From Phycisphaerae bacterium (GTDB lineage Bacteria > Planctomycetota > Phycisphaerae > FEN-1346 > JAACEH01), in assembly GCA_012729015.1 (NCBI GenBank), contig JAAYDY010000044.1, forward strand, positions 19,891-83,890: DNA of 64,000 bases, read 5' to 3'. Under the pieces are notes generated by a model that was not told where the DNA came from, made no database searches, and saw only the letters and a list, made by a program, of their open reading frames with translations. Below are positions 1-64,000 of the stretch, one piece after another (the first letter of the stretch is position 1; each line of letters begins with the position of its first letter). Made by a program: the position numbers and the translations under genes.

Positions 1-134
1 CGACGTTCGCGGGGCTTGATGCCCGGTTCAACTCCTATCGGCTCGGGCTGCTGCAGGTGCTGGGCCTGCTGATCCAGACGGAACCGGGCCGAGGCAACCG
101 ACCGGCCCGCTATCGGTGGATGGGCAGGGCCTGA
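1..134 (+). CDS. 3' end of an unidentified CDS running in from upstream (frame 3, ...RYRWMGRA*)
   Basis: Open frame from the window edge with GC-rich third positions, ending at TGA 132-134; no recognisable motif. Confidence 0.25.
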   Translation, partial: TFAGLDARFNSYRLGLLQVLGLLIQTEPGRGNRPARYRWMGRA

Positions 135-202
135 TGGTGCTCGGGGCCGATTCGCCCTGTGGCTTGTCGGGCTGGCCCGGTGGTGGTTGTGGTCGATTTG
201 GG

Positions 203-549
203 TATCGCAATGCGTCCTGGGGCAACGTCGCAACGAATTCGGGCATTGTGGCGCGTGGACCAGGGAGAGGCAAAAGGTACTTCCGGGGCTTCTAGGGGGA
301 AGAGGGCATCGGGAACAGTCGGCTAATCATACTCCGTTTACCATTTGTCGTGAATAAAGTCAGTCATGTTGCCCGACTGTTCCCGCTGCCCTACCGACGA
401 GCCAAGCTTCGGTAGTACCTTTGCCCGGTCAACCCGGGCGGGAACCGCCGGTTTCCTGAAATGCCCTGTGGCGCGTCGGGCGTGTGCGGTGGGCGATGAG
501 TCGGCGGAGGGTATCACAATGCGGCAGACAGCAACGTCGCAACGATTTC
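203..549. repeat. Pair of ~40-bp direct repeats (203-240 and 509-549; shared core GCAACGTCGCAACGA[A/T]TTC preceded by GGGTATC[G/A]CAATGCG)
   Basis: Read directly: gggtatcgcaatgcgtcctggggcaacgtcgcaacgaattc vs gggtatcacaatgcggcagacagcaacgtcgcaacgatttc, about 80% identical, 306 bp apart, upstream of the HTH-integrase pair. Confidence 0.6.
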
Positions 550-584
550 AAGGCACGTCGCGGCGGACGAACGCCGGCAATCGA

Positions 585-730
585 CTTGTAACATTGTTAC
601 AAGTGGACCGGGCGGCAGGGCCGAGCCCGCACGGCGGCCGAACGCTGGCAATCAACCAGCACAAATTGTGCTGGTTGATTCTGCCCCTGAGCGACGCCCT
701 GGCGATTCAGGTTGTAACATTGTTACAACC
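585..730. promoter_or_regulatory. Palindrome array: CTTGTAACA-T-TGTTACAAG (585-603), perfect 31-bp palindrome AATCAACCAGCACAA-A-TTGTGCTGGTTGATT (650-680), GGTTGTAACA-T-TGTTACAACC (710-730); putative operator cluster
   Basis: Inverted repeats read directly; two copies of the same TGTAACA/TGTTACA palindrome flank a different perfect palindrome, all within 250 bp upstream of the HTH gene promoter. Confidence 0.5.
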
Positions 731-795
731 TGGCCCTGCCCTGAGCGGCCCGGCATCGACCATCGGCAGGGATTCAGATTTCTTGAAAAGGGTGC

Positions 796-824
796 TTGAC
801 ATAGCGACAATCTGCTGATAAGGT
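796..824 (+). promoter_or_regulatory. Sigma70-like promoter (TTGACA 796-801, 17-nt spacer, TAAGGT 819-824) placed so the transcript would begin at or next to ATG 832 (leaderless)
   Basis: Consensus -35 hexamer and spacing read in sequence; no Shine-Dalgarno before ATG 832. Confidence 0.35.
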
Positions 825-831
825 AGACGCC

Positions 832-1140
832 ATGAACCAGAAACGGGAATCATTTCTTGACCAGGTGCGCCGGGCGGTGGCCGAATCCGGGCTTCCCCAC
901 AACAAGCTATCGCAGATGGCCGCAATGGACCCCGCGGCCATGTGCAGGTTCATGAGCCGCGAGCGCGGCATCGGTGGCAAGGCCCTTGACCGGCTGGCCG
1001 CGGTGCTCGGGCTGTATGTGGCACAGAAAACGCCCCACGTTGCCCCACAAGGCACGCTGGCGCGTCAAGGCGACTCGGGAGTCGGCCGAAGCGGTCGGCG
1101 TGGTGGCAAGGCGGCAAGAGCAACGAAAGGGAGGGCCTGA
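832..1140 (+). CDS. Cro/CI (XRE)-type helix-turn-helix regulator or excisionase-like protein with a basic C-terminal tail
   Basis: HTH-like stretch LSQMAAMDPAAMCRFMSRERGIGGKALDRLAAVLGL; stop TGA 1138-1140 is 2 nt before the integrase ATG (coupled). Confidence 0.55.
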   Translation: MNQKRESFLDQVRRAVAESGLPHNKLSQMAAMDPAAMCRFMSRERGIGGKALDRLAAVLGLYVAQKTPHVAPQGTLARQGDSGVGRSGRRGGKAARATKGRA

Positions 1141-1142
1141 CG

Positions 1143-2453
1143 ATGGCGTCATTGTTCAAGGTGGGCAACTCGTTCGCGGTGCAGGTGCTCTTGCCGGGGA
1201 ACCGTCGGCCGACGATTCGACTCGGCAAGGTTTCCGACAAGACCGCGGCGGCGGACAAGCGGCATATCGAGAACCTGGCGGCGCGGGTGACTCGTGACGA
1301 GCCCCTGCCCAAGGCGACGTCGGCCTGGCTCGGGGGCATAAACGAGGCGCTCCGCGGCCGACTCGTGAGGGCTGGCCTGATCGACGCGGCCCCAGGTGGT
1401 GATGTGATACCCCTTGGCCAGTGGCTTGACGAGTACGTCGCTGGCCGGGCCGATGTGAAGGGTTCAACGCACACGGTCTACGGCCACACACGGCGGAACC
1501 TGAAAGACCACTTCGGGGCCGACCGGCCGTTGTCGGCAATCACGCCGGGCGACGCCGACGGCTTCGCGGTCTATCTGCGGACGGTGGCCAATGCCGAGGT
1601 TGCCGAGGGAGCGAAAGCAAAGGGGCTTGCCGAGAACACGGCGCGGCGGCGGCTCGGGATAGCGAAGCAGTTTTTCCGGGCGGCGGTCCGCCGTGGCCTG
1701 ATCGACCGCAACCCGTTCGACGGGCAAGTCTGTCAGGTGCGCGAGAACCCCAAGCGGCAACACTTTGTCACACGGGCCGATACTGAGGCGGTTCTAGCTG
1801 CCCTGCCTGATGCACCGTGGCGGCTGGCCTTTGCCCTGGCCCGGTGGGGCGGTCTACGCTGCCCGTCGGAAATCGTTCGTCTGACGTGGGCCGACATAGC
1901 ATGGGACCGCGGGCGGTTCACAGTACACGCCAGCAAGACCGAGCATCACGCCGACGCGGGGATTCGCGTTGTGCCGATCTTCCCCGAGTTGCTGCCCTAC
2001 CTGCAAGAGGCTTTCGACGTGGCCGAACCGGGGGCGGTCTACTGTTGTCCGCAATACCCGATGCATTTCGCAGGGCAGATGTACGGCAAGGTTGTGCGGA
2101 ACGCGATGAAGTCGGCCGGGGTGAAGCCGTGGCCCAAGCTGTTTCAGAACTGCCGGAGCACACGCGAGACCGAGCTTGCCGAAACATTCCCCGTGCAAGT
2201 GGTCTGCGCGTGGATTGGCAATTCCCCTGCGGTGGCGGCGCGGCACTACCTGCAAGTGACCGATGCCCACTTCACGCGGGCGACGGGTGCAGCGCTGCAA
2301 AAAGCTGTGCAGCAATCTAGCAAAACGGCGTGCAACGCTGATAGTCCGGAGGGTGCGAGACCGCATTCACACACCGAAAACCAGCATTGCACGCCTGTAC
2401 ATATCAAAAGAGTGGGCCCTCTCGGACTCGAACCGAGGACGGGCGGATTATGA
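1143..2453 (+). CDS. int: Tyrosine site-specific recombinase (phage-type integrase); its C-terminal ~45 codons run into the adjacent tRNA gene
   Basis: Box I-like GLRCPSEIVRLTWADI, C-terminal catalytic region ...AARHYLQVTDAHF (Tyr); convergent with and overlapping tRNA-Met at 2413-2486, typical of integrases whose att site lies in a tRNA 3' end. Confidence 0.8.
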   Translation: MASLFKVGNSFAVQVLLPGNRRPTIRLGKVSDKTAAADKRHIENLAARVTRDEPLPKATSAWLGGINEALRGRLVRAGLIDAAPGGDVIPLGQWLDEYVAGRADVKGSTHTVYGHTRRNLKDHFGADRPLSAITPGDADGFAVYLRTVANAEVAEGAKAKGLAENTARRRLGIAKQFFRAAVRRGLIDRNPFDGQVCQVRENPKRQHFVTRADTEAVLAALPDAPWRLAFALARWGGLRCPSEIVRLTWADIAWDRGRFTVHASKTEHHADAGIRVVPIFPELLPYLQEAFDVAEPGAVYCCPQYPMHFAGQMYGKVVRNAMKSAGVKPWPKLFQNCRSTRETELAETFPVQVVCAWIGNSPAVAARHYLQVTDAHFTRATGAALQKAVQQSSKTACNADSPEGARPHSHTENQHCTPVHIKRVGPLGLEPRTGGL

Positions 2454-2486
2454 GTCCGCTGCTCTAACCGACTGAGCTAAGGGCCC
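2413..2486 (-). tRNA. tRNA-Met (anticodon CAU; elongator Met or Ile2-lysidine type, not initiator), 74 nt, CCA not encoded
   Basis: Folded by hand: acceptor GGGCCCT/AGGGCCC, D arm GCTC/GAGC, anticodon stem GCGGA/TCCGC with loop CTCATAA, T arm CTCGG-TTCGAGT-CCGAG. Confidence 0.8.
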
Positions 2487-2732
2487 CTGCCTCGTGTATC
2501 CGGCAGAACGCCGCAGACTATACTTCACTGGCTGAGGAGCGTCAAGGAGATAGGAGTCTGCCGTAGCGTCCGGTCTGCCACGTGTGGCGTCTCGCGCTCT
2601 GGGTCGGACGAAGGCCCAGCCCATAAGGGACCAGCGACGGGAAATCCCGGTCATCCAGGTGGCAGTCAGGATGCCGGGATCCGCCCGTCGCCGGTTGGCG
2701 TGCCCAGGAACTGTGGAAACGTGCGTTGACGA

Positions 2733-3677
2733 TTACCGGCGTGAGCCCCCTTTGCGACGGAGGGCGACCGCGGTCAGGCCGAGGCCCAGCAGCGCCATGG
2801 TGGCGGGTTCGGGAACAGCGACGGCCTGAAGCATCGTGCCGCCGTTGCCGATCTGGAGGCTCCAGTCGGCCTGATCCTCGGCGCTGAGGGCCAAGGCATC
2901 CAGACTGAGTGTGCCGCTGGTGACCGTGATCAGGTCGAAGACGGAAACGCCTGTGGGCAATGAGCCCAGAACGCTCAGATCCACGGTGCCTGCCAGCGTG
3001 GTGGCCGAGGCGGCATGAATCGCAGAGACGCCCGAACTGCCAATGGCGAAGCCCAAGGTAGTGGCGGCCGTGCTGGTCAGGGCGCCATTGACGGTCACGG
3101 TCGCACCGGCGCCGACGACGTTGAACGTCGTGGGAATGGTGGCGCCGAGGCTGAGCGAGCCGACGGTGAACGTGCCGCCGGAGACGGTGGCGGACGCCGT
3201 GGAGCCTGCCGCGCCCGCGCCGCCCAGCCTGAACGTGCCGCCCACGCTGGTGGAGCCGCTATCCTGCTGGAAGACCATGAGGCCGGGGCCGTTGCCCAGA
3301 TTCGCATTGGTGGTGATGGCCAGGTCTCCACCGTTGGTGACCTGGACGATGGCCTGGCCAAGGCCGCTGGAGCCATGGAACGCATACAGGTTGTTTCCTG
3401 TGACCGCGCCGCCGTCCACAATGAGTTGGGAGATGGTGGTGCTATTGCCACCGCGGTTGACGCCGATGATGGCAGCGGTGCACGTGAGTTCGCCCTGCAC
3501 GGTGAGCGAACCGCTGGGTCCCCAGACTCCGATGCTGACCCATGTGTCCGGGAGCGTTACCGTCTCACCGACTGCGATCACGTTGTCGCCGTTGTAGTCG
3601 GCGGCCCCGGCCGAAGCGGCCAGGACAAGCATCGAAACAGCCGTCAGCATGGTGCGAAACAGCCCTCTTGTTGTCAT
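2733..3677 (-). CDS. PEP-CTERM sorting-domain secreted protein (G/T/S-rich repetitive beta-strand protein); start at MTTRGLF... with a GGAGG Shine-Dalgarno
   Basis: N-terminal signal peptide; C-terminus ...VPEPATMALLGLGLTAVALRRK is a PEP-CTERM motif plus TM plus basic tail. Confidence 0.75.
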   Translation of the reverse strand: MTTRGLFRTMLTAVSMLVLAASAGAADYNGDNVIAVGETVTLPDTWVSIGVWGPSGSLTVQGELTCTAAIIGVNRGGNSTTISQLIVDGGAVTGNNLYAFHGSSGLGQAIVQVTNGGDLAITTNANLGNGPGLMVFQQDSGSTSVGGTFRLGGAGAAGSTASATVSGGTFTVGSLSLGATIPTTFNVVGAGATVTVNGALTSTAATTLGFAIGSSGVSAIHAASATTLAGTVDLSVLGSLPTGVSVFDLITVTSGTLSLDALALSAEDQADWSLQIGNGGTMLQAVAVPEPATMALLGLGLTAVALRRKGGSRR

Positions 3678-4188
3678 GATACCAGCCTCCTTCAAGGGTG
3701 AACCTATCTTCGGCGTCCTTTGGCGGCAGCAGATGCCACTCCGCTTCGAGGATAGAGCGGACCACGCACGTGCTCCGCCACGACCGAGATATGACATGCT
3801 GCCGTTAATACTAGTGACAGCGGCCGGGGAGTCAAACGCATGGGTGTCCGTGGCAAGGACTTGCCATGGCCTTGTCGAAGACACGTAAGTGTTTTGTTTT
3901 CAACGCTTTACGCGACGCCCGCCTCGGGGCCGCACATTGCTTCGGCTGGGACCGTGCGGGCTTGGGCTCTGTCCGTGGGATGATGATAAAGACCGCCGCG
4001 AGATTGTGTCACACTCGCAATGTAACGCCCCGCCAGGCCCCACGCGACGATAACGGGTTTATCCGTAATAGGTTATAGCACCACCGCAGTAGGCATCACG
4101 GAGTGCGTATGGCTCTTTGCCTCTTCAGCAAGCGTTGCCGAGAGTGGGAATCGGGAGGAATCCGGCCGATTCCCTGGCCGGACAGGGG

Positions 4189-5328
4189 TCAGACATGCTG
4201 TTCGACTGCCGGTGAGGCGATGCTTTCGGTGAGATGGAGCCGCACGGGGACTCGAATGCTCTTAAGGTCGGCTCGGCCGACCATAAGTTGCTCGATGAGT
4301 TCCATGGTACAGGCTCCGGCGCGTTGCCACTCGACCTCGAAGCAGGTGACGGGGGGAAACCCTTCTGGAAGTTTCAGGGACTCGCTGGAGCTGGTCATGG
4401 CGATGCTGAGGTCGTGCGGCACATGAATGTGGGCGAAGGCCGGGTCGTGGGCGAGTCGGTGAATGACGCCAGGGGATGTGGCGGCAATAGCGGTAATGCG
4501 CGGGCTCAGTTGCAGGAGGCGGTCAAGAAAGGGCTCGCCATCGATTTCGCAGATGACCGGCATGATGCACCTGTCGAGTACGCGGTGCTGCTGGAGCGCA
4601 TCGAGCCAGCCCTGGTGGGCCATGGTCCTGGCGTCCATAATGTCATTGCAGCGGATGGAGGCCGTGACAAGGGTCATGTTGGTGTGGCCGCTACGGACGA
4701 AGAGTTCGGCGAGACGTTGGCCGGCGCCGTAGTCGTCGATGGCCACGGCCGGAAGGGACAGGCCGGGTATCTTCCGCTGGAAGACGACGACGGGGACGCG
4801 GCTCTCGACGAGGCGTGCGACGGTTACGAGGGATGCCGGCGAGAGTTCGACGATGACGACGGCGTCGAAGCGATGCTGGAGTCGGTCGGCTTCGGCGAGT
4901 TGGTCGTGGATTGGCATATTCAGCAGGGAGGATTCGCAGCCTCGATCGGCGGCAGCCCTCTGAATGGCTCCGACGAGCTTGTAATGGAACGGCCCTTTGT
5001 CCGGGTCGAGGGGAATCTCGAAGGCGGCGGGAAGCAGGATGGCGAGTCGCCTGGGTTCGGGCCCGGAGACCTGTTCGGCGAGGATCTGCCTGGAACGGTC
5101 AGCGGCTCCGGTGGCGGCAACGGCCTCGCCGCGGCCGTCTCGGACGATGAGTCCGAGTTGCTCGGCCCACTGCCAGGCGAGACAGACCGGACGGATCGAG
5201 ACGCGAAGCTGTGCGGCAACGGACCGCAGAGACGGCAGACGGCGGCCCTCCTGCCAGTCGCCGGCGGCCAGTTTGTGCAGAAGGTACCTTGAAACGCGTT
5301 CTCGGAGGACGGGCCTGCGCATCGGCAT
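4189..5328 (-). CDS. Transcriptional regulator, GntR-type winged-HTH N-terminus fused to a LacI/periplasmic-binding-like sugar-sensing domain
   Basis: N-terminal LPSLRSVAAQLRVSIRPV HTH; remainder resembles the LacI-family ligand-binding fold. Confidence 0.55.
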   Translation of the reverse strand: MPMRRPVLRERVSRYLLHKLAAGDWQEGRRLPSLRSVAAQLRVSIRPVCLAWQWAEQLGLIVRDGRGEAVAATGAADRSRQILAEQVSGPEPRRLAILLPAAFEIPLDPDKGPFHYKLVGAIQRAAADRGCESSLLNMPIHDQLAEADRLQHRFDAVVIVELSPASLVTVARLVESRVPVVVFQRKIPGLSLPAVAIDDYGAGQRLAELFVRSGHTNMTLVTASIRCNDIMDARTMAHQGWLDALQQHRVLDRCIMPVICEIDGEPFLDRLLQLSPRITAIAATSPGVIHRLAHDPAFAHIHVPHDLSIAMTSSSESLKLPEGFPPVTCFEVEWQRAGACTMELIEQLMVGRADLKSIRVPVRLHLTESIASPAVEQHV

Positions 5329-5427
5329 AGCTCCCTGTCATCTCACGCTGCGGTCGGAGGCTCCTTCAGTTGTCGATATCGCGTGGCGAGACCGCCGGCG
5401 GGCGGCCTCGCGCGCGGGGCCAAGCAT

Positions 5428-6528
5428 TCAGCGAACGACGCGGGCGCTGCCGCCGCCGGCCAGAGCCTGGACTTCCTTCAGGCGGGCCATGGTGGTGTCG
5501 CCCGGGGTGGTCATGGCCAGGGCGCCGTGGGCGGCGCCGAACTCGACGGCGGCCTGGGGCCCGAGGTTCTCCAGGAGTCCGTAGATGAGGCCGGAGGCGA
5601 AGCTGTCGCCGCCGCCGACGCGGTCGAAGATCTCGAGGCCGGGCCGCGGGGTGGCTTCGAAGAAGTCGCCGCCGGCGTAGCAGATGGCGCCCCAGTCGTT
5701 GACGGTGGCGCTGCGGACGCCGCGCAGGGTGGTGGCGACGACCTTGAAGTTCGGATAGGCCGCGACGACCTTGCGGATCATGGCCTTGAAGTTGGCCGGG
5801 TCGAGGTCGGTAAGGTGCTCGTCGACGCCCTGGACCTCGAATCCGAGAGCGGCGGTGAAGTCTTCCTCGTTGCCGATCATGACGTCAACGTAGCGCGCGA
5901 TTTCCTGGTTGACCTGGCGTGCGCGATCGGGGCCGCCGATGGACTTCCAGAGGCTGGGCCGATAGTTGAGGTCGTAGCTGACGATGACGCCATGCTTCTT
6001 GGCGGCTTTCATGGCCTCGATGGCGACGTCGGGGGTCTTGTCGCCAAGGGCGGCGAAGATGCCGCCGCAATGGAACCACCGGGCCCCTTCCTTGCCGAAG
6101 ATCGTGTCCCAGTCGAAATCGCCGGGAGCGACCTGGCTGATGGCGGTATGGCCTCGGTCGATGGCTCCGACGGCGCCGCGGACGCCGAAGCCTCGCTCGG
6201 TAAAGTTCAGGCCGTTGCGGGCCTTGCGTCCGATGCCGTCGTCGGGCACCCACTTGACGTGGCGAAGATCGACGCCGCCCTGGAGCATGAGATCTTCCAG
6301 GAGACGGCCGACGCCGTTATCGACGGCGGCGGTGACAATCGCGGTGCGCAGGCCGAAGCACCGCCGCAGGCCGCGGGCGACATTGTACTCACCGCCGCCT
6401 TCCCAGACGGTGAAGGATCGCGTGGTGTGGACGCGACCATCGCCTGGGTCCAGGCGAAGCATGACCTCGCCCAGGGAGACCTGGTCCCAGAGGCAGCTTT
6501 TCTTGTCACGCAACTCGAACAGGGCCAT
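5428..6528 (-). CDS. kdgK: PfkB-family sugar kinase, 2-dehydro-3-deoxygluconokinase-like
   Basis: PfkB signatures: GGGEYNVARG near N-terminus, DRVGGGDSFASGLIYGLL near C-terminus. Confidence 0.7.
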   Translation of the reverse strand: MALFELRDKKSCLWDQVSLGEVMLRLDPGDGRVHTTRSFTVWEGGGEYNVARGLRRCFGLRTAIVTAAVDNGVGRLLEDLMLQGGVDLRHVKWVPDDGIGRKARNGLNFTERGFGVRGAVGAIDRGHTAISQVAPGDFDWDTIFGKEGARWFHCGGIFAALGDKTPDVAIEAMKAAKKHGVIVSYDLNYRPSLWKSIGGPDRARQVNQEIARYVDVMIGNEEDFTAALGFEVQGVDEHLTDLDPANFKAMIRKVVAAYPNFKVVATTLRGVRSATVNDWGAICYAGGDFFEATPRPGLEIFDRVGGGDSFASGLIYGLLENLGPQAAVEFGAAHGALAMTTPGDTTMARLKEVQALAGGGSARVVR

Positions 6529-6581
6529 TGGACACTCCTTTCAGCGAGCGGTCGCCCGTGCGCGGGACCGACCGCGGAACG

Positions 6582-7745
6582 TCATTTGTTGTGAGCGAAG
6601 TACTCGCGAACGAGAGCGGCGGTGGTCTTCTCCCTCTGGTCGTAGAGCCTCCGGAGCTTACGCTTCCTGTGTCGGGCCAGGGAGTAGTGCGTGAGGACCG
6701 GCAGCGCGATGGTCGTGTCGGCGTAGCAGACGACGGCATCGGGAAGCCGGTTGGGATCGACCTTTCCCCAACTGACGGCTTCGTGGGGCGTGGCACCGGA
6801 CAGGCCGCCTGTGTCGGGCCGCGCGTCGGTGACCTGGAAGAAGTAGTCCTGGCCGACTTCTTTGATGCGTAGGATTTCCTGAATCTGCGGCTCGGTCTGG
6901 AGCATGAAGTTCTTGGGGCTCCCGCCGCCCATGAGCATGACGGCGCTCTTGCCGCCGGAACGTTTGGCGGCGAGGACGTAGCTGGTCGTTTCGTTGACGT
7001 CGATGGACGGGTTGATTCGGAGCTTGTTGCCCCGAAGCTCGACGCCGGCCATGTTCATGCCGATGGTGCTGTCGCCCGGAGACGAGGTGTAGAGCGGGAC
7101 GCCACAACGGTAGGCGGCGGCCATGATGGAGACGTCCTTGAGGCCGGCCTTGTCCTCCCACTCGGCGGCATAGCGGCCGATGAGGTGGTGGAGTTCGGCG
7201 GTGCCCATCTCTTTCTGGAACTCGGGCTGGACGAGAATCTGGCGAAGGATATCGTCGGTGGCCATGAGGCAGTCGGTGTATCCGAGGAGAACGTCGTAGA
7301 TGCGGACGACGTCGTTCTGTCGGAGGTCGGTGTCGTTGACCATGGGGCTGCCGACGTGCAAGGGCATGTTGAAGGCGAAATGCAGGTCGTGGTAGAGATT
7401 GGCGCCTGTGGCGACGATCCAGTCGACGAAGCCGGCCTTGATGAGCGGCACGACGCACGAGCAGCCGAGTCCGGCGGGGGTCAGCGCGCCGGCGAGGCTC
7501 ATGCCGACGGTGACGTCGGCTTCGAGCATTTTATCGACGAAAAGGTGGCAGCCCTCGCGGAGGCGTGCGCTGTTGTAGGCAAGGAAGACCTCGTCGATGA
7601 GGTCGGGCATCTTCTCCTTGCCCGTAATGCCCTTGGGCAAGATGCGTTTGCCCGCGAGGTACTTCTGTTTGTGTGGACACTTCTTCTTGAGCATCCACTC
7701 CGGAACCTCGCTGAGGTCCTCGCGCTGTCGATGTGTCCGCTTCAT
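6582..7745 (-). CDS. Deoxyhypusine synthase-like protein (bacterial homospermidine synthase type)
   Basis: DHS-family NAD-binding core ([14 protein letters not shown]..., GANLYHD); ATG 7745 preceded by an AGGAGA Shine-Dalgarno; adjacent to a decarboxylase gene. Confidence 0.65.
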
Positions 7746-7801
7746 AGGCACACTCTCCTTGCGGCCGTTGGGCCTTGGAGCCTGTCCGGATAGGCTCGTC
7801 G

Positions 7802-8929
7802 CTACGGGACCATGACCACTTTGGCCATGGGCATTCCATTAAAAGTCGTGGCGCTGCCGGTGCTGTAGGCACCGATGCGTTCGACGTAGACGATGTCGCC
7901 GATGTCGAGTTCGGGCATCTCGACACTGCGGGCGATGGTGTCGAAGCTGTCGCAGGTCGGGCCGGCCAGGGCACAGAGCCGGGTGCGGCCCTCGCGGGTG
8001 GTCTTGTACTCGAACTTGGCGTGATCGAAGACCTGGGCGCTGAGGGTGCCGTACAGGCCGTCGTCGAGGTAGTACCAGTGCTTGTTCTCGCGGATGGCCT
8101 TTCCGACGACGCGGGTGATGAGCGTGCCGGCGGGGCCGGCGAAGAAGCGTCCGGGCTCGGCGATGACCTGGATGTGCGGCTCGAAGAGGCGGTCGAGCTC
8201 GCTGGAGACGACCGAGGCCATGTGGTCGAACGGGTCTTCCTCGTCGGCGCCCTGCATGATCGGGAAGCCGCCACCGATATCGAGTATCTCGAAGGGCAAC
8301 TGTTTCAGATGGGCGTCGCGTGCGATGATGGCGGCGATTTCGAGGGCCTCGCTGTAGTTCTCGGAGCGCAGGCACTGGCTGCCGACGTGGAAGCTGACGC
8401 CGACGGGGCGCAGGCCGAGCTTGTAGGCCTTGATGAGCAGGCTGATGGCGTCGGCGGGATCGACGCCGAATTTCAGGCCGAGCTCGACGATGGACCCGAC
8501 GTTGGGGACGCTGATGCGGACGAGGACTCTCGTGCCGGGGGCATGCTCGGCGATCTTGTCGAGTTCGCACTCGTTGTCGAAGGTCATCAGGTCCACGCCG
8601 CGGAGGCCGGCTTCCTTCAGGGCGGCAACGGGCTTGATCGTGTTGGCGAAGATGATCTGCGAGGGTTTGGCTCCGGCTTCGAGGACGGCGTCCATCTCGG
8701 CGATGGAGGCCACGTCGAAACAGGTGCCTTCGGCCACCATGACCTTAAGGATGTCGCGATGGCTGTTGGCCTTGATGGCGTAGTACGGAGTGACTCGCGG
8801 CAGGGCCTTGCGGAACCTGGCAACCTGGGCCTTCAGGGCGGAGCGGCTGATCAGCACCAGGGGCGAGCCGTCCTTCTTGACGCGTTCGTGGATCTGGCGG
8901 GCCAGTTTCGTGTTCTTCAGTCGAGCCAA
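7802..8929 (-). CDS. PLP-dependent Orn/Lys/Arg decarboxylase (alanine-racemase fold), ornithine-decarboxylase-like; TTG start with an AAGGAGGAG Shine-Dalgarno
   Basis: ODC-type motifs [29 protein letters not shown]; the start has to precede the conserved N-terminus, leaving only TTG. Confidence 0.7.
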
Positions 8930-9028
8930 CGTACTCCTCCTTCGGTAGCCCCGGTCGCGGGGTTTCTCATATTACGCTGTTGGCGCACTGGGAACAAGAG
9001 GGAATGTGACGTGGAACCTTGCTGGACA

Positions 9029-10627
9029 TCATCGGCGACGGGCGTCGCCGGCGGAGGCGGACGAGGCGGCGGGCGTCTCGGTCTCGGGCAGCGGGGAGAC
9101 GCGTTTGCGGAGGGCACAAACGCAGTTGCGGCCGTCGCGTTTGGCGGCGTAGGCCGATTCGTCGGCCATCTGGATGAGCAACTCCTTGTCCACGGGGCGG
9201 TTGGGGTTCATCGCGGCCACGCCGATGCTGACGGTAACGTGATAGGGGGTCTCCTGACCGTCGCTCTTGAACTTCCAGGCGGCGACGAGGCGTCGAATCT
9301 TCTCGGCCAACTGGGTGGCGCCCCAGAGTTCGGTCTCGAGGAGGGTGAGCATGAACTCCTCGCCGCCGTAACGGCAGAGGCAATCCACGTCGCGCGTGGC
9401 GGCTCCGAGGAGCTTTGCCAACTGTCGGAGGATGGCGTCGCCCACCAGGTGTCCGTGGGAGTCGTTGATCTGCTTGAAGTGATCGACGTCGATGAACAGG
9501 ACGCTGAGCGGCCTGCGGAACCTGGCGGCGCGGGCGATTTCGCGTTCGAGGAAGCCTTCCATGAATCGTCGGTTGTAGACGCCGGTGAGGGGGTCGGTAT
9601 TGGCCTTCTGGGCAAGCTGCCTGTTGGACTCTTCGAGGACTTCGAGCCGCTCGGAGGCCTCGCGCTGCGAACGTTCGGCCTCGTGCATGCGTTGCTGCGC
9701 CTGGAGGTTGAGCCGCGTGAGCTCCTGGTTGGCCTGCTGGACGATCTGGGCGTAGCTGAGCGACTCGGGAATCTGGATGTCGAGGACCTTGGCGACTTCC
9801 TGGATGTCGGCGTGCAGGTTCACGACGAGTGAGCGGCATGACTCGCTGTCGAGGCCGAGACAGGCTTCGGCGGCGGTCTCGAACGCCTTGATCTGGTCGC
9901 CCTGGGCTTCTGTGCAGAACACGTCGGCACAGAGAGTTGCGACGCGAAGCACATCGGCGAGGCTGGTCAGCATGGCGTCGGCGCCGCCGACGGTCTCCGA
10001 ATCGTGATGGTGGCCGATGGGCAGCGTCAGCAGTTCCGGAAGATGCCACGCCTCGGTCATGGCGAGGCTCAGTTGCTGGTGATCGACGCCAAATCGCTCG
10101 CGCTCGACGGCGACGATGCCGGCGTGAGAGCAACCGGGAGCGGCACATAGATCGGCGTAGTCCCGCTTGAAGGCGTCGTGCATGGCCATGACGCCGACGT
10201 CGGCGAGAAGGCCGGCGGTGAAGGCCTCTTCGCGGAGGATCGGAATCTTCCTGGCTGCAAAGGTTCGTGCGGCCACGGCCATGTGGAGGCTGCGGCGCCA
10301 GAAGGAGGTCAGGTCGCCGGCGGCGGTTCCTCGCGAGGTGATGGTGTCGGCGAGGGAGAAGCCGAGAGCGAGGGTTTTGACGCTGGCCATGCCAAGCATG
10401 ACGACGGCCTGACCGATGGTGGAGACCTTGCGCGGTAACCCGTAATAGGCGCTGTTGACGACGCTGAGAATGCGACCGCTGAGGGCTACGTCGCGGGCAA
10501 TAACGCCGGCGATTTCCTTCAGGTCGATGTTCTCTTCGCGAGAAAGCCGCAGCACCTCCAGCGCGATGGCTGGAATGGTGGGCAGATTCTGGCACTGAGC
10601 CACAATCTCGGCCGGTGTTCTGGACAT
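9029..10627 (-). CDS. HDOD-domain / GGDEF diguanylate cyclase (canonical GGEEF)
   Basis: N-terminal HDOD-like region, coiled-coil linker, GGDEF domain with RYGGEEFMLTL and DxLTG. Confidence 0.7.
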   Translation of the reverse strand: MSRTPAEIVAQCQNLPTIPAIALEVLRLSREENIDLKEIAGVIARDVALSGRILSVVNSAYYGLPRKVSTIGQAVVMLGMASVKTLALGFSLADTITSRGTAAGDLTSFWRRSLHMAVAARTFAARKIPILREEAFTAGLLADVGVMAMHDAFKRDYADLCAAPGCSHAGIVAVERERFGVDHQQLSLAMTEAWHLPELLTLPIGHHHDSETVGGADAMLTSLADVLRVATLCADVFCTEAQGDQIKAFETAAEACLGLDSESCRSLVVNLHADIQEVAKVLDIQIPESLSYAQIVQQANQELTRLNLQAQQRMHEAERSQREASERLEVLEESNRQLAQKANTDPLTGVYNRRFMEGFLEREIARAARFRRPLSVLFIDVDHFKQINDSHGHLVGDAILRQLAKLLGAATRDVDCLCRYGGEEFMLTLLETELWGATQLAEKIRRLVAAWKFKSDGQETPYHVTVSIGVAAMNPNRPVDKELLIQMADESAYAAKRDGRNCVCALRKRVSPLPETETPAASSASAGDARRR

Positions 10628-10932
10628 CTGGGCCTCAACAAACTGGTCTTGGACGGCTGACCGCGTTTTCGGCACACACGCAACTGCAACGTCGCAGGGC
10701 AGCCAAACCACTACAGATGAGTTGCCAAAACTATGGACAGTCCCCTCCCCCCACGTGGGGAGACGTCCCAGCGCAGTAGTTTTATCGGCACGACATGCAG
10801 GGGACTTTACCAGGATATCGGTCAATTGCCTCCAGGAGTCGGGAAGGGTCAGGCGTGTCCAGTTTGACTTGTGACACTGGAAACGGTAGAATCGAGCCGG
10901 TTATGGAGTCGAGGGGATCCGGGGAATCCTAT

Positions 10933-11193
10933 ATGCCCGAGAATACGAAGAAAAGCGCCCTCTTGTTGGGGCTTGGACTGGATAATCAGGACGGCCACAA
11001 GCGTGTCACGCGCGGCGAGGAATTCCTGCTGGTCGGCGGCAGCAGCGAAACCCACGAGAAGATGCAGGAAACGGCAATCCGTTTCTCGGAACAGTTGGAC
11101 AAGCGCGGCAAGCGGCTGGCCGACGTGTCGGCGGAGGAACTTCGCGACATTGCCCACAAGGCGGGTATGACGCTGCACGAGCCGGAGAACTGA
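10933..11193 (+). CDS. Small conserved hypothetical protein (86 aa)
   Basis: Start chosen at MPENTKK after a GAGGGGA Shine-Dalgarno; no motif recognised. Confidence 0.4.
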   Translation: MPENTKKSALLLGLGLDNQDGHKRVTRGEEFLLVGGSSETHEKMQETAIRFSEQLDKRGKRLADVSAEELRDIAHKAGMTLHEPEN

Positions 11194-11212
11194 CGGCGAC
11201 GTCGGCGTAGCG

Positions 11213-11530
11213 TCAGGTGAGGGGGCCGCCGAATCGCCCGTCGGCGGCACCGTCGCTGCGGTCGATGATTTCCACGAATCGGGCGAACTCCTCGCGGTCG
11301 ATGGTCCCTTTGCCGATCAGCAGGCGCACGAGCGTCGCCAGATAGAGCTTCATCTCGGCGCAGTCGGCCTCCAGGCGAACGAGCCGCTCGTCCTGGCTCT
11401 GATCGACATCCTGCTGCACTCTCCGCCTCGTGTTCAGCTCGAATCGCAGTTGGGCCACGGTCTGCTCGACGTCGTCGATGTCGAGGCGGTTTCCGATGTC
11501 GCCCAGCAACAAGGTGCGTCCCCAGCCCAT
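11213..11530 (-). CDS. Hypothetical protein (105 aa), convergent with the previous gene
   Basis: Coding-like composition; an 8-bp stem hairpin (GCCGCCGA...TCGGCGGC) lies within its 3' end. Confidence 0.35.
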   Translation of the reverse strand: MGWGRTLLLGDIGNRLDIDDVEQTVAQLRFELNTRRRVQQDVDQSQDERLVRLEADCAEMKLYLATLVRLLIGKGTIDREEFARFVEIIDRSDGAADGRFGGPLT

Positions 11531-11982
11531 AGGCGGTCTCCTTACTCATAGAGGTGTCAGGAATGCGGCAGCCCGGCACCATAGCCGTCGCAAGTTGTTG
11601 CCGCTATTCTGCCCTGCCGGTGCCGCGTCGGCAACCCTATTCCTGCGGCGGGGCAGGACAGATTCGCGGCGAAAGAAGGACGGGGCATGCCCGGGAGCGG
11701 CCATGACGCCGGGTATGGTGCCCCTCGGGGGGCGTCGAGTCTGTTGACTCGACCTACGCACTCAAGCTGTGGGGATGGGGTGCATTAACTCTGGGGAATC
11801 AGCGACAGGATGCCCCTGCCACTGACGGGCAAGATGCCCGTGCCACGGGACAGCCCCCACAATGTGAATGCATCCCTCAGTGACGATGGCTTGCCTCGGT
11901 GGCGTGACGGATGCTAGAATAGGTTGTTTCGGCGTTGCGGCACGGCAAGGCCGGGGCCAGTCATTGGCCGAAAGGAGCGGCG

Positions 11983-14817
11983 GTGGGCGGAGACGTGATC
12001 AAGATTCGCGGCGCGCGCGAGCACAACCTGAAAAACCTGAATCTGGATTTGCCGGCGGGGCGTCTGATCGTGGTGACGGGCCTGTCGGGCTCGGGGAAGT
12101 CGTCACTGGCGTTCGACACGGTGTACGCCGAGGGGCAGCGGCGGTACGTGGAGAGCCTGTCGGCGTATGCGCGGCAGTTTCTCGACGAGATGCAGAAGCC
12201 GGACGTGGACCATATCGAGGGCCTTCCGCCGGCGATTGCGATTGAGCAGCGGATACAGAACCCGAATCCGCGTTCGACGGTGGCGACGACAACGGAGATA
12301 CACGACTATCTGCGTCTGCTGTACGCGCGGTGCGGGACGCCGCACTGCCCGACCTGCGGCCGCGAAGTGCGACAGCAGTCGTCGGACGAGATCGTGGACA
12401 CGATTCTGCGGTTGCCCTTGGGCACGCGAATCATGGTGATGGCGCCGCTGGTGCGGGGCCAGAAGGGCGAGCACAAGGACGTCATCCGGCGGATTCAGCG
12501 CGAGGGGTTCGTTCGGGTGCGGATCGACGACCGCATCTTCGACGTGAAAGCGGCCCCTGCCCTGAAGAAGACGCTGGTTCACACGGTCGAGGCGGTGGTG
12601 GACCGGCTGGTGATCAAGCCGAACATGCGGAACCGCCTGGCGGATTCGGTGGAGATGGCGTTGCGTCTGGCGGACGGGCTGGCGGTGGTGGCGTCGGAGG
12701 GGGAGCGCAACGGGTGGACCGACACGCTGTACAGCCAGCTCTACGCGTGTCCGCACTGCCAGGAATCGTTCGAGGAACTGACGCCTCGGAAATTCTCGTT
12801 CAACAGCCCGTACGGCGCGTGCCCGACGTGCGACGGGTTGGGGACACATCTGGAATTCGACCCTGAGCTGCTGGTGACGGAGCCCGGGCTGCCTCCGGCG
12901 CAGGGGATCTCGCTGCTGGCCAAGGGGGCTCAGCGTCTGGGTCTGAAGCCGCAGGCGATCCTGGCCGAGTTTGCGGCGGCGGCGGGCGTGAAGGCGGGTA
13001 CGCCGTACGAGTCGCTGCCGGCGGCGAAAGCGAAGTTGCTGATGCACGGCGGACGCGGGTTCGGCGGGCTGATTCCGTTGCTGCGTGAGAAGTTCCAGCA
13101 CAGTTCGTCGGAGTTTGTGAAGCGTCGGCTGATGGGTTTCATGAGCAACCTGCCCTGCCCCGCGTGCGGCGGCGCGCGGCTGCGGCGGGAAGCGCTGGCC
13201 GTCACCGTGGCGGACAAGTCGATCGCCGAGATCGCGTCGATGAGCATTGCACGGGCCGCGGCGTTTTTCGCCGGGTTGTCGTTCGAAGGGCCGCGTGCGC
13301 TGATTGCCGAGCAGATTCTCCGTCAGATCCGACACCAGTTGAGCTTCATGAGCGACATCGGCATTGGGTATCTGACGCTGGACCGGATGACGCAGACGCT
13401 GGCCGGCGGCGAGGCGCAGCGCATCCGCTTGGCGACGCAGATCGGCAGCGGGCTGGTGGGCGTGTGCTATGTGCTGGACGAGCCGACGATCGGGTTGCAT
13501 CCGCGGGACAACGAGCGGTTGCTCGGGTCGCTGCTGAACCTGCGTGACATGGGCAACACGCTGCTGGTGGTGGAGCACGACGAGGACACGATCCGTGCGG
13601 CGGATTATGTGTTGGACATGGGCCCTGGCGCCGGGGTGGCCGGGGGCCGCGTGGTGTGCCAGGGAACGGTCGATGAGATCATGGCCTGTGGAGAGTCGCT
13701 GACGGGCCAGTTCCTGTCCGGGCGCACGGATTTTCTGCTGCCGTCGAAACGTCGCCGGGTGACGCCGCGGCGGGCGATTGTCGTCAAGGGGGCGACGGAG
13801 CACAATCTGAAGGGCATCGACGTGGCGTTCCCGCTGGGCGTGTTCACGTGCGTGACGGGTGTGAGCGGCTCGGGCAAGAGCACACTGGTCAGCGAAATCC
13901 TGTTGCCGGCGCTGCGTCGGGAACTGTACGGCGGCCAGCACAAGCCGGGCCGTCACGAGCGGATCACGGGAGTGGGCCAGATCGACAAGGTGGTGGAGAT
14001 CGACCAGTCGCCGATCGGCCGCACGCCGCGGTCGAACGCGGCGACGTACACGGGACTGTTCGACCTGATCCGGCAGGTGCTGGTGCGGACGCGGGAGGCG
14101 AAAATCCGGGGATACAAGCCGGGGCGGTTCTCGTTCAACGTCAAAGGCGGCCGTTGCGAGGCGTGCCAGGGCCAGGGCGTCAAGAAGATCGAGATGCATT
14201 TCCTGCCGGACCTGTTCGTCATGTGTCAGCAGTGTCACGGCTCGCGATACAACCGGGAAACCCTGGAGATTCGCTATCGCGGGCTGAACGTGGCGGAGAT
14301 GCTGGACATGTCCGTGGACGAGGCGCTGGGTTTCTTCGAGAACTTTCCGAAGATCACGGCTCAATTGACGGCTCTTCAGAGCGTGGGCCTTGGGTACATC
14401 CGCATCGGGCAGCCCTCGACAACGCTGTCGGGCGGTGAGGCTCAGCGTGTGAAACTGGCCGCTGAACTCGGGAAGGCGGCCACAGGGAAGACGCTCTATG
14501 TGCTGGACGAGCCCACCACGGGCCTGCACTTCGCGGACATTCAGCGGCTGCTGGACGTGTTGGGGCGGCTGGTGGACAAGGGCAACACGGTGGTGGTGAT
14601 CGAGCACAACCTGGAAGTGGTGTCGCACGCGGACTGGATCATCGACCTGGGGCCGGACGGCGGGGACGAGGGCGGACGCGTGGTGGCCGAGGGATCGCCG
14701 GAACAGTTGGCGAAGCACGCGACGTCGCACACGGGCGGCCACCTGGCAGCTTACCTTGAGAGGCACGCCGCGCGGACGCCCGATGTGGAACGTCGTGCGT
14801 CGCACAAGGCGGGCTGA
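11983..14817 (+). CDS. uvrA: Excinuclease ABC subunit A
   Basis: UvrA N-terminus IKIRGAREHNLKNLNLDLP, duplicated ABC ATPase (GLSGSGKSSL, GVSGSGKSTL, LSGGEAQR x2) with zinc-finger cysteines; GTG start 6 nt after AAAGGAG. Confidence 0.95.
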   Translation: MGGDVIKIRGAREHNLKNLNLDLPAGRLIVVTGLSGSGKSSLAFDTVYAEGQRRYVESLSAYARQFLDEMQKPDVDHIEGLPPAIAIEQRIQNPNPRSTVATTTEIHDYLRLLYARCGTPHCPTCGREVRQQSSDEIVDTILRLPLGTRIMVMAPLVRGQKGEHKDVIRRIQREGFVRVRIDDRIFDVKAAPALKKTLVHTVEAVVDRLVIKPNMRNRLADSVEMALRLADGLAVVASEGERNGWTDTLYSQLYACPHCQESFEELTPRKFSFNSPYGACPTCDGLGTHLEFDPELLVTEPGLPPAQGISLLAKGAQRLGLKPQAILAEFAAAAGVKAGTPYESLPAAKAKLLMHGGRGFGGLIPLLREKFQHSSSEFVKRRLMGFMSNLPCPACGGARLRREALAVTVADKSIAEIASMSIARAAAFFAGLSFEGPRALIAEQILRQIRHQLSFMSDIGIGYLTLDRMTQTLAGGEAQRIRLATQIGSGLVGVCYVLDEPTIGLHPRDNERLLGSLLNLRDMGNTLLVVEHDEDTIRAADYVLDMGPGAGVAGGRVVCQGTVDEIMACGESLTGQFLSGRTDFLLPSKRRRVTPRRAIVVKGATEHNLKGIDVAFPLGVFTCVTGVSGSGKSTLVSEILLPALRRELYGGQHKPGRHERITGVGQIDKVVEIDQSPIGRTPRSNAATYTGLFDLIRQVLVRTREAKIRGYKPGRFSFNVKGGRCEACQGQGVKKIEMHFLPDLFVMCQQCHGSRYNRETLEIRYRGLNVAEMLDMSVDEALGFFENFPKITAQLTALQSVGLGYIRIGQPSTTLSGGEAQRVKLAAELGKAATGKTLYVLDEPTTGLHFADIQRLLDVLGRLVDKGNTVVVIEHNLEVVSHADWIIDLGPDGGDEGGRVVAEGSPEQLAKHATSHTGGHLAAYLERHAARTPDVERRASHKAG

Positions 14818-14967
14818 GGGCGCGGCCAGTGCGCTGCATATTTGCCGGCACCCGCCCCTGTCATTGCATTCTGCCTTCGTCGTGTTCGCGCACATCTGCA
14901 ATGTTGTGTTCGCTATGATTGCAGCGTTATCATGACGAGGTCTCCCCGGGGAGAGTCAGGAGCAGCC

Positions 14968-17388
14968 ATGGCACACGTGTCCATCGCCTTCAGACCATGT
15001 ATGCGGTTGGCCGTGTCAGTTGTAACTGCGGTCGGTCTGAGCGTCGCCTCGATTGCCGCGGAGCCGGTTCGGGAGCATCCGCGGCTGTTTTTCTCGGTCG
15101 GGGACGTGCCGCGGCTGCGGGAGCAGGCCCGCACCACGCACGCACGCCTGGCGACCAACATTCTGCGACAGGCCGATGCTATCCTGGCAAAACCGGTGCC
15201 GCCCTACCCCGAGCAGGTGGGCTACGAAGCGTTCACCCAGCCGACGGAACTGCCGATCCCCGTGGCCCTGGCCTGGGTGCTCACGGGGGAGCGCAAGTAC
15301 CTGGACCGCACGCGCGAGATGCTGGTGTCGTTCGCCCGGTGGCCGCACTGGGGCAACGAACGGCAGGTGGGCCAGCGCGACTACGCCCTGGCCTGGATGC
15401 TGCGGGCGTGCGCGGTGGCCTACGACTGGACGTATCCGGAGCTGTCCGAGGAGGATCGTCGCCTGGTGCGTGAGGCCCTAGGCCGCCATGCGCAGGAGGT
15501 CTACGAAGCGGCCACCGTGCCCAAGTACAACAATCTGTGGCAGAACTGGTGGCGGACCAGCTACGCGCAGAACCACTGGCACCACTGCGTGTTCCCGCTC
15601 GGCCTGGCGGCGCTGGTGCTGGAAGGCGAGGACGAGCGGGCCGGCCAGTGGCTGGAGTTCAGCGAGCGGAGCATGCGGCTGGTGAGCGAGATGCTGGAAG
15701 GCATCGGCGACGGCACATGGCACGAAGGACCGCACTACCAGGACGGCATGCTGGGAACGATTGTGCCGCTCTACCTGAACATGAGGCGTCTGAAAGGCAT
15801 CGACCTTCTGGACGAGGGGTACATGCGAAGCTATGCCCTGTGGCGCGTCTACAACCATGTGCCTGGCGTGCCGCGGGCGGCGCTGATGCGCTACAGCAGT
15901 TTCGTGCCGCAATGGGGCGGCGCCATCACCGGCGGCGGGCACGCGACGTTGCGGTACATCGCCTCGCGTTACGGCGACGGGCGTGCGCAATGGCTGGCGG
16001 ATGCCATAGCGGCGAAGGAGCCGGGCATGACGTCGCCGCTGGAATTCTTCTACTATGATGCGACCGTGGCGGCGACGCCGCCGCAGGGGTTGTCGCTGGA
16101 CCGCACGTTCCCGGATCTCGCGGGGGTGATCTGGCGAACGGGCTGGGGCGACGACGATCTGGCGTTCGGCCTGAAGACGAGCGCCTACGGCGGGCGGTGG
16201 ATCTACGAGCACGTGATCAGCAGGAAGACGCCGTTCGATGCCGCCATGGGCGGAAGCCTGAATGCCGGCCACGACCACGCGGACGCGAACACGTTCTCGC
16301 TCTTCTGGGGACGGATGGAACTGGCGGGCGAGATGCCCGACCGCATCGTGATCGGGCAAGAGGGCGGCATCGGCAACAAGACAGAGGCCCACAACACGCT
16401 GCTGGTGGACGGCCGCGGGCAACTGCATCCGGGCGCGTCGGGCGGCCGCGTGGCCGAGGGAACTGACGGACGGTTGGAGGTGGTCTGCGGCGCCGGCGGG
16501 TCCAGCTACCTCGTGGCCGACGCGACAAACCGCTACCGTGATGTGCCGCGCGAGGGGCCGCCGGGGGAGCTGTGGCTGCGCGAGTTCCGCCGGCATGTTC
16601 TGTTCGATAAGCCGCGCTACCTGGTGATCGTCGATAGCGTCCGGAGCGACGCGGCACACGAGTACGATTGGCTGTGCCATCTGGTGGACGACGCGCCGAC
16701 CGACCGCGTGACGGTGGAGGACGGCTGGGTTCGCAGTCCGGCGGGGGAGACTCGCACCGGGCGACCGTGGTCCGACCCGCCGGCCAACGATGCGCGGATG
16801 TTGGGGATCCGCGTCGTGGCGCCCGAAGGATTCCGTCACGAGATCGGCGTCAGCCGGTACTTCACCACGTTCCGTACGCCGCTGCACAAGACATACGTGA
16901 AGCTTCGTCCGCCCCAGGCGACCGGCGATGTGCGGTTTGTGACCGTCCTGTGGCCGACGAAGACCGAGGCGTGGGATCAGCGGCCGCGGATCGAGCTGCC
17001 GACCGACACGGTCCACGCGGTCGGCGTCCGGGTTCACCTCGACGGGCAGCGGGATCACGTGGTCGCACTGGACGATGAGGAGACATCGGCGGGAGACTAC
17101 CGCCTTGCGGGCCGTGCAGCGACGGTGGCCCGCGATGCGCGCGGGCGATTGTCAAGAGTGTTCATGGCCTGCGGCACGCGTCTGTCGGAGGACGGCGGGA
17201 GGACGGCTCTCCTGGAGGCCGCGCAGCCCACAACCGTCGAAGCGGTGTACGGCGACGGGACGCTTACGCTGACAGGGCAGCACCTCCAGGGTCTGCGCAT
17301 TCATGCGGCCGGCGTCGCGCCGGATCGCGTCACGGTCAACGGCAAGCTCGGAGCGGCAGGAGAAGTCGGCGTGGTCCTGGTGCCGTAG
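14968..17388 (+). CDS. Secreted heparinase II/III-like / alginate-lyase-like polysaccharide lyase family protein
   Basis: Signal peptide after MAHV...; alpha/alpha-toroid N-region and ...HNTLLVDGRGQ... heparinase II/III-like C-region; AGGAG Shine-Dalgarno before ATG 14968. Confidence 0.5.
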   Translation: MAHVSIAFRPCMRLAVSVVTAVGLSVASIAAEPVREHPRLFFSVGDVPRLREQARTTHARLATNILRQADAILAKPVPPYPEQVGYEAFTQPTELPIPVALAWVLTGERKYLDRTREMLVSFARWPHWGNERQVGQRDYALAWMLRACAVAYDWTYPELSEEDRRLVREALGRHAQEVYEAATVPKYNNLWQNWWRTSYAQNHWHHCVFPLGLAALVLEGEDERAGQWLEFSERSMRLVSEMLEGIGDGTWHEGPHYQDGMLGTIVPLYLNMRRLKGIDLLDEGYMRSYALWRVYNHVPGVPRAALMRYSSFVPQWGGAITGGGHATLRYIASRYGDGRAQWLADAIAAKEPGMTSPLEFFYYDATVAATPPQGLSLDRTFPDLAGVIWRTGWGDDDLAFGLKTSAYGGRWIYEHVISRKTPFDAAMGGSLNAGHDHADANTFSLFWGRMELAGEMPDRIVIGQEGGIGNKTEAHNTLLVDGRGQLHPGASGGRVAEGTDGRLEVVCGAGGSSYLVADATNRYRDVPREGPPGELWLREFRRHVLFDKPRYLVIVDSVRSDAAHEYDWLCHLVDDAPTDRVTVEDGWVRSPAGETRTGRPWSDPPANDARMLGIRVVAPEGFRHEIGVSRYFTTFRTPLHKTYVKLRPPQATGDVRFVTVLWPTKTEAWDQRPRIELPTDTVHAVGVRVHLDGQRDHVVALDDEETSAGDYRLAGRAATVARDARGRLSRVFMACGTRLSEDGGRTALLEAAQPTTVEAVYGDGTLTLTGQHLQGLRIHAAGVAPDRVTVNGKLGAAGEVGVVLVP

Positions 17389-17554
17389 CAGCCTGCTGAA
17401 GGACTGTGGCACAGCCGCCCCCGGCCGTGCGGACGCAACAGCAACGGTCATTTTCGGCCTGCCGCCACGCCCGAGGGCGGGCGTGCCACACCGGGCTCCG
17501 GTTTCTTCAACGGGCTGGCAGGCGTCTCTGGATTGCTGATCCGCACGACGCCGG

Positions 17555-18031
17555 TCAGGCCGTGCGACCCTTTCCGGGCTTCTCCAGGAAGACCAGGGTC
17601 ACCTTGTCGCCGGCCCGTTCCTGGCGAAACCGGCGATAGCCCAATCGCTCGTAGAGGCGGAGGTTGTCGGCGCTTCTGTGACCCGTGAACAGCTCGAAAC
17701 GTGCGGCCTGGGGGTGGGCGGCCTCTATCGCCGCCATCAGGGCGACGCCGATGCCCTGCCTGCGGTGGTCAGGATGGACGAACAGACGCTCGATGTGGCA
17801 CGTGTCGTCGCGCTGCAACGCCCGGACGGAGCCGACCAGACGCCCGGCCGCAACGGCCTTGAGGATCCGCTTGAAGCCGAACTGGGCACGCAAGCTGTCG
17901 AGTTCCTCCACCAGGGGCGGCAGACTGTAGTCGTCGTAGATTGCCGCTTCGGTCTGATAGGCCAGTCGTTGAAGAGCAAGGATCGCAGGCGCGTCCTCCA
18001 TGGTTGCCGGTTGGATCTCGATCATGGCCAC
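17555..18031 (-). CDS. GNAT-family N-acetyltransferase
   Basis: Acetyl-CoA motif HPDHRRQGIGVALM in a ~160-aa protein. Confidence 0.7.
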   Translation of the reverse strand: MAMIEIQPATMEDAPAILALQRLAYQTEAAIYDDYSLPPLVEELDSLRAQFGFKRILKAVAAGRLVGSVRALQRDDTCHIERLFVHPDHRRQGIGVALMAAIEAAHPQAARFELFTGHRSADNLRLYERLGYRRFRQERAGDKVTLVFLEKPGKGRTA

Positions 18032-18046
18032 CCGTGGCCCTCCCCG

Positions 18047-19240
18047 TCAGGCGTACCCGCCGAAACCGAAGAACCAGTGCCGTTTGGCGAATCGGTAGAG
18101 CCAGTGCTTCTCGGGAATCTCACGGCCGGGAAGATGCTGGCTGGCGCGCGGCGCCATCCGCACCAGTTCGTCGAATCCGGTGCCGCGCCCCGTCGTGTCG
18201 CGGGCCCCCTGCCGCAGGAGAAACTCGCGGAGTTCGTGCGGGGCCTCCAGCAGCACACAGCCGCGCGTGCGCCGGGAGGCGAAGTCGCGGAACGCCTTCA
18301 GAAACGCCGACCGGTCGATACGCCCGACCACGTCGTCGCCGTTGCCGACGCTCTCGACGGCAAACTGGATGGGCGGACAGGGTTCGATGTCGCCCCAGGG
18401 ATTGACATGATAGGACATGCCTTCGGCCGCCGGACACAGCGCCCTGCCCTCGGCGTCGTAATACGTATCGACGATGATGATCGGCTTGCGGCATCGCATC
18501 TCGACGATGAAGCGTCGAAGCGTCACAAGCTCGTCGGGCGACAGGGCCAGTTCGGGACACGGGTTGGGCCCCGACGGGCGGTAGGCGTAGAACCAGACGT
18601 AGTGAACGCCAAGGTCGATCAGACGGTCCAGGTGCGACTCGGACGCGAGGTCGGCCAGGTTCGACTTGCAGACGCTGGTGGCCACGCCCGTGATCAGGCG
18701 GGCATCCAGGCAGTGCCGCAGGCCGGCCAGAGTCCGCGCGTGGACGTCCCGACCGCCTCGCCGCTGGTCGCTGACGGCCGCGTCGCCTTCGATGCTCACC
18801 AACGGCGTCACGTTGCCGGCGCGCCGGAGCCTTCGGGCCGCGTCGGCCGTGATGAGGGTCCCGTTGGTGAACAACTGGAAGTAGCAGTTGGGGTGGCGCT
18901 GGAACAGGTCGAACAGCCCGTCGTAGAGCAACGGCTCGCCGCCGAGGATGCCGAAGAAACGAGTGCCCTGCTCTGCCGCCCGGTGGATGATGCGTCCAAC
19001 GGCGGCCACGTCCAGGTCGGCCGGCGGCCCGTCGGTGGCCACCCAGCATCCCTGGCATCGGAGGTTGCAGCGGCTGGTGACGGACAGGAACAGGAACGGG
19101 GGAAACTGTCGGCCGCCGGCGATACGGCGGCGGAATCGGCGCATGGACCTCATGCCGCCGAGGCCGAAGTTCCACAGGAACTTCCACAGCGTCCGGGGAC
19201 TGCTTGTCGAGACCATGCGGTAGGCGAGCTGTCCGAGCAC
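18047..19240 (-). CDS. Radical SAM enzyme, HpnH-like (adenosyl-hopene transferase-like) family
   Basis: CNLRCQGC (CxxxCxxC) cluster, GGEPLL glycine-rich motif, C-terminal ...NPWGDIEPCPP... resembling the HpnH DUF3463 region; 15 nt upstream of the GNAT gene. Confidence 0.5.
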   Translation of the reverse strand: MLGQLAYRMVSTSSPRTLWKFLWNFGLGGMRSMRRFRRRIAGGRQFPPFLFLSVTSRCNLRCQGCWVATDGPPADLDVAAVGRIIHRAAEQGTRFFGILGGEPLLYDGLFDLFQRHPNCYFQLFTNGTLITADAARRLRRAGNVTPLVSIEGDAAVSDQRRGGRDVHARTLAGLRHCLDARLITGVATSVCKSNLADLASESHLDRLIDLGVHYVWFYAYRPSGPNPCPELALSPDELVTLRRFIVEMRCRKPIIIVDTYYDAEGRALCPAAEGMSYHVNPWGDIEPCPPIQFAVESVGNGDDVVGRIDRSAFLKAFRDFASRRTRGCVLLEAPHELREFLLRQGARDTTGRGTGFDELVRMAPRASQHLPGREIPEKHWLYRFAKRHWFFGFGGYA

Positions 19241-19450
19241 GTTCAGCCTTTCCGGAGGCGAGGCATACGAGTTACGCGAAGCCCAGTGGCCCCATTGCCA
19301 GGATTATAGCAGCCCCGGTCAAGGCGCCGCGAGGGTGAAAACGAATATCGCTGACTCCGACCGGCTCTGGCTTGCCAATGGAGCAACAATGACGTATCCT
19401 GAGGCCGTTCCATGAGTTCTGAGCGGCCGCCATGCGGCAGGGGGAATACC

Positions 19451-21844
19451 ATGCGATGCAGCCTGCTTTGTTCGTGTGCTCTGACTCTCGTCGTGTCGAC
19501 AGGGGTATCGGCCCAGGGTGTGGACCCGCGGGAGCCGGCCGTCACGGCCGAGCAGATCGAATCGTCCATTCGCCGCGGGGTGGCGTATCTGTACAGCCTC
19601 CAGAACGATCGCGGCACGTGGGAAGAGTCGGCCACGGCCGATGAGGCAGCGAAGAAGGCCGGCGGCAGCGAGAGCGATCAGAGGACCGCTCGCCGGGACT
19701 TCGGCGGGCACACGGCGCTGTCGGTGCTGGCCCTGCTCTATTGCGGCGAGGACCCCAAGGATCCGCGCATCGACAAGGCCCTGAAGTTCCTCGCCGAAAT
19801 CGAGGTCACCGGCACGTACGTGTGCAGCATCCGTGCCAGCGTGTGGTCGAAGCTGAATGACGCGCGCTACCGGCGGCCGCTGAAGGCCGACGCAGCGTGG
19901 CTCCTGGGCGCCATGACGACGGCCGAAGGGGCGATTCCGGGGAACTTCAGCTACGGCACGCCGCATCCTCCGAAAGTGCATGACCACTCGAACACGCAGT
20001 ATGGCGTGCTTGGGCTTCGCGACGCGGCGATTCGAGGCGTGGAAATCTCGCCGACGATCTGGAAGGCCATTCTGGACAACATGCTGTCGTGCCAGGCGGA
20101 CAACGGCGGCTGGGGCTACTACATGTCTGCCAAGGACACGCCGTCGCACACTTACGGGGCGATGACGGTGGGGTGCCTGGCCAACATCTACATCGCCGAG
20201 GAGATGCTGCAACTGTTCGTCGAGGGCGACTACAACGGCCGTTCGACCAAGGGGTGCGGGCAACGCAGGCCGCCGGAGGCCATCGAGAAGGCGCTGGCCT
20301 GGATGGATCGCAATCTGCCGGTGGACTTCGCGCTGAAACAGGGGGGCGACGTGCAGAACTGGCCCACGACAGGCAACCACGGCATGGGCCGGTACTACCT
20401 GTATGCCCTGGAGCGGTGCGCCAGCGCTTGCGGGCGAAAGTCGTTCGGCGGCGTACTCTGGTTCGAGGAAGGCGCCAAACTGCTGCTCAGGCAGCAGGAC
20501 GCAGCCGACGGCGGGTGGAAGGCCACCTATTTCGGCAACGACATTCACACGTCATGGGCGCTTCTGTTTCTGTCGAAGGGGCAGGCCCCGGTTTTCTACA
20601 ACAAGCTGGACACCAAGTCCGACTGGAACAACCACACGCGGGCGGTGCCCTACATCTCCCAGTACATCGCCGACGAACTGGAGCAGCGGATCAACTGGCA
20701 GGTGATCGACATCAACGATCCGGTGGACACATGGCTCGACGCGCCCGTGCTGATGTTCAGCGGGCACGACATCCCGGCATTCACCGACGAACAGAAGAAG
20801 AAGCTGCGGCTCTACACCGATTCGGGCGGCACGATCCTGGCCGAAGCCTGCTGCTCGAAGATGGAGTTCGTGCGAGGGTTCAATGCCCTGGCTCGGGACG
20901 TCTGGCCCGAATGGGAGCTTCAGACGCTCGACCGCGAGCACCCGATGCTCTCGTTCCATCACCAGATTCGCGGCCGATTGCCGCAGGTCATGCACCTGGA
21001 TGACGGGTGCCGCAGCCGCGTGTTCCTCTTCGTCACCGATGCGTCGGGGGCGTGGAACCACAACATGCAGAAGGCGTATCTGACGTACTTCCAGTTGGGA
21101 ATGAATCTGGGGCGCTACGCCAGCGACAAGCGCATGCTGCGCAGCCGCGTGTTCTTCGAGCCGAACCTGTTCAAGGAACTGGCCGCCCAGGGCAAGGCCG
21201 CGCCGTCGTCGCAGGCACCGAATGCGACCGTGCGGCTGGCCGACTGGCCGACCGAGGGTAAGCGGCTCACGGACATCCGCGGCCTGCGGCATCTGGCCGA
21301 GACGCTGAAGCAGGCGGCCAATGTCACGCTCGAGACGACGACGCTGGAGGAGAACAACCTCGACGCACTGGACAAGGTTCAGATTGTCCACATGAGCGGG
21401 CACCACGGCTTCAGCGTCAGCGACGAGAATGTGGCCAAGCTGAAAGGGTTCATCGCGCGAGGCGGGCTCATCTGGGCCGATCCGCAGTGCGGCCGCGAAG
21501 CCTTCAAGAAATCATTCGAGGAATTCGTCGGCAAGCTCGCGCCGGGGGCTGCGCTGGAGACCATCGCGGCGGACGACCCGCTGATGACGGGCAACGGCCT
21601 GCCGCGGCAGGGCTTCGACCTGTCGAGCGTCCGCTACAAGCAGGCCGTGAAGCTGAAGGAAACGGCGGCAGTGCTCCAGGAGGTAAGGATCGGCGGCAAG
21701 CGCGCCATCGTCTACTCGCCCTACGACATCACGTGCGGGATGGACGGCCACGACTGCCCGAATTGTCTGGGACCGCGGCGGAACGACGCGCTGAAGATCG
21801 GGACGAACATCGTCCTGGCCACGCCCGACGCCGTCGGGCGGTAG
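19451..21844 (+). CDS. Secreted protein with prenyltransferase/squalene-oxidase-like repeats and a C-terminal DUF4159-like domain
   Basis: Signal peptide MRCSLLCSCALTLVVSTGVSAQ; QxxxGxW-like repeats (LQNDRGTW, CQADNGGWGY, QQDAADGGW); C-terminal HMSGHHGF...IWADPQCGR...DCPNCLG. Confidence 0.5.
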   Translation: MRCSLLCSCALTLVVSTGVSAQGVDPREPAVTAEQIESSIRRGVAYLYSLQNDRGTWEESATADEAAKKAGGSESDQRTARRDFGGHTALSVLALLYCGEDPKDPRIDKALKFLAEIEVTGTYVCSIRASVWSKLNDARYRRPLKADAAWLLGAMTTAEGAIPGNFSYGTPHPPKVHDHSNTQYGVLGLRDAAIRGVEISPTIWKAILDNMLSCQADNGGWGYYMSAKDTPSHTYGAMTVGCLANIYIAEEMLQLFVEGDYNGRSTKGCGQRRPPEAIEKALAWMDRNLPVDFALKQGGDVQNWPTTGNHGMGRYYLYALERCASACGRKSFGGVLWFEEGAKLLLRQQDAADGGWKATYFGNDIHTSWALLFLSKGQAPVFYNKLDTKSDWNNHTRAVPYISQYIADELEQRINWQVIDINDPVDTWLDAPVLMFSGHDIPAFTDEQKKKLRLYTDSGGTILAEACCSKMEFVRGFNALARDVWPEWELQTLDREHPMLSFHHQIRGRLPQVMHLDDGCRSRVFLFVTDASGAWNHNMQKAYLTYFQLGMNLGRYASDKRMLRSRVFFEPNLFKELAAQGKAAPSSQAPNATVRLADWPTEGKRLTDIRGLRHLAETLKQAANVTLETTTLEENNLDALDKVQIVHMSGHHGFSVSDENVAKLKGFIARGGLIWADPQCGREAFKKSFEEFVGKLAPGAALETIAADDPLMTGNGLPRQGFDLSSVRYKQAVKLKETAAVLQEVRIGGKRAIVYSPYDITCGMDGHDCPNCLGPRRNDALKIGTNIVLATPDAVGR

Positions 21845-21867
21845 CGCGGGGCGTCGCGCCGCCGTCA

Positions 21868-23022
21868 TCAGCCGAAGACTTGCCGCATGCGGTCGCAGTA
21901 GTAGCGCACAAGGTCCCACTTGGCATCGGGCGGGATACGGTGGTCCGGGCAGGGAATGAAGCCGCCCAGGTCCACCAGGGGGCGCAGCCGCTCGACCTCC
22001 GTGTCGATGGCGGCCCGGTCGCGGGAGAACACCACCTTGTTCATGCCTCCGACGCCGCGCAGGGCCTTGCCGTACTGCTGCCGCCATGGGGCGATGCTGG
22101 CCTTCCACGTTCCGACTTCGATGGGGAACATCGTGTTGACACCGTTGGCGAGCCACGTCGGGATCAGGGCGTCAATCATGCCGTCGCAGTCCAGCGACAC
22201 GATGTCGACGCCGTGCCTGGTCAGCAGGTCGGTGATGCGTTTGTAGTGCGGACCGACCTTGGCATCGAAGACGGAAGGAATCACCAGGGGGCCGTTCTTG
22301 AAGCAGATGTCTTCCCAGAAATGGCCGAAGTCGAATTTCGCGCCGGCGGCGAGAACGAATTCGACCGTGTGATAGCAGAGGTTGCCCACGGTATCGATGA
22401 TCTCGTCGTAGAGGGTCTCGTCGTCAGCCAGCAGGTAGCACGAGCCCTCGACGCCGAGGATATTGCGGATGTGGCCGAAGAGGCTTCCGCAGTAGAGGGC
22501 ATAGGGGTAGTCGCGCTTGTCGGCCCGGAGGAACTCCAGCCCTCCCTGGCCGTAGGGCACCAGTTTATCGTTAACGCGGACCGGCGACTCCAGCACGCGG
22601 GCTTCGCTGAACTCGTAGCGCCACTTGTAGTGCTCTTCCCACGACGCGCGATCGACGAGCGTGTGCTTGATCTCCGTGGGGATGCCCGTGGCCCCGGGCC
22701 GCTGGAGGACGATCACGCCGTCGCGGTTCATGACGTGCCTGGACCCGTCCGGGAACTCTTCGACAGCCCTCACTTCGAAATACGGCAGCAGTTCCATGCT
22801 GCCATGGAACGTGCTGTACCAGTCGAAATCGAATCCGAGCCGTTCGCTGAGGGCCACGCAGGTGGGGTTTCCGTCGCCCCAGGAGGCGGCTATCTCAGCC
22901 GTGAGGTGCCCTTCCTGTGCCCACTTGTCGAGGGTCTCGCGCCAGTAGCCGAAATGCACGAGCGGCAGCCTGTCGTACGGCTCATAGTGCAGCACGGCCA
23001 TAGCCCGCTCGCGGTGGGTCAT
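21868..23022 (-). CDS. Uroporphyrinogen decarboxylase (URO-D) family protein (methyltransferase/decarboxylase-like)
   Basis: URO-D/MtaA-like TIM-barrel layout; start chosen at MTHRERAMAVLHYE. Confidence 0.5.
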   Translation of the reverse strand: MTHRERAMAVLHYEPYDRLPLVHFGYWRETLDKWAQEGHLTAEIAASWGDGNPTCVALSERLGFDFDWYSTFHGSMELLPYFEVRAVEEFPDGSRHVMNRDGVIVLQRPGATGIPTEIKHTLVDRASWEEHYKWRYEFSEARVLESPVRVNDKLVPYGQGGLEFLRADKRDYPYALYCGSLFGHIRNILGVEGSCYLLADDETLYDEIIDTVGNLCYHTVEFVLAAGAKFDFGHFWEDICFKNGPLVIPSVFDAKVGPHYKRITDLLTRHGVDIVSLDCDGMIDALIPTWLANGVNTMFPIEVGTWKASIAPWRQQYGKALRGVGGMNKVVFSRDRAAIDTEVERLRPLVDLGGFIPCPDHRIPPDAKWDLVRYYCDRMRQVFG

Positions 23023-23223
23023 GGGTCGCGTTCCTTTTGACTTGTCACGTGCGGACATTCGAAGCCTCCTGCCGCCTGCACGGCAATAAGATTCCCCGGA
23101 CACACCAGACACTCTCCGGAATCAAGCATACTGCGTTTTCGTCGGATTGCCATGGACAGAAGTGGCATTCCCATGTACGATCATAAGCCGCGAACAAGGC
23201 CGTGACGCCACCGGGAGCCGCCC

Positions 23224-24018
23224 ATGATCGAACTCCGCCCCCCCGACATCCGCCCCAGGGTCCGTGTCGTCAACTACATCCATCCGCCCGCCGGACGCGC
23301 CTGGAACAACCGCTGCATTCCCGACTTCGAGCTGATCTGCGTGGTGTCCGGGCGATACGGCTACGAGTCCCCGCAGCAGCGGCCCGTGGCGCTGCCGGCC
23401 GGGTGCGTGCTGTGCATCCCGCCGGGGCCGCACAGCTTCTATCGCATCGACCGCGCCCGGCGGTCCACGATCAGCTGCATCCACTGCGAACTGAGCCACG
23501 AGGGCAACTACGCCGGCGGGGATTACCGCCTGACCCCACGACCGCAACTGGTCACGGACATGTCGGACGACAAGTCTATGGCCACACTGTTCCGCCGGTG
23601 CGCCGAGGCGTTCGCCGGCTACGGCCGGTACCGCAACGCCCTGGTCGAGACCATGACGCGCGAGATATGGCTGCGGCTGGCCGAGCGGTGGACCGGCGGG
23701 GACACGCGGCCCGTGTCGCACCGCCTGGAACAGATGCTCACGTTCCTCCGCCAGCACCTGATGCGTCCTGTCTCGCGGCGCGACCTGGCCGCGGCCTTCA
23801 GCGTCACGCCCGAGCACGTCAACGCCATGTTCAAGAAGCAACTCGGCATGACGCCCACTCGGTTCGTTCACCGCGAGCGGTGCCTGGTGGCCTACCGGCT
23901 GATGCGCGATGAGGGCCTCAGCGTCAAGGAGGCCGCCAGGATGACCGGCTTTGCCGACGCGTTTCATTTCTCGAAGGTGTTCAAGCGCGTCATGGGCATT
24001 CCGCCCAGCCGGGCGTGA
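23224..24018 (+). CDS. AraC-family transcriptional regulator (cupin sensor plus HTH)
   Basis: C-terminal double HTH with AraC signature ...LSVKEAARMTGFADAFHFSKVFKRVMG. Confidence 0.8.
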   Translation: MIELRPPDIRPRVRVVNYIHPPAGRAWNNRCIPDFELICVVSGRYGYESPQQRPVALPAGCVLCIPPGPHSFYRIDRARRSTISCIHCELSHEGNYAGGDYRLTPRPQLVTDMSDDKSMATLFRRCAEAFAGYGRYRNALVETMTREIWLRLAERWTGGDTRPVSHRLEQMLTFLRQHLMRPVSRRDLAAAFSVTPEHVNAMFKKQLGMTPTRFVHRERCLVAYRLMRDEGLSVKEAARMTGFADAFHFSKVFKRVMGIPPSRA

Positions 24019-24042
24019 GCCGACCGTCATGTCGCGTCGAGA

Positions 24043-24483
24043 CTACCTGCCGTGCGACGAATCGTCGGCCCCGCTGGGGACGAACTCCAGCGAAGCCGAG
24101 TTGATACAGAATCGCTGGCCCGTGGGCGGTGGGCCATCGTCAAACACGTGCCCCAGGTGCGCGCCGCAATGGCTGCACACGACTTCCGTGCGGTCCATGC
24201 CCAGGCTCGTGTCGCGCTGCCGGCCGAGTGCGTCTTCGCAGGCCGGTTGCCAGAAACTGGGCCACCCGCTCCCACTGTCGTACTTGGACTCGGACGCAAA
24301 GAGCGGTTGCCCGCAGACAACGCAGCAATAGGTCCCCTGCACCTTGAAACGGACGTACTGGCCCGTGAACGGCGGCTCGGTCCCCTTGTGCTGGGTGACC
24401 CGGAACTGCATCGGCGTCAGTCGCCGCTTCAGGTCGGCCGCCGACTCGCCGCCACCGGCGGAATCTCGCTCGTCAGAACTCAT
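24043..24483 (-). CDS. msrB: Peptide-methionine (R)-S-oxide reductase
   Basis: Two CxxC pairs ([22 protein letters not shown]) and RFCINSASL motif; GGAGG Shine-Dalgarno. Confidence 0.85.
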
Positions 24484-24548
24484 GACTATGCCTCCCGACC
24501 GCCCCCGGCCGCTCGCCCGACGCCGGTAATGACCCTGTGCGACACACC

Positions 24549-25199
24549 TCACTCGAACCCATAGCGGCCGCGCATCGCCACGAACACGCACGGACAGAAC
24601 TCCGTCCGCACAAACTGGCCATGTTCCTTCGTCACCTTGACGAGATTCTGGATGCTGCGCGGCCCGACGGGCACGATGGCGATGCCCGGATCGGCCAGTT
24701 GTTCGACGAGCGGCGGCGGGACGTCGGGGGCGGCGGCCGTGGCCAGAATCCGGTCGAAGGGGGCCGCGTCGGGCCAGCCCAATGTTCCGTCGCCGACGCG
24801 GGCACAGACGTTCGCGGCCCCCATCGCCGCCAGCGCCGCCATGGCGCGCTCGCTCAACTCCGCGACGCACTCGATGGTGTACACCTGGCGAGCCAGTCGG
24901 GCGAGGATGGCCGTCTGGTACCCCGAGCCGGTGCCGATCTCCAGAACGCGTTCGGTTCCCGCCAACTCCAGTTCGGCCGTCATCAGGGCCACCATGTACG
25001 GCTGGCTGATGGTTTGCCCGCAGCCGATCTCCAGGGGATGGTCGTCGTAAGCTTCGGCCTGCAGGTCGGAGGGCACGAAGGCGGCCCGGTCCACCTCGCG
25101 CAGAGCCGCCAGCACCCGAGGGTCGGCGATGCCGCGGTCGGCCACCTGACGGTTCACCATGTCTTCGAGCGACGACGATGTCGTGCGACCGTGTCGCAT
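24549..25199 (-). CDS. pcm: Protein-L-isoaspartate O-methyltransferase
   Basis: TISQPYMVA motif and SAM-binding [13 protein letters not shown]. Confidence 0.85.
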
Positions 25200-25213
25200 G
25201 CTGGAGCCTCCGC

Positions 25214-25879
25214 TCAGGTCCTGCGGACGGCGTAGCGAAGGAACAGGCGGATAAACCGCAGCGTCTCGGGCAGCGGATTGATCTTGCTTCGCTCGGTGCC
25301 GTAGATGGTCGGAATCGGCACCTCGCCGATGCGGAGCCCGAGGCGGCCGGCCCGTATGAGTAGTTCGCTCTCGGCGTCGAAGCTGGTGGTCTCGGGCGAA
25401 GCCGCGAAGTATGACGCGACAGAAACGTACCGGTATCCGCTCTGGCTGTCGGTGATGCGACAGCGAGCCATCCGGCTGATGATGGCCGACGTGACGGCGT
25501 TGGTCATCCGGCGAATCCACGGCATGCCGTGGGCCGACCAGTCCTGCCGCGCACCGATGACGATGTCGGCCCCCGCGTCTGCTGCTGCGGCGAACTGCGG
25601 GATCGCCGCCGGATCGTGTTGCCCGTCGGCGTCGAGCGTCACGACGCCGTCGTACCCCTGCTGCCTGGCCCAGAGGAAGCCGGTCCGCAGGGCGGCTCCC
25701 TTGCCGGCGTTGCGTTCATGGCGGACCACGGTGGCGCCGGCCTGCTCGGCGGCCTCGGCCGTGCCGTCTCCGCTGCCGTCGTCCACCACGAGGCATGGCA
25801 GATGGGCCGTGACGCCGCGCACCACGTCGCCGACGCGCTGCGCCTCGTGATACGCCGGAACAAGAGCGATGATCCGCAA
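25214..25879 (-). CDS. Family 2 glycosyltransferase (DPM1-like)
   Basis: [24 protein letters not shown] motifs. Confidence 0.7.
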
Positions 25880-25921
25880 CGGGCCCCCTTCTCCGCCGAC
25901 GCGTGGGTCGCCGGCCTGTCG

Positions 25922-26932
25922 CTACGCTTCCGTCTGAAGACAGTCTGCGCCCTGGAGATGTGCCGAGTAAAGGGCCCGCTGCACGCGATCCAGCAGCAGC
26001 GTCGCGTTGGCGTCGTCACCGCGCATGGTCGTCACGCCGATGCTGGCGGTCACACGGCCGTCGCGCGGGCCGATGGTCGTGGCGCGCACCGCATCGAGAA
26101 TGCGCCGCCCCGCCTTAGCGGCCCCGCGAACATCGGTGTCGGGCAATGCGACGAGCAGCTCATCCAGGCCGAAGCGCCCCAGGAAGTCGATGCCGCGGAG
26201 GTGAACCCGCACTTCGTCCACGAAGGCCTTGAACAGCTCGTCGGCGGCCTCCTGGCCGTTGGTCCGCTTAAACCGCATGAAGTTGTCGATGTCGATCAGC
26301 AGCAGCGACAGAGGTTGGCCGTGCCGACGGGCCCGGGCCATCTCGTCATTGAGCCTGGTGCAGAAGAACTCGAAGGCCCAGACACCTGTGGCCGGATCGA
26401 CCACTTGCATCCGGCGCCGCTCATCGTAGAGCTGGCATCGTCCGTGGCAGGCGGCCGCGAGGCGCGACACCAGTTGGAGGACGAGTTGGTGCTCGGGTGT
26501 GAAGTAGGACGGCTGATCGCTCGTGGCCACGACGAAGCCGCAGGGGCGATGCATTTCGACGATCGGCGTGGCGACCAGTGAACCTTGCGTGTTCTCCAGC
26601 CGCAGCGGCCCGACGGCCGGATCCTGCGGGTCGATGCTCTCGATCAGCAGATCGTGGCCGCCGTCGAGCACCTGGGCGATGGACGGCGCCTCGGGGTCCA
26701 GGGCGGCGTGGTTGATGAAGGTCGCGCTGAGTCCGTGGCTGCCGACGATCTTGAGCTGGGAGCGGTTGTCCGCGAGCATCACAATGGCGACCGCCCGCGG
26801 CTTCAGGAGCGAGAAAGCCACGTGGGCGAGGCCGCTCAGCCCCTCTTCCAGCGACCAGGAGCCGCTGATCCTCTGACAGGCTCCCAGCAACCGTTGACAG
26901 ACTTCCTTGAAATCCATGGCGACGGTCTCCAA
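25922..26932 (-). CDS. GAF-domain protein with a degenerate GGDEF domain (GLDEL in place of GG[DE]EF); probably non-catalytic
   Basis: GGDEF fold landmarks (DPATGVWAFEFF, RHGQPLSLLLIDIDNF) but active-site motif RFGLDELLV. Confidence 0.55.
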   Translation of the reverse strand: METVAMDFKEVCQRLLGACQRISGSWSLEEGLSGLAHVAFSLLKPRAVAIVMLADNRSQLKIVGSHGLSATFINHAALDPEAPSIAQVLDGGHDLLIESIDPQDPAVGPLRLENTQGSLVATPIVEMHRPCGFVVATSDQPSYFTPEHQLVLQLVSRLAAACHGRCQLYDERRRMQVVDPATGVWAFEFFCTRLNDEMARARRHGQPLSLLLIDIDNFMRFKRTNGQEAADELFKAFVDEVRVHLRGIDFLGRFGLDELLVALPDTDVRGAAKAGRRILDAVRATTIGPRDGRVTASIGVTTMRGDDANATLLLDRVQRALYSAHLQGADCLQTEA

Positions 26933-27042
26933 GAGGCGCCCCCTCTATAGTTCAATGTAGCCCAAGGTTCTACCCAAGTCAACGGATGTAAACGTCCGGT
27001 GCTCTGGGATTCCGTCGGAATCTCAACTGCCACAGAGTGCGC

Positions 27043-27071
27043 TTGACACCCCGTCGGGGTGTCGATACATT
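27043..27071 (+). promoter_or_regulatory. Sigma70-like promoter for the vWA-kinase operon (TTGACA 27043-27048, 17 nt, TACATT 27066-27071) with palindrome CACCCCG-TC-GGGGTG in the spacer
   Basis: Hexamers, spacing and the inverted repeat read directly. Confidence 0.4.
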
Positions 27072-27189
27072 CGTGGAGGTTCGGGCGGGGCGATTCAAGA
27101 AGGGCCGCAAGTCAGTTCTTTGTCGCATCGGCCGCAGCGCAGCGGGGCGATGCGGGGTTCTGTCGCGTCACAATCGAGAGGAGAATGCG

Positions 27190-27915
27190 ATGGCCGACCA
27201 GCAGGGCGCCAAGGTCAAGGGAATCGTGGACATTGTGTTTCTGATCGACGCCACGGGCAGCATGCAGCCGTGCATCGACGCACTGAAAGCCAACATTTCC
27301 ACCTTCATCGACACGCTGACGACCCCGAACGCCAACAACCAGGCGCCCGTGAAGCACTGGCGAGCCAAGGCCGTGGGCTACCGCGATTTCGGCAGCGACC
27401 AGCAGCCGCTGATCGATCACCCGTTCGTCGAAGACGCCGCGGCGATCAAGGCGCAACTGGCCGAGATTACCGCTGAAGGCGGCGGCGATGAGGCCGAATC
27501 GCTCCTGGATGCCCTGTACAGGGTGGCCACCATGGAACAGACCGGCAAGGGCGGCCAGTTCGAGCCGACGAAATGGCGTTACCGCAGCGACGCGGCGCGC
27601 GTGGTGATCGTCTTCACCGACGCACCCTACAAGGACGTCATGACGAGTCCGGCCGGCGGCACGTTCGACGACCTGAAGAATGCGATTCACGGCAACCGGA
27701 TCATCCTGAGCATCTTCGCCCCGAACCTGCCGTGCTACGACCTGCTGGCCGGGTTGGACAAGTCGGAACTGATGGCCTACGACTTCGACGCCTCGGACCT
27801 CCAGGGCTCGCAGAAGGCACTGGCCGAGTTCACAGCCGACCGCGAGAACTTCAGGCAGACCCTTGTCCAGTTGGCCAAGAGTGTGTCGAAGTCGGCCGAG
27901 GTACCGTCGCTCTAG
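27190..27915 (+). CDS. von Willebrand factor A (vWA) domain protein with a MIDAS motif, cytoplasmic (no signal peptide)
   Basis: IVDIVFLIDATGSM MIDAS-type motif; AGGAGA Shine-Dalgarno before ATG 27190. Confidence 0.7.
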   Translation: MADQQGAKVKGIVDIVFLIDATGSMQPCIDALKANISTFIDTLTTPNANNQAPVKHWRAKAVGYRDFGSDQQPLIDHPFVEDAAAIKAQLAEITAEGGGDEAESLLDALYRVATMEQTGKGGQFEPTKWRYRSDAARVVIVFTDAPYKDVMTSPAGGTFDDLKNAIHGNRIILSIFAPNLPCYDLLAGLDKSELMAYDFDASDLQGSQKALAEFTADRENFRQTLVQLAKSVSKSAEVPSL

Positions 27916-27937
27916 TGCGGCGCCGGGGAGACATGCC

Positions 27938-29323
27938 ATGGCCAAAATTGCCAGGCCCGGTGACGCGATCCGGGGCTACCGCATCATCGAGCTGATTCAC
28001 AAGGGCGCGATGGCCACATCGTATGCCGCGACGGCACCCGACGGTCGCAAGGTCTTCTTCAAGCAGTACAAGTCCCCCTCGGTCACCGTGGACTGGTACA
28101 ACGGCTACGTGGCATATCAGGCGGAGTTGAAGCGCCGCGTCGAGAGCACGCCGCTGGTCAACTTCACATACCGCATGATCGAGTTTTTCGAGGCCGACTT
28201 CGGCCCGCGCACGTTCTTCCAGGTGTTCGAGTTCGTCCGCGGCAATCTGGACATGGAGAAGGCCCTGGACGGGATGCGCCGGCGGCGCGATCCCGGCTCC
28301 TGGGATCAGGTGGTCATCCTGGCCAAGATCCTCATGAATGCGGTCGCCACGCTGCACGACGCACGGATCATCCACTGCGACCTCAAGCCGGCGAACATTC
28401 AATTGTTCCCTGACAAGTCCATCGCCGCAGGGTACCACCTGAAGCTCATCGACATGGACTTCTCGATCCTGTCGGACCGCCGAGCCCCGTGGCACGGGCA
28501 CAGCGCGTACGTCGGCAGCCCTCGCTATTTCTCGCCGGAGCACCTGCGCGGCCAGGTGCCGCTGCCGGCGTCGGACGTGTTCACCTGCGGCCTGATCCTT
28601 CACGAACTGCTCGCCGGGCGTCATCCCTATCGCAGCGGCGGCGACGACGAGGAAGAGGCCTATGCCCAGGGCGTTCTCGGGCACACGGCGCCGCCGCCGG
28701 CCCTGCTGGGCTCGATGCCCGCCCCTGCCGACGACGGCAAGGTGGCCGAGGCGATCCATCGCTGCCTGTCGCCCGATCCGTGGCAGCGTCCGACGGCCCG
28801 CGAGTTGAATCTGGTGCTGAACGGTCGCGGCGATCTGGCGCCCCGGTCGTCGCGACCTGCGGCCTCCGCGAGCCCAGTGGCCGACGCGCGCATCGTTCCC
28901 GCGACCCCTGCCGCAAGGCCAGCCGCCCGCATGGCGACGCCGGCCGAGGACGACGACCTGCCGCGTCTGCTGCCGGAGGGATTGCTGTCGGCGGCGACAC
29001 GACCGGTGACCGCGCGGACGCCCGCCCTGGAGCTCATCGGCCCCGGCGGGCAGCGGCTCAGTATGCGGGTGCGCACCGACGTGGGCCGCGCGATCTGCAA
29101 GCCGCTCGGCGAGGATTCCCTGTTCTGGGACCGCCTGCAATTCACCGTGGACCGCAAGGACGGCCGCTGGCTGGTGATTCCGAATGCAGCCGCCACCAAC
29201 GAGACCCTTCTGAACGGCGAAGCCATCAGCGTCGAAACGCCGCTCGCCGAGGGCGACACGCTGGCCGTCGGCCGGCAGGCCCGGGGCATCGCGAAGCTCC
29301 CGTTGACCGTTCACCTGGAGTGA
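27938..29323 (+). CDS. Hanks-type Ser/Thr protein kinase with a C-terminal FHA domain
   Basis: Catalytic loop HCDLKPANI, DFS (DFG-like), SPE (APE-like); P/A-rich linker; C-terminal FHA signature ...TNETLLNGEAI...GDTLAVG. Confidence 0.8.
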   Translation: MAKIARPGDAIRGYRIIELIHKGAMATSYAATAPDGRKVFFKQYKSPSVTVDWYNGYVAYQAELKRRVESTPLVNFTYRMIEFFEADFGPRTFFQVFEFVRGNLDMEKALDGMRRRRDPGSWDQVVILAKILMNAVATLHDARIIHCDLKPANIQLFPDKSIAAGYHLKLIDMDFSILSDRRAPWHGHSAYVGSPRYFSPEHLRGQVPLPASDVFTCGLILHELLAGRHPYRSGGDDEEEAYAQGVLGHTAPPPALLGSMPAPADDGKVAEAIHRCLSPDPWQRPTARELNLVLNGRGDLAPRSSRPAASASPVADARIVPATPAARPAARMATPAEDDDLPRLLPEGLLSAATRPVTARTPALELIGPGGQRLSMRVRTDVGRAICKPLGEDSLFWDRLQFTVDRKDGRWLVIPNAAATNETLLNGEAISVETPLAEGDTLAVGRQARGIAKLPLTVHLE

Positions 29324-29329
29324 CCGACC

Positions 29330-29719
29330 ATGACGTGGAAATGTGCGAAATGCGGTTTCTCGGCGAATGTGGACGGCGCGGCCATGTGCAGCGGCTGCGG
29401 CGATGTGCGCCTTGGGCGACTGGTGCTTGTGTCCGAGGAGACCGGACAGCAGATTGTCATGTCGGTAGACACCACCGTCGGCCGCGGGCTGCTGAGAACC
29501 TTCGCCGGCGACGACGCCCGGTACGCCGCCGAGCCGCAGTTCCGCGTCACGCGCGACGTGGCTGTCGGCAAGTGGACGGCCTCGCCCGCCGCAGGCACCA
29601 AGAACGCCACGTGCGTGGATGGCGTGCCGCTGGGCGACGCGCCCGTGCCGCTGGGCGAAGGCTCGGTGATCAGCATCGGACCGGATAAGATGCGGCTGGC
29701 CGTCAAGATCGAGTTCTGA
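29330..29719 (+). CDS. Zinc-ribbon plus FHA domain protein
   Basis: CAKCG...CSGCG zinc ribbon, FHA core NATCVDGVPL...GSVISIG; starts 6 nt after the kinase stop. Confidence 0.7.
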   Translation: MTWKCAKCGFSANVDGAAMCSGCGDVRLGRLVLVSEETGQQIVMSVDTTVGRGLLRTFAGDDARYAAEPQFRVTRDVAVGKWTASPAAGTKNATCVDGVPLGDAPVPLGEGSVISIGPDKMRLAVKIEF

Positions 29720-29732
29720 CCCGAGACCTCCC

Positions 29733-31445
29733 ATGGCGCTGAACTGGTTCAGACGAAAACCGGCGGACGTGGAGCCGAACCTCCAGGAGTTCAACGCCTA
29801 TTTCCTCATGCCGATGGCCGCGGACGGACGGCTGGCCCACACCGAGGAAACGCCCCTGGACATTGCCCAGTTCGTTTATGGCCTGGACGTGCTGATGGAG
29901 CGCAACCGGGAAGCCACCGAAGGAAGCCTGCGCGAGGCGATCCGCGCCGCCCAGGCCACTCCGTCGCTGACCGACGCCTGGGAGCCGCAGGAGGCATGGA
30001 ACAGCATCAACCGCCAGTCGCGCGGCATGACCGAGTCGCAGTACTGGCACGTGCGCGTCTGGCTGGAGAGCGAGGCCCGGCGTCTGGCGCGACCGTTCGT
30101 CCCGGGTCCGCGACCCGATCGGTTCGCGGACTCTTGCTCGGCACCAGCGCCGCGGGCAGCGATCTCGCAGTGGATTGGCGGGCCGATGGAGGACGCGTCG
30201 TCACAGGCAGAAACGTCGGTTGCCGCTCAGGAACCATCCGCCGAAGCCACGTTGCCGGCACCAGCCGTCACGGAGCCGTCGCCCGATGCCCCCGCCACCG
30301 CCTGCGACCGCGCTGCGACAACAAAGGCATCGTCCCCGAGACCGGCCGAGAGCTTCGAGCCGGTACTCTGCGACATTCCGCCCGAGACTGTCGAGCAGTT
30401 GCTTCGCGAGGTGCTTCGCGAGGCCGACATGAACGGCCCGTGCTGCGAGCGGGCCGGCGAGATCGTCTCCGGCGTAGAACGACTTCTGGAAGGCGATCCC
30501 CTGCCCGGGCTGGCCTTCGACGACTGGCGCTCGGGGCCCGCCAACCAGGCGGTCGTCGTGGACCGCCTGCCGTCGAATGCAGACGTGTGGTTTATCGGAG
30601 ACATCCACGGCGACGTGCTGTCGCTTCGCGTGGCGCTGGACTACCTCGACACGGTGAGCCGTCGTGACCTGCGCCAGCCCTACATCGTGTTTCTGGGCGA
30701 CCTGTTCGACCGTGGCCACATGGGGTACCAGGCCGTGCTCTGCCTGTTCCACGAGTTGCTGGTGCGCGGGCGGCAGATGTGCGTGCTGGCCGGCAATCAT
30801 GACGAGGCCCTCGGCTACCGCGAGGCCGACGACGCCTTCGTGGCCACGGTCAGCCCGTTCGATCTGGCGGCGTGGCTGAACGACCATCGAGAGGATGTGC
30901 CGCGGCGCGTCGGCCGAGCTGTGGTTCGCCTGTTCTCGTCGGCGCCACGGGCCGTGTTCTTCCCCGACGGCCTGCTGGCGGCCCACGGCGGCGTGCCTTT
31001 GCGGGATCTGGCCGAGACGCTGACCTGCCGGGCGGATCTGGATCGCCCGGAATGCCTTCAGGATTTCGTCTGGACGCGGGCACATCCACGGGCCCGCTTC
31101 AAGCACATCAACCGCCTCAGTCGCACGTGCGAGTTCGGTCATGAGGACTTCGAGTACTTCTGCGAGCGAGCCGCCCTCGCCCTGGACCGCCCGGTGGAGC
31201 GCATGATTCGCGGTCACGATCACGTCCTGCACCGCTTCGCGCTCTACGAGTCTTACGTGCGACACCCGATGCTGACGATCAACACCCTCTGCTACAGCCA
31301 GGGCGAGTACGGCCCCCACGAGCGGATGCCGTGCGTTGCCCGCTACGTGCCCGGCGGCGTGCCGCAGGTGCATCAGCTTCGCATCCCCGGCGAAGCCGTG
31401 TGCCGAGTCTACCCGCCGGACGCCGGAGACGACGACGCCGGATGA
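29733..31445 (+). CDS. PPP-family (calcineurin-like) Ser/Thr phosphoprotein phosphatase with a ~280-aa uncharacterised N-terminal domain and an acidic P/A/S/E-rich linker
   Basis: GDIHGD, GDLFDRG, GNHDE, HGG metallophosphatase motifs in order. Confidence 0.8.
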   Translation: MALNWFRRKPADVEPNLQEFNAYFLMPMAADGRLAHTEETPLDIAQFVYGLDVLMERNREATEGSLREAIRAAQATPSLTDAWEPQEAWNSINRQSRGMTESQYWHVRVWLESEARRLARPFVPGPRPDRFADSCSAPAPRAAISQWIGGPMEDASSQAETSVAAQEPSAEATLPAPAVTEPSPDAPATACDRAATTKASSPRPAESFEPVLCDIPPETVEQLLREVLREADMNGPCCERAGEIVSGVERLLEGDPLPGLAFDDWRSGPANQAVVVDRLPSNADVWFIGDIHGDVLSLRVALDYLDTVSRRDLRQPYIVFLGDLFDRGHMGYQAVLCLFHELLVRGRQMCVLAGNHDEALGYREADDAFVATVSPFDLAAWLNDHREDVPRRVGRAVVRLFSSAPRAVFFPDGLLAAHGGVPLRDLAETLTCRADLDRPECLQDFVWTRAHPRARFKHINRLSRTCEFGHEDFEYFCERAALALDRPVERMIRGHDHVLHRFALYESYVRHPMLTINTLCYSQGEYGPHERMPCVARYVPGGVPQVHQLRIPGEAVCRVYPPDAGDDDAG

Positions 31446-32269
31446 GCAGCGAGAACGTCCGCAAACAGTGCTGCATCTGCGGCACGCTTCACCCGCTCAC
31501 GCACACGGGCCCCTGCACGAGTTGCTTCGGGGACTCGTGGCGGTTGTGGTGCACCGTCCATCAGCAGGTGCTTGAGGCGGCCGCGTGCAGCCAGTGCGCC
31601 CGCGAAGAGCGCCGCCGGAAGATGGTTCCAGCCCGTGTGCCGCTGACGGTGCGCTGCGGCGGCCGCGCGTGGCGCCTGGACGCCGGGCCGGTCGTGATCG
31701 GTCGCGACGACGACTGCGACATCCGCATCGACAGCGACGCCGTGAGCCGCCGCCACTGCGAGTTGTCGCCGCTGGGTTCGCGGTGGCGGGTGCGCGACCT
31801 GGAGAGCACGAACGGAACACTGCTGGATACGACAGCCATCACGGCACGAGGCGTTCTGGTCACGGGCAACAGCCTCCTGCGGCTGGGAACCGGTCCGATC
31901 CTGGAACTGTCGCTGGAGCCGCCGCCTGCACCGCCACCGGCCGTCCCCGCGTGGCATACGACGACCCGCGCCCCCTCGACGGGACGGGACAGCATGTCCG
32001 CCCGTCGCGTCACCCGGCCGCCCCATGACCCCGTGGCCGTCACCGCACTCGGATTCGCTGTGGTCGCCCTGATCGCCAGCTTCACCCCGTTCGGGTTCGT
32101 TGCCGCCATTGCCGGCCTGACGCTGGGGGCGAGCGCCTGCAAGCGCACCTGCGACGCCCCATTCACCTACGGCGGCATGGGCATTGCGGTCCTCGCGATG
32201 GTCCTCAGCGGCCTGGCACTGCTCCTGGGCATTGCCATAGCCGTGCAAGGAATGGAGCGTCACCTGTAG
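31442..32269 (+). CDS. Double zinc-ribbon plus FHA protein with C-terminal transmembrane helices
   Basis: CCICG...CTSC and CSQC cysteine pairs, FHA core VVIGRDDDCDIRIDSDAVSRRHCEL...NGTLL, hydrophobic C-terminus; ATGA overlap with the phosphatase stop. Confidence 0.7.
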   Translation: MSSENVRKQCCICGTLHPLTHTGPCTSCFGDSWRLWCTVHQQVLEAAACSQCAREERRRKMVPARVPLTVRCGGRAWRLDAGPVVIGRDDDCDIRIDSDAVSRRHCELSPLGSRWRVRDLESTNGTLLDTTAITARGVLVTGNSLLRLGTGPILELSLEPPPAPPPAVPAWHTTTRAPSTGRDSMSARRVTRPPHDPVAVTALGFAVVALIASFTPFGFVAAIAGLTLGASACKRTCDAPFTYGGMGIAVLAMVLSGLALLLGIAIAVQGMERHL

Positions 32270-32345
32270 TGCGGCGCGGCGTTATGTGGTACAAGCGTAC
32301 CTCGCGCGGCAATGGGTCCGCGTGGCCGCCATTGGGAGCCGACAC

Positions 32346-33881
32346 ATGGAGTGCAAGAAGTTCGCCGTCGCCGCTGATCGCGAGATCGGCCACTGTCGGC
32401 GTTTCTGGACCGTCGCCAACTGGAACCGGCCGTTTCGCCTGCTCGACGCCGAGACCATGGCCGATCTGCCGCGACGCGCCCCGTTCATCACCGAGCTGAA
32501 CTGCGTGTACCTGCTGGGCGGCCGCACGCGCGAGCACAATTGCTGGTACCAGGGCCTGGAGCCCGACGGCCGCGTCCGCGCCGATTTCAGCGGCATGATC
32601 GCCCAACTCCGCGGCGCCGTGGACCGCGGCTACACGCCGTGGATTGTCCTGGACAACGTACCCTACGGCATGAGCGATCCGCCGACCGAGCATTTCTACG
32701 GCAACACGTCGCCGCCGGCCGACGAGCGCGTCTGGCACGAGTATGTTCGCCTGGGCATCGAGGCCATGGTCGAGGCATTCGGCCGCCAAACGGTCGGTCG
32801 CTGGTGGTTCCGCGTGGGCACCGAACCGGATCTGCTCCCGGGTCACTGGTGCGGCACCAAGGAGCAGTACTTCGCGCACTACGATGTCACGGTCGATGCG
32901 GTGCTCGGCGTTCTGCCCGAGGCCATGATTGGCCCGGGGAACATCCTCAACCCGGTCGAAGGCGAGTACGGCATCATCGTCAAGGACCAGTGGGGCCTGG
33001 AGATCATCGACCACGCCGCCACGGGACGCAATGCCTGCACCGGCGGCATCGGCACGCCCCTGCGGTGGTTCTCTTGCTCGTGGTACGGCCGTGTGGGCGT
33101 TCCACTGTCGATGTTCGACAAGGCGATGGGGATGATGCGCGACCGCCTGCGACGATATCCGCAGTTGGCTGACGTGCCCATCGTGGTCGGCGAGTTCGCG
33201 GTGCTCCACGACGAGCAGGGCCGGCGTCTCTACGACGGCGACTGCACCGAGTGGGGTGCGAGTTTCTACGCCGGCATCGCCGACCGCGTCTACACCTATG
33301 ACGTGCGGCGCGTCTACGAATGGGCCGAGACCACCGACGGCGTCTACCACCCGCGGGCCCAGGTGATCGAGATGCTCAGCCGCATGGCCGACGGCCGCCG
33401 GCTGGCGGTCGATCCGCCGCAACGGGCCGACACGGACTGCGGGCTCATCGCCTGCCGCAAGATGGGCGACCTGTTCCTGCTGGCCTACAATCACGCGGCC
33501 GAGCGTGAGCCGAAGGTCCCTCGGTGCATGCGCATCGCCCTTGGCGGCACGGGCCTTGCCCCGGGAACCGCGCTGCGGCGGACGGAATGGTCTATCGACG
33601 AGCATCGCGGCGTCTGGGCCCGTGCGTTCGAGGCCGATTGCCACGCTGCCGGAATCGAGCCGCTGCCCGAGGCCGGGCGATACGAGGGTAGCCCACGGCA
33701 TCTCTACGGGGAGGCCGGTGAACGGGTGTTCCCCGCCCATCGCGAGCGCTACGCGGCCCTGGCCACGCTGCCCGTCACGCGCGAGGACACACAGGTTGCG
33801 GGACCGGATGGCGGGGTTTCACTGGACCTGGACATGCCCGGACACAGCGTGCGGCTCATCCGCCTGACGCCGGCACCGTAG
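32346..33881 (+). CDS. Putative clan GH-A (GH39-like) glycoside hydrolase
   Basis: TIM-barrel-like layout with candidate acid/base WWFRVGTEPD and nucleophile VVGEFAV motifs; weak assignment. Confidence 0.4.
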   Translation: MECKKFAVAADREIGHCRRFWTVANWNRPFRLLDAETMADLPRRAPFITELNCVYLLGGRTREHNCWYQGLEPDGRVRADFSGMIAQLRGAVDRGYTPWIVLDNVPYGMSDPPTEHFYGNTSPPADERVWHEYVRLGIEAMVEAFGRQTVGRWWFRVGTEPDLLPGHWCGTKEQYFAHYDVTVDAVLGVLPEAMIGPGNILNPVEGEYGIIVKDQWGLEIIDHAATGRNACTGGIGTPLRWFSCSWYGRVGVPLSMFDKAMGMMRDRLRRYPQLADVPIVVGEFAVLHDEQGRRLYDGDCTEWGASFYAGIADRVYTYDVRRVYEWAETTDGVYHPRAQVIEMLSRMADGRRLAVDPPQRADTDCGLIACRKMGDLFLLAYNHAAEREPKVPRCMRIALGGTGLAPGTALRRTEWSIDEHRGVWARAFEADCHAAGIEPLPEAGRYEGSPRHLYGEAGERVFPAHRERYAALATLPVTREDTQVAGPDGGVSLDLDMPGHSVRLIRLTPAP

Positions 33882-33950
33882 CGCGACACGAATTGCCGAC
33901 GCATCCGCCCTCGACAGGGCTCGCGCACGCAATGCACGATGGCCGCGCCG

Positions 33951-36164
33951 TCATGCCGTCTCCGCAGCGGCCGGGCGAATCTCCTGAATCTCCCATGCCC
34001 GCTTGCCGGCATCGACGGCAAGCTCCACCGTGTCTCCGACCTTGCTGCCCATGAACGCCAGCGCCAGGGGCGAGCGGTACGAGAACACGTTGTTTTGCGG
34101 CGCGGCGTCCCACGGACCCAGGAACGTCATCGTCTCGGTCTTGCCGCTGCCGAGGTCGCGGGCCGTGACGACGCTGCCGATGGTCACGTGGTCCACAGCG
34201 GCCATGTCCGCCCCGATCAGCCGCGCCATCTTCATGTCGGCTTCCATGCGCGCCGCCTTCTCGGTCAGGAGGTTCCGTTCTTCCAGCGCAGCGGTGAATT
34301 CGGCATTCTCGCTCAGGTCGCCGAAGGCCGCCGCTTCGCCGATGGCCTTGGCGTTGGCCGCCATCTTGATATTGACCAGGTGGGCGAACTCCTGCTGGTG
34401 CCGCTGAAGTCCCTCGGCCGTCGTGTAGATGACGTCGTCCTCCTCCCACGGAGGCACGTCCTTCAGGAACAGACTGGGATGCGTGCGCGTAATCAGGTCG
34501 AGCACCTTCAGCCGCGCGTGCTCGCCGAGAACGAAGTTGCGCACGGCGGCATGGTGGACGCGCGAGGCCCCGTGATCGTCCGCTTCCTTCAGCACGGTGT
34601 GCAGATACTCGTAGTCTTTCTGCGACAGGGCGGCGCGGAGCTGCGACAGGATGGCCTTCTGCTGGTCCTTGTCAAATGTCGTGTCGCGGGCCAGGCCACC
34701 GACCGCAATCAGCAGGGCCACCGCCGCGTCGAGGCCCTTCAGTGAGCCTGTGACATCAGGACACCTGCCCGCGGCCATGGCGCGCCAGAGCCACGCCACG
34801 GCATAGGGATAGCGCTCGGGCCGGGTGAGAATGAGCTCAATCGCCTGCCGCACGTCGGCCGAGAATCCGTGCTCCAGGAGCCCCTGAACGATCCACTCGC
34901 AGACGCCCTGCGACGCGCCGGGCATGACGGCGAGCCAGACATCGTGCCACCCGGAGTGCAGCACGTCGCGAACGTAGCCCAGCAGGCACCGCGCCACATC
35001 GTCACTGGCGACCGGCCGCAGCAACATCGACAGGTCCGTCACGCCCGAGAGCACCGATTCCAGCGCGTTGGGCTTCGGCTCGGGCACGTCGGGCGCGTGC
35101 CGCCGCAGTCCGGCCATCAGCGCCAGCGCGGCGATGCCCATTGCCGGCTCGTCCGCGCGCCACGACTCGAACCGGTCCATCAGTTCGCGGCCGAAGTGCT
35201 GCATCACCTCCGGATGCGTCGGCCGGCTACCGCACTCCTTCAGGTACGTCAGCACCGTGGTCAGCTTCTGCTCCGCCGCTGCTGCGCCATCAAATGCCGC
35301 GCGAAGCTCGTCCTCGTAGGCCACCGGCCGATTTCGCAGGAACAGCCAGGGCTGCGCGTCGTCCGACATCTCGATCATCGGATCGCGTCTGCACTGCACC
35401 TTGGCCTCGGCCCACCATTTCGCCCACGCCGGCCCCGAGATGAGCGGCTTCAGGTGCTCCTTGAGTTCCTTCAGTTCCAGCCGCGGCCCATAGGTGCCGA
35501 GAACCGTCTTCACCAGTTCCGCCGGAGCCTCGGCGGCCATGTGCTCCAGGCCCTCGCGGTCCTTGACCATGCGCGACCGCAGGTCCGAGTCGGCCACGGG
35601 CTCCAGCTTGTCCAGGGCCAGCCGGTCGTACGTGCGCGAGCGGTCGTCGAACGCCACTTCGAGCGTCCTGGCCACCGCATCCAGACCGACCACCTGCCCG
35701 AGCTTGTCGAGCTGCGTGTCCATGACGCACGTGCCCGGCCGCAGTTGCAGCAACCGGTCGAACCGCTTCACGGCGGTGGCGAAAGGAATCGCCGCATGAA
35801 GGACGGTCATCTCGGCCATGGTGCCGACGTCGCCGCATACGGTCTCGTACGCGCCGGCCACCTCCTCGCGCAGGCTGCCGCTGCCTTCCAGCCATCCGGC
35901 CGCCTGCCGCACCAGGTTCAGTCCCGCGGCGGCCCCCTGACGCTCGATCACCTGTGACAGCAGAAACCAGAACAATGAATCCGCCACGCCGCTCTGGTCG
36001 CGACGGCTCACGGCCTCGACCACCGCCATCAGGCCTGGAACGTCGGCGTCCTCACGGGCCACCGCCTCCAGCCACAGGGCCTCCAGCTCGTCGAACCGCT
36101 TCTTGGTCACCAGCTTCCGCAACCGAGTCACGTCCGCCTGTGCATCACCGGGTATTTCCGTCAT
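33951..36164 (-). CDS. Large GreA/GreB-family transcript cleavage factor homolog: ~590-aa unknown N-terminal region fused to a complete GreA module
   Basis: C-terminal 150 aa contain GreA signatures FGDLSENAEF and SYRSPLALAFMGSKVGDTVEL. Confidence 0.65.
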   Translation of the reverse strand: MTEIPGDAQADVTRLRKLVTKKRFDELEALWLEAVAREDADVPGLMAVVEAVSRRDQSGVADSLFWFLLSQVIERQGAAAGLNLVRQAAGWLEGSGSLREEVAGAYETVCGDVGTMAEMTVLHAAIPFATAVKRFDRLLQLRPGTCVMDTQLDKLGQVVGLDAVARTLEVAFDDRSRTYDRLALDKLEPVADSDLRSRMVKDREGLEHMAAEAPAELVKTVLGTYGPRLELKELKEHLKPLISGPAWAKWWAEAKVQCRRDPMIEMSDDAQPWLFLRNRPVAYEDELRAAFDGAAAAEQKLTTVLTYLKECGSRPTHPEVMQHFGRELMDRFESWRADEPAMGIAALALMAGLRRHAPDVPEPKPNALESVLSGVTDLSMLLRPVASDDVARCLLGYVRDVLHSGWHDVWLAVMPGASQGVCEWIVQGLLEHGFSADVRQAIELILTRPERYPYAVAWLWRAMAAGRCPDVTGSLKGLDAAVALLIAVGGLARDTTFDKDQQKAILSQLRAALSQKDYEYLHTVLKEADDHGASRVHHAAVRNFVLGEHARLKVLDLITRTHPSLFLKDVPPWEEDDVIYTTAEGLQRHQQEFAHLVNIKMAANAKAIGEAAAFGDLSENAEFTAALEERNLLTEKAARMEADMKMARLIGADMAAVDHVTIGSVVTARDLGSGKTETMTFLGPWDAAPQNNVFSYRSPLALAFMGSKVGDTVELAVDAGKRAWEIQEIRPAAAETA

Positions 36165-36444
36165 CCGCCGTCCTCGCTCCATGATCCCGTGCATGAGACT
36201 CCAACCGGTCCAGCCCCAGGAGTCTATACTGTGACAGCCCGGCGGACAAGGGTCTGCCGTAGCAACAGCCGGTCGAGACGACCACGACGATGCCCTGCGC
36301 GGTCTCCCTCACCCGGCCGGGAAAGCGGCTGCGGGTGCCCGGATTTGCGGAACCCCGCCGCGGGCGGCCGGGGTTGAACCTTCGTGCGGCCGATAGACGC
36401 TGTCGCCGCAAACGCAGAGACACTCCGGAACAGGAGATGGGAAG

Positions 36445-39138
36445 ATGCGAAAGACGCTGATTGTTCTTGCCGCAATGGCAGTGCTCACGGGATGGTGCCT
36501 GACCGAAACGGTTGCGCAGCCGGCCGCCGCAAACGTCCCGGTGCTGGACACCTACAGTGTCTGGCGACTCCACCAGACGCTCAAGCCGCCCGTGCTGGAC
36601 CTCGACAGCGGCCTGACGCCGGTGATGACGCCGCTCGATTGGATGAACCGCGACACGGCCGACGTCCCTGCCGGGTGGACCAGCCCGGATTTCGACGACA
36701 CCACGTGGCTCCGCGGCTCGGCCCGCAGCGCCGCCCAGACGCCGTATCTTGCGCGGCTGTGCATGCGCGCACGGTTCGAGGTGACCGACCCGTCGCAGGT
36801 CGGACCGCTGAGCCTGAATCTGGCCTACTACGGCGGCGCGGTGGTCTACGTCAACGGCCACGAGGTGGCCCGCAAGCACGTGGTCGGCTCCGCGAAGGCG
36901 GACCTGGCCGAAGGATATCCTCCGGAGGCGTTTCTGACTGAGGACGGCAAGATTGTTCCGAGCGGGTGGGTTCGCGAGAAATACAAGGATGCCATGGCGG
37001 CCCGTCGCCGCGAGTTCAACGAGATTGCGATTCCGGCCGACAAGCTGCGCAAGGGCGTCAATGTGATTGCTGTAGAACTGGTGCGCTCGCCGTATCACAA
37101 AGTGGTGGACGAGAAGAAGGACACGGAGGTCAACGAGCAGAGCCGCCTGAACAAGGGCGTGCCGTACGATCTGAGCTGGAACACCTGCGAGATGCTTGGC
37201 GTGCAACTGACGGCCCAGGGCGAAGCCGGGCTGGTGCCCAACGCCGCGCGGCCCGAGGGGCTGCAACTCTGGAACGGCGATCTCCTGATCCCCGACTTCG
37301 AGGCCGACCAGGGCGACCGCTGCGAGCCGCTGCGCCCCATCGCCATCAAGGGCGCTCGCAATGGCTGGTTCTCGGGGAAGGTTGTAGCGGGATCGCCCGC
37401 GGCGATTGAAGGGTTGAAGGCCGTGTGCAGCGACCTCCGGCAGGGCGACACCACGGTGCCCGCTTCGGCCGTCTGCATCCGCTACGGTTACAACTGGGGC
37501 GGCAACGTCAACCACTACAGCGAGTCGGTTCGAGACAGGGCACCGCTGATCGACGCGCTGCTCGAAACGCCGCCGGCCACGTTTCCGGCCACGCGCTCAG
37601 GCACGGTGGTTCCGATCTGGTTGACGGTCAGGATTCCCGCCGACGCCAAGCCCGGCGCCTACACCGGCGAACTGACGATCACGGCCAAGGACCAGCCGCC
37701 GCAGAAGGTCGCGGTCGCGTTGGAGGTGGCCGACTGGACGCTCCCGAACGTCGAGGACCGGCGCACCTGGGTCGAACTGATGCAGTCGCCCGATTCCCTT
37801 GCCGCCGAGTACGAGCTGCCTCTCTGGTCCGACCCGCACTGGGCGATGATCGCCCAGTCGCTCCGCCTGATCGGCGAGGCCGGCAACCGCATCGCCTACA
37901 TACCCCTGATCTGCCACACCAACTCCGGCAACGAGCAGTCCATGGTCCGGTTCGTCAAGAAGACCGACGGCTCGTGGGGCTTCGATTTCTCGGTCATGGA
38001 CAAGTATCTCGACCTGGTGCAACAGAAGATGGGCCGCCCGGTCTTTACGGTCTTCACGGCGTGGGAGATCTACCTGCGGCCGCCGGACAAGGAAGTCGTC
38101 ATCAACGAGAGCGACAACAGCTATGTGCGCATGGAGAAGTCGTGGGCAGCGGCGCGGTGGGACCTGCGCGACAAGGGCCCGGCCGTCACGGCCGTCAATC
38201 CCGAGAGCGGCCAGGTGGAGACCGTCTACCTGCCTCGTTACGAGACGCCGGAAGCCAAGGCCCTCTGGAAATCGCTGTTCGACGAGTTGCACAAGCGGAT
38301 GGCCCAGCGTGGCATCGAGGACACGATGCGGCTGGGGATGGCCTCCGACGTCTGGCCGAGCAAGGAAGAACTGGCCGTGCTCCAGGAAGTCTCCGGGAAC
38401 CTGGAGTGGGTGATGCACACACACGGCGGAAGCCGGGTCGGCAAGAAGATGCACGGCATCGCCGACGTCAGCTACATCGCCTACGTCTGGGACGTCAAGT
38501 ACGCCCCCGATCCGTCCGAGGGCCGCGTCTATGGCTGGAAGATGCCCGCGCTGATGGCCCAATTCCGCCGATTCCAGGCGCTGAACACGATGTCGCCGTC
38601 GGCCCTGATGCACTTCAGCGAACTGAACATCACGGGGCACCAGCGCGGCCTCGGTCGCATCGGCGCCGACTTCTGGGCGTCGTTCAAGGACAAGCGCGGC
38701 CGCCGCAGCGGATACGTCTGGAGCCGCTATCCTCAGAGCCTGTGGCACAGCCTCAACCTCAGCAGCCACATGCTCGTCCCGGGGCCGAACGGCCCGGTGG
38801 CCTCGGCCCGCCTGGAGCACCTGCGCGAAGGCATCCAGCAGTGCGAGGCGCGTATCGCCATTGAGCGCGTCCTGACCGACGATGCCCTCAAGGCCAAGCT
38901 CGGCCAGGATCTGGCGAAACGGTGCCAGGACGTGCTCGACGAGCGACTCAGGGAAATCTGGAGAGCCGGCAGCGACATGAACCTCACGGGCCGCGACTAT
39001 GCGTCGTCCAAGCTGACAGGCGACTCCTACGGCGGCGTGGCCGGCCACTGCTGGTTCGCCGGCTCCGGCTGGCTCGACCGCACGCAGCAGTTCTATGAGC
39101 TGGCCGGCGAAGTGACCCGAAAGGCGGGTGTTCGCTGA
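36445..39138 (+). CDS. Secreted large protein, putative glycoside hydrolase (galactose-binding-like N-domain plus DUF4091-like region)
   Basis: Signal peptide MRKTLIVLAAMAVLTGWCLTETVAQ; domain call is tentative. Confidence 0.35.
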   Translation: MRKTLIVLAAMAVLTGWCLTETVAQPAAANVPVLDTYSVWRLHQTLKPPVLDLDSGLTPVMTPLDWMNRDTADVPAGWTSPDFDDTTWLRGSARSAAQTPYLARLCMRARFEVTDPSQVGPLSLNLAYYGGAVVYVNGHEVARKHVVGSAKADLAEGYPPEAFLTEDGKIVPSGWVREKYKDAMAARRREFNEIAIPADKLRKGVNVIAVELVRSPYHKVVDEKKDTEVNEQSRLNKGVPYDLSWNTCEMLGVQLTAQGEAGLVPNAARPEGLQLWNGDLLIPDFEADQGDRCEPLRPIAIKGARNGWFSGKVVAGSPAAIEGLKAVCSDLRQGDTTVPASAVCIRYGYNWGGNVNHYSESVRDRAPLIDALLETPPATFPATRSGTVVPIWLTVRIPADAKPGAYTGELTITAKDQPPQKVAVALEVADWTLPNVEDRRTWVELMQSPDSLAAEYELPLWSDPHWAMIAQSLRLIGEAGNRIAYIPLICHTNSGNEQSMVRFVKKTDGSWGFDFSVMDKYLDLVQQKMGRPVFTVFTAWEIYLRPPDKEVVINESDNSYVRMEKSWAAARWDLRDKGPAVTAVNPESGQVETVYLPRYETPEAKALWKSLFDELHKRMAQRGIEDTMRLGMASDVWPSKEELAVLQEVSGNLEWVMHTHGGSRVGKKMHGIADVSYIAYVWDVKYAPDPSEGRVYGWKMPALMAQFRRFQALNTMSPSALMHFSELNITGHQRGLGRIGADFWASFKDKRGRRSGYVWSRYPQSLWHSLNLSSHMLVPGPNGPVASARLEHLREGIQQCEARIAIERVLTDDALKAKLGQDLAKRCQDVLDERLREIWRAGSDMNLTGRDYASSKLTGDSYGGVAGHCWFAGSGWLDRTQQFYELAGEVTRKAGVR

Positions 39139-39510
39139 AGGCATGTCGGGGACGACCACCTCGGCACGCAGTCGAGAAAGACACTGCGGCACGGCCGGCC
39201 TGCGGGCCCCGCCGTGCCGCAGCCTTTCGGCCGCGTACCACGCGTTCGAGGCCCCGCGGAAGTCGGGGACCGACGTATGTGGGGTGTTCCGGTCAGGTGT
39301 CATGTCTGCCCCGTCAGGCATGGGCAAGTCTCCGTGCCCTTCCGCGTGGCTGCCCCTCGACGGTGCCAGGAACTACGTCAAGCAGTCCCCCCTGCGTGCT
39401 GCGCGTCTCCGTCGCGCTTTGGATGGTACAGCCTTTTGACCTTGCCCGCAGCGGCGGCTCGCCGTATACTGCCCCGCTGCACTTGCCACCCGCTTGAGGG
39501 CACAGACTGC

Positions 39511-40665
39511 ATGCCGAATGTCGTCATCCTAGGCTCCACCGGCTCCATCGGCCGCGCCGCCCTTGACGTGATCGAGGCGCTCGGCGGCGGCTTTCGCATA
39601 GTAGCCCTGGCCGCCCGCGAAAGCGTTGAACTGCTGGCCGACCAGGTGCGGCGATTCTCCCCGGCCTGCGTGTCCGTGAGCACCGACGCGGCCCGCCGAC
39701 GGCTGCTGGAACTGACCGGCCCCATCCCAGGAACCGACGTCCTGGTCGACGCCGCCGCCGAGCTGGCCCGGCTGCCGGAGGCCGACATCGTCCTCTCGGC
39801 CATGGTCGGGGCCGTGGGCCTGGAGCCCGCCATTGCGGCCGTCACCGCCGGCAAGCGCCTGGCCCTGGCGAACAAGGAAGCCCTGGTCATGGCCGGCCAC
39901 CTGGTCACCCAGGCGGCCGCCGCCCACGGCGCCGAACTTCTGCCCGTGGACAGCGAGCACTCGGCCGTTTTCCAGGCCCTTCACGCGGGCAGGCACGAGG
40001 AAGTTGACCACATCGTCCTGACCGCCAGCGGCGGACCGTTCTACCGCCTGGCGGCCGACCGGCTGGCCGGCGTCACGCCCGAGCAGGCCCTGGCCCATCC
40101 CACGTGGCAGATGGGCCCGAAGGTCACCATCGACTCGGCCACCCTGATGAACAAGGCCCTCGAGATCATCGAGGCTCGCTGGCTCTTCGACCTCCGTGCC
40201 GATCAGATTGAAGTCGTGGTCCATCCCCAGTCGATTGTACACTCGGTCGTGGCATTCGTGGACGGATCGAGCATCGCGCAGCTCGGCGTGCCCGACATGC
40301 AGACGCCCATTCAGTATGCCCTGACGTACCCCGGCCGGCAACGCGGCCTGTCTGCCATGCTCGATCTAGCCGCCGCCGCATCGCTCACGTTCGAGCGGCC
40401 CGATATGGACCGTTTCCCGGCCCTGCGGCTGGGGTTCCACGTGGCGGCCACCGGCGGCACCTCCGGGGCCGTGCTCAACGCCTCCAACGAGGTGGCCGTG
40501 GCGGCGTTCCGCGAGGGACGCCTGCGTTTCGACCAGATTGTCAACGTGGTCCAGCGAACGCTCGACCGTCATACCGTCACCGCCGGCCCGGACCTGGCTG
40601 CGGTCCTCGATGCCGACGCATGGGCCAGAAAGGTTGCTCAGGAATGCCTGATGTGCCAAATGTAA
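39511..40665 (+). CDS. dxr: 1-deoxy-D-xylulose 5-phosphate reductoisomerase
   Basis: VILGSTGSIGRAALDV NADPH motif, LANKEALV, conserved Dxr C-terminus. Confidence 0.9.
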   Translation: MPNVVILGSTGSIGRAALDVIEALGGGFRIVALAARESVELLADQVRRFSPACVSVSTDAARRRLLELTGPIPGTDVLVDAAAELARLPEADIVLSAMVGAVGLEPAIAAVTAGKRLALANKEALVMAGHLVTQAAAAHGAELLPVDSEHSAVFQALHAGRHEEVDHIVLTASGGPFYRLAADRLAGVTPEQALAHPTWQMGPKVTIDSATLMNKALEIIEARWLFDLRADQIEVVVHPQSIVHSVVAFVDGSSIAQLGVPDMQTPIQYALTYPGRQRGLSAMLDLAAAASLTFERPDMDRFPALRLGFHVAATGGTSGAVLNASNEVAVAAFREGRLRFDQIVNVVQRTLDRHTVTAGPDLAAVLDADAWARKVAQECLMCQM

Positions 40666-42473
40666 TCTACGCCGTCCTTGGCTTCGGCTTCATCATCTTC
40701 ATCCACGAGCTGGGCCACTTCGTTGCCGCCAAGCTCTTCGGCGTCAAGGTGGAAGCCTTCAGCATGGGATTCCCCCCTACCCTCCTGCACCACAAGGTGG
40801 GCGAGACCGACTACCGAATCGGCATCGTTCCTCTGGGCGGGTACGTGTCGATGCTCGGCGAGGATCCTCGCGAGCCGCAGAACGATCCCCGCGCCCTGTG
40901 CAACATACGTCCATGGAAACGGATCGTCGTCTTCCTGGCCGGAGTCCTCATGAACGTCGCCACGGCGATGGTCATCTACATGGCCGCCTCGTTCATCGGC
41001 ATCCAGGTGATCGAACCCGTCGTCGGAGGCGTCGCCGACGGATCGCCTGCCCAGGCGGCCGGCCTCCAGCCCGGCGACCGCATCGTCGAGATGGACGGCA
41101 AGCGGGTCGCATCGTTCGAAGAGATTCGTCAGCACATCGCCGTCACCGCCCTCGACGACATCAACCACGGGTTCCGGATCCGATATCAGCGCGACGGCGA
41201 GCCCGTTCGCGACGTGTCCCTCAAGGCCGCTCCCGGCGACGATGGCATGCCCGTACCGAGCATCGGCATCATGCCGCCCGTGCTGCCGCAGATCAGTGAT
41301 GTGGCCGACCGCGGACCGGCTCTCGACATCGGGTTCCGCAAGGACGACCGGATCACAGCCGTTGACGGCAGGCCCGTCCGGTTCACGTCCGAGGTCGCGG
41401 ACCTGACCGAGGACTGGCCAAAACGCCCGATCACGTTCACGGTTTCCCGCGACGGGATGACGGTTGACCTGACCGCCGACCCAGCCAAGGTGACGGTCCC
41501 GGACTACGGTCTGGACCCGGCATTGGCCCTGAAAGCGGTCGTCGAGGATGGTGTGGCGGACAAGGCCGGGCTCAAGGCCGGTGACCGCATCGTCCGCGTC
41601 AACGATATTGATTTGCCGACAAGCTCGCAGGTATCCGCCGCCATCCGCGACAGCAAGGGCGAACCGGTCCGCCTCGTGGTACGCCGCGAGGGCCAGGCCG
41701 AACCGCTCTCGGTCACCGTCGTGCCGCAGTGGGACGATGGGATGCAGCGGCACCGCATCGGCGTCAGCTTCGCGTCGCATGCAAACGACACCCCTGTCAT
41801 GCGCCGTTACGGCGCCGCCGGTCCGGCCGCGACCATTCCCGACGGGGCTCGCATTGCCGCCTTCGACGGCAAGACCGTCAAGACGTGGCTGCGGCTGTAC
41901 GAGTACATGGCCGAGGCCAACGGTCGCACGGTGGACGTCGCCTATACCCTGGAGGACGGCACGGAGAAGTTCCTCGCCATCGCACCTGCCCGAATCGTGC
42001 CCGAGATACCATGGCTCGGCGCCGGGTTCGGCACGATGATGCAGCACCAGATGGATCCCATCTACAATCCGTTGGCCGCGTTCAACATCGGCGTGAAGGA
42101 GATTGCCTCGAAGGTCTGGATGCAGTATGTGACCATCAAGGCCCTCGTCAGGGGAACGGTTCCGGCCCGCGAGGTCAGCGGTCCGCTCCGCATCGGCGTC
42201 GTCTTCTACGAGTCGTCGAAGATGGGCGTTTCGACCTTCATGATGCTCCTGGGCCTGGTCAGCGTCGCCATCGCCCTCATGAACGCCATGCCCATCCCGC
42301 CGCTGGACGGCGGACACGTTGTCTTCGTTCTGGCCGAGAAGTTCCTGGGGCGACCGGTGCCGGTGAAGGTCCGAGGAGCCCTCACCATGGCCGGCACGGT
42401 GCTCCTGCTGAGCATCGTCGCGTTCGCCTTCTTCAACGACGGAAGGTACATACTGACGACCTATCTATACTGA
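40644..42473 (+). CDS. rseP: RIP zinc metalloprotease RseP (site-2 protease) with multiple PDZ domains
   Basis: HELGHF in the first TM helix, PDZ repeats, C-terminal LDGG motif; overlaps the dxr stop. Confidence 0.85.
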   Translation: MPDVPNVIYAVLGFGFIIFIHELGHFVAAKLFGVKVEAFSMGFPPTLLHHKVGETDYRIGIVPLGGYVSMLGEDPREPQNDPRALCNIRPWKRIVVFLAGVLMNVATAMVIYMAASFIGIQVIEPVVGGVADGSPAQAAGLQPGDRIVEMDGKRVASFEEIRQHIAVTALDDINHGFRIRYQRDGEPVRDVSLKAAPGDDGMPVPSIGIMPPVLPQISDVADRGPALDIGFRKDDRITAVDGRPVRFTSEVADLTEDWPKRPITFTVSRDGMTVDLTADPAKVTVPDYGLDPALALKAVVEDGVADKAGLKAGDRIVRVNDIDLPTSSQVSAAIRDSKGEPVRLVVRREGQAEPLSVTVVPQWDDGMQRHRIGVSFASHANDTPVMRRYGAAGPAATIPDGARIAAFDGKTVKTWLRLYEYMAEANGRTVDVAYTLEDGTEKFLAIAPARIVPEIPWLGAGFGTMMQHQMDPIYNPLAAFNIGVKEIASKVWMQYVTIKALVRGTVPAREVSGPLRIGVVFYESSKMGVSTFMMLLGLVSVAIALMNAMPIPPLDGGHVVFVLAEKFLGRPVPVKVRGALTMAGTVLLLSIVAFAFFNDGRYILTTYLY

Positions 42474-42501
42474 GTGCACGACGGACTGCGCACCGGCGTC
42501 G

Positions 42502-43683
42502 TTACGCGTGCGGCACAAACGACGTGAGCAGGCTGAGGGCGACGTCGCCACGACCTTGCTCTATCGAGCAGTTCGCCGCGCGAAGCGCATTGGCCTGCGA
42601 CGCCGTGAACGGCACTGGCTCGCCGTCGTCCGGCCACCGGAACCCCAGACGCTCGAGGATCGCCCTTCGGAGTTCCTCGATCCCCTGCCCCGTGACAGCC
42701 GACGTGACCACGTCCACCGCCACAACGCCCCGGACCGCACCCGCCGACACGAGATCGGCTTTTGTACCCACCCGAAGCACGGCCGGCGGCCGTGCATCGC
42801 CGGCTGATTCCCGCCCTGGACCCGAGGCGGTCCCTGCCTCGCCCGAAAGATCGCAGGTCTCAACCACGACGTCAGCCGTGGCGGCCTCGGCCCGGGCCCG
42901 CTCCACGCCGATCCTCTCAACACGGTCTTCGGCCGTCCGCAGGCCGGCTGTGTCCGCCAGAACTACCGGCAACCCATCCAGCGACACCGTCTCCGCCACC
43001 ACGTCGCGCGTGGTGCCTGGAATCTCCGTGACGATCACGCGATCCGCCCCGAGCAGGCGGTTGACCAGGCTACTCTTGCCCGAGTTCGGCATACCCACGA
43101 CGGCCACGTGCGGCGGCCGCTCGATGAACCGCCCCGTCCGCTGATAGCTCCGTAGCAGCGCGTCCAGCCGCTCTCGGGCCTCGTCGACCCGCCCGTTCCC
43201 GAGAGAAGTCGCAACCGCACGCACGGCTCCAGCCAGCAGGCCATTGCCCTGCGCGGCTACAATCAGCGCCGGCCTCAGGGCTGCAAGGCGAGGCAGCCAC
43301 AGCGCGGCCTCAGCGGCGATCAGTCCCCTGCCGTCGGCCTCCGCATGCGCACTCACAAAAGCGGCCCACGTGCAACGCCTGATGCCGCACGACTCCAGCC
43401 GACAGCCGACGCCCTCCACCGCCGCCGGTCCGCCGTGGCAATGCACCTCCGCCTCGGTGCCGCCCAACACGCGGACAATCACCTCGTCCACGGGCAGCCC
43501 CTGCTCGTCCACGATACGACCATAGAACAGACGGTCCCGCCCATCTTCCATCGGACGGGAGGATCGGAAAACGCCTTGAAGTGTCTGGAGAATCCCGGGG
43601 CCGAACAGCCCCAGCGTCGAGATGCCGCCCCGGCCGGGCGGCGTTAATTCGCAGAAGATGGCATCGTGCGATGCGTCGGTCAT
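42502..43683 (-). CDS. mnmE: tRNA modification GTPase MnmE (TrmE)
   Basis: G1 GMPNSGKSSL, G2 TTRD, G3 DTAGLR. Confidence 0.85.
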   Translation of the reverse strand: MTDASHDAIFCELTPPGRGGISTLGLFGPGILQTLQGVFRSSRPMEDGRDRLFYGRIVDEQGLPVDEVIVRVLGGTEAEVHCHGGPAAVEGVGCRLESCGIRRCTWAAFVSAHAEADGRGLIAAEAALWLPRLAALRPALIVAAQGNGLLAGAVRAVATSLGNGRVDEARERLDALLRSYQRTGRFIERPPHVAVVGMPNSGKSSLVNRLLGADRVIVTEIPGTTRDVVAETVSLDGLPVVLADTAGLRTAEDRVERIGVERARAEAATADVVVETCDLSGEAGTASGPGRESAGDARPPAVLRVGTKADLVSAGAVRGVVAVDVVTSAVTGQGIEELRRAILERLGFRWPDDGEPVPFTASQANALRAANCSIEQGRGDVALSLLTSFVPHA

Positions 43684-44456
43684 GGCCGTGACAGGTACGC
43701 CGCGACGAGACCTTCCAGCACCAGGTTCTCGCGAACCTCGTCCACGCAGGTCACCAGCGGCTCCAGGTACGCCAGCCCGCCGCCGGTTCCGATGACGCGG
43801 GCCTCGCGGCCGACTACTCGTTTCTGCTCAGCGACCAGCCGCTCCACGGCCCCGGCCGCTCCGAACAGCAGTCCGCTGCGAATCGCCTGCTCCGTGTTCC
43901 GGCCGACCGGCTCGACGGGGCCGTTCAGACCGACCTGCGGCAACGCCGCCGTCCTCGCCTTCAGTGCCCAGGCGCCCATCGACGGCCCCGGCAGAATCGC
44001 CCCGCCCAGAAACCGTCCCTGACCGTCCACGGCATCGACGGTCGTGGCCGTGCCCACGTCCACCACCACCAGCGGCCCCCCGGCGATGCGCCATGCCCCC
44101 AGCGCCGCCAGCAGCCGATCCGCCCCGACCCGCTCGGGCCGCTCGACCGCCGCCTCCATGGGAATCGGAAAATCCCGACGCGCTAGCGCCATCGGCCCCG
44201 ACGTGATCTCAGCCAGCACGGGCCGCAGCTTCTCAGTCGCCTCCGGGTTGACACACGACACGGCCACAGGCAGATCCGTGGGCCCGGACACCTCGTGACG
44301 GGACATCCGCAGGCACCCCGTCAGCCCACCCAGTTCCGACAGCGGCACGCGAACGACTTCGCACAGGCGACCGTCCACGACCAGGGCGAATCCCACACGA
44401 GAGTTGCCCACGTCGCAGGCAAACAGAAGGTCCGGTTCGCGACGCCCGAGTGCCAT
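43680..44456 (-). CDS. coaX: Type III pantothenate kinase
   Basis: DVGNS, VVVDVGTATTVD, GTGGG motifs. Confidence 0.8.
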   Translation of the reverse strand: MALGRREPDLLFACDVGNSRVGFALVVDGRLCEVVRVPLSELGGLTGCLRMSRHEVSGPTDLPVAVSCVNPEATEKLRPVLAEITSGPMALARRDFPIPMEAAVERPERVGADRLLAALGAWRIAGGPLVVVDVGTATTVDAVDGQGRFLGGAILPGPSMGAWALKARTAALPQVGLNGPVEPVGRNTEQAIRSGLLFGAAGAVERLVAEQKRVVGREARVIGTGGGLAYLEPLVTCVDEVRENLVLEGLVAAYLSRP

Positions 44457-44462
44457 GGCCGC

Positions 44463-45817
<1,355 letters not shown>

Positions 45818-45901
45818 GAAACACTACTCCTGCGTCCTGATGCCTGTGTCCTGAATCCCACGACCGAATGCCCACTTCCTTCAAGCCGTGTGATTGCCTG
45901 A

Positions 45902-46579
45902 CTACCGCCAGATCCATTTCTGCTTCAGCAGATACACTTTGTCTTCCGAAATCCGCACGCTGTCGCCGGGAACCGAAAAATCCAGCTCCATCGTCTTGCG
46001 GAGGACAACTTCCTCGGGCTGCTCGCCCTCGGCTGTCGCCGGCACCGTGCGGACCACGAAACGCCCGCTCAGGCCGGTCACAAACACCTTGAAGCCGTCC
46101 ATCTGCATGTCCACTTCGCGGAAGATGAAGATCCCGTCCTGGGCCTCCTCCGCGCCGGCTTTCAGCGAGGGCTTGATCTTGAGTTCCTGCCCTTCCTCGG
46201 CCTTCTCGTTCGCATCGCCCATCATCTGGACGCTGTTCTTCAGCTCCGCCAACCGGTACTGCTGCTTGACCGCCTCCTGAACGTCCGGCCGGATCACATC
46301 GTAGGCCACCTTGCCATTGTTCGTAAACAACGTGGCCTGCGGCACAAACACCCGTGCTTCGCCGGTGTTGTTCGTCACGGTGTAGAGCATGAACCAGTAG
46401 GCTTCCGCCTGCCCCTCGTCGCCCTTGACGACAATGCGCTGGGGCATACGGAACGTGAAATCAAGGTCCCACGGCTCGCCCTTGATCGATTCCAGAGAGA
46501 CTTCCTCGGTTTCGATCGCCGCAAACGCCAAGGCCGCCACTGCAAGGACCGCTGCCAGCGCCACAGTCAGGCTACGCAT
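45902..46579 (-). CDS. Secreted hypothetical protein (signal peptide)
   Basis: MRSLTVALAAVLAVAALAFA signal peptide; no motif recognised. Confidence 0.4.
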   Translation of the reverse strand: MRSLTVALAAVLAVAALAFAAIETEEVSLESIKGEPWDLDFTFRMPQRIVVKGDEGQAEAYWFMLYTVTNNTGEARVFVPQATLFTNNGKVAYDVIRPDVQEAVKQQYRLAELKNSVQMMGDANEKAEEGQELKIKPSLKAGAEEAQDGIFIFREVDMQMDGFKVFVTGLSGRFVVRTVPATAEGEQPEEVVLRKTMELDFSVPGDSVRISEDKVYLLKQKWIWR

Positions 46580-46611
46580 TGAGCACACTCCTACTTTGCC
46601 CTAAGCCCTTG

Positions 46612-47478
46612 TCAAGCCACCTCTTGTTGGGCCGCTAGTTTACCGTTCGCCGGCCGCCGTGACAAGCGAAAATTGCCGATTGTGCCCATCGGGCACACTT
46701 TAACGCATTTCCCGCACGAAATGCACGTTTCCACGTCCACCCGAGCCAGGAAATCCGTCACATGAATCGCCTTGCCTTCCACGGGGCAGACGCTTTCGCA
46801 TTTCTTGCACCCGATGCACCCGACCGAGCAGGTTTTTCGGACGTCGGCCCCTTTGTCAAGGCTGCGGCAGAGCACCGTCACCGTGCTCTTGGCCGGCAGG
46901 ATGCGGATCACCTGCTTCGGGCAGGCGTCCACGCACGTCCCGCAGGCTGTGCATTTTTCCTCGATAATGTGCGGCAGGCCGTCCTCGCCCATCACGATGG
47001 CCCCGAACGGGCACACCGCAGCACAGGTGCCCAGGCCGATGCAGCCCCAGCGGCACCCCTTCGCCCCGTCCTGCATGAGCATGGCCGCCCGACAATCCGT
47101 CACGCCCTGGTACCCAAACCTCTCGGCCACGCGGTTGCCGCCCTGGCACAGGACGACCGCCACCTGCCTGGCCTTCTCCTCGGCCACCAGGCCCATGATC
47201 TCGGCCACCCGGCGTGCCACCTCCATACCCCCGGGCACGCACTCACTCGGCCCCACCTTGCCCGCCGCCACCGCCGCCGCATACGCCGCGCAGCCGCCGA
47301 ACCCGCACGCGCCGCAATTGGCGCTCGGCAGGACCGCCTCGATCTGCTCAGCCCGCGGATCGCTCTGCACGTGGAACACGCGGCTTGCCACCGCCAGGCC
47401 GACGCCGAACACCACGGCCAGCGCCCCAAGCACCGCAACCGCTGCGATGACGTAGCTCCACTCCATGACCGAATCCAC
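46612..47478 (-). CDS. rnfB: Rnf/ion-translocating oxidoreductase subunit B (polyferredoxin)
   Basis: N-terminal TM helix then several CxxCxxCxxxCP 4Fe-4S motifs. Confidence 0.8.
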
Positions 47479-47511
47479 TCCCTGCTGTCCGGCCGACGCG
47501 GCCGCCGACCG

Positions 47512-48183
47512 TTAGAGTTCGATGCCGAACAGTTTGCTGAATCCCAGAAACGCCAGAGCCATCAGGCCGGTCGAGATGAATGCGATCGGCACGTTCTGCA
47601 AGGCCTTCGGCACCCGAGCCACCGCCAGGCGCTCGCGGATGCCGCTCATCAGGATCATGGCCAGCGTGAAACCCACGCCGCCGCAGAAACCCATCCAGAC
47701 GGCCTTTCCCAGCGACAGCGGCGCGTCCTGATACTTCCAGTCGCTGGTCGTCAGCAGCGCCACGCCCATCACGGCACAGTTGGTCGTAATGAGCGGCAGA
47801 TAGATGCCCAACGCCTTGTAGAGCACGGGCACGCTCTTGCGGAGCACCATTTCAACAAACTGCACGAGCACGGCGATGATCAGAATGTAGCTGACCGTTT
47901 TCAGAACCAGCACATACCCGTCGGCCGGCATCTCCTTGACGACGCCCAGGGCCACCAGCAGGTTGAACCCGTCGGGCCCGGGATGGATCAGCACGTACTT
48001 GTAGAGCAGCGACGTGGCGAACGCCGCCAGGGTCATCACGAACATCACGGCAAAGCCCATGCCGACGGCGTCGCTCGTGCGCCGCGTCACGCCGATGAAC
48101 GGACACAGGCCCAGGAACCGGGCCAGGACCATGTTCGAGATCAGGATGGTCCCGATGGCGATTTCGACATATCCCACGTGCAT
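47512..48183 (-). CDS. rnfA: Rnf complex subunit A
   Basis: LGLCPFIGVT signature, ~220-aa polytopic protein. Confidence 0.8.
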   Translation of the reverse strand: MHVGYVEIAIGTILISNMVLARFLGLCPFIGVTRRTSDAVGMGFAVMFVMTLAAFATSLLYKYVLIHPGPDGFNLLVALGVVKEMPADGYVLVLKTVSYILIIAVLVQFVEMVLRKSVPVLYKALGIYLPLITTNCAVMGVALLTTSDWKYQDAPLSLGKAVWMGFCGGVGFTLAMILMSGIRERLAVARVPKALQNVPIAFISTGLMALAFLGFSKLFGIEL

Positions 48184-48204
48184 GACAGCAATGCTCCTGC
48201 CTGC

Positions 48205-48942
48205 TCACTGCGCCGACGGCTCGGCGGCAGATGCGCCCTTGGCCTTCTCGTCGGCCGAGGTCGTGAACCGTACCGGCTGCGCGGCGGCCAGTTGCGCGGC
48301 CTGCCGCCGGTTTCCGATCGCGTTGAACAGCCCGAACAGCAATCCGATCACGATAAACGCCCCCGGCGCCAGCACGGCTACCGTGGCCGGCGCGGCCAGG
48401 GCCTCCGGCGCGTCGCTGTAGCCCGACCACACCGTGTAGCCCCAGAACGTCCCCTTGCCGACCAACTCGCGGATGGCGCCGATCATCACCAGGACGCCGG
48501 CGTAGCCCAGCCCGATGCCGACGGCGTCGCCGATCGACGCCACCACGCCGTTGCGGCTCGCGAACGCCTCGGCGCGGCCCAGAATGATGCAGTTGACCAC
48601 GATCAGCGGGATGAAGATGCCTAGCTGATTGTTGATCTCGGCCGGCGCCAGCGCCTTCATCAGGATCTCGACCATCGTCACGAACCCGGCGATGACCACG
48701 ATGTAGCAGGCGATGCGGACTTCCTTCGGGATGAGCTTCTTGATGAGGCTGATCAGAATGTTCGAGCACAGCAGCACCACCGACGCCGCCAGCCCCATGG
48801 CCAGCCCGTTCTTGACGCTCGTGGTCACTGCCAGCGTCGGGCACAGCCCGAGCATCAGCCCGAACACGGGGTTGCTCTTGACGGCCTTGTCCAGAAGCGA
48901 TTTCAGAAGGTTCACGGCGAGCCCCTTCACAGTGCCGCACAC
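48205..48942 (-). CDS. rnfE: Rnf complex subunit E (start more likely the internal GTG at 48915, which follows a GAAGGGG Shine-Dalgarno)
   Basis: LGLCPTLAVTT, GIFIPLIVVNCIILGRAEAFA, PGAFIVIGLL closely match E. coli RnfE. Confidence 0.8.
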   Translation of the reverse strand: MCGTVKGLAVNLLKSLLDKAVKSNPVFGLMLGLCPTLAVTTSVKNGLAMGLAASVVLLCSNILISLIKKLIPKEVRIACYIVVIAGFVTMVEILMKALAPAEINNQLGIFIPLIVVNCIILGRAEAFASRNGVVASIGDAVGIGLGYAGVLVMIGAIRELVGKGTFWGYTVWSGYSDAPEALAAPATVAVLAPGAFIVIGLLFGLFNAIGNRRQAAQLAAAQPVRFTTSADEKAKGASAAEPSAQ

Positions 48943-48998
48943 GGTGCCGCAAAACCGGAATCATACTCGCACGCCACCGCGCGTCAAGACCTATATCG

Positions 48999-49913
48999 TC
49001 AGGGTTCCCGCGACCAATTGCCGGGGCCGAGGAAACGGGCAGCCAGATCACCGAGACTCAGGCCCAGATGCTCAATGCATGCCGAGTCGCCACCATCGAA
49101 CTCGGCCGCCTCGCGCAGAAATGCCATGAACGCCCGGTGATGACGACGCGACAGCCCGAACCATCGCGGCCGATGGTCTTCCACCAGCGGCTGGACCAAT
49201 ATGTGCGCCAGTTCGTAGCACATGCCCCGAGCCCGGCTGTTGCCGCTGAAACCGCCTCCATTCCAGAATGCGTCCAGCCCTGTCTCACTCCAGAATGCCC
49301 GGTGCAACGATGCCGTCTCGTGGCTGATCCTCAGCAACTCTCCCGATGCCGCCCGACCCGCCACAAGCGCCAGCCCCTCTTCCAGCCAGCGCGGCATCAT
49401 GGCATGGTACAGCCCCGCATGCGTCAACTCGTGGGCCAGCGTCCGGCCCATCGCTTCCACCGTGTCGCCCCAGAGAACGATGCGAGGATAGTCGTCCCGC
49501 AGGTGCATGCCGGCGGACATACAATCCTCCTCCCCCTCGCCGAAGCACTCGCGAACGTACCGCCCGTAGTCCTCCGCACGATGGAATGCCATGACAAGCT
49601 GCTTGCCCGGCCCGATGAACCTCACCACGTCGCCCAGTCCCACAAGCAGGTCCCGTCGGTAACTCTCCGCCTTGCCCAGCAAAGAGGCATCGGCTGCCGC
49701 CGGACCGCCGCACAGCATCACAAACCCGCTCGATTCGCCGACCGCATACTCCGAGCCCAGCGCATCGGCCACTTCCCAGAGCCACGCTTTCGCGAACTCG
49801 GTCCATGCCCCCTTCGGGTCATCACCGCAGCCCGAGGCCACCCAGGCATTGGCGAGATCCCAGTTGGGCTGCGGCAACCCGTTGCCCCACTCCAACATGC
49901 TCGAGATATCCAT
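48999..49913 (-). CDS. Hypothetical HExxH-motif protein (possible zincin-like metallopeptidase)
   Basis: LAHELTHAGLYH ... EEG downstream; no further family assignment. Confidence 0.35.
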   Translation of the reverse strand: MDISSMLEWGNGLPQPNWDLANAWVASGCGDDPKGAWTEFAKAWLWEVADALGSEYAVGESSGFVMLCGGPAAADASLLGKAESYRRDLLVGLGDVVRFIGPGKQLVMAFHRAEDYGRYVRECFGEGEEDCMSAGMHLRDDYPRIVLWGDTVEAMGRTLAHELTHAGLYHAMMPRWLEEGLALVAGRAASGELLRISHETASLHRAFWSETGLDAFWNGGGFSGNSRARGMCYELAHILVQPLVEDHRPRWFGLSRRHHRAFMAFLREAAEFDGGDSACIEHLGLSLGDLAARFLGPGNWSREP

Positions 49914-50167
49914 GCCCCCCCCTCTTCCACATGCGCCGCCTTCATTGTGGGAATCACTGGGCTACCGCGCGAAACAACACACCCCGCCTCGGAGCCTTGC
50001 CCGTTCACATTCACAGCATATCTCTGTCCTGAGGTCTCCACAAGCCGTCCGGTCGTGGCAGGCTCGTGGCGTCGCCATGGCGATTCGTGTGCGGCCTGCG
50101 GTGCGCCACCGCCACCCTGCTCCTCTGCGCGTTTTTGCATTGCATTCACGGCGAGCCCGACGTTACC

Positions 50168-51430
50168 ATGCCGGCACCTATGGCCGACTCTTCACAACAA
50201 GATTCTGCCGTCCCCCTGCCCCCGTCGCCCTCGACTGCGACCGAGGAGGCGAGCCGCTACGCCCACGGACGCAGGGCAGCCGTCGTGAGCATCCTCGGCA
50301 ACGCCCTGCTGGCTGCCGTCAAGCTCGCGCTGGGGCTTCTGACCAACAGCATCAGCCTCATGGCCGACGCCGCCCACACGGCCAGCGACATGCTCACGAG
50401 TGTGGTCGTCCTGGTCGGCCTGCGCGTGGCGAGGCTCCCGGCCGACGACAAGCATCCCTGGGGCCACGGTCGCGCCGAGACCATTGCCGCCCTGGTCGTC
50501 GCCGTGCTGCTCGGCGCCGTCGGACTGGACCTGGCCTGGAGCAGCGTGACCCGCATCGTGGAACCTCCGATGGTCGGAGAGAAGGTTGGCGGCACGGGGT
50601 TGCTGCTGTCGGCCGGCATCATTCTGGCCAGCGTGCTTTTCAAAGGCTGGATGGGCCTCTATGCGGCGCGGGTCGGGCGGTCGATCAAGAACCAGTCGCT
50701 CCTGGCCGACGCCTGGCACCACTACAGCGACGCCTTCAGTTCGCTGTTCGTCGTGGTCGCCCTGGTGCTCGCCCGGTTCGGCATCTACGGAGCCGACGGA
50801 TGGATGGGGCTGGCCGTATCGATCGTGATCCTCGGCACGGCCTGGCATCACACGCGGCTGGCTGGATCCGCACTGCTCGGCGAGAGTCCCGACGCGGAGT
50901 TGGTCGGGCGCATCGAACAGGCCGCCCAGAGCGTCCGGGGCGTGACCCACATTCACGGTGTGACGGTCCACGACTACGGCCGCCGCAAGGTGGCCTCGCT
51001 TCACATCCGACTGGCTGCCAATCTGCCGCTGGCCATGGCCCACGACGCAGCGTCTCAGGTCGAGGCCGCCATCGGCCGCGATGCCGGAATCGCCGCGCTG
51101 GTCCACGCCGAACCCGAAGGCCGGCCGCCGCTCGACGACCGCGTCACCGCAATCCGGCACACAATCACCGAGATGCTGGCCCGGCATCCGGCCGTCGTCA
51201 GTTTCCACGCCGTCAGCGTCCTGCCGGAGAATCACGGACTGGAGATCGAGTTCCACGTCCACATTCTCCCCGCATCGTCCATCGAGGAGGCTCACCGGCT
51301 GGAGCACAGCCTCCAGGAGCAGTTCGTTGCCGCCCTGGGCGACGTGCATGTGCATGTCCACGTGGAACCCTGCGTGTTGAAGTGCAAGCACTGTCCCGAC
51401 ACCTGCGGCGTCGAGCGTCCGCGAGCGTAG
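50168..51430 (+). CDS. Cation diffusion facilitator family transporter (CzcD/FieF-like)
   Basis: Six TM helices with HxxxD metal-binding motifs (AAHTASD, WHHYSD) and a cytoplasmic C-terminal domain. Confidence 0.75.
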   Translation: MPAPMADSSQQDSAVPLPPSPSTATEEASRYAHGRRAAVVSILGNALLAAVKLALGLLTNSISLMADAAHTASDMLTSVVVLVGLRVARLPADDKHPWGHGRAETIAALVVAVLLGAVGLDLAWSSVTRIVEPPMVGEKVGGTGLLLSAGIILASVLFKGWMGLYAARVGRSIKNQSLLADAWHHYSDAFSSLFVVVALVLARFGIYGADGWMGLAVSIVILGTAWHHTRLAGSALLGESPDAELVGRIEQAAQSVRGVTHIHGVTVHDYGRRKVASLHIRLAANLPLAMAHDAASQVEAAIGRDAGIAALVHAEPEGRPPLDDRVTAIRHTITEMLARHPAVVSFHAVSVLPENHGLEIEFHVHILPASSIEEAHRLEHSLQEQFVAALGDVHVHVHVEPCVLKCKHCPDTCGVERPRA

Positions 51431-51546
51431 GCTAGTGCGTCACGCGGATTGCCGTTCATGTCCCCAGAACCTGCGTTGATTCTGACGCACGACAGTAGAC
51501 CAAGTGGGGAGTGTGCGACCTGGGGAACGTCGGCCGGCGCCGCGGC

Positions 51547-52044
51547 TCAGCGGCTGCTTCGCCTTCGGCTCATTTCGCGCCGCGTGTCGCGCTCGGTATC
51601 CCGCCGCTTGATGTCCTCGCGCTTGTCGAATTCGCGCTTGCCGCGCGCCACCGCCAACTCGATCTTGGCGTTGCCTCGCGACCAGTGAACGTCCAGCGGC
51701 ACCAGGGTGTACCCGGCCACCGTCGCTCGGGTCAGCATGCGGCGGATTTCGCGGCGATGCACGAGCAGCTTGCGGGTCCGCCGCGGATCGTGCTGCGCGG
51801 GCCCGGCCTGATCGTACGGGCCGATGTGCATATTATACAGGTAGACCTCGCCGTTCTGGAGCCGCGCGAACGCCTCGTCGAGATTGCCTCTGCCGTCGCG
51901 AAGGCTCTTGACCTCGCTGCCTTCCAGCACGATTCCCGCTTCGAGCGTCTCCTCGATGTGGAAATTGAACCGGGCTTTGCGGTTGCGGATCACCGGATTG
52001 CCGGGCGCCGATGCGCCATCGCCCTGGGTCTTCTTGCCTGTCAT
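51547..52044 (-). CDS. smpB: SsrA-binding protein
   Basis: NRKARFNFHIEETLEAGIVL...GSEVKSLR... typical SmpB. Confidence 0.9.
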   Translation of the reverse strand: MTGKKTQGDGASAPGNPVIRNRKARFNFHIEETLEAGIVLEGSEVKSLRDGRGNLDEAFARLQNGEVYLYNMHIGPYDQAGPAQHDPRRTRKLLVHRREIRRMLTRATVAGYTLVPLDVHWSRGNAKIELAVARGKREFDKREDIKRRDTERDTRREMSRRRSSR

Positions 52045-52160
52045 GGTGCGGGATTATATCAGGACGTGACGCGGACGCCACCCACGAAATGTCGGGGGCG
52101 CCGCCCAACGGCAGCGCCCCGACACGAAATCCCCTGTCCACGCCGTCGTGTCGCCGTCGA

Positions 52161-53597
52161 CTACGGCTGCGGCTCCGACGGCGCACCACCGGGCGACGTC
52201 CCGCCGCCCGACTCCGCCGCATCCCACCGCGGCTCCATGCGAAGCAGTTGCGTCTGCTTATCCTTCAGCCCTCGCAGCACAAAGAGCACGATCTCCTTCG
52301 GCTTCTTCTCCACCTCTTCCTTGAAGATCCGCTCGAAGTCCTCGATGCCCGCGATCTCCCGGTCCTGCACCTTCTTGATGATGTCGCCGTCGCTCAGTCC
52401 CGCGGCATCGGCCCATCCCGACGAGTCGATGAAGTGGACAATCACGCCCTTCTCGTCGTTCGGCAACTCACGCACCAGCGTGTCGTCGAGCACCAGCTCA
52501 CGCACGCCCAGGCCGAACTGCTTGTTGCGATACCGCACCGCTTCCGCCTCGCTCTTCGGCTGCGGCTCCAGCGTCACCTTCAGCGGCACCACCTTCCCGT
52601 CACGGAACACCTCCACGTCCACCGTCTCGCCTACCTTGCGCTCGCGAATCTCGTTCTGGAACGCAGTCACCAGTTGCCCCTCGGTGCCCTTGATGTCCTT
52701 GCCGCCGATCGACAGGATCAGGTCTTCGACCTTGATTCCCGCCTTGTCCGACGGCGATCCGGCGATGATCCGCCCCACAACGACGCCGCGCCGCTCGCCC
52801 AGACCATGGTACTCGGCCAGGTCTTCGCTCACGGCCTCAAGCCCGGCCACGCCCATCCACGGACGCTTCACCTGCTGCCCGCCCTCCGGCGGGTTCTTCA
52901 TCCGCTCCAGGAACCGTTCCGTCGGCCACACAATCTGCGTCCGCCCCGCCTGCGGCTGCGCGTTCGTCCCACGGTTGAACACGTAGATCGTCGCCAGCCC
53001 CACCACCTTTCCGTCGAACGTCACGACCGGCGTCCCCGGAACGCCCAGGTCCCCGTCCACCGGATACAGCCGGAACGGTTTGTCGATCACCACCTGCACG
53101 CGGGTGTCCTGCACCATCACCTTGTAAGCGTCCGGCTCGCCGAGATTCCCGAATCCGACCACGGGGTCGCCGATCTGAAGCTCCGCCGCCTCGAATTCCA
53201 GCGGGGGCAGTTTCGGCGCGCTCGGGTCCGTAACGCGCACAAACGCTACCTGGGCCACGTCATCCTTGCCCAGGTACTCGGCCGTATACGACTTGCCGTC
53301 CACGGCGCCCGGCACGATCACGCGGAAATCCTTGTACTGGCTGATCGCCACGTTGTCGCGGATGACCAGGCTCGTGAACATCACCAGGTTGTTCTCGCCC
53401 ACCACGCTGCCCAGGAACCTGGCCTCCGCCTTGCGACCGTCGTCCGCCTCGATGTAGAACGACACAATCACCAGCGACGGCTGCACCTTGTCCAGAACCG
53501 TGCGGAGGGTCTCCGCCGTGGCATCGGCCACGGCCGCCGTCGGCCATCCCGCCGCCGCAACCAGCGCCAGCACTGCCGCAATGCCCAGTCTCTTCAT
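52161..53597 (-). CDS. HtrA/DegP-like pseudoprotease: trypsin-fold domain lacking the His/Asp/Ser triad, plus two PDZ domains; signal peptide
   Basis: Position of the GNSGGP serine motif reads DGDLGVPGTPVV; no histidine in the His-box region; two PDZ-like GSPSDKAGI / AAGLSDGDII stretches. Confidence 0.55.
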   Translation of the reverse strand: MKRLGIAAVLALVAAAGWPTAAVADATAETLRTVLDKVQPSLVIVSFYIEADDGRKAEARFLGSVVGENNLVMFTSLVIRDNVAISQYKDFRVIVPGAVDGKSYTAEYLGKDDVAQVAFVRVTDPSAPKLPPLEFEAAELQIGDPVVGFGNLGEPDAYKVMVQDTRVQVVIDKPFRLYPVDGDLGVPGTPVVTFDGKVVGLATIYVFNRGTNAQPQAGRTQIVWPTERFLERMKNPPEGGQQVKRPWMGVAGLEAVSEDLAEYHGLGERRGVVVGRIIAGSPSDKAGIKVEDLILSIGGKDIKGTEGQLVTAFQNEIRERKVGETVDVEVFRDGKVVPLKVTLEPQPKSEAEAVRYRNKQFGLGVRELVLDDTLVRELPNDEKGVIVHFIDSSGWADAAGLSDGDIIKKVQDREIAGIEDFERIFKEEVEKKPKEIVLFVLRGLKDKQTQLLRMEPRWDAAESGGGTSPGGAPSEPQP

Positions 53598-53677
53598 GAT
53601 CCGCTCCTGAAATGAGGACTCCTCGCCGGGGCGCGGCTGCCATCCATGCCGCGAGGCCTCGCCCGCCAACGGTGAAG

Positions 53678-55153
53678 TCACTGCCTTTGCGATTCCTGCT
53701 TCGTGTCGCCGTCCTTGTCGTCCTTGGGCGACTCCGCACCGGCAGGCTCTTTCGCCGCCTCCGGTTCCGCGTCGTACTCGATTCTCAGCACCTCGACCTT
53801 GATCGTCGGGCCGCGCCACACCTTGATCAGAATCCGAGGCTTCTTCTCCTTGACCGCCTCGTCGTACACCTTCTGCAACTGCTCCACGCTGTCAATCTCG
53901 GCCTGCTCGCACTGGAACACCACGTCCCCCTGGCTCAGGCGCACCTTGTGAGCCGGTTCGCCAGGACGCACGCCCGTCACGTACACCCCGCGCGTATTCT
54001 TCAGGTTCTCGCGGGTCGCCAGGCGCTTCGTGATGTTCTGCCCCACGAATCCCCACTTCTCGAAGTTCACCTCGTCGCTGCGCACCGTCGTCAATTCGGC
54101 CGTCGTCAAGCGGATGTCCATCGGCTCGCCGCCCCGACGGATCTTCAACGTCACCTCACGCCCGACCGGCGTGCCGGCAATGTGCCGCCTCAGCTCAAAC
54201 AACTCCTCCGGATACCGCCCTGCCACCCGGTGCCCGTCATACTCCAGCAGAATGTCCTGCGGCTGAAGGACGTTCTCCGCCGGGCTGTCCGGCTCGATGC
54301 TGGCGATGATCGCCCCTTCCGTCTTGCTCACGTCCAGGAAGCTCTCCAGATCCTGGAGAGCCTGGAACTGCACTCCGATGGTGCTCCGCAGCACCTTCCC
54401 GGTGTCCAGAATCTGCGCCACCACGTTCTTGGCCACGTTGATCGGCACCGCGAAGCCCAGGTCGTTGCCACCGCCCCGCGTGTTGATGCCGATCACCTCG
54501 CCGCGAAGATTCACCAGCGGACCGCCCGAGTTGCCGGGGTTGATGGCCGCATCCGTCTGGAGCCACGTGCTGAACAGGCCCGTCTCCAGACCTCCGCCCA
54601 GGTCCATCGCCTCAGACAGAATCCGGTCGTGGCACGAGATGATCCCGAAACTGATCGACCGCGACAGGCCGAACGGGCTGCCGATGGCCACCACCGTGTC
54701 GCCCTCGACCACCGTGTCGCTGTCGCCGAAAGGCGCCCAGGTGATCTGGAAGCCCTTCTCCCGAACCTCGTCCATGTTCAGCTTGATGACGGCCAGGTCT
54801 GTCCACGGATCGGCCCCGACGAGGGTCGCCTTCACCCGCTCCTTATTGAACAGCGTGCAACTGAGCTCTTCCGCCCGCCCGGCCACATGATAGTTGGTCA
54901 GCACGTGGCCCTGGCTGTCGAACAGGACTCCCGACCCGAAGCCGCCGACCCGTTCCTTCTGGCCGCGGAAATACTCCGTCTTGCGAGCCTCCACACGCAC
55001 CACGGCCGGATACACCATATCCCGGGCTCGCTTGATGACATTCTCGACCTCGACATAGGCCAAACGCTCGTCGCCCTGCGACGCCGGCCGGCAACCCGCC
55101 GACCACGCCGCCAAGGCTGCGCACGCCACTGCCCACACATGCGATGTTCTCAC
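53678..55153 (-). CDS. htrA: Periplasmic serine endoprotease HtrA/DegP/DegQ with intact catalytic triad and two PDZ domains; GTG start, lipoprotein-like signal (…AAWSAGC)
   Basis: TNYHV, DLAVIKL, GNSGGPL motifs; the window ORF track extends the N-terminus via TTG, but GTG 55153 follows an AAAGGGG Shine-Dalgarno. Confidence 0.85.
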   Translation of the reverse strand: MRTSHVWAVACAALAAWSAGCRPASQGDERLAYVEVENVIKRARDMVYPAVVRVEARKTEYFRGQKERVGGFGSGVLFDSQGHVLTNYHVAGRAEELSCTLFNKERVKATLVGADPWTDLAVIKLNMDEVREKGFQITWAPFGDSDTVVEGDTVVAIGSPFGLSRSISFGIISCHDRILSEAMDLGGGLETGLFSTWLQTDAAINPGNSGGPLVNLRGEVIGINTRGGGNDLGFAVPINVAKNVVAQILDTGKVLRSTIGVQFQALQDLESFLDVSKTEGAIIASIEPDSPAENVLQPQDILLEYDGHRVAGRYPEELFELRRHIAGTPVGREVTLKIRRGGEPMDIRLTTAELTTVRSDEVNFEKWGFVGQNITKRLATRENLKNTRGVYVTGVRPGEPAHKVRLSQGDVVFQCEQAEIDSVEQLQKVYDEAVKEKKPRILIKVWRGPTIKVEVLRIEYDAEPEAAKEPAGAESPKDDKDGDTKQESQRQ

Positions 55154-55290
55154 GGTTGCCGCCCCTTTCTGCGGTAAAGATTTCACCCTTATACGAGACG
55201 GCCGCCGCCGCAAGCAACTCTTTTCGCAGTGCCCTCGTAAAACAGACAGGGCGAACCGGCTTGTCGGCCGCTTCGCCCCTTGCTTCTCAG

Positions 55291-55379
55291 TGGTGCGCTC
55301 GAGAGGAGTCGAACCTCCACCCGGTGTAATCCGGACTAGGACCTGAACCTAGCGCGTCTGCCAGTTCCGCCACGAGCGC
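55291..55379 (-). tRNA. tRNA-Leu (anticodon CAG) with a long variable arm; CCA encoded
   Basis: Hand fold: acceptor GCGCTCG/CGAGCGC, anticodon stem CTAGG/CCTAG with loop TTCAGGT, 17-nt variable arm, T arm GGAGG-TTCGACT-CCTCT, 3' ACCA. Confidence 0.8.
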
Positions 55380-55581
55380 CTCAGAAACGCCATATTAGCG
55401 AATCCCGACGCCTTGTCAAGACGGCGACCGCCAAGAAAGTGATCGCCCAAGAAGACCGGGGCCGGCATCACTCCCACATCCTTCGCACGCCCGTCCCGCA
55501 GGCTCGGTCTTCAACAGAAAAACGCGGGCCGCCGGGCAAATCCACCCGGCGACCCGCAACCCTCGTGCCTGCGCCAACCCC

Positions 55582-58500
55582 TCACGGCGTCGTGTAGGTG
55601 ACCTCCAGGACGGCCCCATTGGCCGCCCCGCTATCGTATTGGAACGTCTTGTGATACGTCCCCGTGCCGCTGGTGGCCCGGATGCCCAGGTAACTGCCTG
55701 AGGCGTAGTTCTGCCGGCTGACGAACGCCTGGACAAGATCCTTCACGTCGCACGACGTGTACCACTCGTTGGCCGTCCAGTCGCCCACCGGAATCGACCA
55801 CGTCGCGCCGATGCCGCTCATGACGGTATCCACCTGCGGCGCCGTCCCCCCGGCAAACGACGGGCAACTGTCGTAATCCAGCACTTCGAACGTCACCGAC
55901 GACGTGCCGCTGGTGCCGTTGGTTCCCGTCGCCTTCAACTTGATCACGGCCGAGGTGATCGTCGCCCCGGCCGGGATGTCCAACTGCCAACGGTAGCCGC
56001 CGCCGCGTACGCTGCTGGTGTAGGGACACGTGGCATCCGGCGACGTAGACCAATGGGCGGGCTGGTTGTCAGGATACGTGTTAAACCAGTACGTGTCGTC
56101 GCCCGAGGCCGCCACCTGGTAGCTCTTCTGGGTCTCGCCACTCTCGGCGCCGATCATGTAGATGTGCACGCCGTACGGATCGAACGTGTCGTCGAAGTAG
56201 CCGCTGCCGGAGGTAATCGACCGCGACTCGCCGTACACCTGGATCGTGGTGCCCGACAGCAGTCCATCAACCGTGAACCGTGCCGAGACGACGTCCGGCG
56301 AGTAGTTGAATATACGGTCGTATCCGTCGCCGACGACTCGGTCGTCCTTGGTTGCTCCAAGGAGGTCCCTCAGATCGGCCGCGAAGATGTAGATCACCTC
56401 CTCGCCCGGGTCGCCGTGAACGCGCGTGGTCAGGTCAATCCGCGGACTGGTCAGGTAGTCCGGATCGTTCGGGTTCCCGGTGGCATTCGTCGCCACGACA
56501 CTGACCTCCGGACCGGCGTTCTCCTGCGAGCATATCACCGGAGTCAGGTCCGTCACGTCATCCAGGAAGTCCAGCATGGTGTCCTGGAGGTCTGTCGGAA
56601 TCGGGCAGAAGTAGTGGAAGTAGCTGATCGCCTTGGCCCCGTGGATCAGCGCCAGCCAGAACTCGTTCTTGAGCATCCTCGGCTCCGGGTCCGGCGTCCA
56701 GGCATACTCGCCGCCGGCCGACCAATAGCCGTAGGGCTGACTGTGCCCCTCCGCATTGGGGTCGCGGACGTCCTGCGTCTCGATAAATATGACCGTCGGG
56801 GCCAGGTCGCGGTTGTCCCAGCGCACCCGATCCAGCGTCAGGACGAAGTCGGCCAGGGTGGAGTACTCGAACTTGGTCGTGTACTCATACGGGTAGTAGT
56901 CGATCCCGATGATGTCCGTCAGCAAGGTCTTCTGTCCGAAGACATGCTCATTGGTCTCGAACAGCCAGTCCACGCTTCTGAACTGCCTGTGGTACGCGGC
57001 ATTGGGAGAGTATGTGTACCCCTCGAGATTCACCCAGACGGGATGGTCTGTGTCATACTGGTGGCTCAACGTCGTCCATTCGCGGGTCGTGATCGGTTCG
57101 ATGTAGCTTCCCGCCGCCTGGTAGAGATCGGGCTCGTCCATCCAGAACCAGGCCAGCAGCCCATTGTGGCTCTTCGACCCATTGATGTACGAGATCAGGT
57201 CGTTCGGGTCGGTCTCGTACCACGTCTGGTGATCGGCCTTGGTGTCCCAGGCGCCCGGTCCGGCTCCATAGAGACCTTCGGTCACCCCGAAATCCAGGTA
57301 GTCGAGCCACGAGGCCACGTTCTTGCTCGGGTAGTACCCCGTCACGAGCAACGTGTTGATACACGGCGAGACGGCGTGGGTCGGATAGTGGTTCACTCCG
57401 AGCATCCACGACGTCACCGGAATGAACGGCTGCGGGTCGCCGTTGCCGTCCCGGATGCAGATGTTGTTGTACAGGTCGATGCCCACCTTCGGCACACCGT
57501 TGTGAAGACGCGTCCAGGTATAGCTTTCGGAGCCGCGCACCGTGCTGTTCGGCGCAATCACCTCGGCCGTCATCGTATACTGTCCGCTGGTCAGGCCCGA
57601 CCAGTCCGCGTCGAACACGATCTCATCCTCCAGGTCCAGACCGCCCGCCTGCTGGAACAGCACGGTGTCGTTCGACTGCGGATCGGTCAGCGTGACGCGG
57701 AGGGTGTCGTTGGGGTTGGCGTTGAACACCCAGACGTAGATCGGCTGCCCGATGCGCACATGCGGGTCGGCCATGCGGAACTCCAGGATCGCATCGCCGC
57801 CGGTGAACGTCACGTCAATCTGCGCCGCCCGGTCCGGGTCGATGGTCGTCTCATCCACATAACTGTCGTACACCGTCTTGACCGCCCCCGACACCGGCGT
57901 CCCCATCAAACCGAAGTGGTTGCCGAAGACGTACCCGGTGCTTTCGGGATCCAGCGGATCGGCCTGCCGGTCGATGAACGCCTGGAGCATCGCGCTGAGG
58001 TCCGGCGACTCGACCCAATCGTCCACCGCCAGCGTGGACGGAAACACCCAGTCGGCGTACAGGCTGGTCGGATCCATCAGGTCCCAGGTCCACGGGTTGT
58101 CGGCTATGCTGAACACCGGGCAGTTGTCGGTGTCGAAGAGTTGCAGCCGCCCGGTCGATGCCTGGGCCGTGACATAGCTCATCTTCAGCCGCATCCGGGC
58201 GTCGGTAATGGTCGCATTCGGCGGGATGTACGACTTGAACCGCCAGGCCGCCTTGCGCGTGGCGTCGGAGTACGGGAAGTAGATCGATGTGCCCGTGTGC
58301 TGGACGTAGCTCTCGAAGCACTTCACGTCGTCCTGCGAGTTCCGGATGCTGAGCGTGACCACCTTCTCCTGGGCCGCGGTCGTGTAGTTGACTTCCAGAA
58401 TCGCCCCGTAGCTGTGGTCGCCGTAGTCCCACTGGCGGACCTGCCGCGTGCCGCCGCTGGCCTTGTCCTGCTTCAGGCCAAGGTAGTTCCCCGACGTGTA

Positions 58501-58965
58501 GCCGGGACGGTCGATGAACTCCTGGACAATGGCGGCGATGTCCGGCGAGGTATACCACTCGCCCGCCGTCCACCCCTCCGAAAACGTCCAGTCCACGTAA
58601 CCGGCCGTCGTGGCGTAGTAATACGGGTTCGGGCTGTTCAGGGCCGGACAGTTGTCGGAGTCCACCAGTTGCAGCCGCGCCGTTGCCGCCGCCGACCCCG
58701 TCTCGTAGGCATTCACCTTCAGATAGGCCGACGTGACCGTCGCCCCGGCGGGAATGTCAATGGCCCACCGGAAGAAGCCCGGGCGACTGCCGTAGCTGTA
58801 CGGAAAGTAGATGTTCGCTGTGGCGTAGTTGCATCCCGAACTCGTTGTCGCGGCATCGTCCACCGACGCCGCCACCTGGTACTGCACCGTTTCGGCCATG
58901 GCAGTGGCGGCCCACAGGCCTCCCAATGCCGCCAGGCACCCTACTGCAACCACAATCGTTCTCAT
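55582..58965 (-). CDS. Giant secreted protein (1127 aa): three copies of a novel ~170-aa module (two N-terminal, one C-terminal) around a central clan GH-A-like TIM-barrel region
   Basis: Signal peptide MRTIVVAVGCLAALGGLWAATAMA; internal repeats visible by eye (see findings); central WFWMDEPD and TVIFIETQD resemble GH-A acid/base and nucleophile motifs. Confidence 0.7.
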   Translation of the reverse strand: MRTIVVAVGCLAALGGLWAATAMAETVQYQVAASVDDAATTSSGCNYATANIYFPYSYGSRPGFFRWAIDIPAGATVTSAYLKVNAYETGSAAATARLQLVDSDNCPALNSPNPYYYATTAGYVDWTFSEGWTAGEWYTSPDIAAIVQEFIDRPGYTSGNYLGLKQDKASGGTRQVRQWDYGDHSYGAILEVNYTTAAQEKVVTLSIRNSQDDVKCFESYVQHTGTSIYFPYSDATRKAAWRFKSYIPPNATITDARMRLKMSYVTAQASTGRLQLFDTDNCPVFSIADNPWTWDLMDPTSLYADWVFPSTLAVDDWVESPDLSAMLQAFIDRQADPLDPESTGYVFGNHFGLMGTPVSGAVKTVYDSYVDETTIDPDRAAQIDVTFTGGDAILEFRMADPHVRIGQPIYVWVFNANPNDTLRVTLTDPQSNDTVLFQQAGGLDLEDEIVFDADWSGLTSGQYTMTAEVIAPNSTVRGSESYTWTRLHNGVPKVGIDLYNNICIRDGNGDPQPFIPVTSWMLGVNHYPTHAVSPCINTLLVTGYYPSKNVASWLDYLDFGVTEGLYGAGPGAWDTKADHQTWYETDPNDLISYINGSKSHNGLLAWFWMDEPDLYQAAGSYIEPITTREWTTLSHQYDTDHPVWVNLEGYTYSPNAAYHRQFRSVDWLFETNEHVFGQKTLLTDIIGIDYYPYEYTTKFEYSTLADFVLTLDRVRWDNRDLAPTVIFIETQDVRDPNAEGHSQPYGYWSAGGEYAWTPDPEPRMLKNEFWLALIHGAKAISYFHYFCPIPTDLQDTMLDFLDDVTDLTPVICSQENAGPEVSVVATNATGNPNDPDYLTSPRIDLTTRVHGDPGEEVIYIFAADLRDLLGATKDDRVVGDGYDRIFNYSPDVVSARFTVDGLLSGTTIQVYGESRSITSGSGYFDDTFDPYGVHIYMIGAESGETQKSYQVAASGDDTYWFNTYPDNQPAHWSTSPDATCPYTSSVRGGGYRWQLDIPAGATITSAVIKLKATGTNGTSGTSSVTFEVLDYDSCPSFAGGTAPQVDTVMSGIGATWSIPVGDWTANEWYTSCDVKDLVQAFVSRQNYASGSYLGIRATSGTGTYHKTFQYDSGAANGAVLEVTYTTP

Positions 58966-59455
58966 GCGTTTCTCCTTGTTCTGAACCAGACGTGAGCACG
59001 AACAGACACACAGACGCGATGTGTTTCATCCCAGCCGGAACCGGCGATCCGGCGAACCGGCCGATGCCGCGGCACACTGCGTGATGCGCCGGGGGACCAA
59101 CATGGGACACCCGGTAGCGACCATGGCGGCACTACTGACATGTGGGGCCGGTCGGCTCGGCCGATGGCCATGACAGGCCGCGCGTTCCAGCCCCGAGGCG
59201 TCTATGATAACGTAAGCCTCAGACATCTACCTGTCACAACGCGGTGTTATTGTTCAGAATGCGAGGCTCGACGCAACGGTGCGCAACTAGCGCCGATATG
59301 GCCGCTTATCGTGCACCGTGGGCTGCCGGCGGAACACGGACGGCCCTTTTCTCTTCGAGTTTCGCATTGCCGTCTGGCGGGATTGGACGGCATCGAATGA
59401 CACTGTGCCATAACACCCGTGCGCCGCGGGCGCCATGGAGCCGGTCGAAGCGGTC

Positions 59456-60118
59456 CTACGTCGTGCCGCGCCGGGCGATGCCGTGCAGAAGCAGGCTGAC
59501 GACGTGGCGAATGTGGGATTCCATGTCGGTTCGGTGGGCCAGGCTGTCCAGGCCGAGGAACTGGCCCATCGTGTACTGATTGCTGAAGTAGAAGAAGCAC
59601 AGGGAGAAGATGCTCACCAGCAGTTCCGTGGCGTCGATGCCTTCGCGAAACCGTCGCTCGGCCTGGCCCTTCTGCAAGGCCAGTTGCAGGGCCGTGGCGA
59701 TCTGGGCCTTCTTGCCCTCCAGGGCCAGTTGCCGTGCCACCCGGCCGCCGTGGAGGTTCTCGAAACTGATGAGCCGCACCGACTCCGGGTGCTCCGCCAG
59801 AAACGCGTGGTACCGGCGCACGAGCGTCTCCAGCAGTTCCTCGGGTGGCAGCAGCATGTGAGCCAGGGCGATTTCCACGCCGGCGAACTCGTCGTACACG
59901 GTCCTCAGCGCCTCGCGGTAGAGCCCCTCCTTGGAGCCGAAGTAGTGGTAGACCATCCGCTTGTTGAGCCCGGCCCGGCGACAGATGTCGTCCACCGAGG
60001 CCGCCTCCGGCCCCGACCGGCCGAACACGTCGATGGCCGCCTCCAGCAGCCGCCGCCGGCTGGCCTGAGGATCCCGCTTGCGAGTCTGCGAACCCGTCTG
60101 CTTGTGGCGCGTCTCCAT
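59456..60118 (-). CDS. TetR-family transcriptional regulator
   Basis: N-terminal TetR HTH ...RRLLEAAIDVFGRSGPEAASVDDICRRAGLNKRMVYHYFGSKEGLY. Confidence 0.85.
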   Translation of the reverse strand: METRHKQTGSQTRKRDPQASRRRLLEAAIDVFGRSGPEAASVDDICRRAGLNKRMVYHYFGSKEGLYREALRTVYDEFAGVEIALAHMLLPPEELLETLVRRYHAFLAEHPESVRLISFENLHGGRVARQLALEGKKAQIATALQLALQKGQAERRFREGIDATELLVSIFSLCFFYFSNQYTMGQFLGLDSLAHRTDMESHIRHVVSLLLHGIARRGTT

Positions 60119-60282
60119 GAGGACAATGTAACCTTGCAGTTACTTAAAGTCAACCATTGGGTAACATTTCTCTGGCGACCTGCGTGGCCCTGTGGTAGAC
60201 TCCCGGTTGTGGGTCGGCGACGAAGACACGTGCGGCGCCGCCCAGCAGGATTCTCTGGATCGCCACCAACCGGAGTCATGCC

Positions 60283-61611
60283 ATGAGCGGTAAGCTGGCT
60301 TGCGTGAAGACGCCGCTGCCCGGCCCCAAGGGGGCCGCGTTGCTGGAGAAATGGCACAGGTTCGAGGTCAATACCGTGGGATTCCAGGCCCCGGTCGTCT
60401 GGGACACCGCCCAGGGCGTTGTCGTCAAGGACGTGGACGGCAACACGTTCCTCGACTGGACCAGCGGCGTCCTGGTGACCAACGTCGGCCACTGCCATCC
60501 GAAGCTCGTGAAGGCGGTTCAGGAGGCCGTCGCGCGGCTCATCAACAACTATGAGTGCCCGACGCCCGCCCGCATCGAGGCCGCCGAGCGCCTGGTCGCC
60601 CACCTGCCCCCCCACATGGACAAGTGCTTCTTCCTGACCACCGGCAGCGAAGCCACCGAGTCGGTCACGCGCATCATGAAACGCAAGACCGGCTGTTTCG
60701 AGGTGATCGGCTTCCACGGCGGGTTCCATGGGCGCACCTACGCCGCCGCCGGCGTCGGAGGCCTGACGAATCCGAAGAAGGGCTACGGGCCGACCATGCC
60801 CGGAGCCATCCGCGTTCCGTTCCCGTACTCGTATCGCAGCCCCGTGGGCGACGACCCCGGCAAGCTCATCGACTTTGCCATGACGATGCTCGAAGAAGGC
60901 GTCCGGGCCAACAGCACCGGCTCGCTGGCGGGCATGATGGTGGAACCGTACCTGGGCGCCGCCGGATTCATCTTCCCGCCCGACGGCTACCTGGCCGAGC
61001 TTCAGAAGTGGTGCCGCGCCAAGGGCATCGTGTTCGCCGTGGACGAGGTGCAGAGCAGCTATGGCCGCACGGGCAGAATGTGGGGCCACCAGTGGGAAGC
61101 CGTCGAGCCGGACCTGATGGCCATCGGCAAGGGCATCGGCAACGGCATCCCGACGGCAGCCATCGCCGGGCGTACCGAGACGCTCTCGGGCATGGGCCCT
61201 GGCGACATGAGCAGCACCGTCGGCGGCAATCCTGTGTCCAGCGCGGCCGTCATTGCGATTCTGGAGATCATGGACGAGGAGAAGCTGTCGGAGAATGCCC
61301 TGGCCGTCGGCAAGGTCATCAAGGACCGGCTGCTGGCGATCCAGGACAAGAGCCGCATCGTCGGCGATGTCCGCGGCCGCGGCCTCGTGATGGGCGTCGA
61401 GCTGGTCAAGGACAGGAAGACCAAGGAACCCGCCGCCGACCTGACCCGCAAGCTGATCGTCCGCGCCGCCGAGAAGGGCCTGTTGATCGGATCGGTGGGC
61501 ATCTTCGGCAACGTGATTCGCGTGGCGCCGCCGCTGGTCATCAACGAGGCCCAGGCCCACGAAAGTCTGGACATCTTCGCCTCGGCCCTGGCCGACGTGG
61601 AGAAACGGTAA
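60283..61611 (+). CDS. Class III PLP-dependent aminotransferase
   Basis: Typical class-III layout with PLP-lysine region DEVQSSYGRTGRMWG...AIGKGIGNG. Confidence 0.8.
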   Translation: MSGKLACVKTPLPGPKGAALLEKWHRFEVNTVGFQAPVVWDTAQGVVVKDVDGNTFLDWTSGVLVTNVGHCHPKLVKAVQEAVARLINNYECPTPARIEAAERLVAHLPPHMDKCFFLTTGSEATESVTRIMKRKTGCFEVIGFHGGFHGRTYAAAGVGGLTNPKKGYGPTMPGAIRVPFPYSYRSPVGDDPGKLIDFAMTMLEEGVRANSTGSLAGMMVEPYLGAAGFIFPPDGYLAELQKWCRAKGIVFAVDEVQSSYGRTGRMWGHQWEAVEPDLMAIGKGIGNGIPTAAIAGRTETLSGMGPGDMSSTVGGNPVSSAAVIAILEIMDEEKLSENALAVGKVIKDRLLAIQDKSRIVGDVRGRGLVMGVELVKDRKTKEPAADLTRKLIVRAAEKGLLIGSVGIFGNVIRVAPPLVINEAQAHESLDIFASALADVEKR

Positions 61612-61659
61612 TACGGTCTGCCGGCCGCGACCGGCGCAGGTTCCTTTGTGGAGCGTACC

Positions 61660-62691
61660 ATGACAGCGAGTCTTCCGAAGACCATCGACAGCACCGAACA
61701 GCTTCTAGACATCATGACACAACCAACCGACGGCGTCCGCAAGGCCGTCCAGAGCCTCGACGGCGAGTTCCTGGTCCTGGGCGCCGGCGGCAAGATGGGC
61801 CCCAGCCTGTGCCAGATGCTGACCCGGGCCGGAGCCAGGGTGACGGCCGTGGACCTCTATCCCGGCGACGTCGGCCGCAAGGTCCGCGAGCAGCTTGAAG
61901 CCCTGGGCTGCAAGACCATCCAGTGCGACCTGTTGGACCCCACGGCCCTGACCACGCTGCCGGAATGCCCCAATGTGATGATCATGGTGGGGTTCAAGTT
62001 CGGTTCGTCGGACAACCAGGGACCGCTGTGGACGATGAACACGCTGCTTCCGGCCCAGATCATCGCCCGGTTCCCCAGGAGCCGGCACCTGCTGATGAGC
62101 AGCGGCAACGTCTACAAGTTCACGCCCGTGACGGGCGTCGGAGCCACCGAGAAGGATCCGACGGACCCGATCGGCGCCTATGCCCAGAGCCGCCTGGCCG
62201 GCGAGTATGTGGCCCAGTACATCGCCGAACGGCAGAAGACCAAGCTCGTCGTCGTCCGCCTGTTCTACTCGACGGAGCTGCGCTACGGCATCATCCACGA
62301 CATCGCCAGCCACATGAAAGCCGGCGACGACATCGACGTGAGCATGGGGCACGTCAACCAGATCTGGCAGGGCGACGCCAACGCCTACCTGATCCAGTTC
62401 CTGACGATCGCCGACTGCCCGACGCGGACCATCAACATCACCGGCGAGAAGGTGCTGTCGGTGCGCGAGATTGCCACGAAGCTCGGCAAGATCATGGGCG
62501 TCCAGCCGAAGATCGTAGGCCAGGAAGCCGACACGGCCCTGCTCGGCAACAGCGAACAGGCGTTCAAGCTGTTCGGCCGCCCGACGGTCGATCCGTGGCA
62601 GGTGATCCAGTGGGTGGGTCCGTGGGTGAAGGAGAACAAAGGCTCGTTGGGCAAACCCACGAAGTACGAGCGCCGCGACGGCAAGTTCTAG
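61660..62691 (+). CDS. NAD(P)-dependent epimerase/dehydratase (extended SDR) family protein
   Basis: Rossmann VLGAGGKMG; YxxxR (YAQSR) where YxxxK is expected; GGAG 7 nt before ATG 61660. Confidence 0.6.
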   Translation: MTASLPKTIDSTEQLLDIMTQPTDGVRKAVQSLDGEFLVLGAGGKMGPSLCQMLTRAGARVTAVDLYPGDVGRKVREQLEALGCKTIQCDLLDPTALTTLPECPNVMIMVGFKFGSSDNQGPLWTMNTLLPAQIIARFPRSRHLLMSSGNVYKFTPVTGVGATEKDPTDPIGAYAQSRLAGEYVAQYIAERQKTKLVVVRLFYSTELRYGIIHDIASHMKAGDDIDVSMGHVNQIWQGDANAYLIQFLTIADCPTRTINITGEKVLSVREIATKLGKIMGVQPKIVGQEADTALLGNSEQAFKLFGRPTVDPWQVIQWVGPWVKENKGSLGKPTKYERRDGKF

Positions 62692-62740
62692 CCCGTCGCC
62701 GCATCGCCTGCCATTTCAGAGACACAATCCAACTGGTTCG

Positions 62741-62787
62741 ACAGCATACTACTCGGGAAAGGCACGCCGCTTCCCGAGTAGTATGCT
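62741..62787 (+). terminator. Strong stem-loop (17-18-bp perfect stem CAGCATACTACTCGGGAA / TTCCCGAGTAGTATGCTG, ~10-nt loop) 50 nt after the epimerase stop; putative intrinsic terminator, though no U-tract follows
   Basis: Inverted repeat read directly. Confidence 0.45.
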
Positions 62788-63177
62788 GCCTTTCAGGAAT
62801 CTGGCGGACGCCCCAGGCGCAACCGTCCGGCGCCATCGCAACAGACATCTGCCGAACCGACACCTCGCAGAATGTCGCCTCTGTCGGCCCCATTCTGTGC
62901 AATGGAGAAGGCGGCTCCGGCGGCACATCCCCGCAACTGCCTGTCTCCTAAGACGATAGCATCGCAGCGACCACGCCCGCCGCGGAGCTGACCACCGCCG
63001 TTCGAAACCGTCTTCTCGCTTGAAATAACACCCGAAAACACGCATAGTGATTGTGCCGCAGAGGTGGCGTCCCGGCGGCTCAGGTGACCGGCGCGATGCC
63101 CGTGGCGGCAGCGGTTGTCGCGCCGCCCGGTATCGTCGCAGGTGAGCCTGTCTGCACCCTGACCAAGGAGGTCGCTG

Positions 63178-64000
63178 ATGGTTGCACGGTTGCTGCTCCG
63201 GGCGCTGAGCTTGGCCGTGTTCGCTGTCCCTGTGCAGGGGGCCGACTACTTCGTCTCCCCTGCCGGAAGCGATAGCGCCCGCGGCACCGGGGCGGCCGCC
63301 CCGCTGAAGACCATTGCCAAAGCCGCATCCATGGTCGGGCCCGGCGACGCCATTCGCATCGCCCCGGGTCTCTACGACGAGAAGGTGGTGCTCGGCGCCT
63401 CGGGCACGCCCGACGCTCCCATCACGATCCGCGCCGACGGGAACGGCGAGGTGGTCCTGACGGCCGCTGAGCCCGATCCAGCCGCATGGGACCGGAAGTT
63501 CGCCCTGAACCTCTCGAAGCAGAGCCACGTGATCGTCGAAGGTATCACCTTCCGCCATTGTGCGGCCTGGATCCTGATGGCCGACGCCCATCACATTACG
63601 ATCCGCCGGTGCGTCTTCGACGGCGGCCGCATCTACAACCTGCTGCGCATCAACAACAGCTCGTACGTTCGCATCCTCAACTGCCGCTTCCCCTTTGCCC
63701 TCAAGCAGACCGGCGTGCGCACGGAGGCGGGATGGATTCCCACGCCGGGGGCCGACTACATCGAAATCTACCGCAACAGCCACCACAACCTTGTCGACGG
63801 CTGTGAGTTCGGCCCGATCACGCACGTGGCCGTAGCCATCGAACCCTTCGAGAAGGGCACGTCGCCCACCTTCAACATCGTTCGCAACTGCGTGTTCCGC
63901 AACGCCGAGTGGAAGCCCGTGGGCATCCTGAACGGCGCCCAGCACACCCTTGTGGAGAACAACCTCTGCCAGGGCCGCGCCGCCCTGTTCGTCCACGACG
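63178..64000 (+). CDS. Secreted right-handed parallel beta-helix protein (pectate-lyase-fold; polysaccharide lyase/hydrolase-like), 3'-truncated by the window end
   Basis: Signal peptide MVARLLLRALSLAVFAVPVQGA after an AGGAGG Shine-Dalgarno; repeated ...I.I.NC.F...N... beta-helix rungs; not in the ORF track because no stop lies within the window. Confidence 0.6.
   Translation, partial: MVARLLLRALSLAVFAVPVQGADYFVSPAGSDSARGTGAAAPLKTIAKAASMVGPGDAIRIAPGLYDEKVVLGASGTPDAPITIRADGNGEVVLTAAEPDPAAWDRKFALNLSKQSHVIVEGITFRHCAAWILMADAHHITIRRCVFDGGRIYNLLRINNSSYVRILNCRFPFALKQTGVRTEAGWIPTPGADYIEIYRNSHHNLVDGCEFGPITHVAVAIEPFEKGTSPTFNIVRNCVFRNAEWKPVGILNGAQHTLVENNLCQGRAALFVHD

What the first reader, a model, noticed from the sequence alone, without database searches (positions are those of the whole stretch)
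27037..32269. Five-gene, translationally coupled vWA / Ser-Thr kinase-FHA / zinc-ribbon-FHA / PPP-phosphatase / double-zinc-ribbon-FHA-TM cassette
Five same-strand genes are packed with 22, 6 and 13-nt gaps and a final ATGA overlap, downstream of a good sigma70-like promoter. In order they encode (a) a cytoplasmic vWA protein with a MIDAS motif, (b) a Hanks kinase ending in an FHA domain, (c) a small zinc-ribbon FHA protein, (d) a PPP-family rather than PP2C phosphatase with a large unknown N-terminal domain, and (e) a double-zinc-ribbon FHA protein with a hydrophobic C-terminus. The kinase/phosphatase/FHA logic recalls the T6SS threonine-phosphorylation checkpoint (PpkA/PppA/Fha) and the vWA-kinase-PP2C ternary modules. 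But no secretion-system genes are present, the phosphatase is PPP-type, and there are two distinct zinc-ribbon FHA readers. I do not recognise this combination as a named system. It could be a membrane-anchored phosphosignalling switch, or possibly a conflict/defence module, since vWA plus kinase cassettes are known in that role.
Basis: partly seen in the sequence, partly recalled or inferred. Interest (0 to 1): 0.7.

Follow-up and report, generated by a model that had tools for sequence, protein, structure and literature searches.

The report
Conserved vWA–kinase–phosphatase membrane signalling cassette
The five genes are real and form an elaborated copy of a four-gene protein-phosphorylation cassette (adaptor, kinase, phosphatase, membrane anchor), which moves as a unit between many bacterial phyla, has no paper describing it that I could find, and has no known cellular role.

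Summary
Five co-directional genes (27190-32269) have 22, 6 and 13 nt gaps and an ATGA overlap, behind a TTGACA-17-TACATT promoter. They encode a vWA protein, a Hanks kinase with a C-terminal FHA, a Zn-ribbon-FHA protein, a eukaryote-like PPP phosphatase, and a double-Zn-ribbon-FHA-TM protein.

Comparative genomics changes the picture. The conserved unit has four genes: vWA, kinase-FHA, PPP phosphatase and a double-Zn-ribbon membrane anchor. It is colinear in 36 of 41 testable loci from about ten phyla, including cultivated Rhizobium, Microvirga, Sphingomonas and Roseomonas. The small Zn-ribbon-FHA gene is present in 13 of 59 loci. The FHA inside the anchor occurs only in a narrow Phycisphaerae clade. 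Both are lineage-specific add-ons.

The vWA is 78-86% identical across unrelated phyla, which indicates horizontal transfer. It ends in an almost invariant tail, SVS(K/R)SAETVAL. No T6SS genes, defence islands, phage copies or non-kinase PADLOC hits were found.

The best reading is a self-contained, membrane-tethered Ser/Thr phospho-switch. Its closest relatives in logic are the Deinococcus DRA0331-0334 operon, the Sulfolobus ArnA/ArnB/ArnC/PP2A module and the TerY-P triad, but it is a member of none of them. I rate it a new variant of a known kind; its output is unknown.

The parts
27043..27071 (+). Sigma-70-like promoter TTGACA-17 nt-TACATT. It leaves a leader of about 110 nt with no Rfam match and no unusual fold.
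27190..27915 (+). Gene A: a cytoplasmic stand-alone vWA protein (241 aa). MIDAS-like D20-x-T22-x-S24 (DxSGS in most relatives), invariant G97-G98-x-D100..E103-S104 where the MIDAS Thr usually sits, and T143-D144. The C-terminal tail LAKSVSKSAEVPSL (27874-27912) corresponds to the near-invariant family tail SVS(K/R)SAETVAL-COOH.
27938..29323 (+). Gene B: a Hanks-type Ser/Thr kinase (461 aa). Kinase domain at about aa 15-290 (27980-28807). Catalytic residues are intact and it is non-RD (HCDLKPAN, DFS, VFFKQYK Lys, SPEH). A Pro/Ala-rich linker leads to a C-terminal non-canonical FHA at about aa 364-458 (29027-29311).
29330..29719 (+). Gene C: a 129-aa protein with an N-terminal CxxC..CxxC Zn ribbon (aa 5-23) and an FHA fold (aa 30-128). 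The FHA is a paralogue of the kinase's FHA: G-R/K and N-x-T are kept, and S-x-x-H is replaced by E-P-Q-F. It is a lineage-specific accessory gene.
29733..31445 (+). Gene D: a PPP-family Ser/Thr phosphatase (570 aa). Helical N-domain aa 1-160 (29733-30212), disordered linker 161-205, pre-catalytic helices plus catalytic domain 211-565 (30363-31427). Motifs present: GDIHGD, GDLFDRG, GNHDE, HGG, RGHDH.
31442..32269 (+). Gene E: the membrane anchor (275 aa). Double Zn ribbon aa 9-52 (31466-31597; C10/C13/C25/C28 and C37/H40/C49/C52). Canonical FHA aa 74-150 (31661-31891; GR..SRRH..TNGT). Pro-rich linker. Two hydrophobic segments (about 32033-32104 and 32174-32248). It is the positional and architectural orthologue of the FHA-less double-Zn-ribbon tail-anchored protein that follows the phosphatase in other phyla.

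Best explanation
The region is one operon encoding a self-contained, membrane-tethered Ser/Thr phospho-switch. It is an elaborated member of a widespread, horizontally mobile four-gene cassette.

Shown by the data:
- Kinase B has all catalytic residues and is a non-RD Hanks kinase, so it is the writer.
- Phosphatase D has the full PPP metal and phosphate motifs, so it is the eraser.
- A is a small cytosolic vWA protein with a MIDAS-like site and an extraordinarily conserved C-terminal Ser/Thr-rich tail.
- E carries a conserved double Zn ribbon at its N-terminus and is membrane-inserted at its C-terminus.
- A, B, D and E-type genes are inherited and transferred together.

Inferred:
- The kinase phosphorylates the vWA tail (SVSxSAE(T)VAL) and/or the Pro/Ser/Thr-rich linkers of the kinase and the anchor.
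- FHA modules read these marks. In this organism there are three: the kinase's own, protein C's, and the canonical one in E. They assemble vWA, kinase and anchor into a complex at the inner membrane.
- The Zn ribbons act as phospho-independent docking modules for the vWA protein, as in ArnA-ArnB.
- The PPP phosphatase dissolves the complex.
- The MIDAS face of the vWA protein then engages or releases an unknown, probably conserved, cellular ligand. That interaction is the output.
- In relatives whose anchor carries periplasmic TPR or FGE-sulfatase-like domains, the anchor would also be the sensor.
For: Gene order vWA -> kinase-FHA -> PPP is colinear in 36 of 41 loci that have enough upstream sequence. 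A double-Zn-ribbon/TM gene follows the phosphatase in at least 32 of 48 loci. Pairwise divergences of A, B and D co-vary (Spearman 0.87-0.93). B and D start/stop overlaps occur in other phyla too. No other gene family is consistently linked.

Catalytic motifs are conserved across about 57 kinases and 61 phosphatases. D is PPP by profile and by fold. C has an FHA fold. The FHA of E is closest to the pThr-binding FhaA, GarA and DgcB domains. The vWA tail is near-invariant in 49 of 51 loci. Natural kinase-vWA fusions exist in the same vWA family (P0352, P0355). Some relatives have anchors with extracytoplasmic domains.

Experimentally studied analogues use the same logic. ArnA (ZnF-FHA) binds phosphorylated ArnB (vWA), ArnC writes and PP2A (a PPP) erases. 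The Deinococcus vWA-STK-FHA-PP2C operon is the second example.

Flanking genes in 10 annotated contexts are housekeeping, metabolic or two-component genes. Synteny with the downstream GH39 and GreA-like genes persists in relatives at 60-64% identity.
Against: No phosphorylation, interaction or localisation has been shown for any member; all mechanistic steps beyond the domain assignments are inference.

FHA domains normally need pThr, but the window's vWA tail lacks the Thr found in most relatives (AEVPSL against AETVAL). The kinase-type and C-type FHA domains also lack the canonical Ser/His, so they may not read phosphate at all.

The MIDAS Thr position is occupied by an invariant Asp, so ligand binding may differ from classical vWA domains.

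No output (DNA-binding domain, enzyme or effector) is encoded. The biological role is therefore unassigned, and a defence role is not excluded.
Confidence: 0.55

Rival explanations
1. An anti-phage or conflict system that works like the TerY-P triad. The vWA protein senses an invader-derived cue, the kinase/phosphatase pair sets a threshold, and unchecked phosphorylation of host or phage proteins, or membrane perturbation by the tail-anchored Zn-ribbon protein, aborts infection.
For: TerY-P (vWA + PP2C + kinase) modules are reported to act as stand-alone defence systems. The cassette is accessory and horizontally transferred: the vWA is 78-86% identical between Alpha- and Betaproteobacteria, Myxococcota, Acidobacteriota and Thermodesulfobacteriota. 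It sits on only a few Rhizobium and Microvirga megaplasmids. Members of the same vWA family are fused to TPR-TIR and to FRG domains. The kinase scores against defence-kinase models such as mad6 and PD-T4-6, although these hits are generic to kinase domains.
Against: PADLOC gives no hit for the vWA, phosphatase, C or E proteins. None of 10 inspected neighbourhoods is a defence island. There are no copies in phage genomes or IMG/VR contigs. Sequence conservation is very strong (mean pairwise vWA identity 76%), unlike fast-evolving sensors. Synteny is stable in the Phycisphaerae lineage. No recognisable effector domain is encoded.
Confidence: 0.2
2. A dedicated regulator of one specific cellular process, as in its studied analogues: surface-structure or motility gene expression (ArnA/ArnB) or DNA-damage/oxidative-stress signalling (Deinococcus DRA0331-0334). 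In this reading the vWA/FHA complex acts on a transcription factor or on other kinases rather than forming a membrane signalosome of its own.
For: The domain set matches that of ArnA/ArnB/ArnC/PP2A and of the Deinococcus operon. Two-component or c-di-GMP signalling genes are often nearby: a GAF-GGDEF gene lies divergently upstream in the window, and histidine kinases or response regulators occur within 8 kb in 19 loci.
Against: No sequence-level orthology to ArnB or ArnA. The A profile finds no ArnB or vWA2 chain in the PDB, and ArnA's FHA is only rank 42 among fold hits. There is no detectable similarity of A to Deinococcus plasmid records at E<=1e-5. The neighbouring signalling genes differ from locus to locus and are abundant in these genomes anyway. 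No DNA-binding domain is encoded.
Confidence: 0.2
3. Chance juxtaposition of unrelated signalling genes with no common function.
For: Kinase, FHA and vWA genes are individually common in Planctomycetota.
Against: The same order recurs with overlapping or near-overlapping reading frames in dozens of genomes from about ten phyla, and divergence is correlated between the genes.
Confidence: 0.01

Closest known systems
Deinococcus radiodurans DRA0331-DRA0334 operon (bioRxiv 10.64898/2026.01.23.701218)
   Same: The gene order is the same: vWA protein, Ser/Thr kinase, stand-alone FHA protein (FraH-like), Ser/Thr phosphatase. The phosphatase operon also carries a second, non-canonical FHA-type docking domain. 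The proposed mechanism is a push-pull phospho-docking switch.
   Different: The Deinococcus phosphatase is PP2C with a KI-FHA domain, not PPP. Its kinase is itself transmembrane and lacks a C-terminal FHA. No separate Zn-ribbon membrane anchor is described. The vWA proteins are not detectably close (no Deinococcus hit at E<=1e-5; chromosome II may not be in that collection).
Sulfolobus acidocaldarius ArnA/ArnB module with kinases ArnC/ArnD and phosphatase PP2A
   Same: The four functional types are the same, including a Zn-finger + FHA protein, a vWA protein whose C-terminus is the phospho-acceptor, a Hanks kinase and a PPP-family phosphatase. The Zn finger docks on the vWA protein and the FHA binds its phosphorylated C-terminus.
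   Different: It is archaeal. From my own knowledge, the arn genes are not one operon. ArnB has extra beta-sandwich and helix-bundle domains, whereas A is a bare 241-aa vWA. There is no sequence-level orthology and no membrane anchor.
TerY-P triad (Anantharaman 2012; Gao 2020 defence system)
   Same: It is a three-gene vWA + eukaryote-type kinase + phosphatase module that is mobile and self-contained. A Zn ribbon is associated with the module.
   Different: TerY-P uses PP2C, and its Zn ribbon or OB fold is fused to the kinase C-terminus. There is no FHA and no membrane anchor. The PADLOC library (which I expect to include TerY-P models; I did not confirm this) gave no hit for A at E<=0.1.
T6SS threonine-phosphorylation pathway (PpkA/PppA/Fha1)
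   Same: It combines a kinase, a phosphatase and an FHA reader, and (from my own knowledge) a vWA domain within PpkA, acting at the inner membrane.
   Different: No T6SS genes are nearby in the window or in any related locus. PppA is PP2C. In PpkA the vWA is periplasmic and fused to the kinase.
FraH of Anabaena (double zinc ribbon + Pro-rich linker + FHA; from my own knowledge, not tested here)
   Same: The N-terminal double Zn ribbon followed by an FHA domain matches the cytoplasmic part of E.
   Different: As I recall it, FraH has the FHA at the C-terminus and no TM segments. No sequence comparison could be made here.

Membership tests
TerY-P triad | TerY-like vWA protein | tested here: not met
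   PADLOC scan of A returned no family at E<=0.1. That library should contain the TerY-P system models, but I did not confirm this. Pfam gives only generic VWA/VWA_4 hits.
TerY-P triad | PP2C (PPM) phosphatase | tested here: not met
   D is Metallophos/PPP by Pfam, by PDB profile and by fold.
TerY-P triad | Kinase fused C-terminally to a Zn ribbon or OB fold | tested here: not met
   The C-terminal domain of B is an FHA-type domain. The Zn ribbons are on separate proteins.
T6SS threonine phosphorylation pathway | Embedded in or adjacent to T6SS core genes (TssA-M, Hcp, VgrG) | tested here: not met
   The annotated flanks of the window's own contigs show none. No such family recurs in about 70 related loci.
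T6SS threonine phosphorylation pathway | PP2C phosphatase PppA and a transmembrane PpkA with a periplasmic vWA | tested here: not met
   D is PPP. B has no TM segment. The vWA is a separate cytosolic protein.
ArnA/ArnB module | Zn-finger + FHA protein | tested here: met
   C has CxxC..CxxC followed by an FHA fold. Its Zn ribbon aligns to ArnA 5a8i residues 1-28 (E 0.018), and its FHA aligns structurally to 5a8i (TM 0.57-0.63). The match is in architecture only.
ArnA/ArnB module | ArnB-type vWA with beta-sandwich and C-terminal helix bundle; orthology to ArnB | tested here: not met
   A is 241 aa with a vWA domain only. The A2 profile finds only weak integrin I-domain hits in the PDB and no ArnB or vWA2.
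ArnA/ArnB module | Phosphorylation-dependent FHA-vWA binding | not testable with these tools
   This needs biochemistry or multimer modelling.
Deinococcus DRA0331-0334-type operon | Operon order vWA - STK - FHA protein - phosphatase | tested here: met
   The window order is A (vWA), B (STK), C (FHA), D (phosphatase).
Deinococcus DRA0331-0334-type operon | PP2C phosphatase with KI-FHA; transmembrane kinase | tested here: not met
   D is PPP with a helical N-domain. B is soluble with a C-terminal FHA.
PPP-family protein Ser/Thr phosphatases | GDxHG, GDxxDRG and GNH(E/D) motifs plus downstream His metal ligands, and the PPP fold | tested here: met
   GDIHGD (289-294), GDLFDRG (322-328), GNHDE (354-358), H418 and RGHDH (493-497) are invariant or near-invariant in 30-61 homologues. 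PDB profile hits to PP2B, PP5 and PP2A at about 1e-8. Foldseek E 4e-13 to PP5. Note that most relatives have D instead of R in the second motif.
Hanks-type (eukaryote-like) Ser/Thr kinases | Catalytic Lys, HxDLKPxN loop, DFG-type Mg site, APE-type motif | tested here: met
   VFFKQYK, H(A/C/T)DLKPxN, D(M/T/V/L)DFS and SPEH are conserved in 54-57 of 57 sequences. The kinase is non-RD. Pkinase E 8e-25.
Canonical pThr-binding FHA domains | G-R, S-x-x-H and N-G signature residues | tested here: inconclusive
   E has all of them (GR, SRRH, TNGT). C and the kinase FHA keep G-(R/K) and N-x-T but have E-P-Q-F or D-x-x-Q-C in place of S-x-x-H. The fold is FHA, but phosphate binding is uncertain.
vWA domains with MIDAS | DxSxS ... 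T ... D metal site | tested here: inconclusive
   D20-x-T/S22-x-S24 and T143-D144 are invariant. The position usually holding the MIDAS Thr (GGGT) is GGG-D100-E-P/A-E103-S104, which is also invariant. This assignment rests on motif spacing; no structure of A was modelled.

The most novel reading that the evidence does not exclude
The four-gene core (vWA with an invariant SVSxSAETVAL tail, a non-RD kinase with a non-canonical FHA, a eukaryote-like PPP phosphatase, and a double-Zn-ribbon tail-anchored protein) is a previously unrecognised, inter-phylum mobile system with its own biology. One possibility is an effector-less abortive-infection or stress system whose output is kinase activity or membrane perturbation. 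The other is a bacterial counterpart of the archaeal Arn switch in which a phospho-regulated vWA adaptor controls a universally conserved cellular target. The second possibility would explain 80% or greater identity of the vWA across phyla.
Probability: 0.3. Interest if true: 0.75.

Novelty: new variant of a known kind. Interest (0 to 1): 0.55.

Why it matters
Operons coupling a eukaryote-like kinase, a phosphatase, FHA readers and a vWA adaptor are beginning to be recognised as a recurrent prokaryotic signalling design (Arn in Sulfolobus, DRA0331-0334 in Deinococcus, TerY-P in defence). The output is unknown in every one of these cases. This family offers a compact, sharply defined version that uses a PPP instead of a PP2C eraser, has a dedicated Zn-ribbon membrane anchor, and has a vWA protein whose sequence and C-terminal tail are almost frozen across phyla. 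It also occurs in cultivable, genetically tractable bacteria (Rhizobium leguminosarum complex, Microvirga, Sphingomonas, Roseomonas), so the question of what a vWA/FHA phospho-switch controls in bacteria becomes directly testable. The window's version has three FHA modules and is the most elaborate one seen.

Tried and rejected
- PADLOC, NCBIfam and Pfam scans of all five proteins gave no named system. Only generic kinase hits appeared in PADLOC.
- T6SS and other secretion contexts: none in the flanks or in related loci.
- A search for further conserved neighbours, by all-against-all clustering of ORFs in about 70 loci, found only the core genes. Histidine kinases and response regulators recur (19 loci) but at variable positions and orientations. 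The other recurrent clusters were antisense or alternative-frame artefacts of the core genes.
- Phage or virus origin: no relative in IMG/VR contigs and only one weak partial hit in phage genomes.
- The plasmid search found the cassette only on 1.1-1.4 Mb Rhizobium and Microvirga megaplasmids. The one annotated record was poorly annotated.
- Regulatory RNA in the 110-nt leader: no Rfam hit, and the fold is no better than shuffles.
- The vWA profile against the PDB found no significant relative, so no structural homologue is assigned by sequence.
- The Anantharaman 2012 TerY-P paper is not held, so the TerY-P features are taken from later papers that cite it.
- Several full-text literature queries for this domain combination found no paper describing the PPP-type cassette. 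One query found the Deinococcus PP2C-type operon.
- The N-terminal domain of D could not be searched by fold on its own, because whole-model hits are dominated by the catalytic domain. The top hit being full-length PP5 (TPR + PPP) is only a hint of similar architecture.

Full report

Yes. ORF listing and independent gene calls on public contigs of the same organism (a Phycisphaerae MAG) give five co-directional genes:
- A: 27190-27915, 241 aa
- B: 27938-29323, 461 aa
- C: 29330-29719, 129 aa
- D: 29733-31445, 570 aa
- E: 31442-32269, 275 aa

The true start is ATG 27190, which has a GGAG-type ribosome-binding site. The promoter-like TTGACA-17-TACATT sits at 27043-27071. No terminator-like site follows E, and the next gene (GH39) starts 76 nt later. 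G+C content does not differ from the flanks.

**2. What the proteins are**

Pfam confirms VWA in A, Pkinase plus a weak C-terminal FHA in B, a weak FHA in C, Metallophos in D and a strong FHA in E.

D is a genuine PPP-family protein phosphatase.
- A 30-sequence profile hits calcineurin, PP5, PP2A and PP1 chains at E 1e-8 to 1e-4.
- The AF2 model (pLDDT 83, pTM 0.78) is most similar to full-length PP5 (Foldseek E 4e-13).
- GDIHGD, GDLFDRG, GNHDE, HGG and RGHDH are conserved.
- Residues 1-160 form a confidently modelled helical domain, followed by a disordered linker (161-201).
- Only a Planctomycete-like subset of homologues has this N-domain, and it matches no Pfam family.

C folds with pLDDT 87 into a small Zn ribbon plus an FHA beta-sandwich. 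All top Foldseek hits are FHA domains.

The FHA of C and the C-terminal FHA of the kinase are paralogues. Both keep G-(R/K) and N-x-T but replace the S-x-x-H phosphate-binding signature with E-P-Q-F or D-x-x-Q-C. The FHA of E is canonical (GR, SRRH, TNGT) and is closest to mycobacterial FhaA, GarA and Bdellovibrio DgcB.

The kinase keeps the catalytic Lys, the H-x-D-L-K-P-x-N loop (non-RD), D-F-S and S-P-E-H in 54-57 of 57 homologues.

E has two Zn sites (C10/C13/C25/C28 and C37/H40/C49/C52) and two hydrophobic segments near its C-terminus.

**3. The comparative picture**

The phosphatase has more than 700 homologues. A scan of one genome per species returned 75 loci. tblastn with the five window proteins shows vWA -> kinase-FHA -> PPP in the same order and orientation in these groups:
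- Alphaproteobacteria (Rhizobium leguminosarum complex, Microvirga, Roseomonas, Belnapia, Sphingomonas, Allosphingosinicella)
- Betaproteobacteria
- Myxococcota
- Gemmatimonadota (Longimicrobium and relatives)
- Acidobacteriota
- Thermodesulfobacteriota
- Victivallales
- Flavobacteriales
- More remotely, Puniceicoccales, Fibrobacterota and Desulfovibrio

Of 41 loci with at least 5.5 kb upstream of D, 36 carry both A and B.

Immediately downstream of D there is almost always a protein of about 180-200 aa. It has a conserved N-terminal double Zn ribbon (RCPNCGT..GECEACH..YYCTNH..CPQCG), a Pro-rich disordered linker and a C-terminal TM helix. E is the positional and architectural orthologue of this protein, with an FHA inserted. 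Only two other proteins in the 5.8-billion-sequence collection share the full Zn-ribbon-FHA-TM architecture (60-64% identity). Both are followed by the same GH39 and GreA-like genes as in the window.

Gene C occurs in 13 of 59 loci (Longimicrobia, Victivallales, Flavobacteriales and the window).

Other lineage-specific additions:
- one or two vWA paralogues between A and B
- extra stand-alone kinase-type FHA proteins with long low-complexity regions
- anchors extended by periplasmic TPR or FGE-sulfatase-like domains, or by large multi-TM/Ig-like regions

No further gene family is consistently linked. The conserved system is therefore four genes, and the window holds an elaborated five-gene version.

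**4. Evolutionary behaviour**

Divergences of A, B and D co-vary (Spearman 0.87-0.93), so the cassette evolves as a unit.

The vWA protein is strikingly conserved, with a mean pairwise identity of 76%. It is 78-86% identical between Alphaproteobacteria, Betaproteobacteria, Myxococcota, Acidobacteriota and Thermodesulfobacteriota. That is no lower than between two alphaproteobacterial orders, which indicates inter-phylum transfer. The Gemmatimonadota, PVC and Flavobacteriales versions are deep branches at 51-60%.

In Rhizobium and Microvirga the cassette lies on 1.1-1.4 Mb megaplasmids of only some strains. It is absent from phage genomes and IMG/VR contigs.

The vWA family comprises 112 representative clusters at E<=1e-30 and 356 at E<=1e-10. 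Most members are stand-alone proteins of about 240 aa. A few are fused to a kinase (P0352, P0355), to TPR-TIR (P0296) or to an FRG domain (P0307).

**5. A conspicuous feature**

The vWA protein ends in ...LAASVS(K/R)SAETVAL-COOH in 49 of 51 loci. The window has LAKSVSKSAEVPSL. Even the divergent vWA paralogues keep GKSVS. A Ser/Thr-rich, invariant C-terminal tail is the obvious candidate phospho-acceptor. The T-V-A-L-COOH ending would form a pT-x-x-L motif, which from general knowledge is typical of FHA ligands. The window version lacks that Thr, so this step is uncertain here.

**6. How it most likely works**

Shown:
- an intact writer (B) and eraser (D)
- a MIDAS-type adaptor (A)
- up to three FHA modules
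- a Zn-ribbon protein inserted in the membrane (E)
- co-inheritance of all of these

Inferred:
- B phosphorylates the tail of A and/or the Pro/Ser/Thr-rich linkers.
- The FHA modules and Zn ribbons assemble A, B and E (and C where present) at the inner membrane.
- D resets the system.
- The MIDAS face of A binds an unknown, probably conserved, ligand as the output.
- Where the anchor has a periplasmic domain, it would also sense.

The inference leans on two experimentally studied analogues. In Sulfolobus, ArnA (Zn finger + FHA) docks by its Zn finger on ArnB (vWA) and binds the phosphorylated C-terminus of ArnB through its FHA. ArnC writes and the PPP enzyme PP2A erases. In Deinococcus radiodurans, the DRA0331-0334 operon encodes vWA, STK, an FHA protein and a PP2C with a KI-FHA domain, in the same order. 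FHA and KI-FHA act there as antagonistic docking switches.

**7. Rivals**

A defence or conflict role, as for the TerY-P triad, is not excluded.
- For: mobility, patchy distribution, and TIR/FRG fusions in the vWA family.
- Against: no PADLOC hits beyond the generic kinase domain; no defence-island context in ten inspected neighbourhoods; very strong sequence conservation; stable synteny in the Phycisphaerae lineage; and no effector domain.

A dedicated regulator of one process (motility or pili, as with Arn; DNA damage, as in Deinococcus) is possible, but no orthology or consistent neighbour supports it.

Chance adjacency is refuted.

**8. Comparison with the known, and novelty**

The cassette works like TerY-P, Arn and DRA0331-0334, but it fails the defining features of each.
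- The phosphatase is PPP, not PP2C.
- The kinase carries an FHA rather than a Zn ribbon or OB fold.
- There is a separate Zn-ribbon membrane anchor.
- The vWA is neither TerY-like nor ArnB-like.

It is not part of a T6SS. Full-text searches found no description of this PPP-type cassette. I classify it as a new variant of a known kind. The theme of vWA, eSTK, FHA and phosphatase is established. This particular four-gene family, its breadth, its frozen vWA tail and its anchor appear undescribed.

**9. Verdict**

Interest is 0.55. This is a well-defined, widespread and experimentally accessible module of unknown output, rather than a categorically new mechanism.

Noticed in passing
window 25922-26932 (- strand): The divergently transcribed upstream gene encodes a GAF + GGDEF protein whose signature motif reads RFGLDEL instead of GG(D/E)EF, so it may be a degenerate, non-catalytic cyclase. 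Its promoter-like site (26982-26954, - strand) lies back to back with the cassette promoter.
   Followed up: partly
window 33951-36194 (- strand): An unusually long (about 740 aa) protein with HTH_GRAD, GreA_GreB_N and GreA_GreB C-terminal domains. It is conserved in synteny with the cassette and a GH39 gene in relatives at 60-64% identity.
   Followed up: no
proteins P0296, P0307, P0352, P0355: Members of the same vWA subfamily occur fused to TPR + TIR, to an FRG domain, and to an N-terminal Hanks kinase. Their genomic context could not be looked up with the permitted tools.
   Followed up: partly
L002 6549-7607; L001 7173-7526: Longimicrobium-type loci carry extra stand-alone copies of the kinase-type non-canonical FHA. 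One is preceded by about 250 aa of Thr/Ala/Pro/Ser-rich low-complexity sequence, which is a possible multi-site kinase substrate.
   Followed up: partly
L082 7687-10026; L086 5439-7907; L004 7622-9610; L014 and L032 anchors: Some double-Zn-ribbon anchors are expanded to 350-820 aa, with multiple TM segments and large extracytoplasmic parts (repeated beta-rich regions, TPR-like helices, an FGE-sulfatase-like C-terminus). This suggests receptor-like versions of the anchor.
   Followed up: partly
L085 4932-6941: A homologue of the phosphatase (48% identity, with the N-terminal helical domain) stands alone without vWA or kinase genes. An FHA-GGDEF protein is encoded on the same contig (123-1079).
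   Followed up: no
L081 5027-5773; L082 2874-3635 and 3732-4493; L004 1753-2415; L086 1820-2593: Second and third vWA paralogues (24-30% identity to A) are inserted between A and the kinase in PVC-type loci. They have DASxSM MIDAS motifs and keep the GKSVS motif near the C-terminus.
   Followed up: partly
window about 20000-24000: Cumulative GC skew rises up to about 22 kb and falls afterwards. This coincides with a switch in predominant gene orientation. It could mark a replication-related skew turning point or simply reflect strand bias of the genes.
   Followed up: no
phosphatase family alignment: In most relatives the second PPP motif is GDLFDDG: the Arg that contacts phosphate in classical PPPs is replaced by Asp. 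The window protein keeps Arg (GDLFDRG). The consequence for catalysis is unknown.
   Followed up: no

What the first reader, a model, noticed from the sequence alone, without database searches (positions are those of the whole stretch)
55582..58965. 1127-aa secreted protein built from a triplicated, unrecognised ~170-aa module flanking a GH-A-like core
Three clearly homologous modules are visible by eye: aa 29-196 (nt 58378-58881), aa ~203-400 (nt 57766-58359) and aa 949-1127 (nt 55585-56121). Shared landmarks are Y(Q/E)V.AS.DD, IPAGAT(V/I)TSA.(L/I)K, L(Q/E)L.D.D.CP, W.....W(Y/V).SPD(I/L/V)..(I/L)(Q)(E/A)F(I/V)(D/S)R, YLG, and a terminal GA(I/V)LEV.YTT. I cannot assign the module to any family I know, whether CBM, Ig-like or PKD. 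The central ~550 aa carry WFWMDEPD and TVIFIETQD, resembling the acid/base and nucleophile strands of clan GH-A TIM barrels. This suggests a polysaccharide hydrolase with a new type of carbohydrate-binding or cell-surface module. A tRNA-Leu lies immediately downstream and a 490-bp leader upstream.
Basis: seen in the sequence. Interest (0 to 1): 0.6.

Follow-up and report, generated by a model that had tools for sequence, protein, structure and literature searches.

The report
Secreted three-module putative glycan hydrolase
This gene encodes a real secreted enzyme-like protein: an uncharacterised sugar-chain-cutting barrel flanked by three copies of a sugar-binding-type module that is a distant, uncatalogued cousin of the known CBM96/DNRLRE modules. 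It is a reasonable candidate for a new enzyme family and a new binding-module family, but not a new kind of biology.

Summary
ORF 55582-58965(-) encodes a 1127-aa protein with a signal peptide and three homologous ~175-aa modules (pairwise BLASTP E 1e-15 to 6e-32). All domains are under purifying selection.

The module is not a new fold. AlphaFold gives a beta-sandwich (pLDDT 97). Its best solved matches are the chondroitin-sulfate-binding CBM 8WAB and the alginate-binding CBM96 7VBO, both DNRLRE-type. It scores below threshold on NCBIfam DNRLRE and gets no Pfam hit, so it is an unmodelled divergent branch of that superfamily.

The central 550 aa are an Ig-like sandwich, a (beta/alpha)8 barrel and a C-terminal sandwich. 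Foldseek matches GH5, GH2, GH66 and GH30 enzymes. A family profile reaches GH158 and GH5 mannanases, aligning invariant E611 with the Man5A acid/base Glu169. The motif is D-E-P rather than N-E-P. The beta7 Glu (E729) is present here but in only 83% of the family.

The core family is large in metagenomes (549 clusters at E<=1e-30) and has no Pfam or NCBIfam model. Close relatives sit inside exopolysaccharide biosynthesis clusters or next to sugar-responsive regulators.

Verdict: probable retaining GH-A-type hydrolase of unknown substrate, a new variant of a known kind.

The parts
55582..58965 (-). Complete ORF, 1127 aa plus stop
   Evidence: Orthologs at 98% (P0001) and 76-78% (P0002, L001) align full length. 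dN/dS is 0.23 against L001.
58971..58977 (-). Ribosome-binding site AAGGAGA, 6 nt before the ATG
   Evidence: Read directly from the sequence.
58894..58965 (-). Probable Sec signal peptide (aa 1-24, cleavage after AMA)
   Evidence: Read from the sequence (n-region, hydrophobic core, AxA). No predictor was run. Conserved in the L001 ortholog.
58375..58890 (-). Module 1 (aa 26-197), DNRLRE/CBM96-like beta-sandwich
   Evidence: AF2 pLDDT 97. Foldseek 8wab and 7vbo. NF033679 E 0.0011.
57796..58362 (-). Module 2 (aa 202-390), most divergent copy, directly N-terminal of the core
   Evidence: Groups with the core-adjacent modules of the multi-module homologs in an NJ tree without bootstrap. Highest dN/dS of the domains, 0.33.
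57505..57768 (-). Ig-like beta-sandwich preceding the barrel (aa 400-487)
   Evidence: AF2 core model, strands 7-87, pLDDT 84-94.
56530..57486 (-). (beta/alpha)8 barrel, putative catalytic domain (aa 494-812)
   Evidence: AF2 model. Foldseek GH5/GH2/GH66/GH30. Profile hits GH158 and GH5.
57130..57138 (-). D610-E611-P612 after strand 4: putative acid/base Glu with a preceding Asp
   Evidence: E is 149/149 and D is 147/149 in family cores. E611 aligns with Glu169 of T. reesei Man5A (1qno) and with the NE of GH158.
56779..56781 (-). E729 at the end of strand 7: putative nucleophile
   Evidence: Position taken from the AF2 secondary structure. Glu in 124/149 family cores, otherwise Q/A/N/C/G.
56146..56508 (-). 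C-terminal beta-sandwich of the core (aa 820-940)
   Evidence: AF2 model strands 422-540.
55585..56130 (-). Module 3 (aa 946-1127), DNRLRE/CBM96-like beta-sandwich
   Evidence: NF033679 E 1.7e-5, profile positions 41-164 of 164.
55523..55558 (-). Intrinsic-terminator-like hairpin (16 bp, 12 GC) plus T-run, 24 nt after the stop

Best explanation
The gene encodes a secreted, monocistronic, multi-domain carbohydrate-active enzyme. Its order is signal peptide, two tandem DNRLRE/CBM96-like beta-sandwich modules, an Ig-like sandwich, a (beta/alpha)8 barrel of the clan GH-A type, a C-terminal sandwich and a third module.

The barrel most likely hydrolyses a glycosidic bond by the retaining double-displacement mechanism. 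E611 at the end of strand 4 would act as acid/base and E729 at the end of strand 7 as nucleophile. Y691 on strand 6 would support the nucleophile. D610 occupies the place of the usual Asn that contacts the sugar C2 substituent.

The three modules most likely hold the enzyme on a polymeric glycan. The core-adjacent copy (M2) may be a fixed partner of the catalytic unit, and M1 and M3 are likely peripheral targeting copies.

What is shown: domain architecture, homology of the modules, fold class, and conservation and alignment of the catalytic candidates. What is inferred: hydrolytic activity, the mechanism, and glycan binding by the modules. The substrate is unknown. The contexts of relatives point to a bacterial exopolysaccharide or another complex glycan.
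For: - **Modules:** Triplication E 1e-15 to 6e-32. The AF2 model has pLDDT 97. Its top PDB matches are 8wab (chondroitin-sulfate-binding CBM, E 6e-6, TM 0.59) and 7vbo (CBM96, E 1e-4, TM 0.58). 8wab is a DNRLRE protein (PMC12611786). CBM96 is related to DNRLRE and shares the pro-BMP9 structural neighbour (PMC9971899). Sub-threshold NF033679 hits appear.
- **Core fold:** AF2 pTM 0.81 with eight strand-helix units, DEP after strand 4 and IET on strand 7. Foldseek gives GH5 ManDH5 at 1.4e-15, then GH2, GH66 and GH30.
- **Core sequence:** The family profile hits GH158 9oro (6.6e-6) and GH5 mannanase 1qno (9.5e-4), with DEP aligned on NE(S/P). By my count the aligned Glu is Glu169 of 1qno.
- **Conservation:** E611 100%, D610 99%, Y691 95%, W770 100% across 149 cores.
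- **Family partners:** PKD, Laminin_G_3, T9SS tail, dockerin and CBM5/12.
- **Genomic context of relatives:** GntR/periplasmic-binding-type sugar regulators. Wzx/Wzy polysaccharide clusters.
- **Selection:** Purifying selection in every domain, dN/dS 0.14-0.33.
Against: - No member of the core family is characterised.
- No Pfam or NCBIfam glycoside hydrolase model matches.
- Sequence links to GH158 and GH5 are short and weak, covering about 90-150 of 488 profile positions.
- The canonical Asn before the acid/base is replaced by Asp.
- The strand-7 Glu is missing in 17% of family representatives, including P0007. That is unusual if it is an essential nucleophile.
- Foldseek TM-scores for the whole core are only 0.30-0.47.
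- The loops around the predicted active site are low-confidence.
- The modules are acidic (pI 4.3-4.6), unlike CBM96, whose key ligand contacts are Lys/Arg. Their ligand cannot be transferred from CBM96 or 8wab.
- The window offers no carbohydrate-related neighbours.
Confidence: 0.6

Rival explanations
1. The barrel is a hexosaminidase-type enzyme using substrate-assisted catalysis. The invariant adjacent Asp-Glu pair on strand 4 would work like the D-E pair of GH20 and GH123: Asp orients the 2-acetamido group and Glu is the acid/base. The strand-7 Glu would then be dispensable. The substrate would be a HexNAc-containing, possibly partly de-N-acetylated, exopolysaccharide. The acidic modules would bind that cationic polymer.
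For: D610 is 99% and E611 100% conserved, while the strand-7 Glu is only 83% conserved. Close relatives P0030 and P0035 lie next to a CE4-type polysaccharide deacetylase inside GT-rich clusters. All modules and the mature protein are acidic, pI 4.3-4.6. The properties of GH20 and GH123 are from my own knowledge.
Against: The query keeps the strand-7 Glu and the strand-6 Tyr, which fit a classical nucleophile. The top 50 Foldseek hits are GH5, GH2, GH66, GH30 and GH13, not GH20, GH123 or GH84. Profile hits go to GH158 and GH5. Many secreted proteins are acidic. The P0029 cluster has no deacetylase.
Confidence: 0.15
2. The protein is a non-catalytic surface or matrix glycan-binding protein (adhesin or lectin). 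The barrel would be a binding scaffold or pseudo-enzyme, and the three modules would provide multivalent attachment.
For: 17% of family representatives lack the strand-7 Glu. The same module occurs in clearly non-enzymatic surface proteins such as PilY1-like and cadherin/Ig-repeat proteins. No activity is known for any family member.
Against: Absolute conservation of E611 and near-absolute conservation of D610, Y691 and W770 across 149 divergent cores argues for chemistry rather than binding alone. The query has both Glu residues. Strong purifying selection acts on the barrel, dN/dS 0.19.
Confidence: 0.12
3. The modules are not carbohydrate-binding. They would act as prodomain- or chaperone-like units, given the fold shared with TGF-beta/BMP prodomain arm domains, or as protein-protein or cell-envelope attachment units.
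For: pro-BMP9, BMP10 and myostatin prodomains are among the top Foldseek hits. BamH of Flavobacterium uses the same fold in a protein complex (PMC12611786). The modules lack the basic character of CBM96.
Against: The two best matches are experimentally shown CBMs (PMC9971899). In the core family the N-terminal position is otherwise filled by Laminin_G_3 lectin-type domains (21 of 53), suggesting exchangeable glycan-binding units. The modules are aromatic-rich at 13-16% W/Y/F. They also occur with beta-helix/pectate-lyase-like proteins.
Confidence: 0.1

Closest known systems
Clan GH-A retaining glycoside hydrolases, nearest by sequence profile GH158 (endo-beta-1,3-glucanase, PDB 9oro) and GH5 beta-mannanases (1qno, 9gpa ManDH5)
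   Same: (beta/alpha)8 barrel with a Glu at the end of strand 4 and a Glu at the end of strand 7. An aromatic residue on strand 6. An Ig-like or beta-sandwich domain packed against the barrel. Secreted and modular (GH158 catalytic residues from PMC13195107).
   Different: Sequence identity is about 10-13%. The profile match covers only strands 3-6. The motif is D-E-P instead of N-E-P. The strand-7 Glu is not universal in the family. No curated family model recognises it.
CBM96 / DNRLRE domain (NF033679; PF24517; structures 7VBO alginate-binding, 8WAB chondroitin-sulfate-binding)
   Same: Beta-sandwich of about 170 aa with the same top structural neighbours, including pro-BMP9. It occurs singly or repeated in secreted polysaccharide-active and surface proteins. 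Weak sequence similarity exists.
   Different: - Scores are below the curated cut-off (29.5 bits for the whole protein, 19-25 bits for single modules, against 34 bits).
- Pfam CBM96 does not hit the query modules.
- A profile of 58 relatives finds no solved structure by sequence.
- That profile retrieves only unannotated proteins.
- The subfamily has its own signature (YQxAASxDD, DxDNCP with conserved Cys, SPD, GAxLEVxYT).
- It is acidic rather than basic.
Glycoside hydrolases encoded inside exopolysaccharide biosynthesis operons (PslG/GH39, BcsZ/GH8, PelA/GH166, Sph3/GH135, PgaB/GH153); comparison from my own knowledge
   Same: Close stand-alone relatives of the core (P0029, P0030, P0035; 37% identical to the query core) are secreted. 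They sit between glycosyltransferases in Wzx/Wzy-type clusters with Wza/Wzc-like export genes.
   Different: There is no sequence or top-ranked fold relation to those families. The window gene itself is not in such a cluster and carries three extra modules.

Membership tests
Clan GH-A | (beta/alpha)8 barrel catalytic domain | tested here: met
   The AF2 model (pTM 0.81) has eight strand-helix units. Foldseek E 1e-15 to 1e-10 to GH5, GH2 and GH30 structures.
Clan GH-A | Acid/base Glu at the C-terminal end of strand 4 | tested here: met
   E611 follows strand 204-209 of the core model. It is invariant in 149 cores. It aligns with the NEP Glu of 1qno (Glu169 by my count) and the NE of GH158.
Clan GH-A | Asn immediately before the acid/base Glu (N-E-P) | tested here: not met
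   The position is Asp in 147 of 149 family cores.
Clan GH-A | Nucleophile Glu at the end of strand 7 | tested here: inconclusive
   E729 is present in the query at the end of strand 325-330. Only 124 of 149 family cores have Glu there. No structural superposition on a known nucleophile could be inspected.
Clan GH-A | Retaining hydrolysis of a glycoside | not testable with these tools
   Needs an enzyme assay and product stereochemistry by NMR.
Any curated GH family (Pfam / NCBIfam models; GH158, GH5) | Significant match of the catalytic domain to the family model or over its full length | tested here: not met
   No Pfam or NCBIfam hit for the core at E<=10. The best PDB profile hit, GH158, covers 92 of 488 positions at E 6.6e-6. 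CAZy/dbCAN models were not available.
DNRLRE domain (NCBIfam NF033679) | Score at or above the curated cut-off of 34 bits | tested here: not met
   Whole protein 29.5 bits (E 6.9e-7). M3 24.9 bits, M1 19.1 bits, M2 no hit. 29 of 58 related modules hit at E<=0.01, best 6.6e-9.
CBM96 (Pfam PF24517) | Match to the Pfam model | tested here: not met
   No hit for the three modules at E<=10. 3 of 58 relatives hit at best 0.0018. None of 120 profile hits carries PF24517.
CBM96 / DNRLRE superfamily (fold level) | Beta-sandwich fold superposable on 7VBO and 8WAB | tested here: met
   Foldseek: 8wab E 5.9e-6, TM 0.59; 7vbo E 9.6e-5, TM 0.58. These are ranks 1-2 and 6 of the PDB, from a model with pLDDT 97.
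CBM96 | Binding of an anionic polysaccharide through conserved Lys/Arg (K27, R36 in TM6-N4) | tested here: inconclusive
   The residue-level equivalence could not be aligned. The modules are net acidic (pI 4.3-4.6; K+R 9-13 against D+E 15-25), which argues against the same ligand class. Binding itself is not testable here.
GH20/GH123-type substrate-assisted hexosaminidases | Adjacent Asp-Glu catalytic pair after strand 4 of a TIM barrel, with fold similarity to those families | tested here: inconclusive

The most novel reading that the evidence does not exclude
The core founds an uncharacterised glycoside hydrolase family with hundreds to thousands of metagenomic clusters. It has a GH-A-like fold with an invariant Asp-Glu diad. 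Its native role would be to cleave bacterial Wzx/Wzy-type exopolysaccharides, possibly HexNAc-rich or partly deacetylated ones. Stand-alone members would act as the processing hydrolase of the biosynthetic cluster, co-conserved with a 12-TM Wzy-like protein. Multi-module members such as this one would be secreted EPS or matrix degraders. The acidic DNRLRE-like module would then be a new CBM family for such polymers, the charge mirror-image of CBM96.
Probability: 0.2. Interest if true: 0.65.

Novelty: new variant of a known kind. Interest (0 to 1): 0.45.

Why it matters
If activity is confirmed, the core would define a new CAZy family within clan GH-A. That family is widespread in uncultured Planctomycetota and other phyla and is invisible to current annotation. 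The module would extend the small CBM96/DNRLRE group, which has only two characterised ligands, to a large unannotated branch. That branch also decorates PilY1-like, beta-helix and phosphoesterase proteins. The link of close relatives to exopolysaccharide gene clusters gives a concrete and testable lead for the substrate. This could matter for biofilm-matrix turnover and for finding matrix-degrading enzymes. It does not overturn any concept. Modular GH-plus-CBM proteins with uncharacterised families are common in metagenomes.

Tried and rejected
- **Family and sequence searches with no result:**
  - Pfam on the whole protein, each module and the core at E<=10 gave nothing.
  - phmmer of the protein against PDB gave only noise.
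  - The module-family profile against PDB sequences gave no hit.
- **Module profile against 5.8 billion proteins:** It returned only unannotated or generically named proteins. It did not bridge to named DNRLRE/CBM96 proteins.
- **RNA element in the upstream 'leader':** Rejected. Rfam found only the tRNA and sub-threshold noise.
- **Polysaccharide-utilisation or EPS cluster in the window:** Rejected. Neighbours are two HtrA-like proteases, tRNA-Leu, an unknown 283-aa ORF, a class-III aminotransferase and an epimerase. phmmer with EPS-cluster proteins found no homolog (E<=1e-8) anywhere in the 64 kb.
- **Recent duplication as the origin of the three modules:** Rejected. M1 is 73% identical to M1 of P0003 but only 35-39% identical to its own M2 and M3.
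- **Literature search for a newly described matching GH family:** Uninformative.
Full report
**1. Observation**

The ORF at 55582-58965 on the minus strand is real and encodes 1127 aa. It begins at an ATG preceded by AAGGAGA. A terminator-like 16-bp hairpin with a T-run follows at 55558-55523. Next come a promoter-like site and tRNA-Leu(CAG) at 55291-55379. The gene therefore looks monocistronic. The N-terminus (MRTIVVAVGCLAALGGLWAATAMA|ETVQ) has the form of a Sec signal peptide. This is read from the sequence; no predictor was run.

| Pair | Identity | BLASTP E-value |
|---|---|---|
| M1 vs M3 | 38% | 6e-32 |
| M1 vs M2 | 35% | 2e-29 |
| M2 vs M3 | 27% | 1e-15 |

HMM-based limits are aa 26-197, 202-390 and 946-1127.

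A syntenic ortholog exists in a MAG labelled 'uncultured Anaerolineaceae' (L001). It is 77% identical, whereas the flanking HtrA-like proteases are 92-95% identical. dN/dS against it is 0.14-0.33 for every domain. All parts are therefore coding and under constraint.

**2. The module**

Pfam finds nothing. NCBIfam gives only sub-threshold matches to the DNRLRE domain NF033679, whose cut-off is 34 bits:

| Query | Bits | E-value |
|---|---|---|
| Whole protein | 29.5 | 6.9e-7 |
| M3 | 24.9 | 1.7e-5 |
| M1 | 19.1 | 0.0011 |
| M2 | none | none |

Of 58 related modules collected from the homologs, 29 hit DNRLRE, with a best E of 6.6e-9. Only 3 hit Pfam CBM96, at 0.0018.

An AlphaFold model of M1 built on that 58-sequence alignment is very confident (pLDDT 97, pTM 0.92) and is a beta-sandwich. 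Its best solved-structure matches are:
- the chondroitin-sulfate-binding CBM 8WAB (E 5.9e-6, TM 0.59)
- pro-BMP9 arm domains
- the alginate-binding CBM96 7VBO (E 9.6e-5, TM 0.58)

It is nevertheless a distinct sequence family:
- A profile of the 58 modules finds no PDB sequence.
- Against 5.8 billion proteins it returns 125 hits, none annotated as CBM96 or DNRLRE.
- It has its own signature and conserved Cys residues.
- It is acidic (pI 4.3-4.6) and aromatic-rich. CBM96 uses Lys/Arg to bind a polyanion.

The module is mobile. It also occurs in PilY1-like proteins, beta-helix proteins, a metallophosphoesterase and Ig/cadherin-repeat proteins.

**3. The core**

AlphaFold on aa 400-948 with nine homologs gives pTM 0.81. 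The model has an N-terminal Ig-like sandwich, eight strand-helix units and a C-terminal sandwich. D610-E611-P612 follow strand 4 directly, and E729 ends strand 7.

Foldseek against the PDB returns, at about 10% identity:
- GH5 beta-mannanase ManDH5 (E 1.4e-15)
- GH2 glucuronidases and galactosidases
- GH66 dextranases
- a GH30 xylanase

A 20-sequence family profile hits GH158 (9oro, E 6.6e-6) and GH5 mannanases (1qno, E 9.5e-4) by sequence. DEP is placed on their NE(S/P) motif, and DYYP on the strand-6 FHLYP. Counting the printed alignment, the aligned residue in 1qno is Glu169. From my own knowledge this is the acid/base of T. reesei Man5A. GH158 uses Glu143 and Glu229 in a retaining mechanism (PMC13195107).

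An exhaustive HMM search of 1.84 billion cluster representatives shows a large family with no Pfam or NCBIfam model:

| E-value cut-off | Representatives |
|---|---|
| <=1e-30 | 549 |
| <=1e-10 | 3699 |
| <=1e-3 | 7570 |

The weakest of these probably include other GH-A families.

Conservation across 149 full-length cores:

| Residue | Conservation |
|---|---|
| E611 | 100% |
| W770 | 100% |
| D610 | 99% |
| Y691 | 95% |
| N537 | 95% |
| E729 (strand 7) | 83% (otherwise Q, A, N, C or G) |

Two features therefore depart from textbook GH-A: Asp instead of Asn before the acid/base, and a less-than-universal nucleophile.

**4. Architecture in the family**

Of 166 proteins with the core, 38 carry the module. 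It is usually placed directly N-terminal of the core. In other members that position is taken by Laminin_G_3 (21 of 53). PKD domains (35 of 53), T9SS tails, dockerins, SLH and CBM5/12 also occur. This is the pattern of exchangeable glycan-binding and anchoring parts on a secreted enzyme.

The Phycisphaerae-type homologs P0003-P0006 have the same module-module-core-module order, but with PKD spacers. M1 of the query is 73% identical to M1 of P0003, yet only 35-39% identical to its own M2 and M3. In an NJ tree the core-adjacent modules of these proteins group together (no bootstrap). The triplication is therefore old, and the copies are positionally differentiated.

**5. Context**

The window offers no functional hint near the gene. 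The neighbours are two HtrA/DegP-like proteases, tRNA-Leu, an unknown 283-aa ORF, a class-III aminotransferase and an NAD-epimerase.

Relatives are more informative:
- P0003, P0004, P0005 and P0009 each lie next to a divergent regulator. For P0003, P0005 and P0009 it has the GntR and periplasmic-binding domains of a sugar-responsive regulator; beside P0004 only a Peripla_BP_3 domain is recorded.
- The closest non-Phycisphaerae relatives are P0029, P0030 and P0035 (48-56% identical to one another, 37% to the query core). They sit inside Wzx/Wzy-type polysaccharide biosynthesis clusters.
  - The clusters contain Bac_transf, a Wza-like exporter, a Wzc-like kinase, GT4, GT2, the core homolog, a CE4 deacetylase (two of the three loci), GT2 and a flippase.
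  - In the two larger loci, L016 and L018, a predicted 11-12-TM protein is 53% identical, while the glycosyltransferases are only 26-38% identical.
- Other loci show no such cluster.

This parallels hydrolases encoded in EPS operons such as PslG, BcsZ, PelA and Sph3 (from my own knowledge). It suggests bacterial exopolysaccharide as a plausible substrate class for the family.

**6. Interpretation**

The best-supported reading is a secreted retaining glycoside hydrolase of a new, unclassified family with a GH-A-type barrel. It is targeted by three DNRLRE/CBM96-like modules, and its substrate is unknown (confidence about 0.6).

The rivals are:
- a substrate-assisted D-E mechanism on HexNAc polymers (0.15)
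- a non-catalytic glycan-binding protein (0.12)
- modules that are not CBMs (0.1)

**7. Novelty and score**

This is met only at fold level and sub-threshold sequence level. The core test, TIM barrel with GH similarity, is passed.

The finding is a sound lead for a new GH family and a new CBM family. That is useful to CAZyme specialists but not surprising in kind. I rate interest at 0.45 and novelty as a new variant of a known kind.

Noticed in passing
L016 10001-11599; L018 9234-10892; L019 8001-10067: Stand-alone or single-module relatives of the core lie inside Wzx/Wzy-type exopolysaccharide clusters in the conserved order GT4-(GT2)-(CE4 deacetylase)-core-GT2. In L016 and L018 an unannotated protein with 11-12 predicted TM segments is 53% identical, far more conserved than the glycosyltransferases (26-38%).
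   Followed up: partly
L014 4283-8344 and 10001-14008: Two paralogs of the protein (P0009, P0005) sit on one Planctomycetes contig, each preceded by its own divergent GntR/periplasmic-binding-type regulator. P0003 has the same kind of regulator; beside P0004 only a Peripla_BP_3 domain is recorded.
   Followed up: partly
window 52161-53819 (-) and 53678-55213 (-): Two adjacent HtrA/DegP-like serine protease genes (Trypsin_2 plus PDZ) lie downstream of the tRNA-Leu. They are 92-95% identical to those of the syntenic MAG locus L001, whereas the studied protein is only 77% identical, so it evolves faster than its neighbours.
   Followed up: partly
window 56053-58995 (+): A 980-aa ORF runs antisense to the gene. 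It is most likely a high-GC artefact of the opposite strand and was not tested for homologs.
   Followed up: no
proteins P0018, P0019, P0020, P0024: PilY1-like proteins (PF05567 plus VWA) carry three tandem copies of a related module near their N-termini. The module family is therefore also used on type IV pilus tip-adhesin-like proteins.
   Followed up: no
window 59435-60286 (+): The divergently transcribed 283-aa ORF upstream overlaps the start of a class-III aminotransferase gene by 4 nt, which looks like an operon. It has no Pfam, NCBIfam or PDB match.
   Followed up: partly
L003, L008, L012 (search for related loci): Weak to moderate core relatives (24-29% identity) occur in DPANN archaeal MAGs (Pacearchaeota, Iainarchaeum). 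The family therefore crosses the bacteria-archaea boundary.
   Followed up: no
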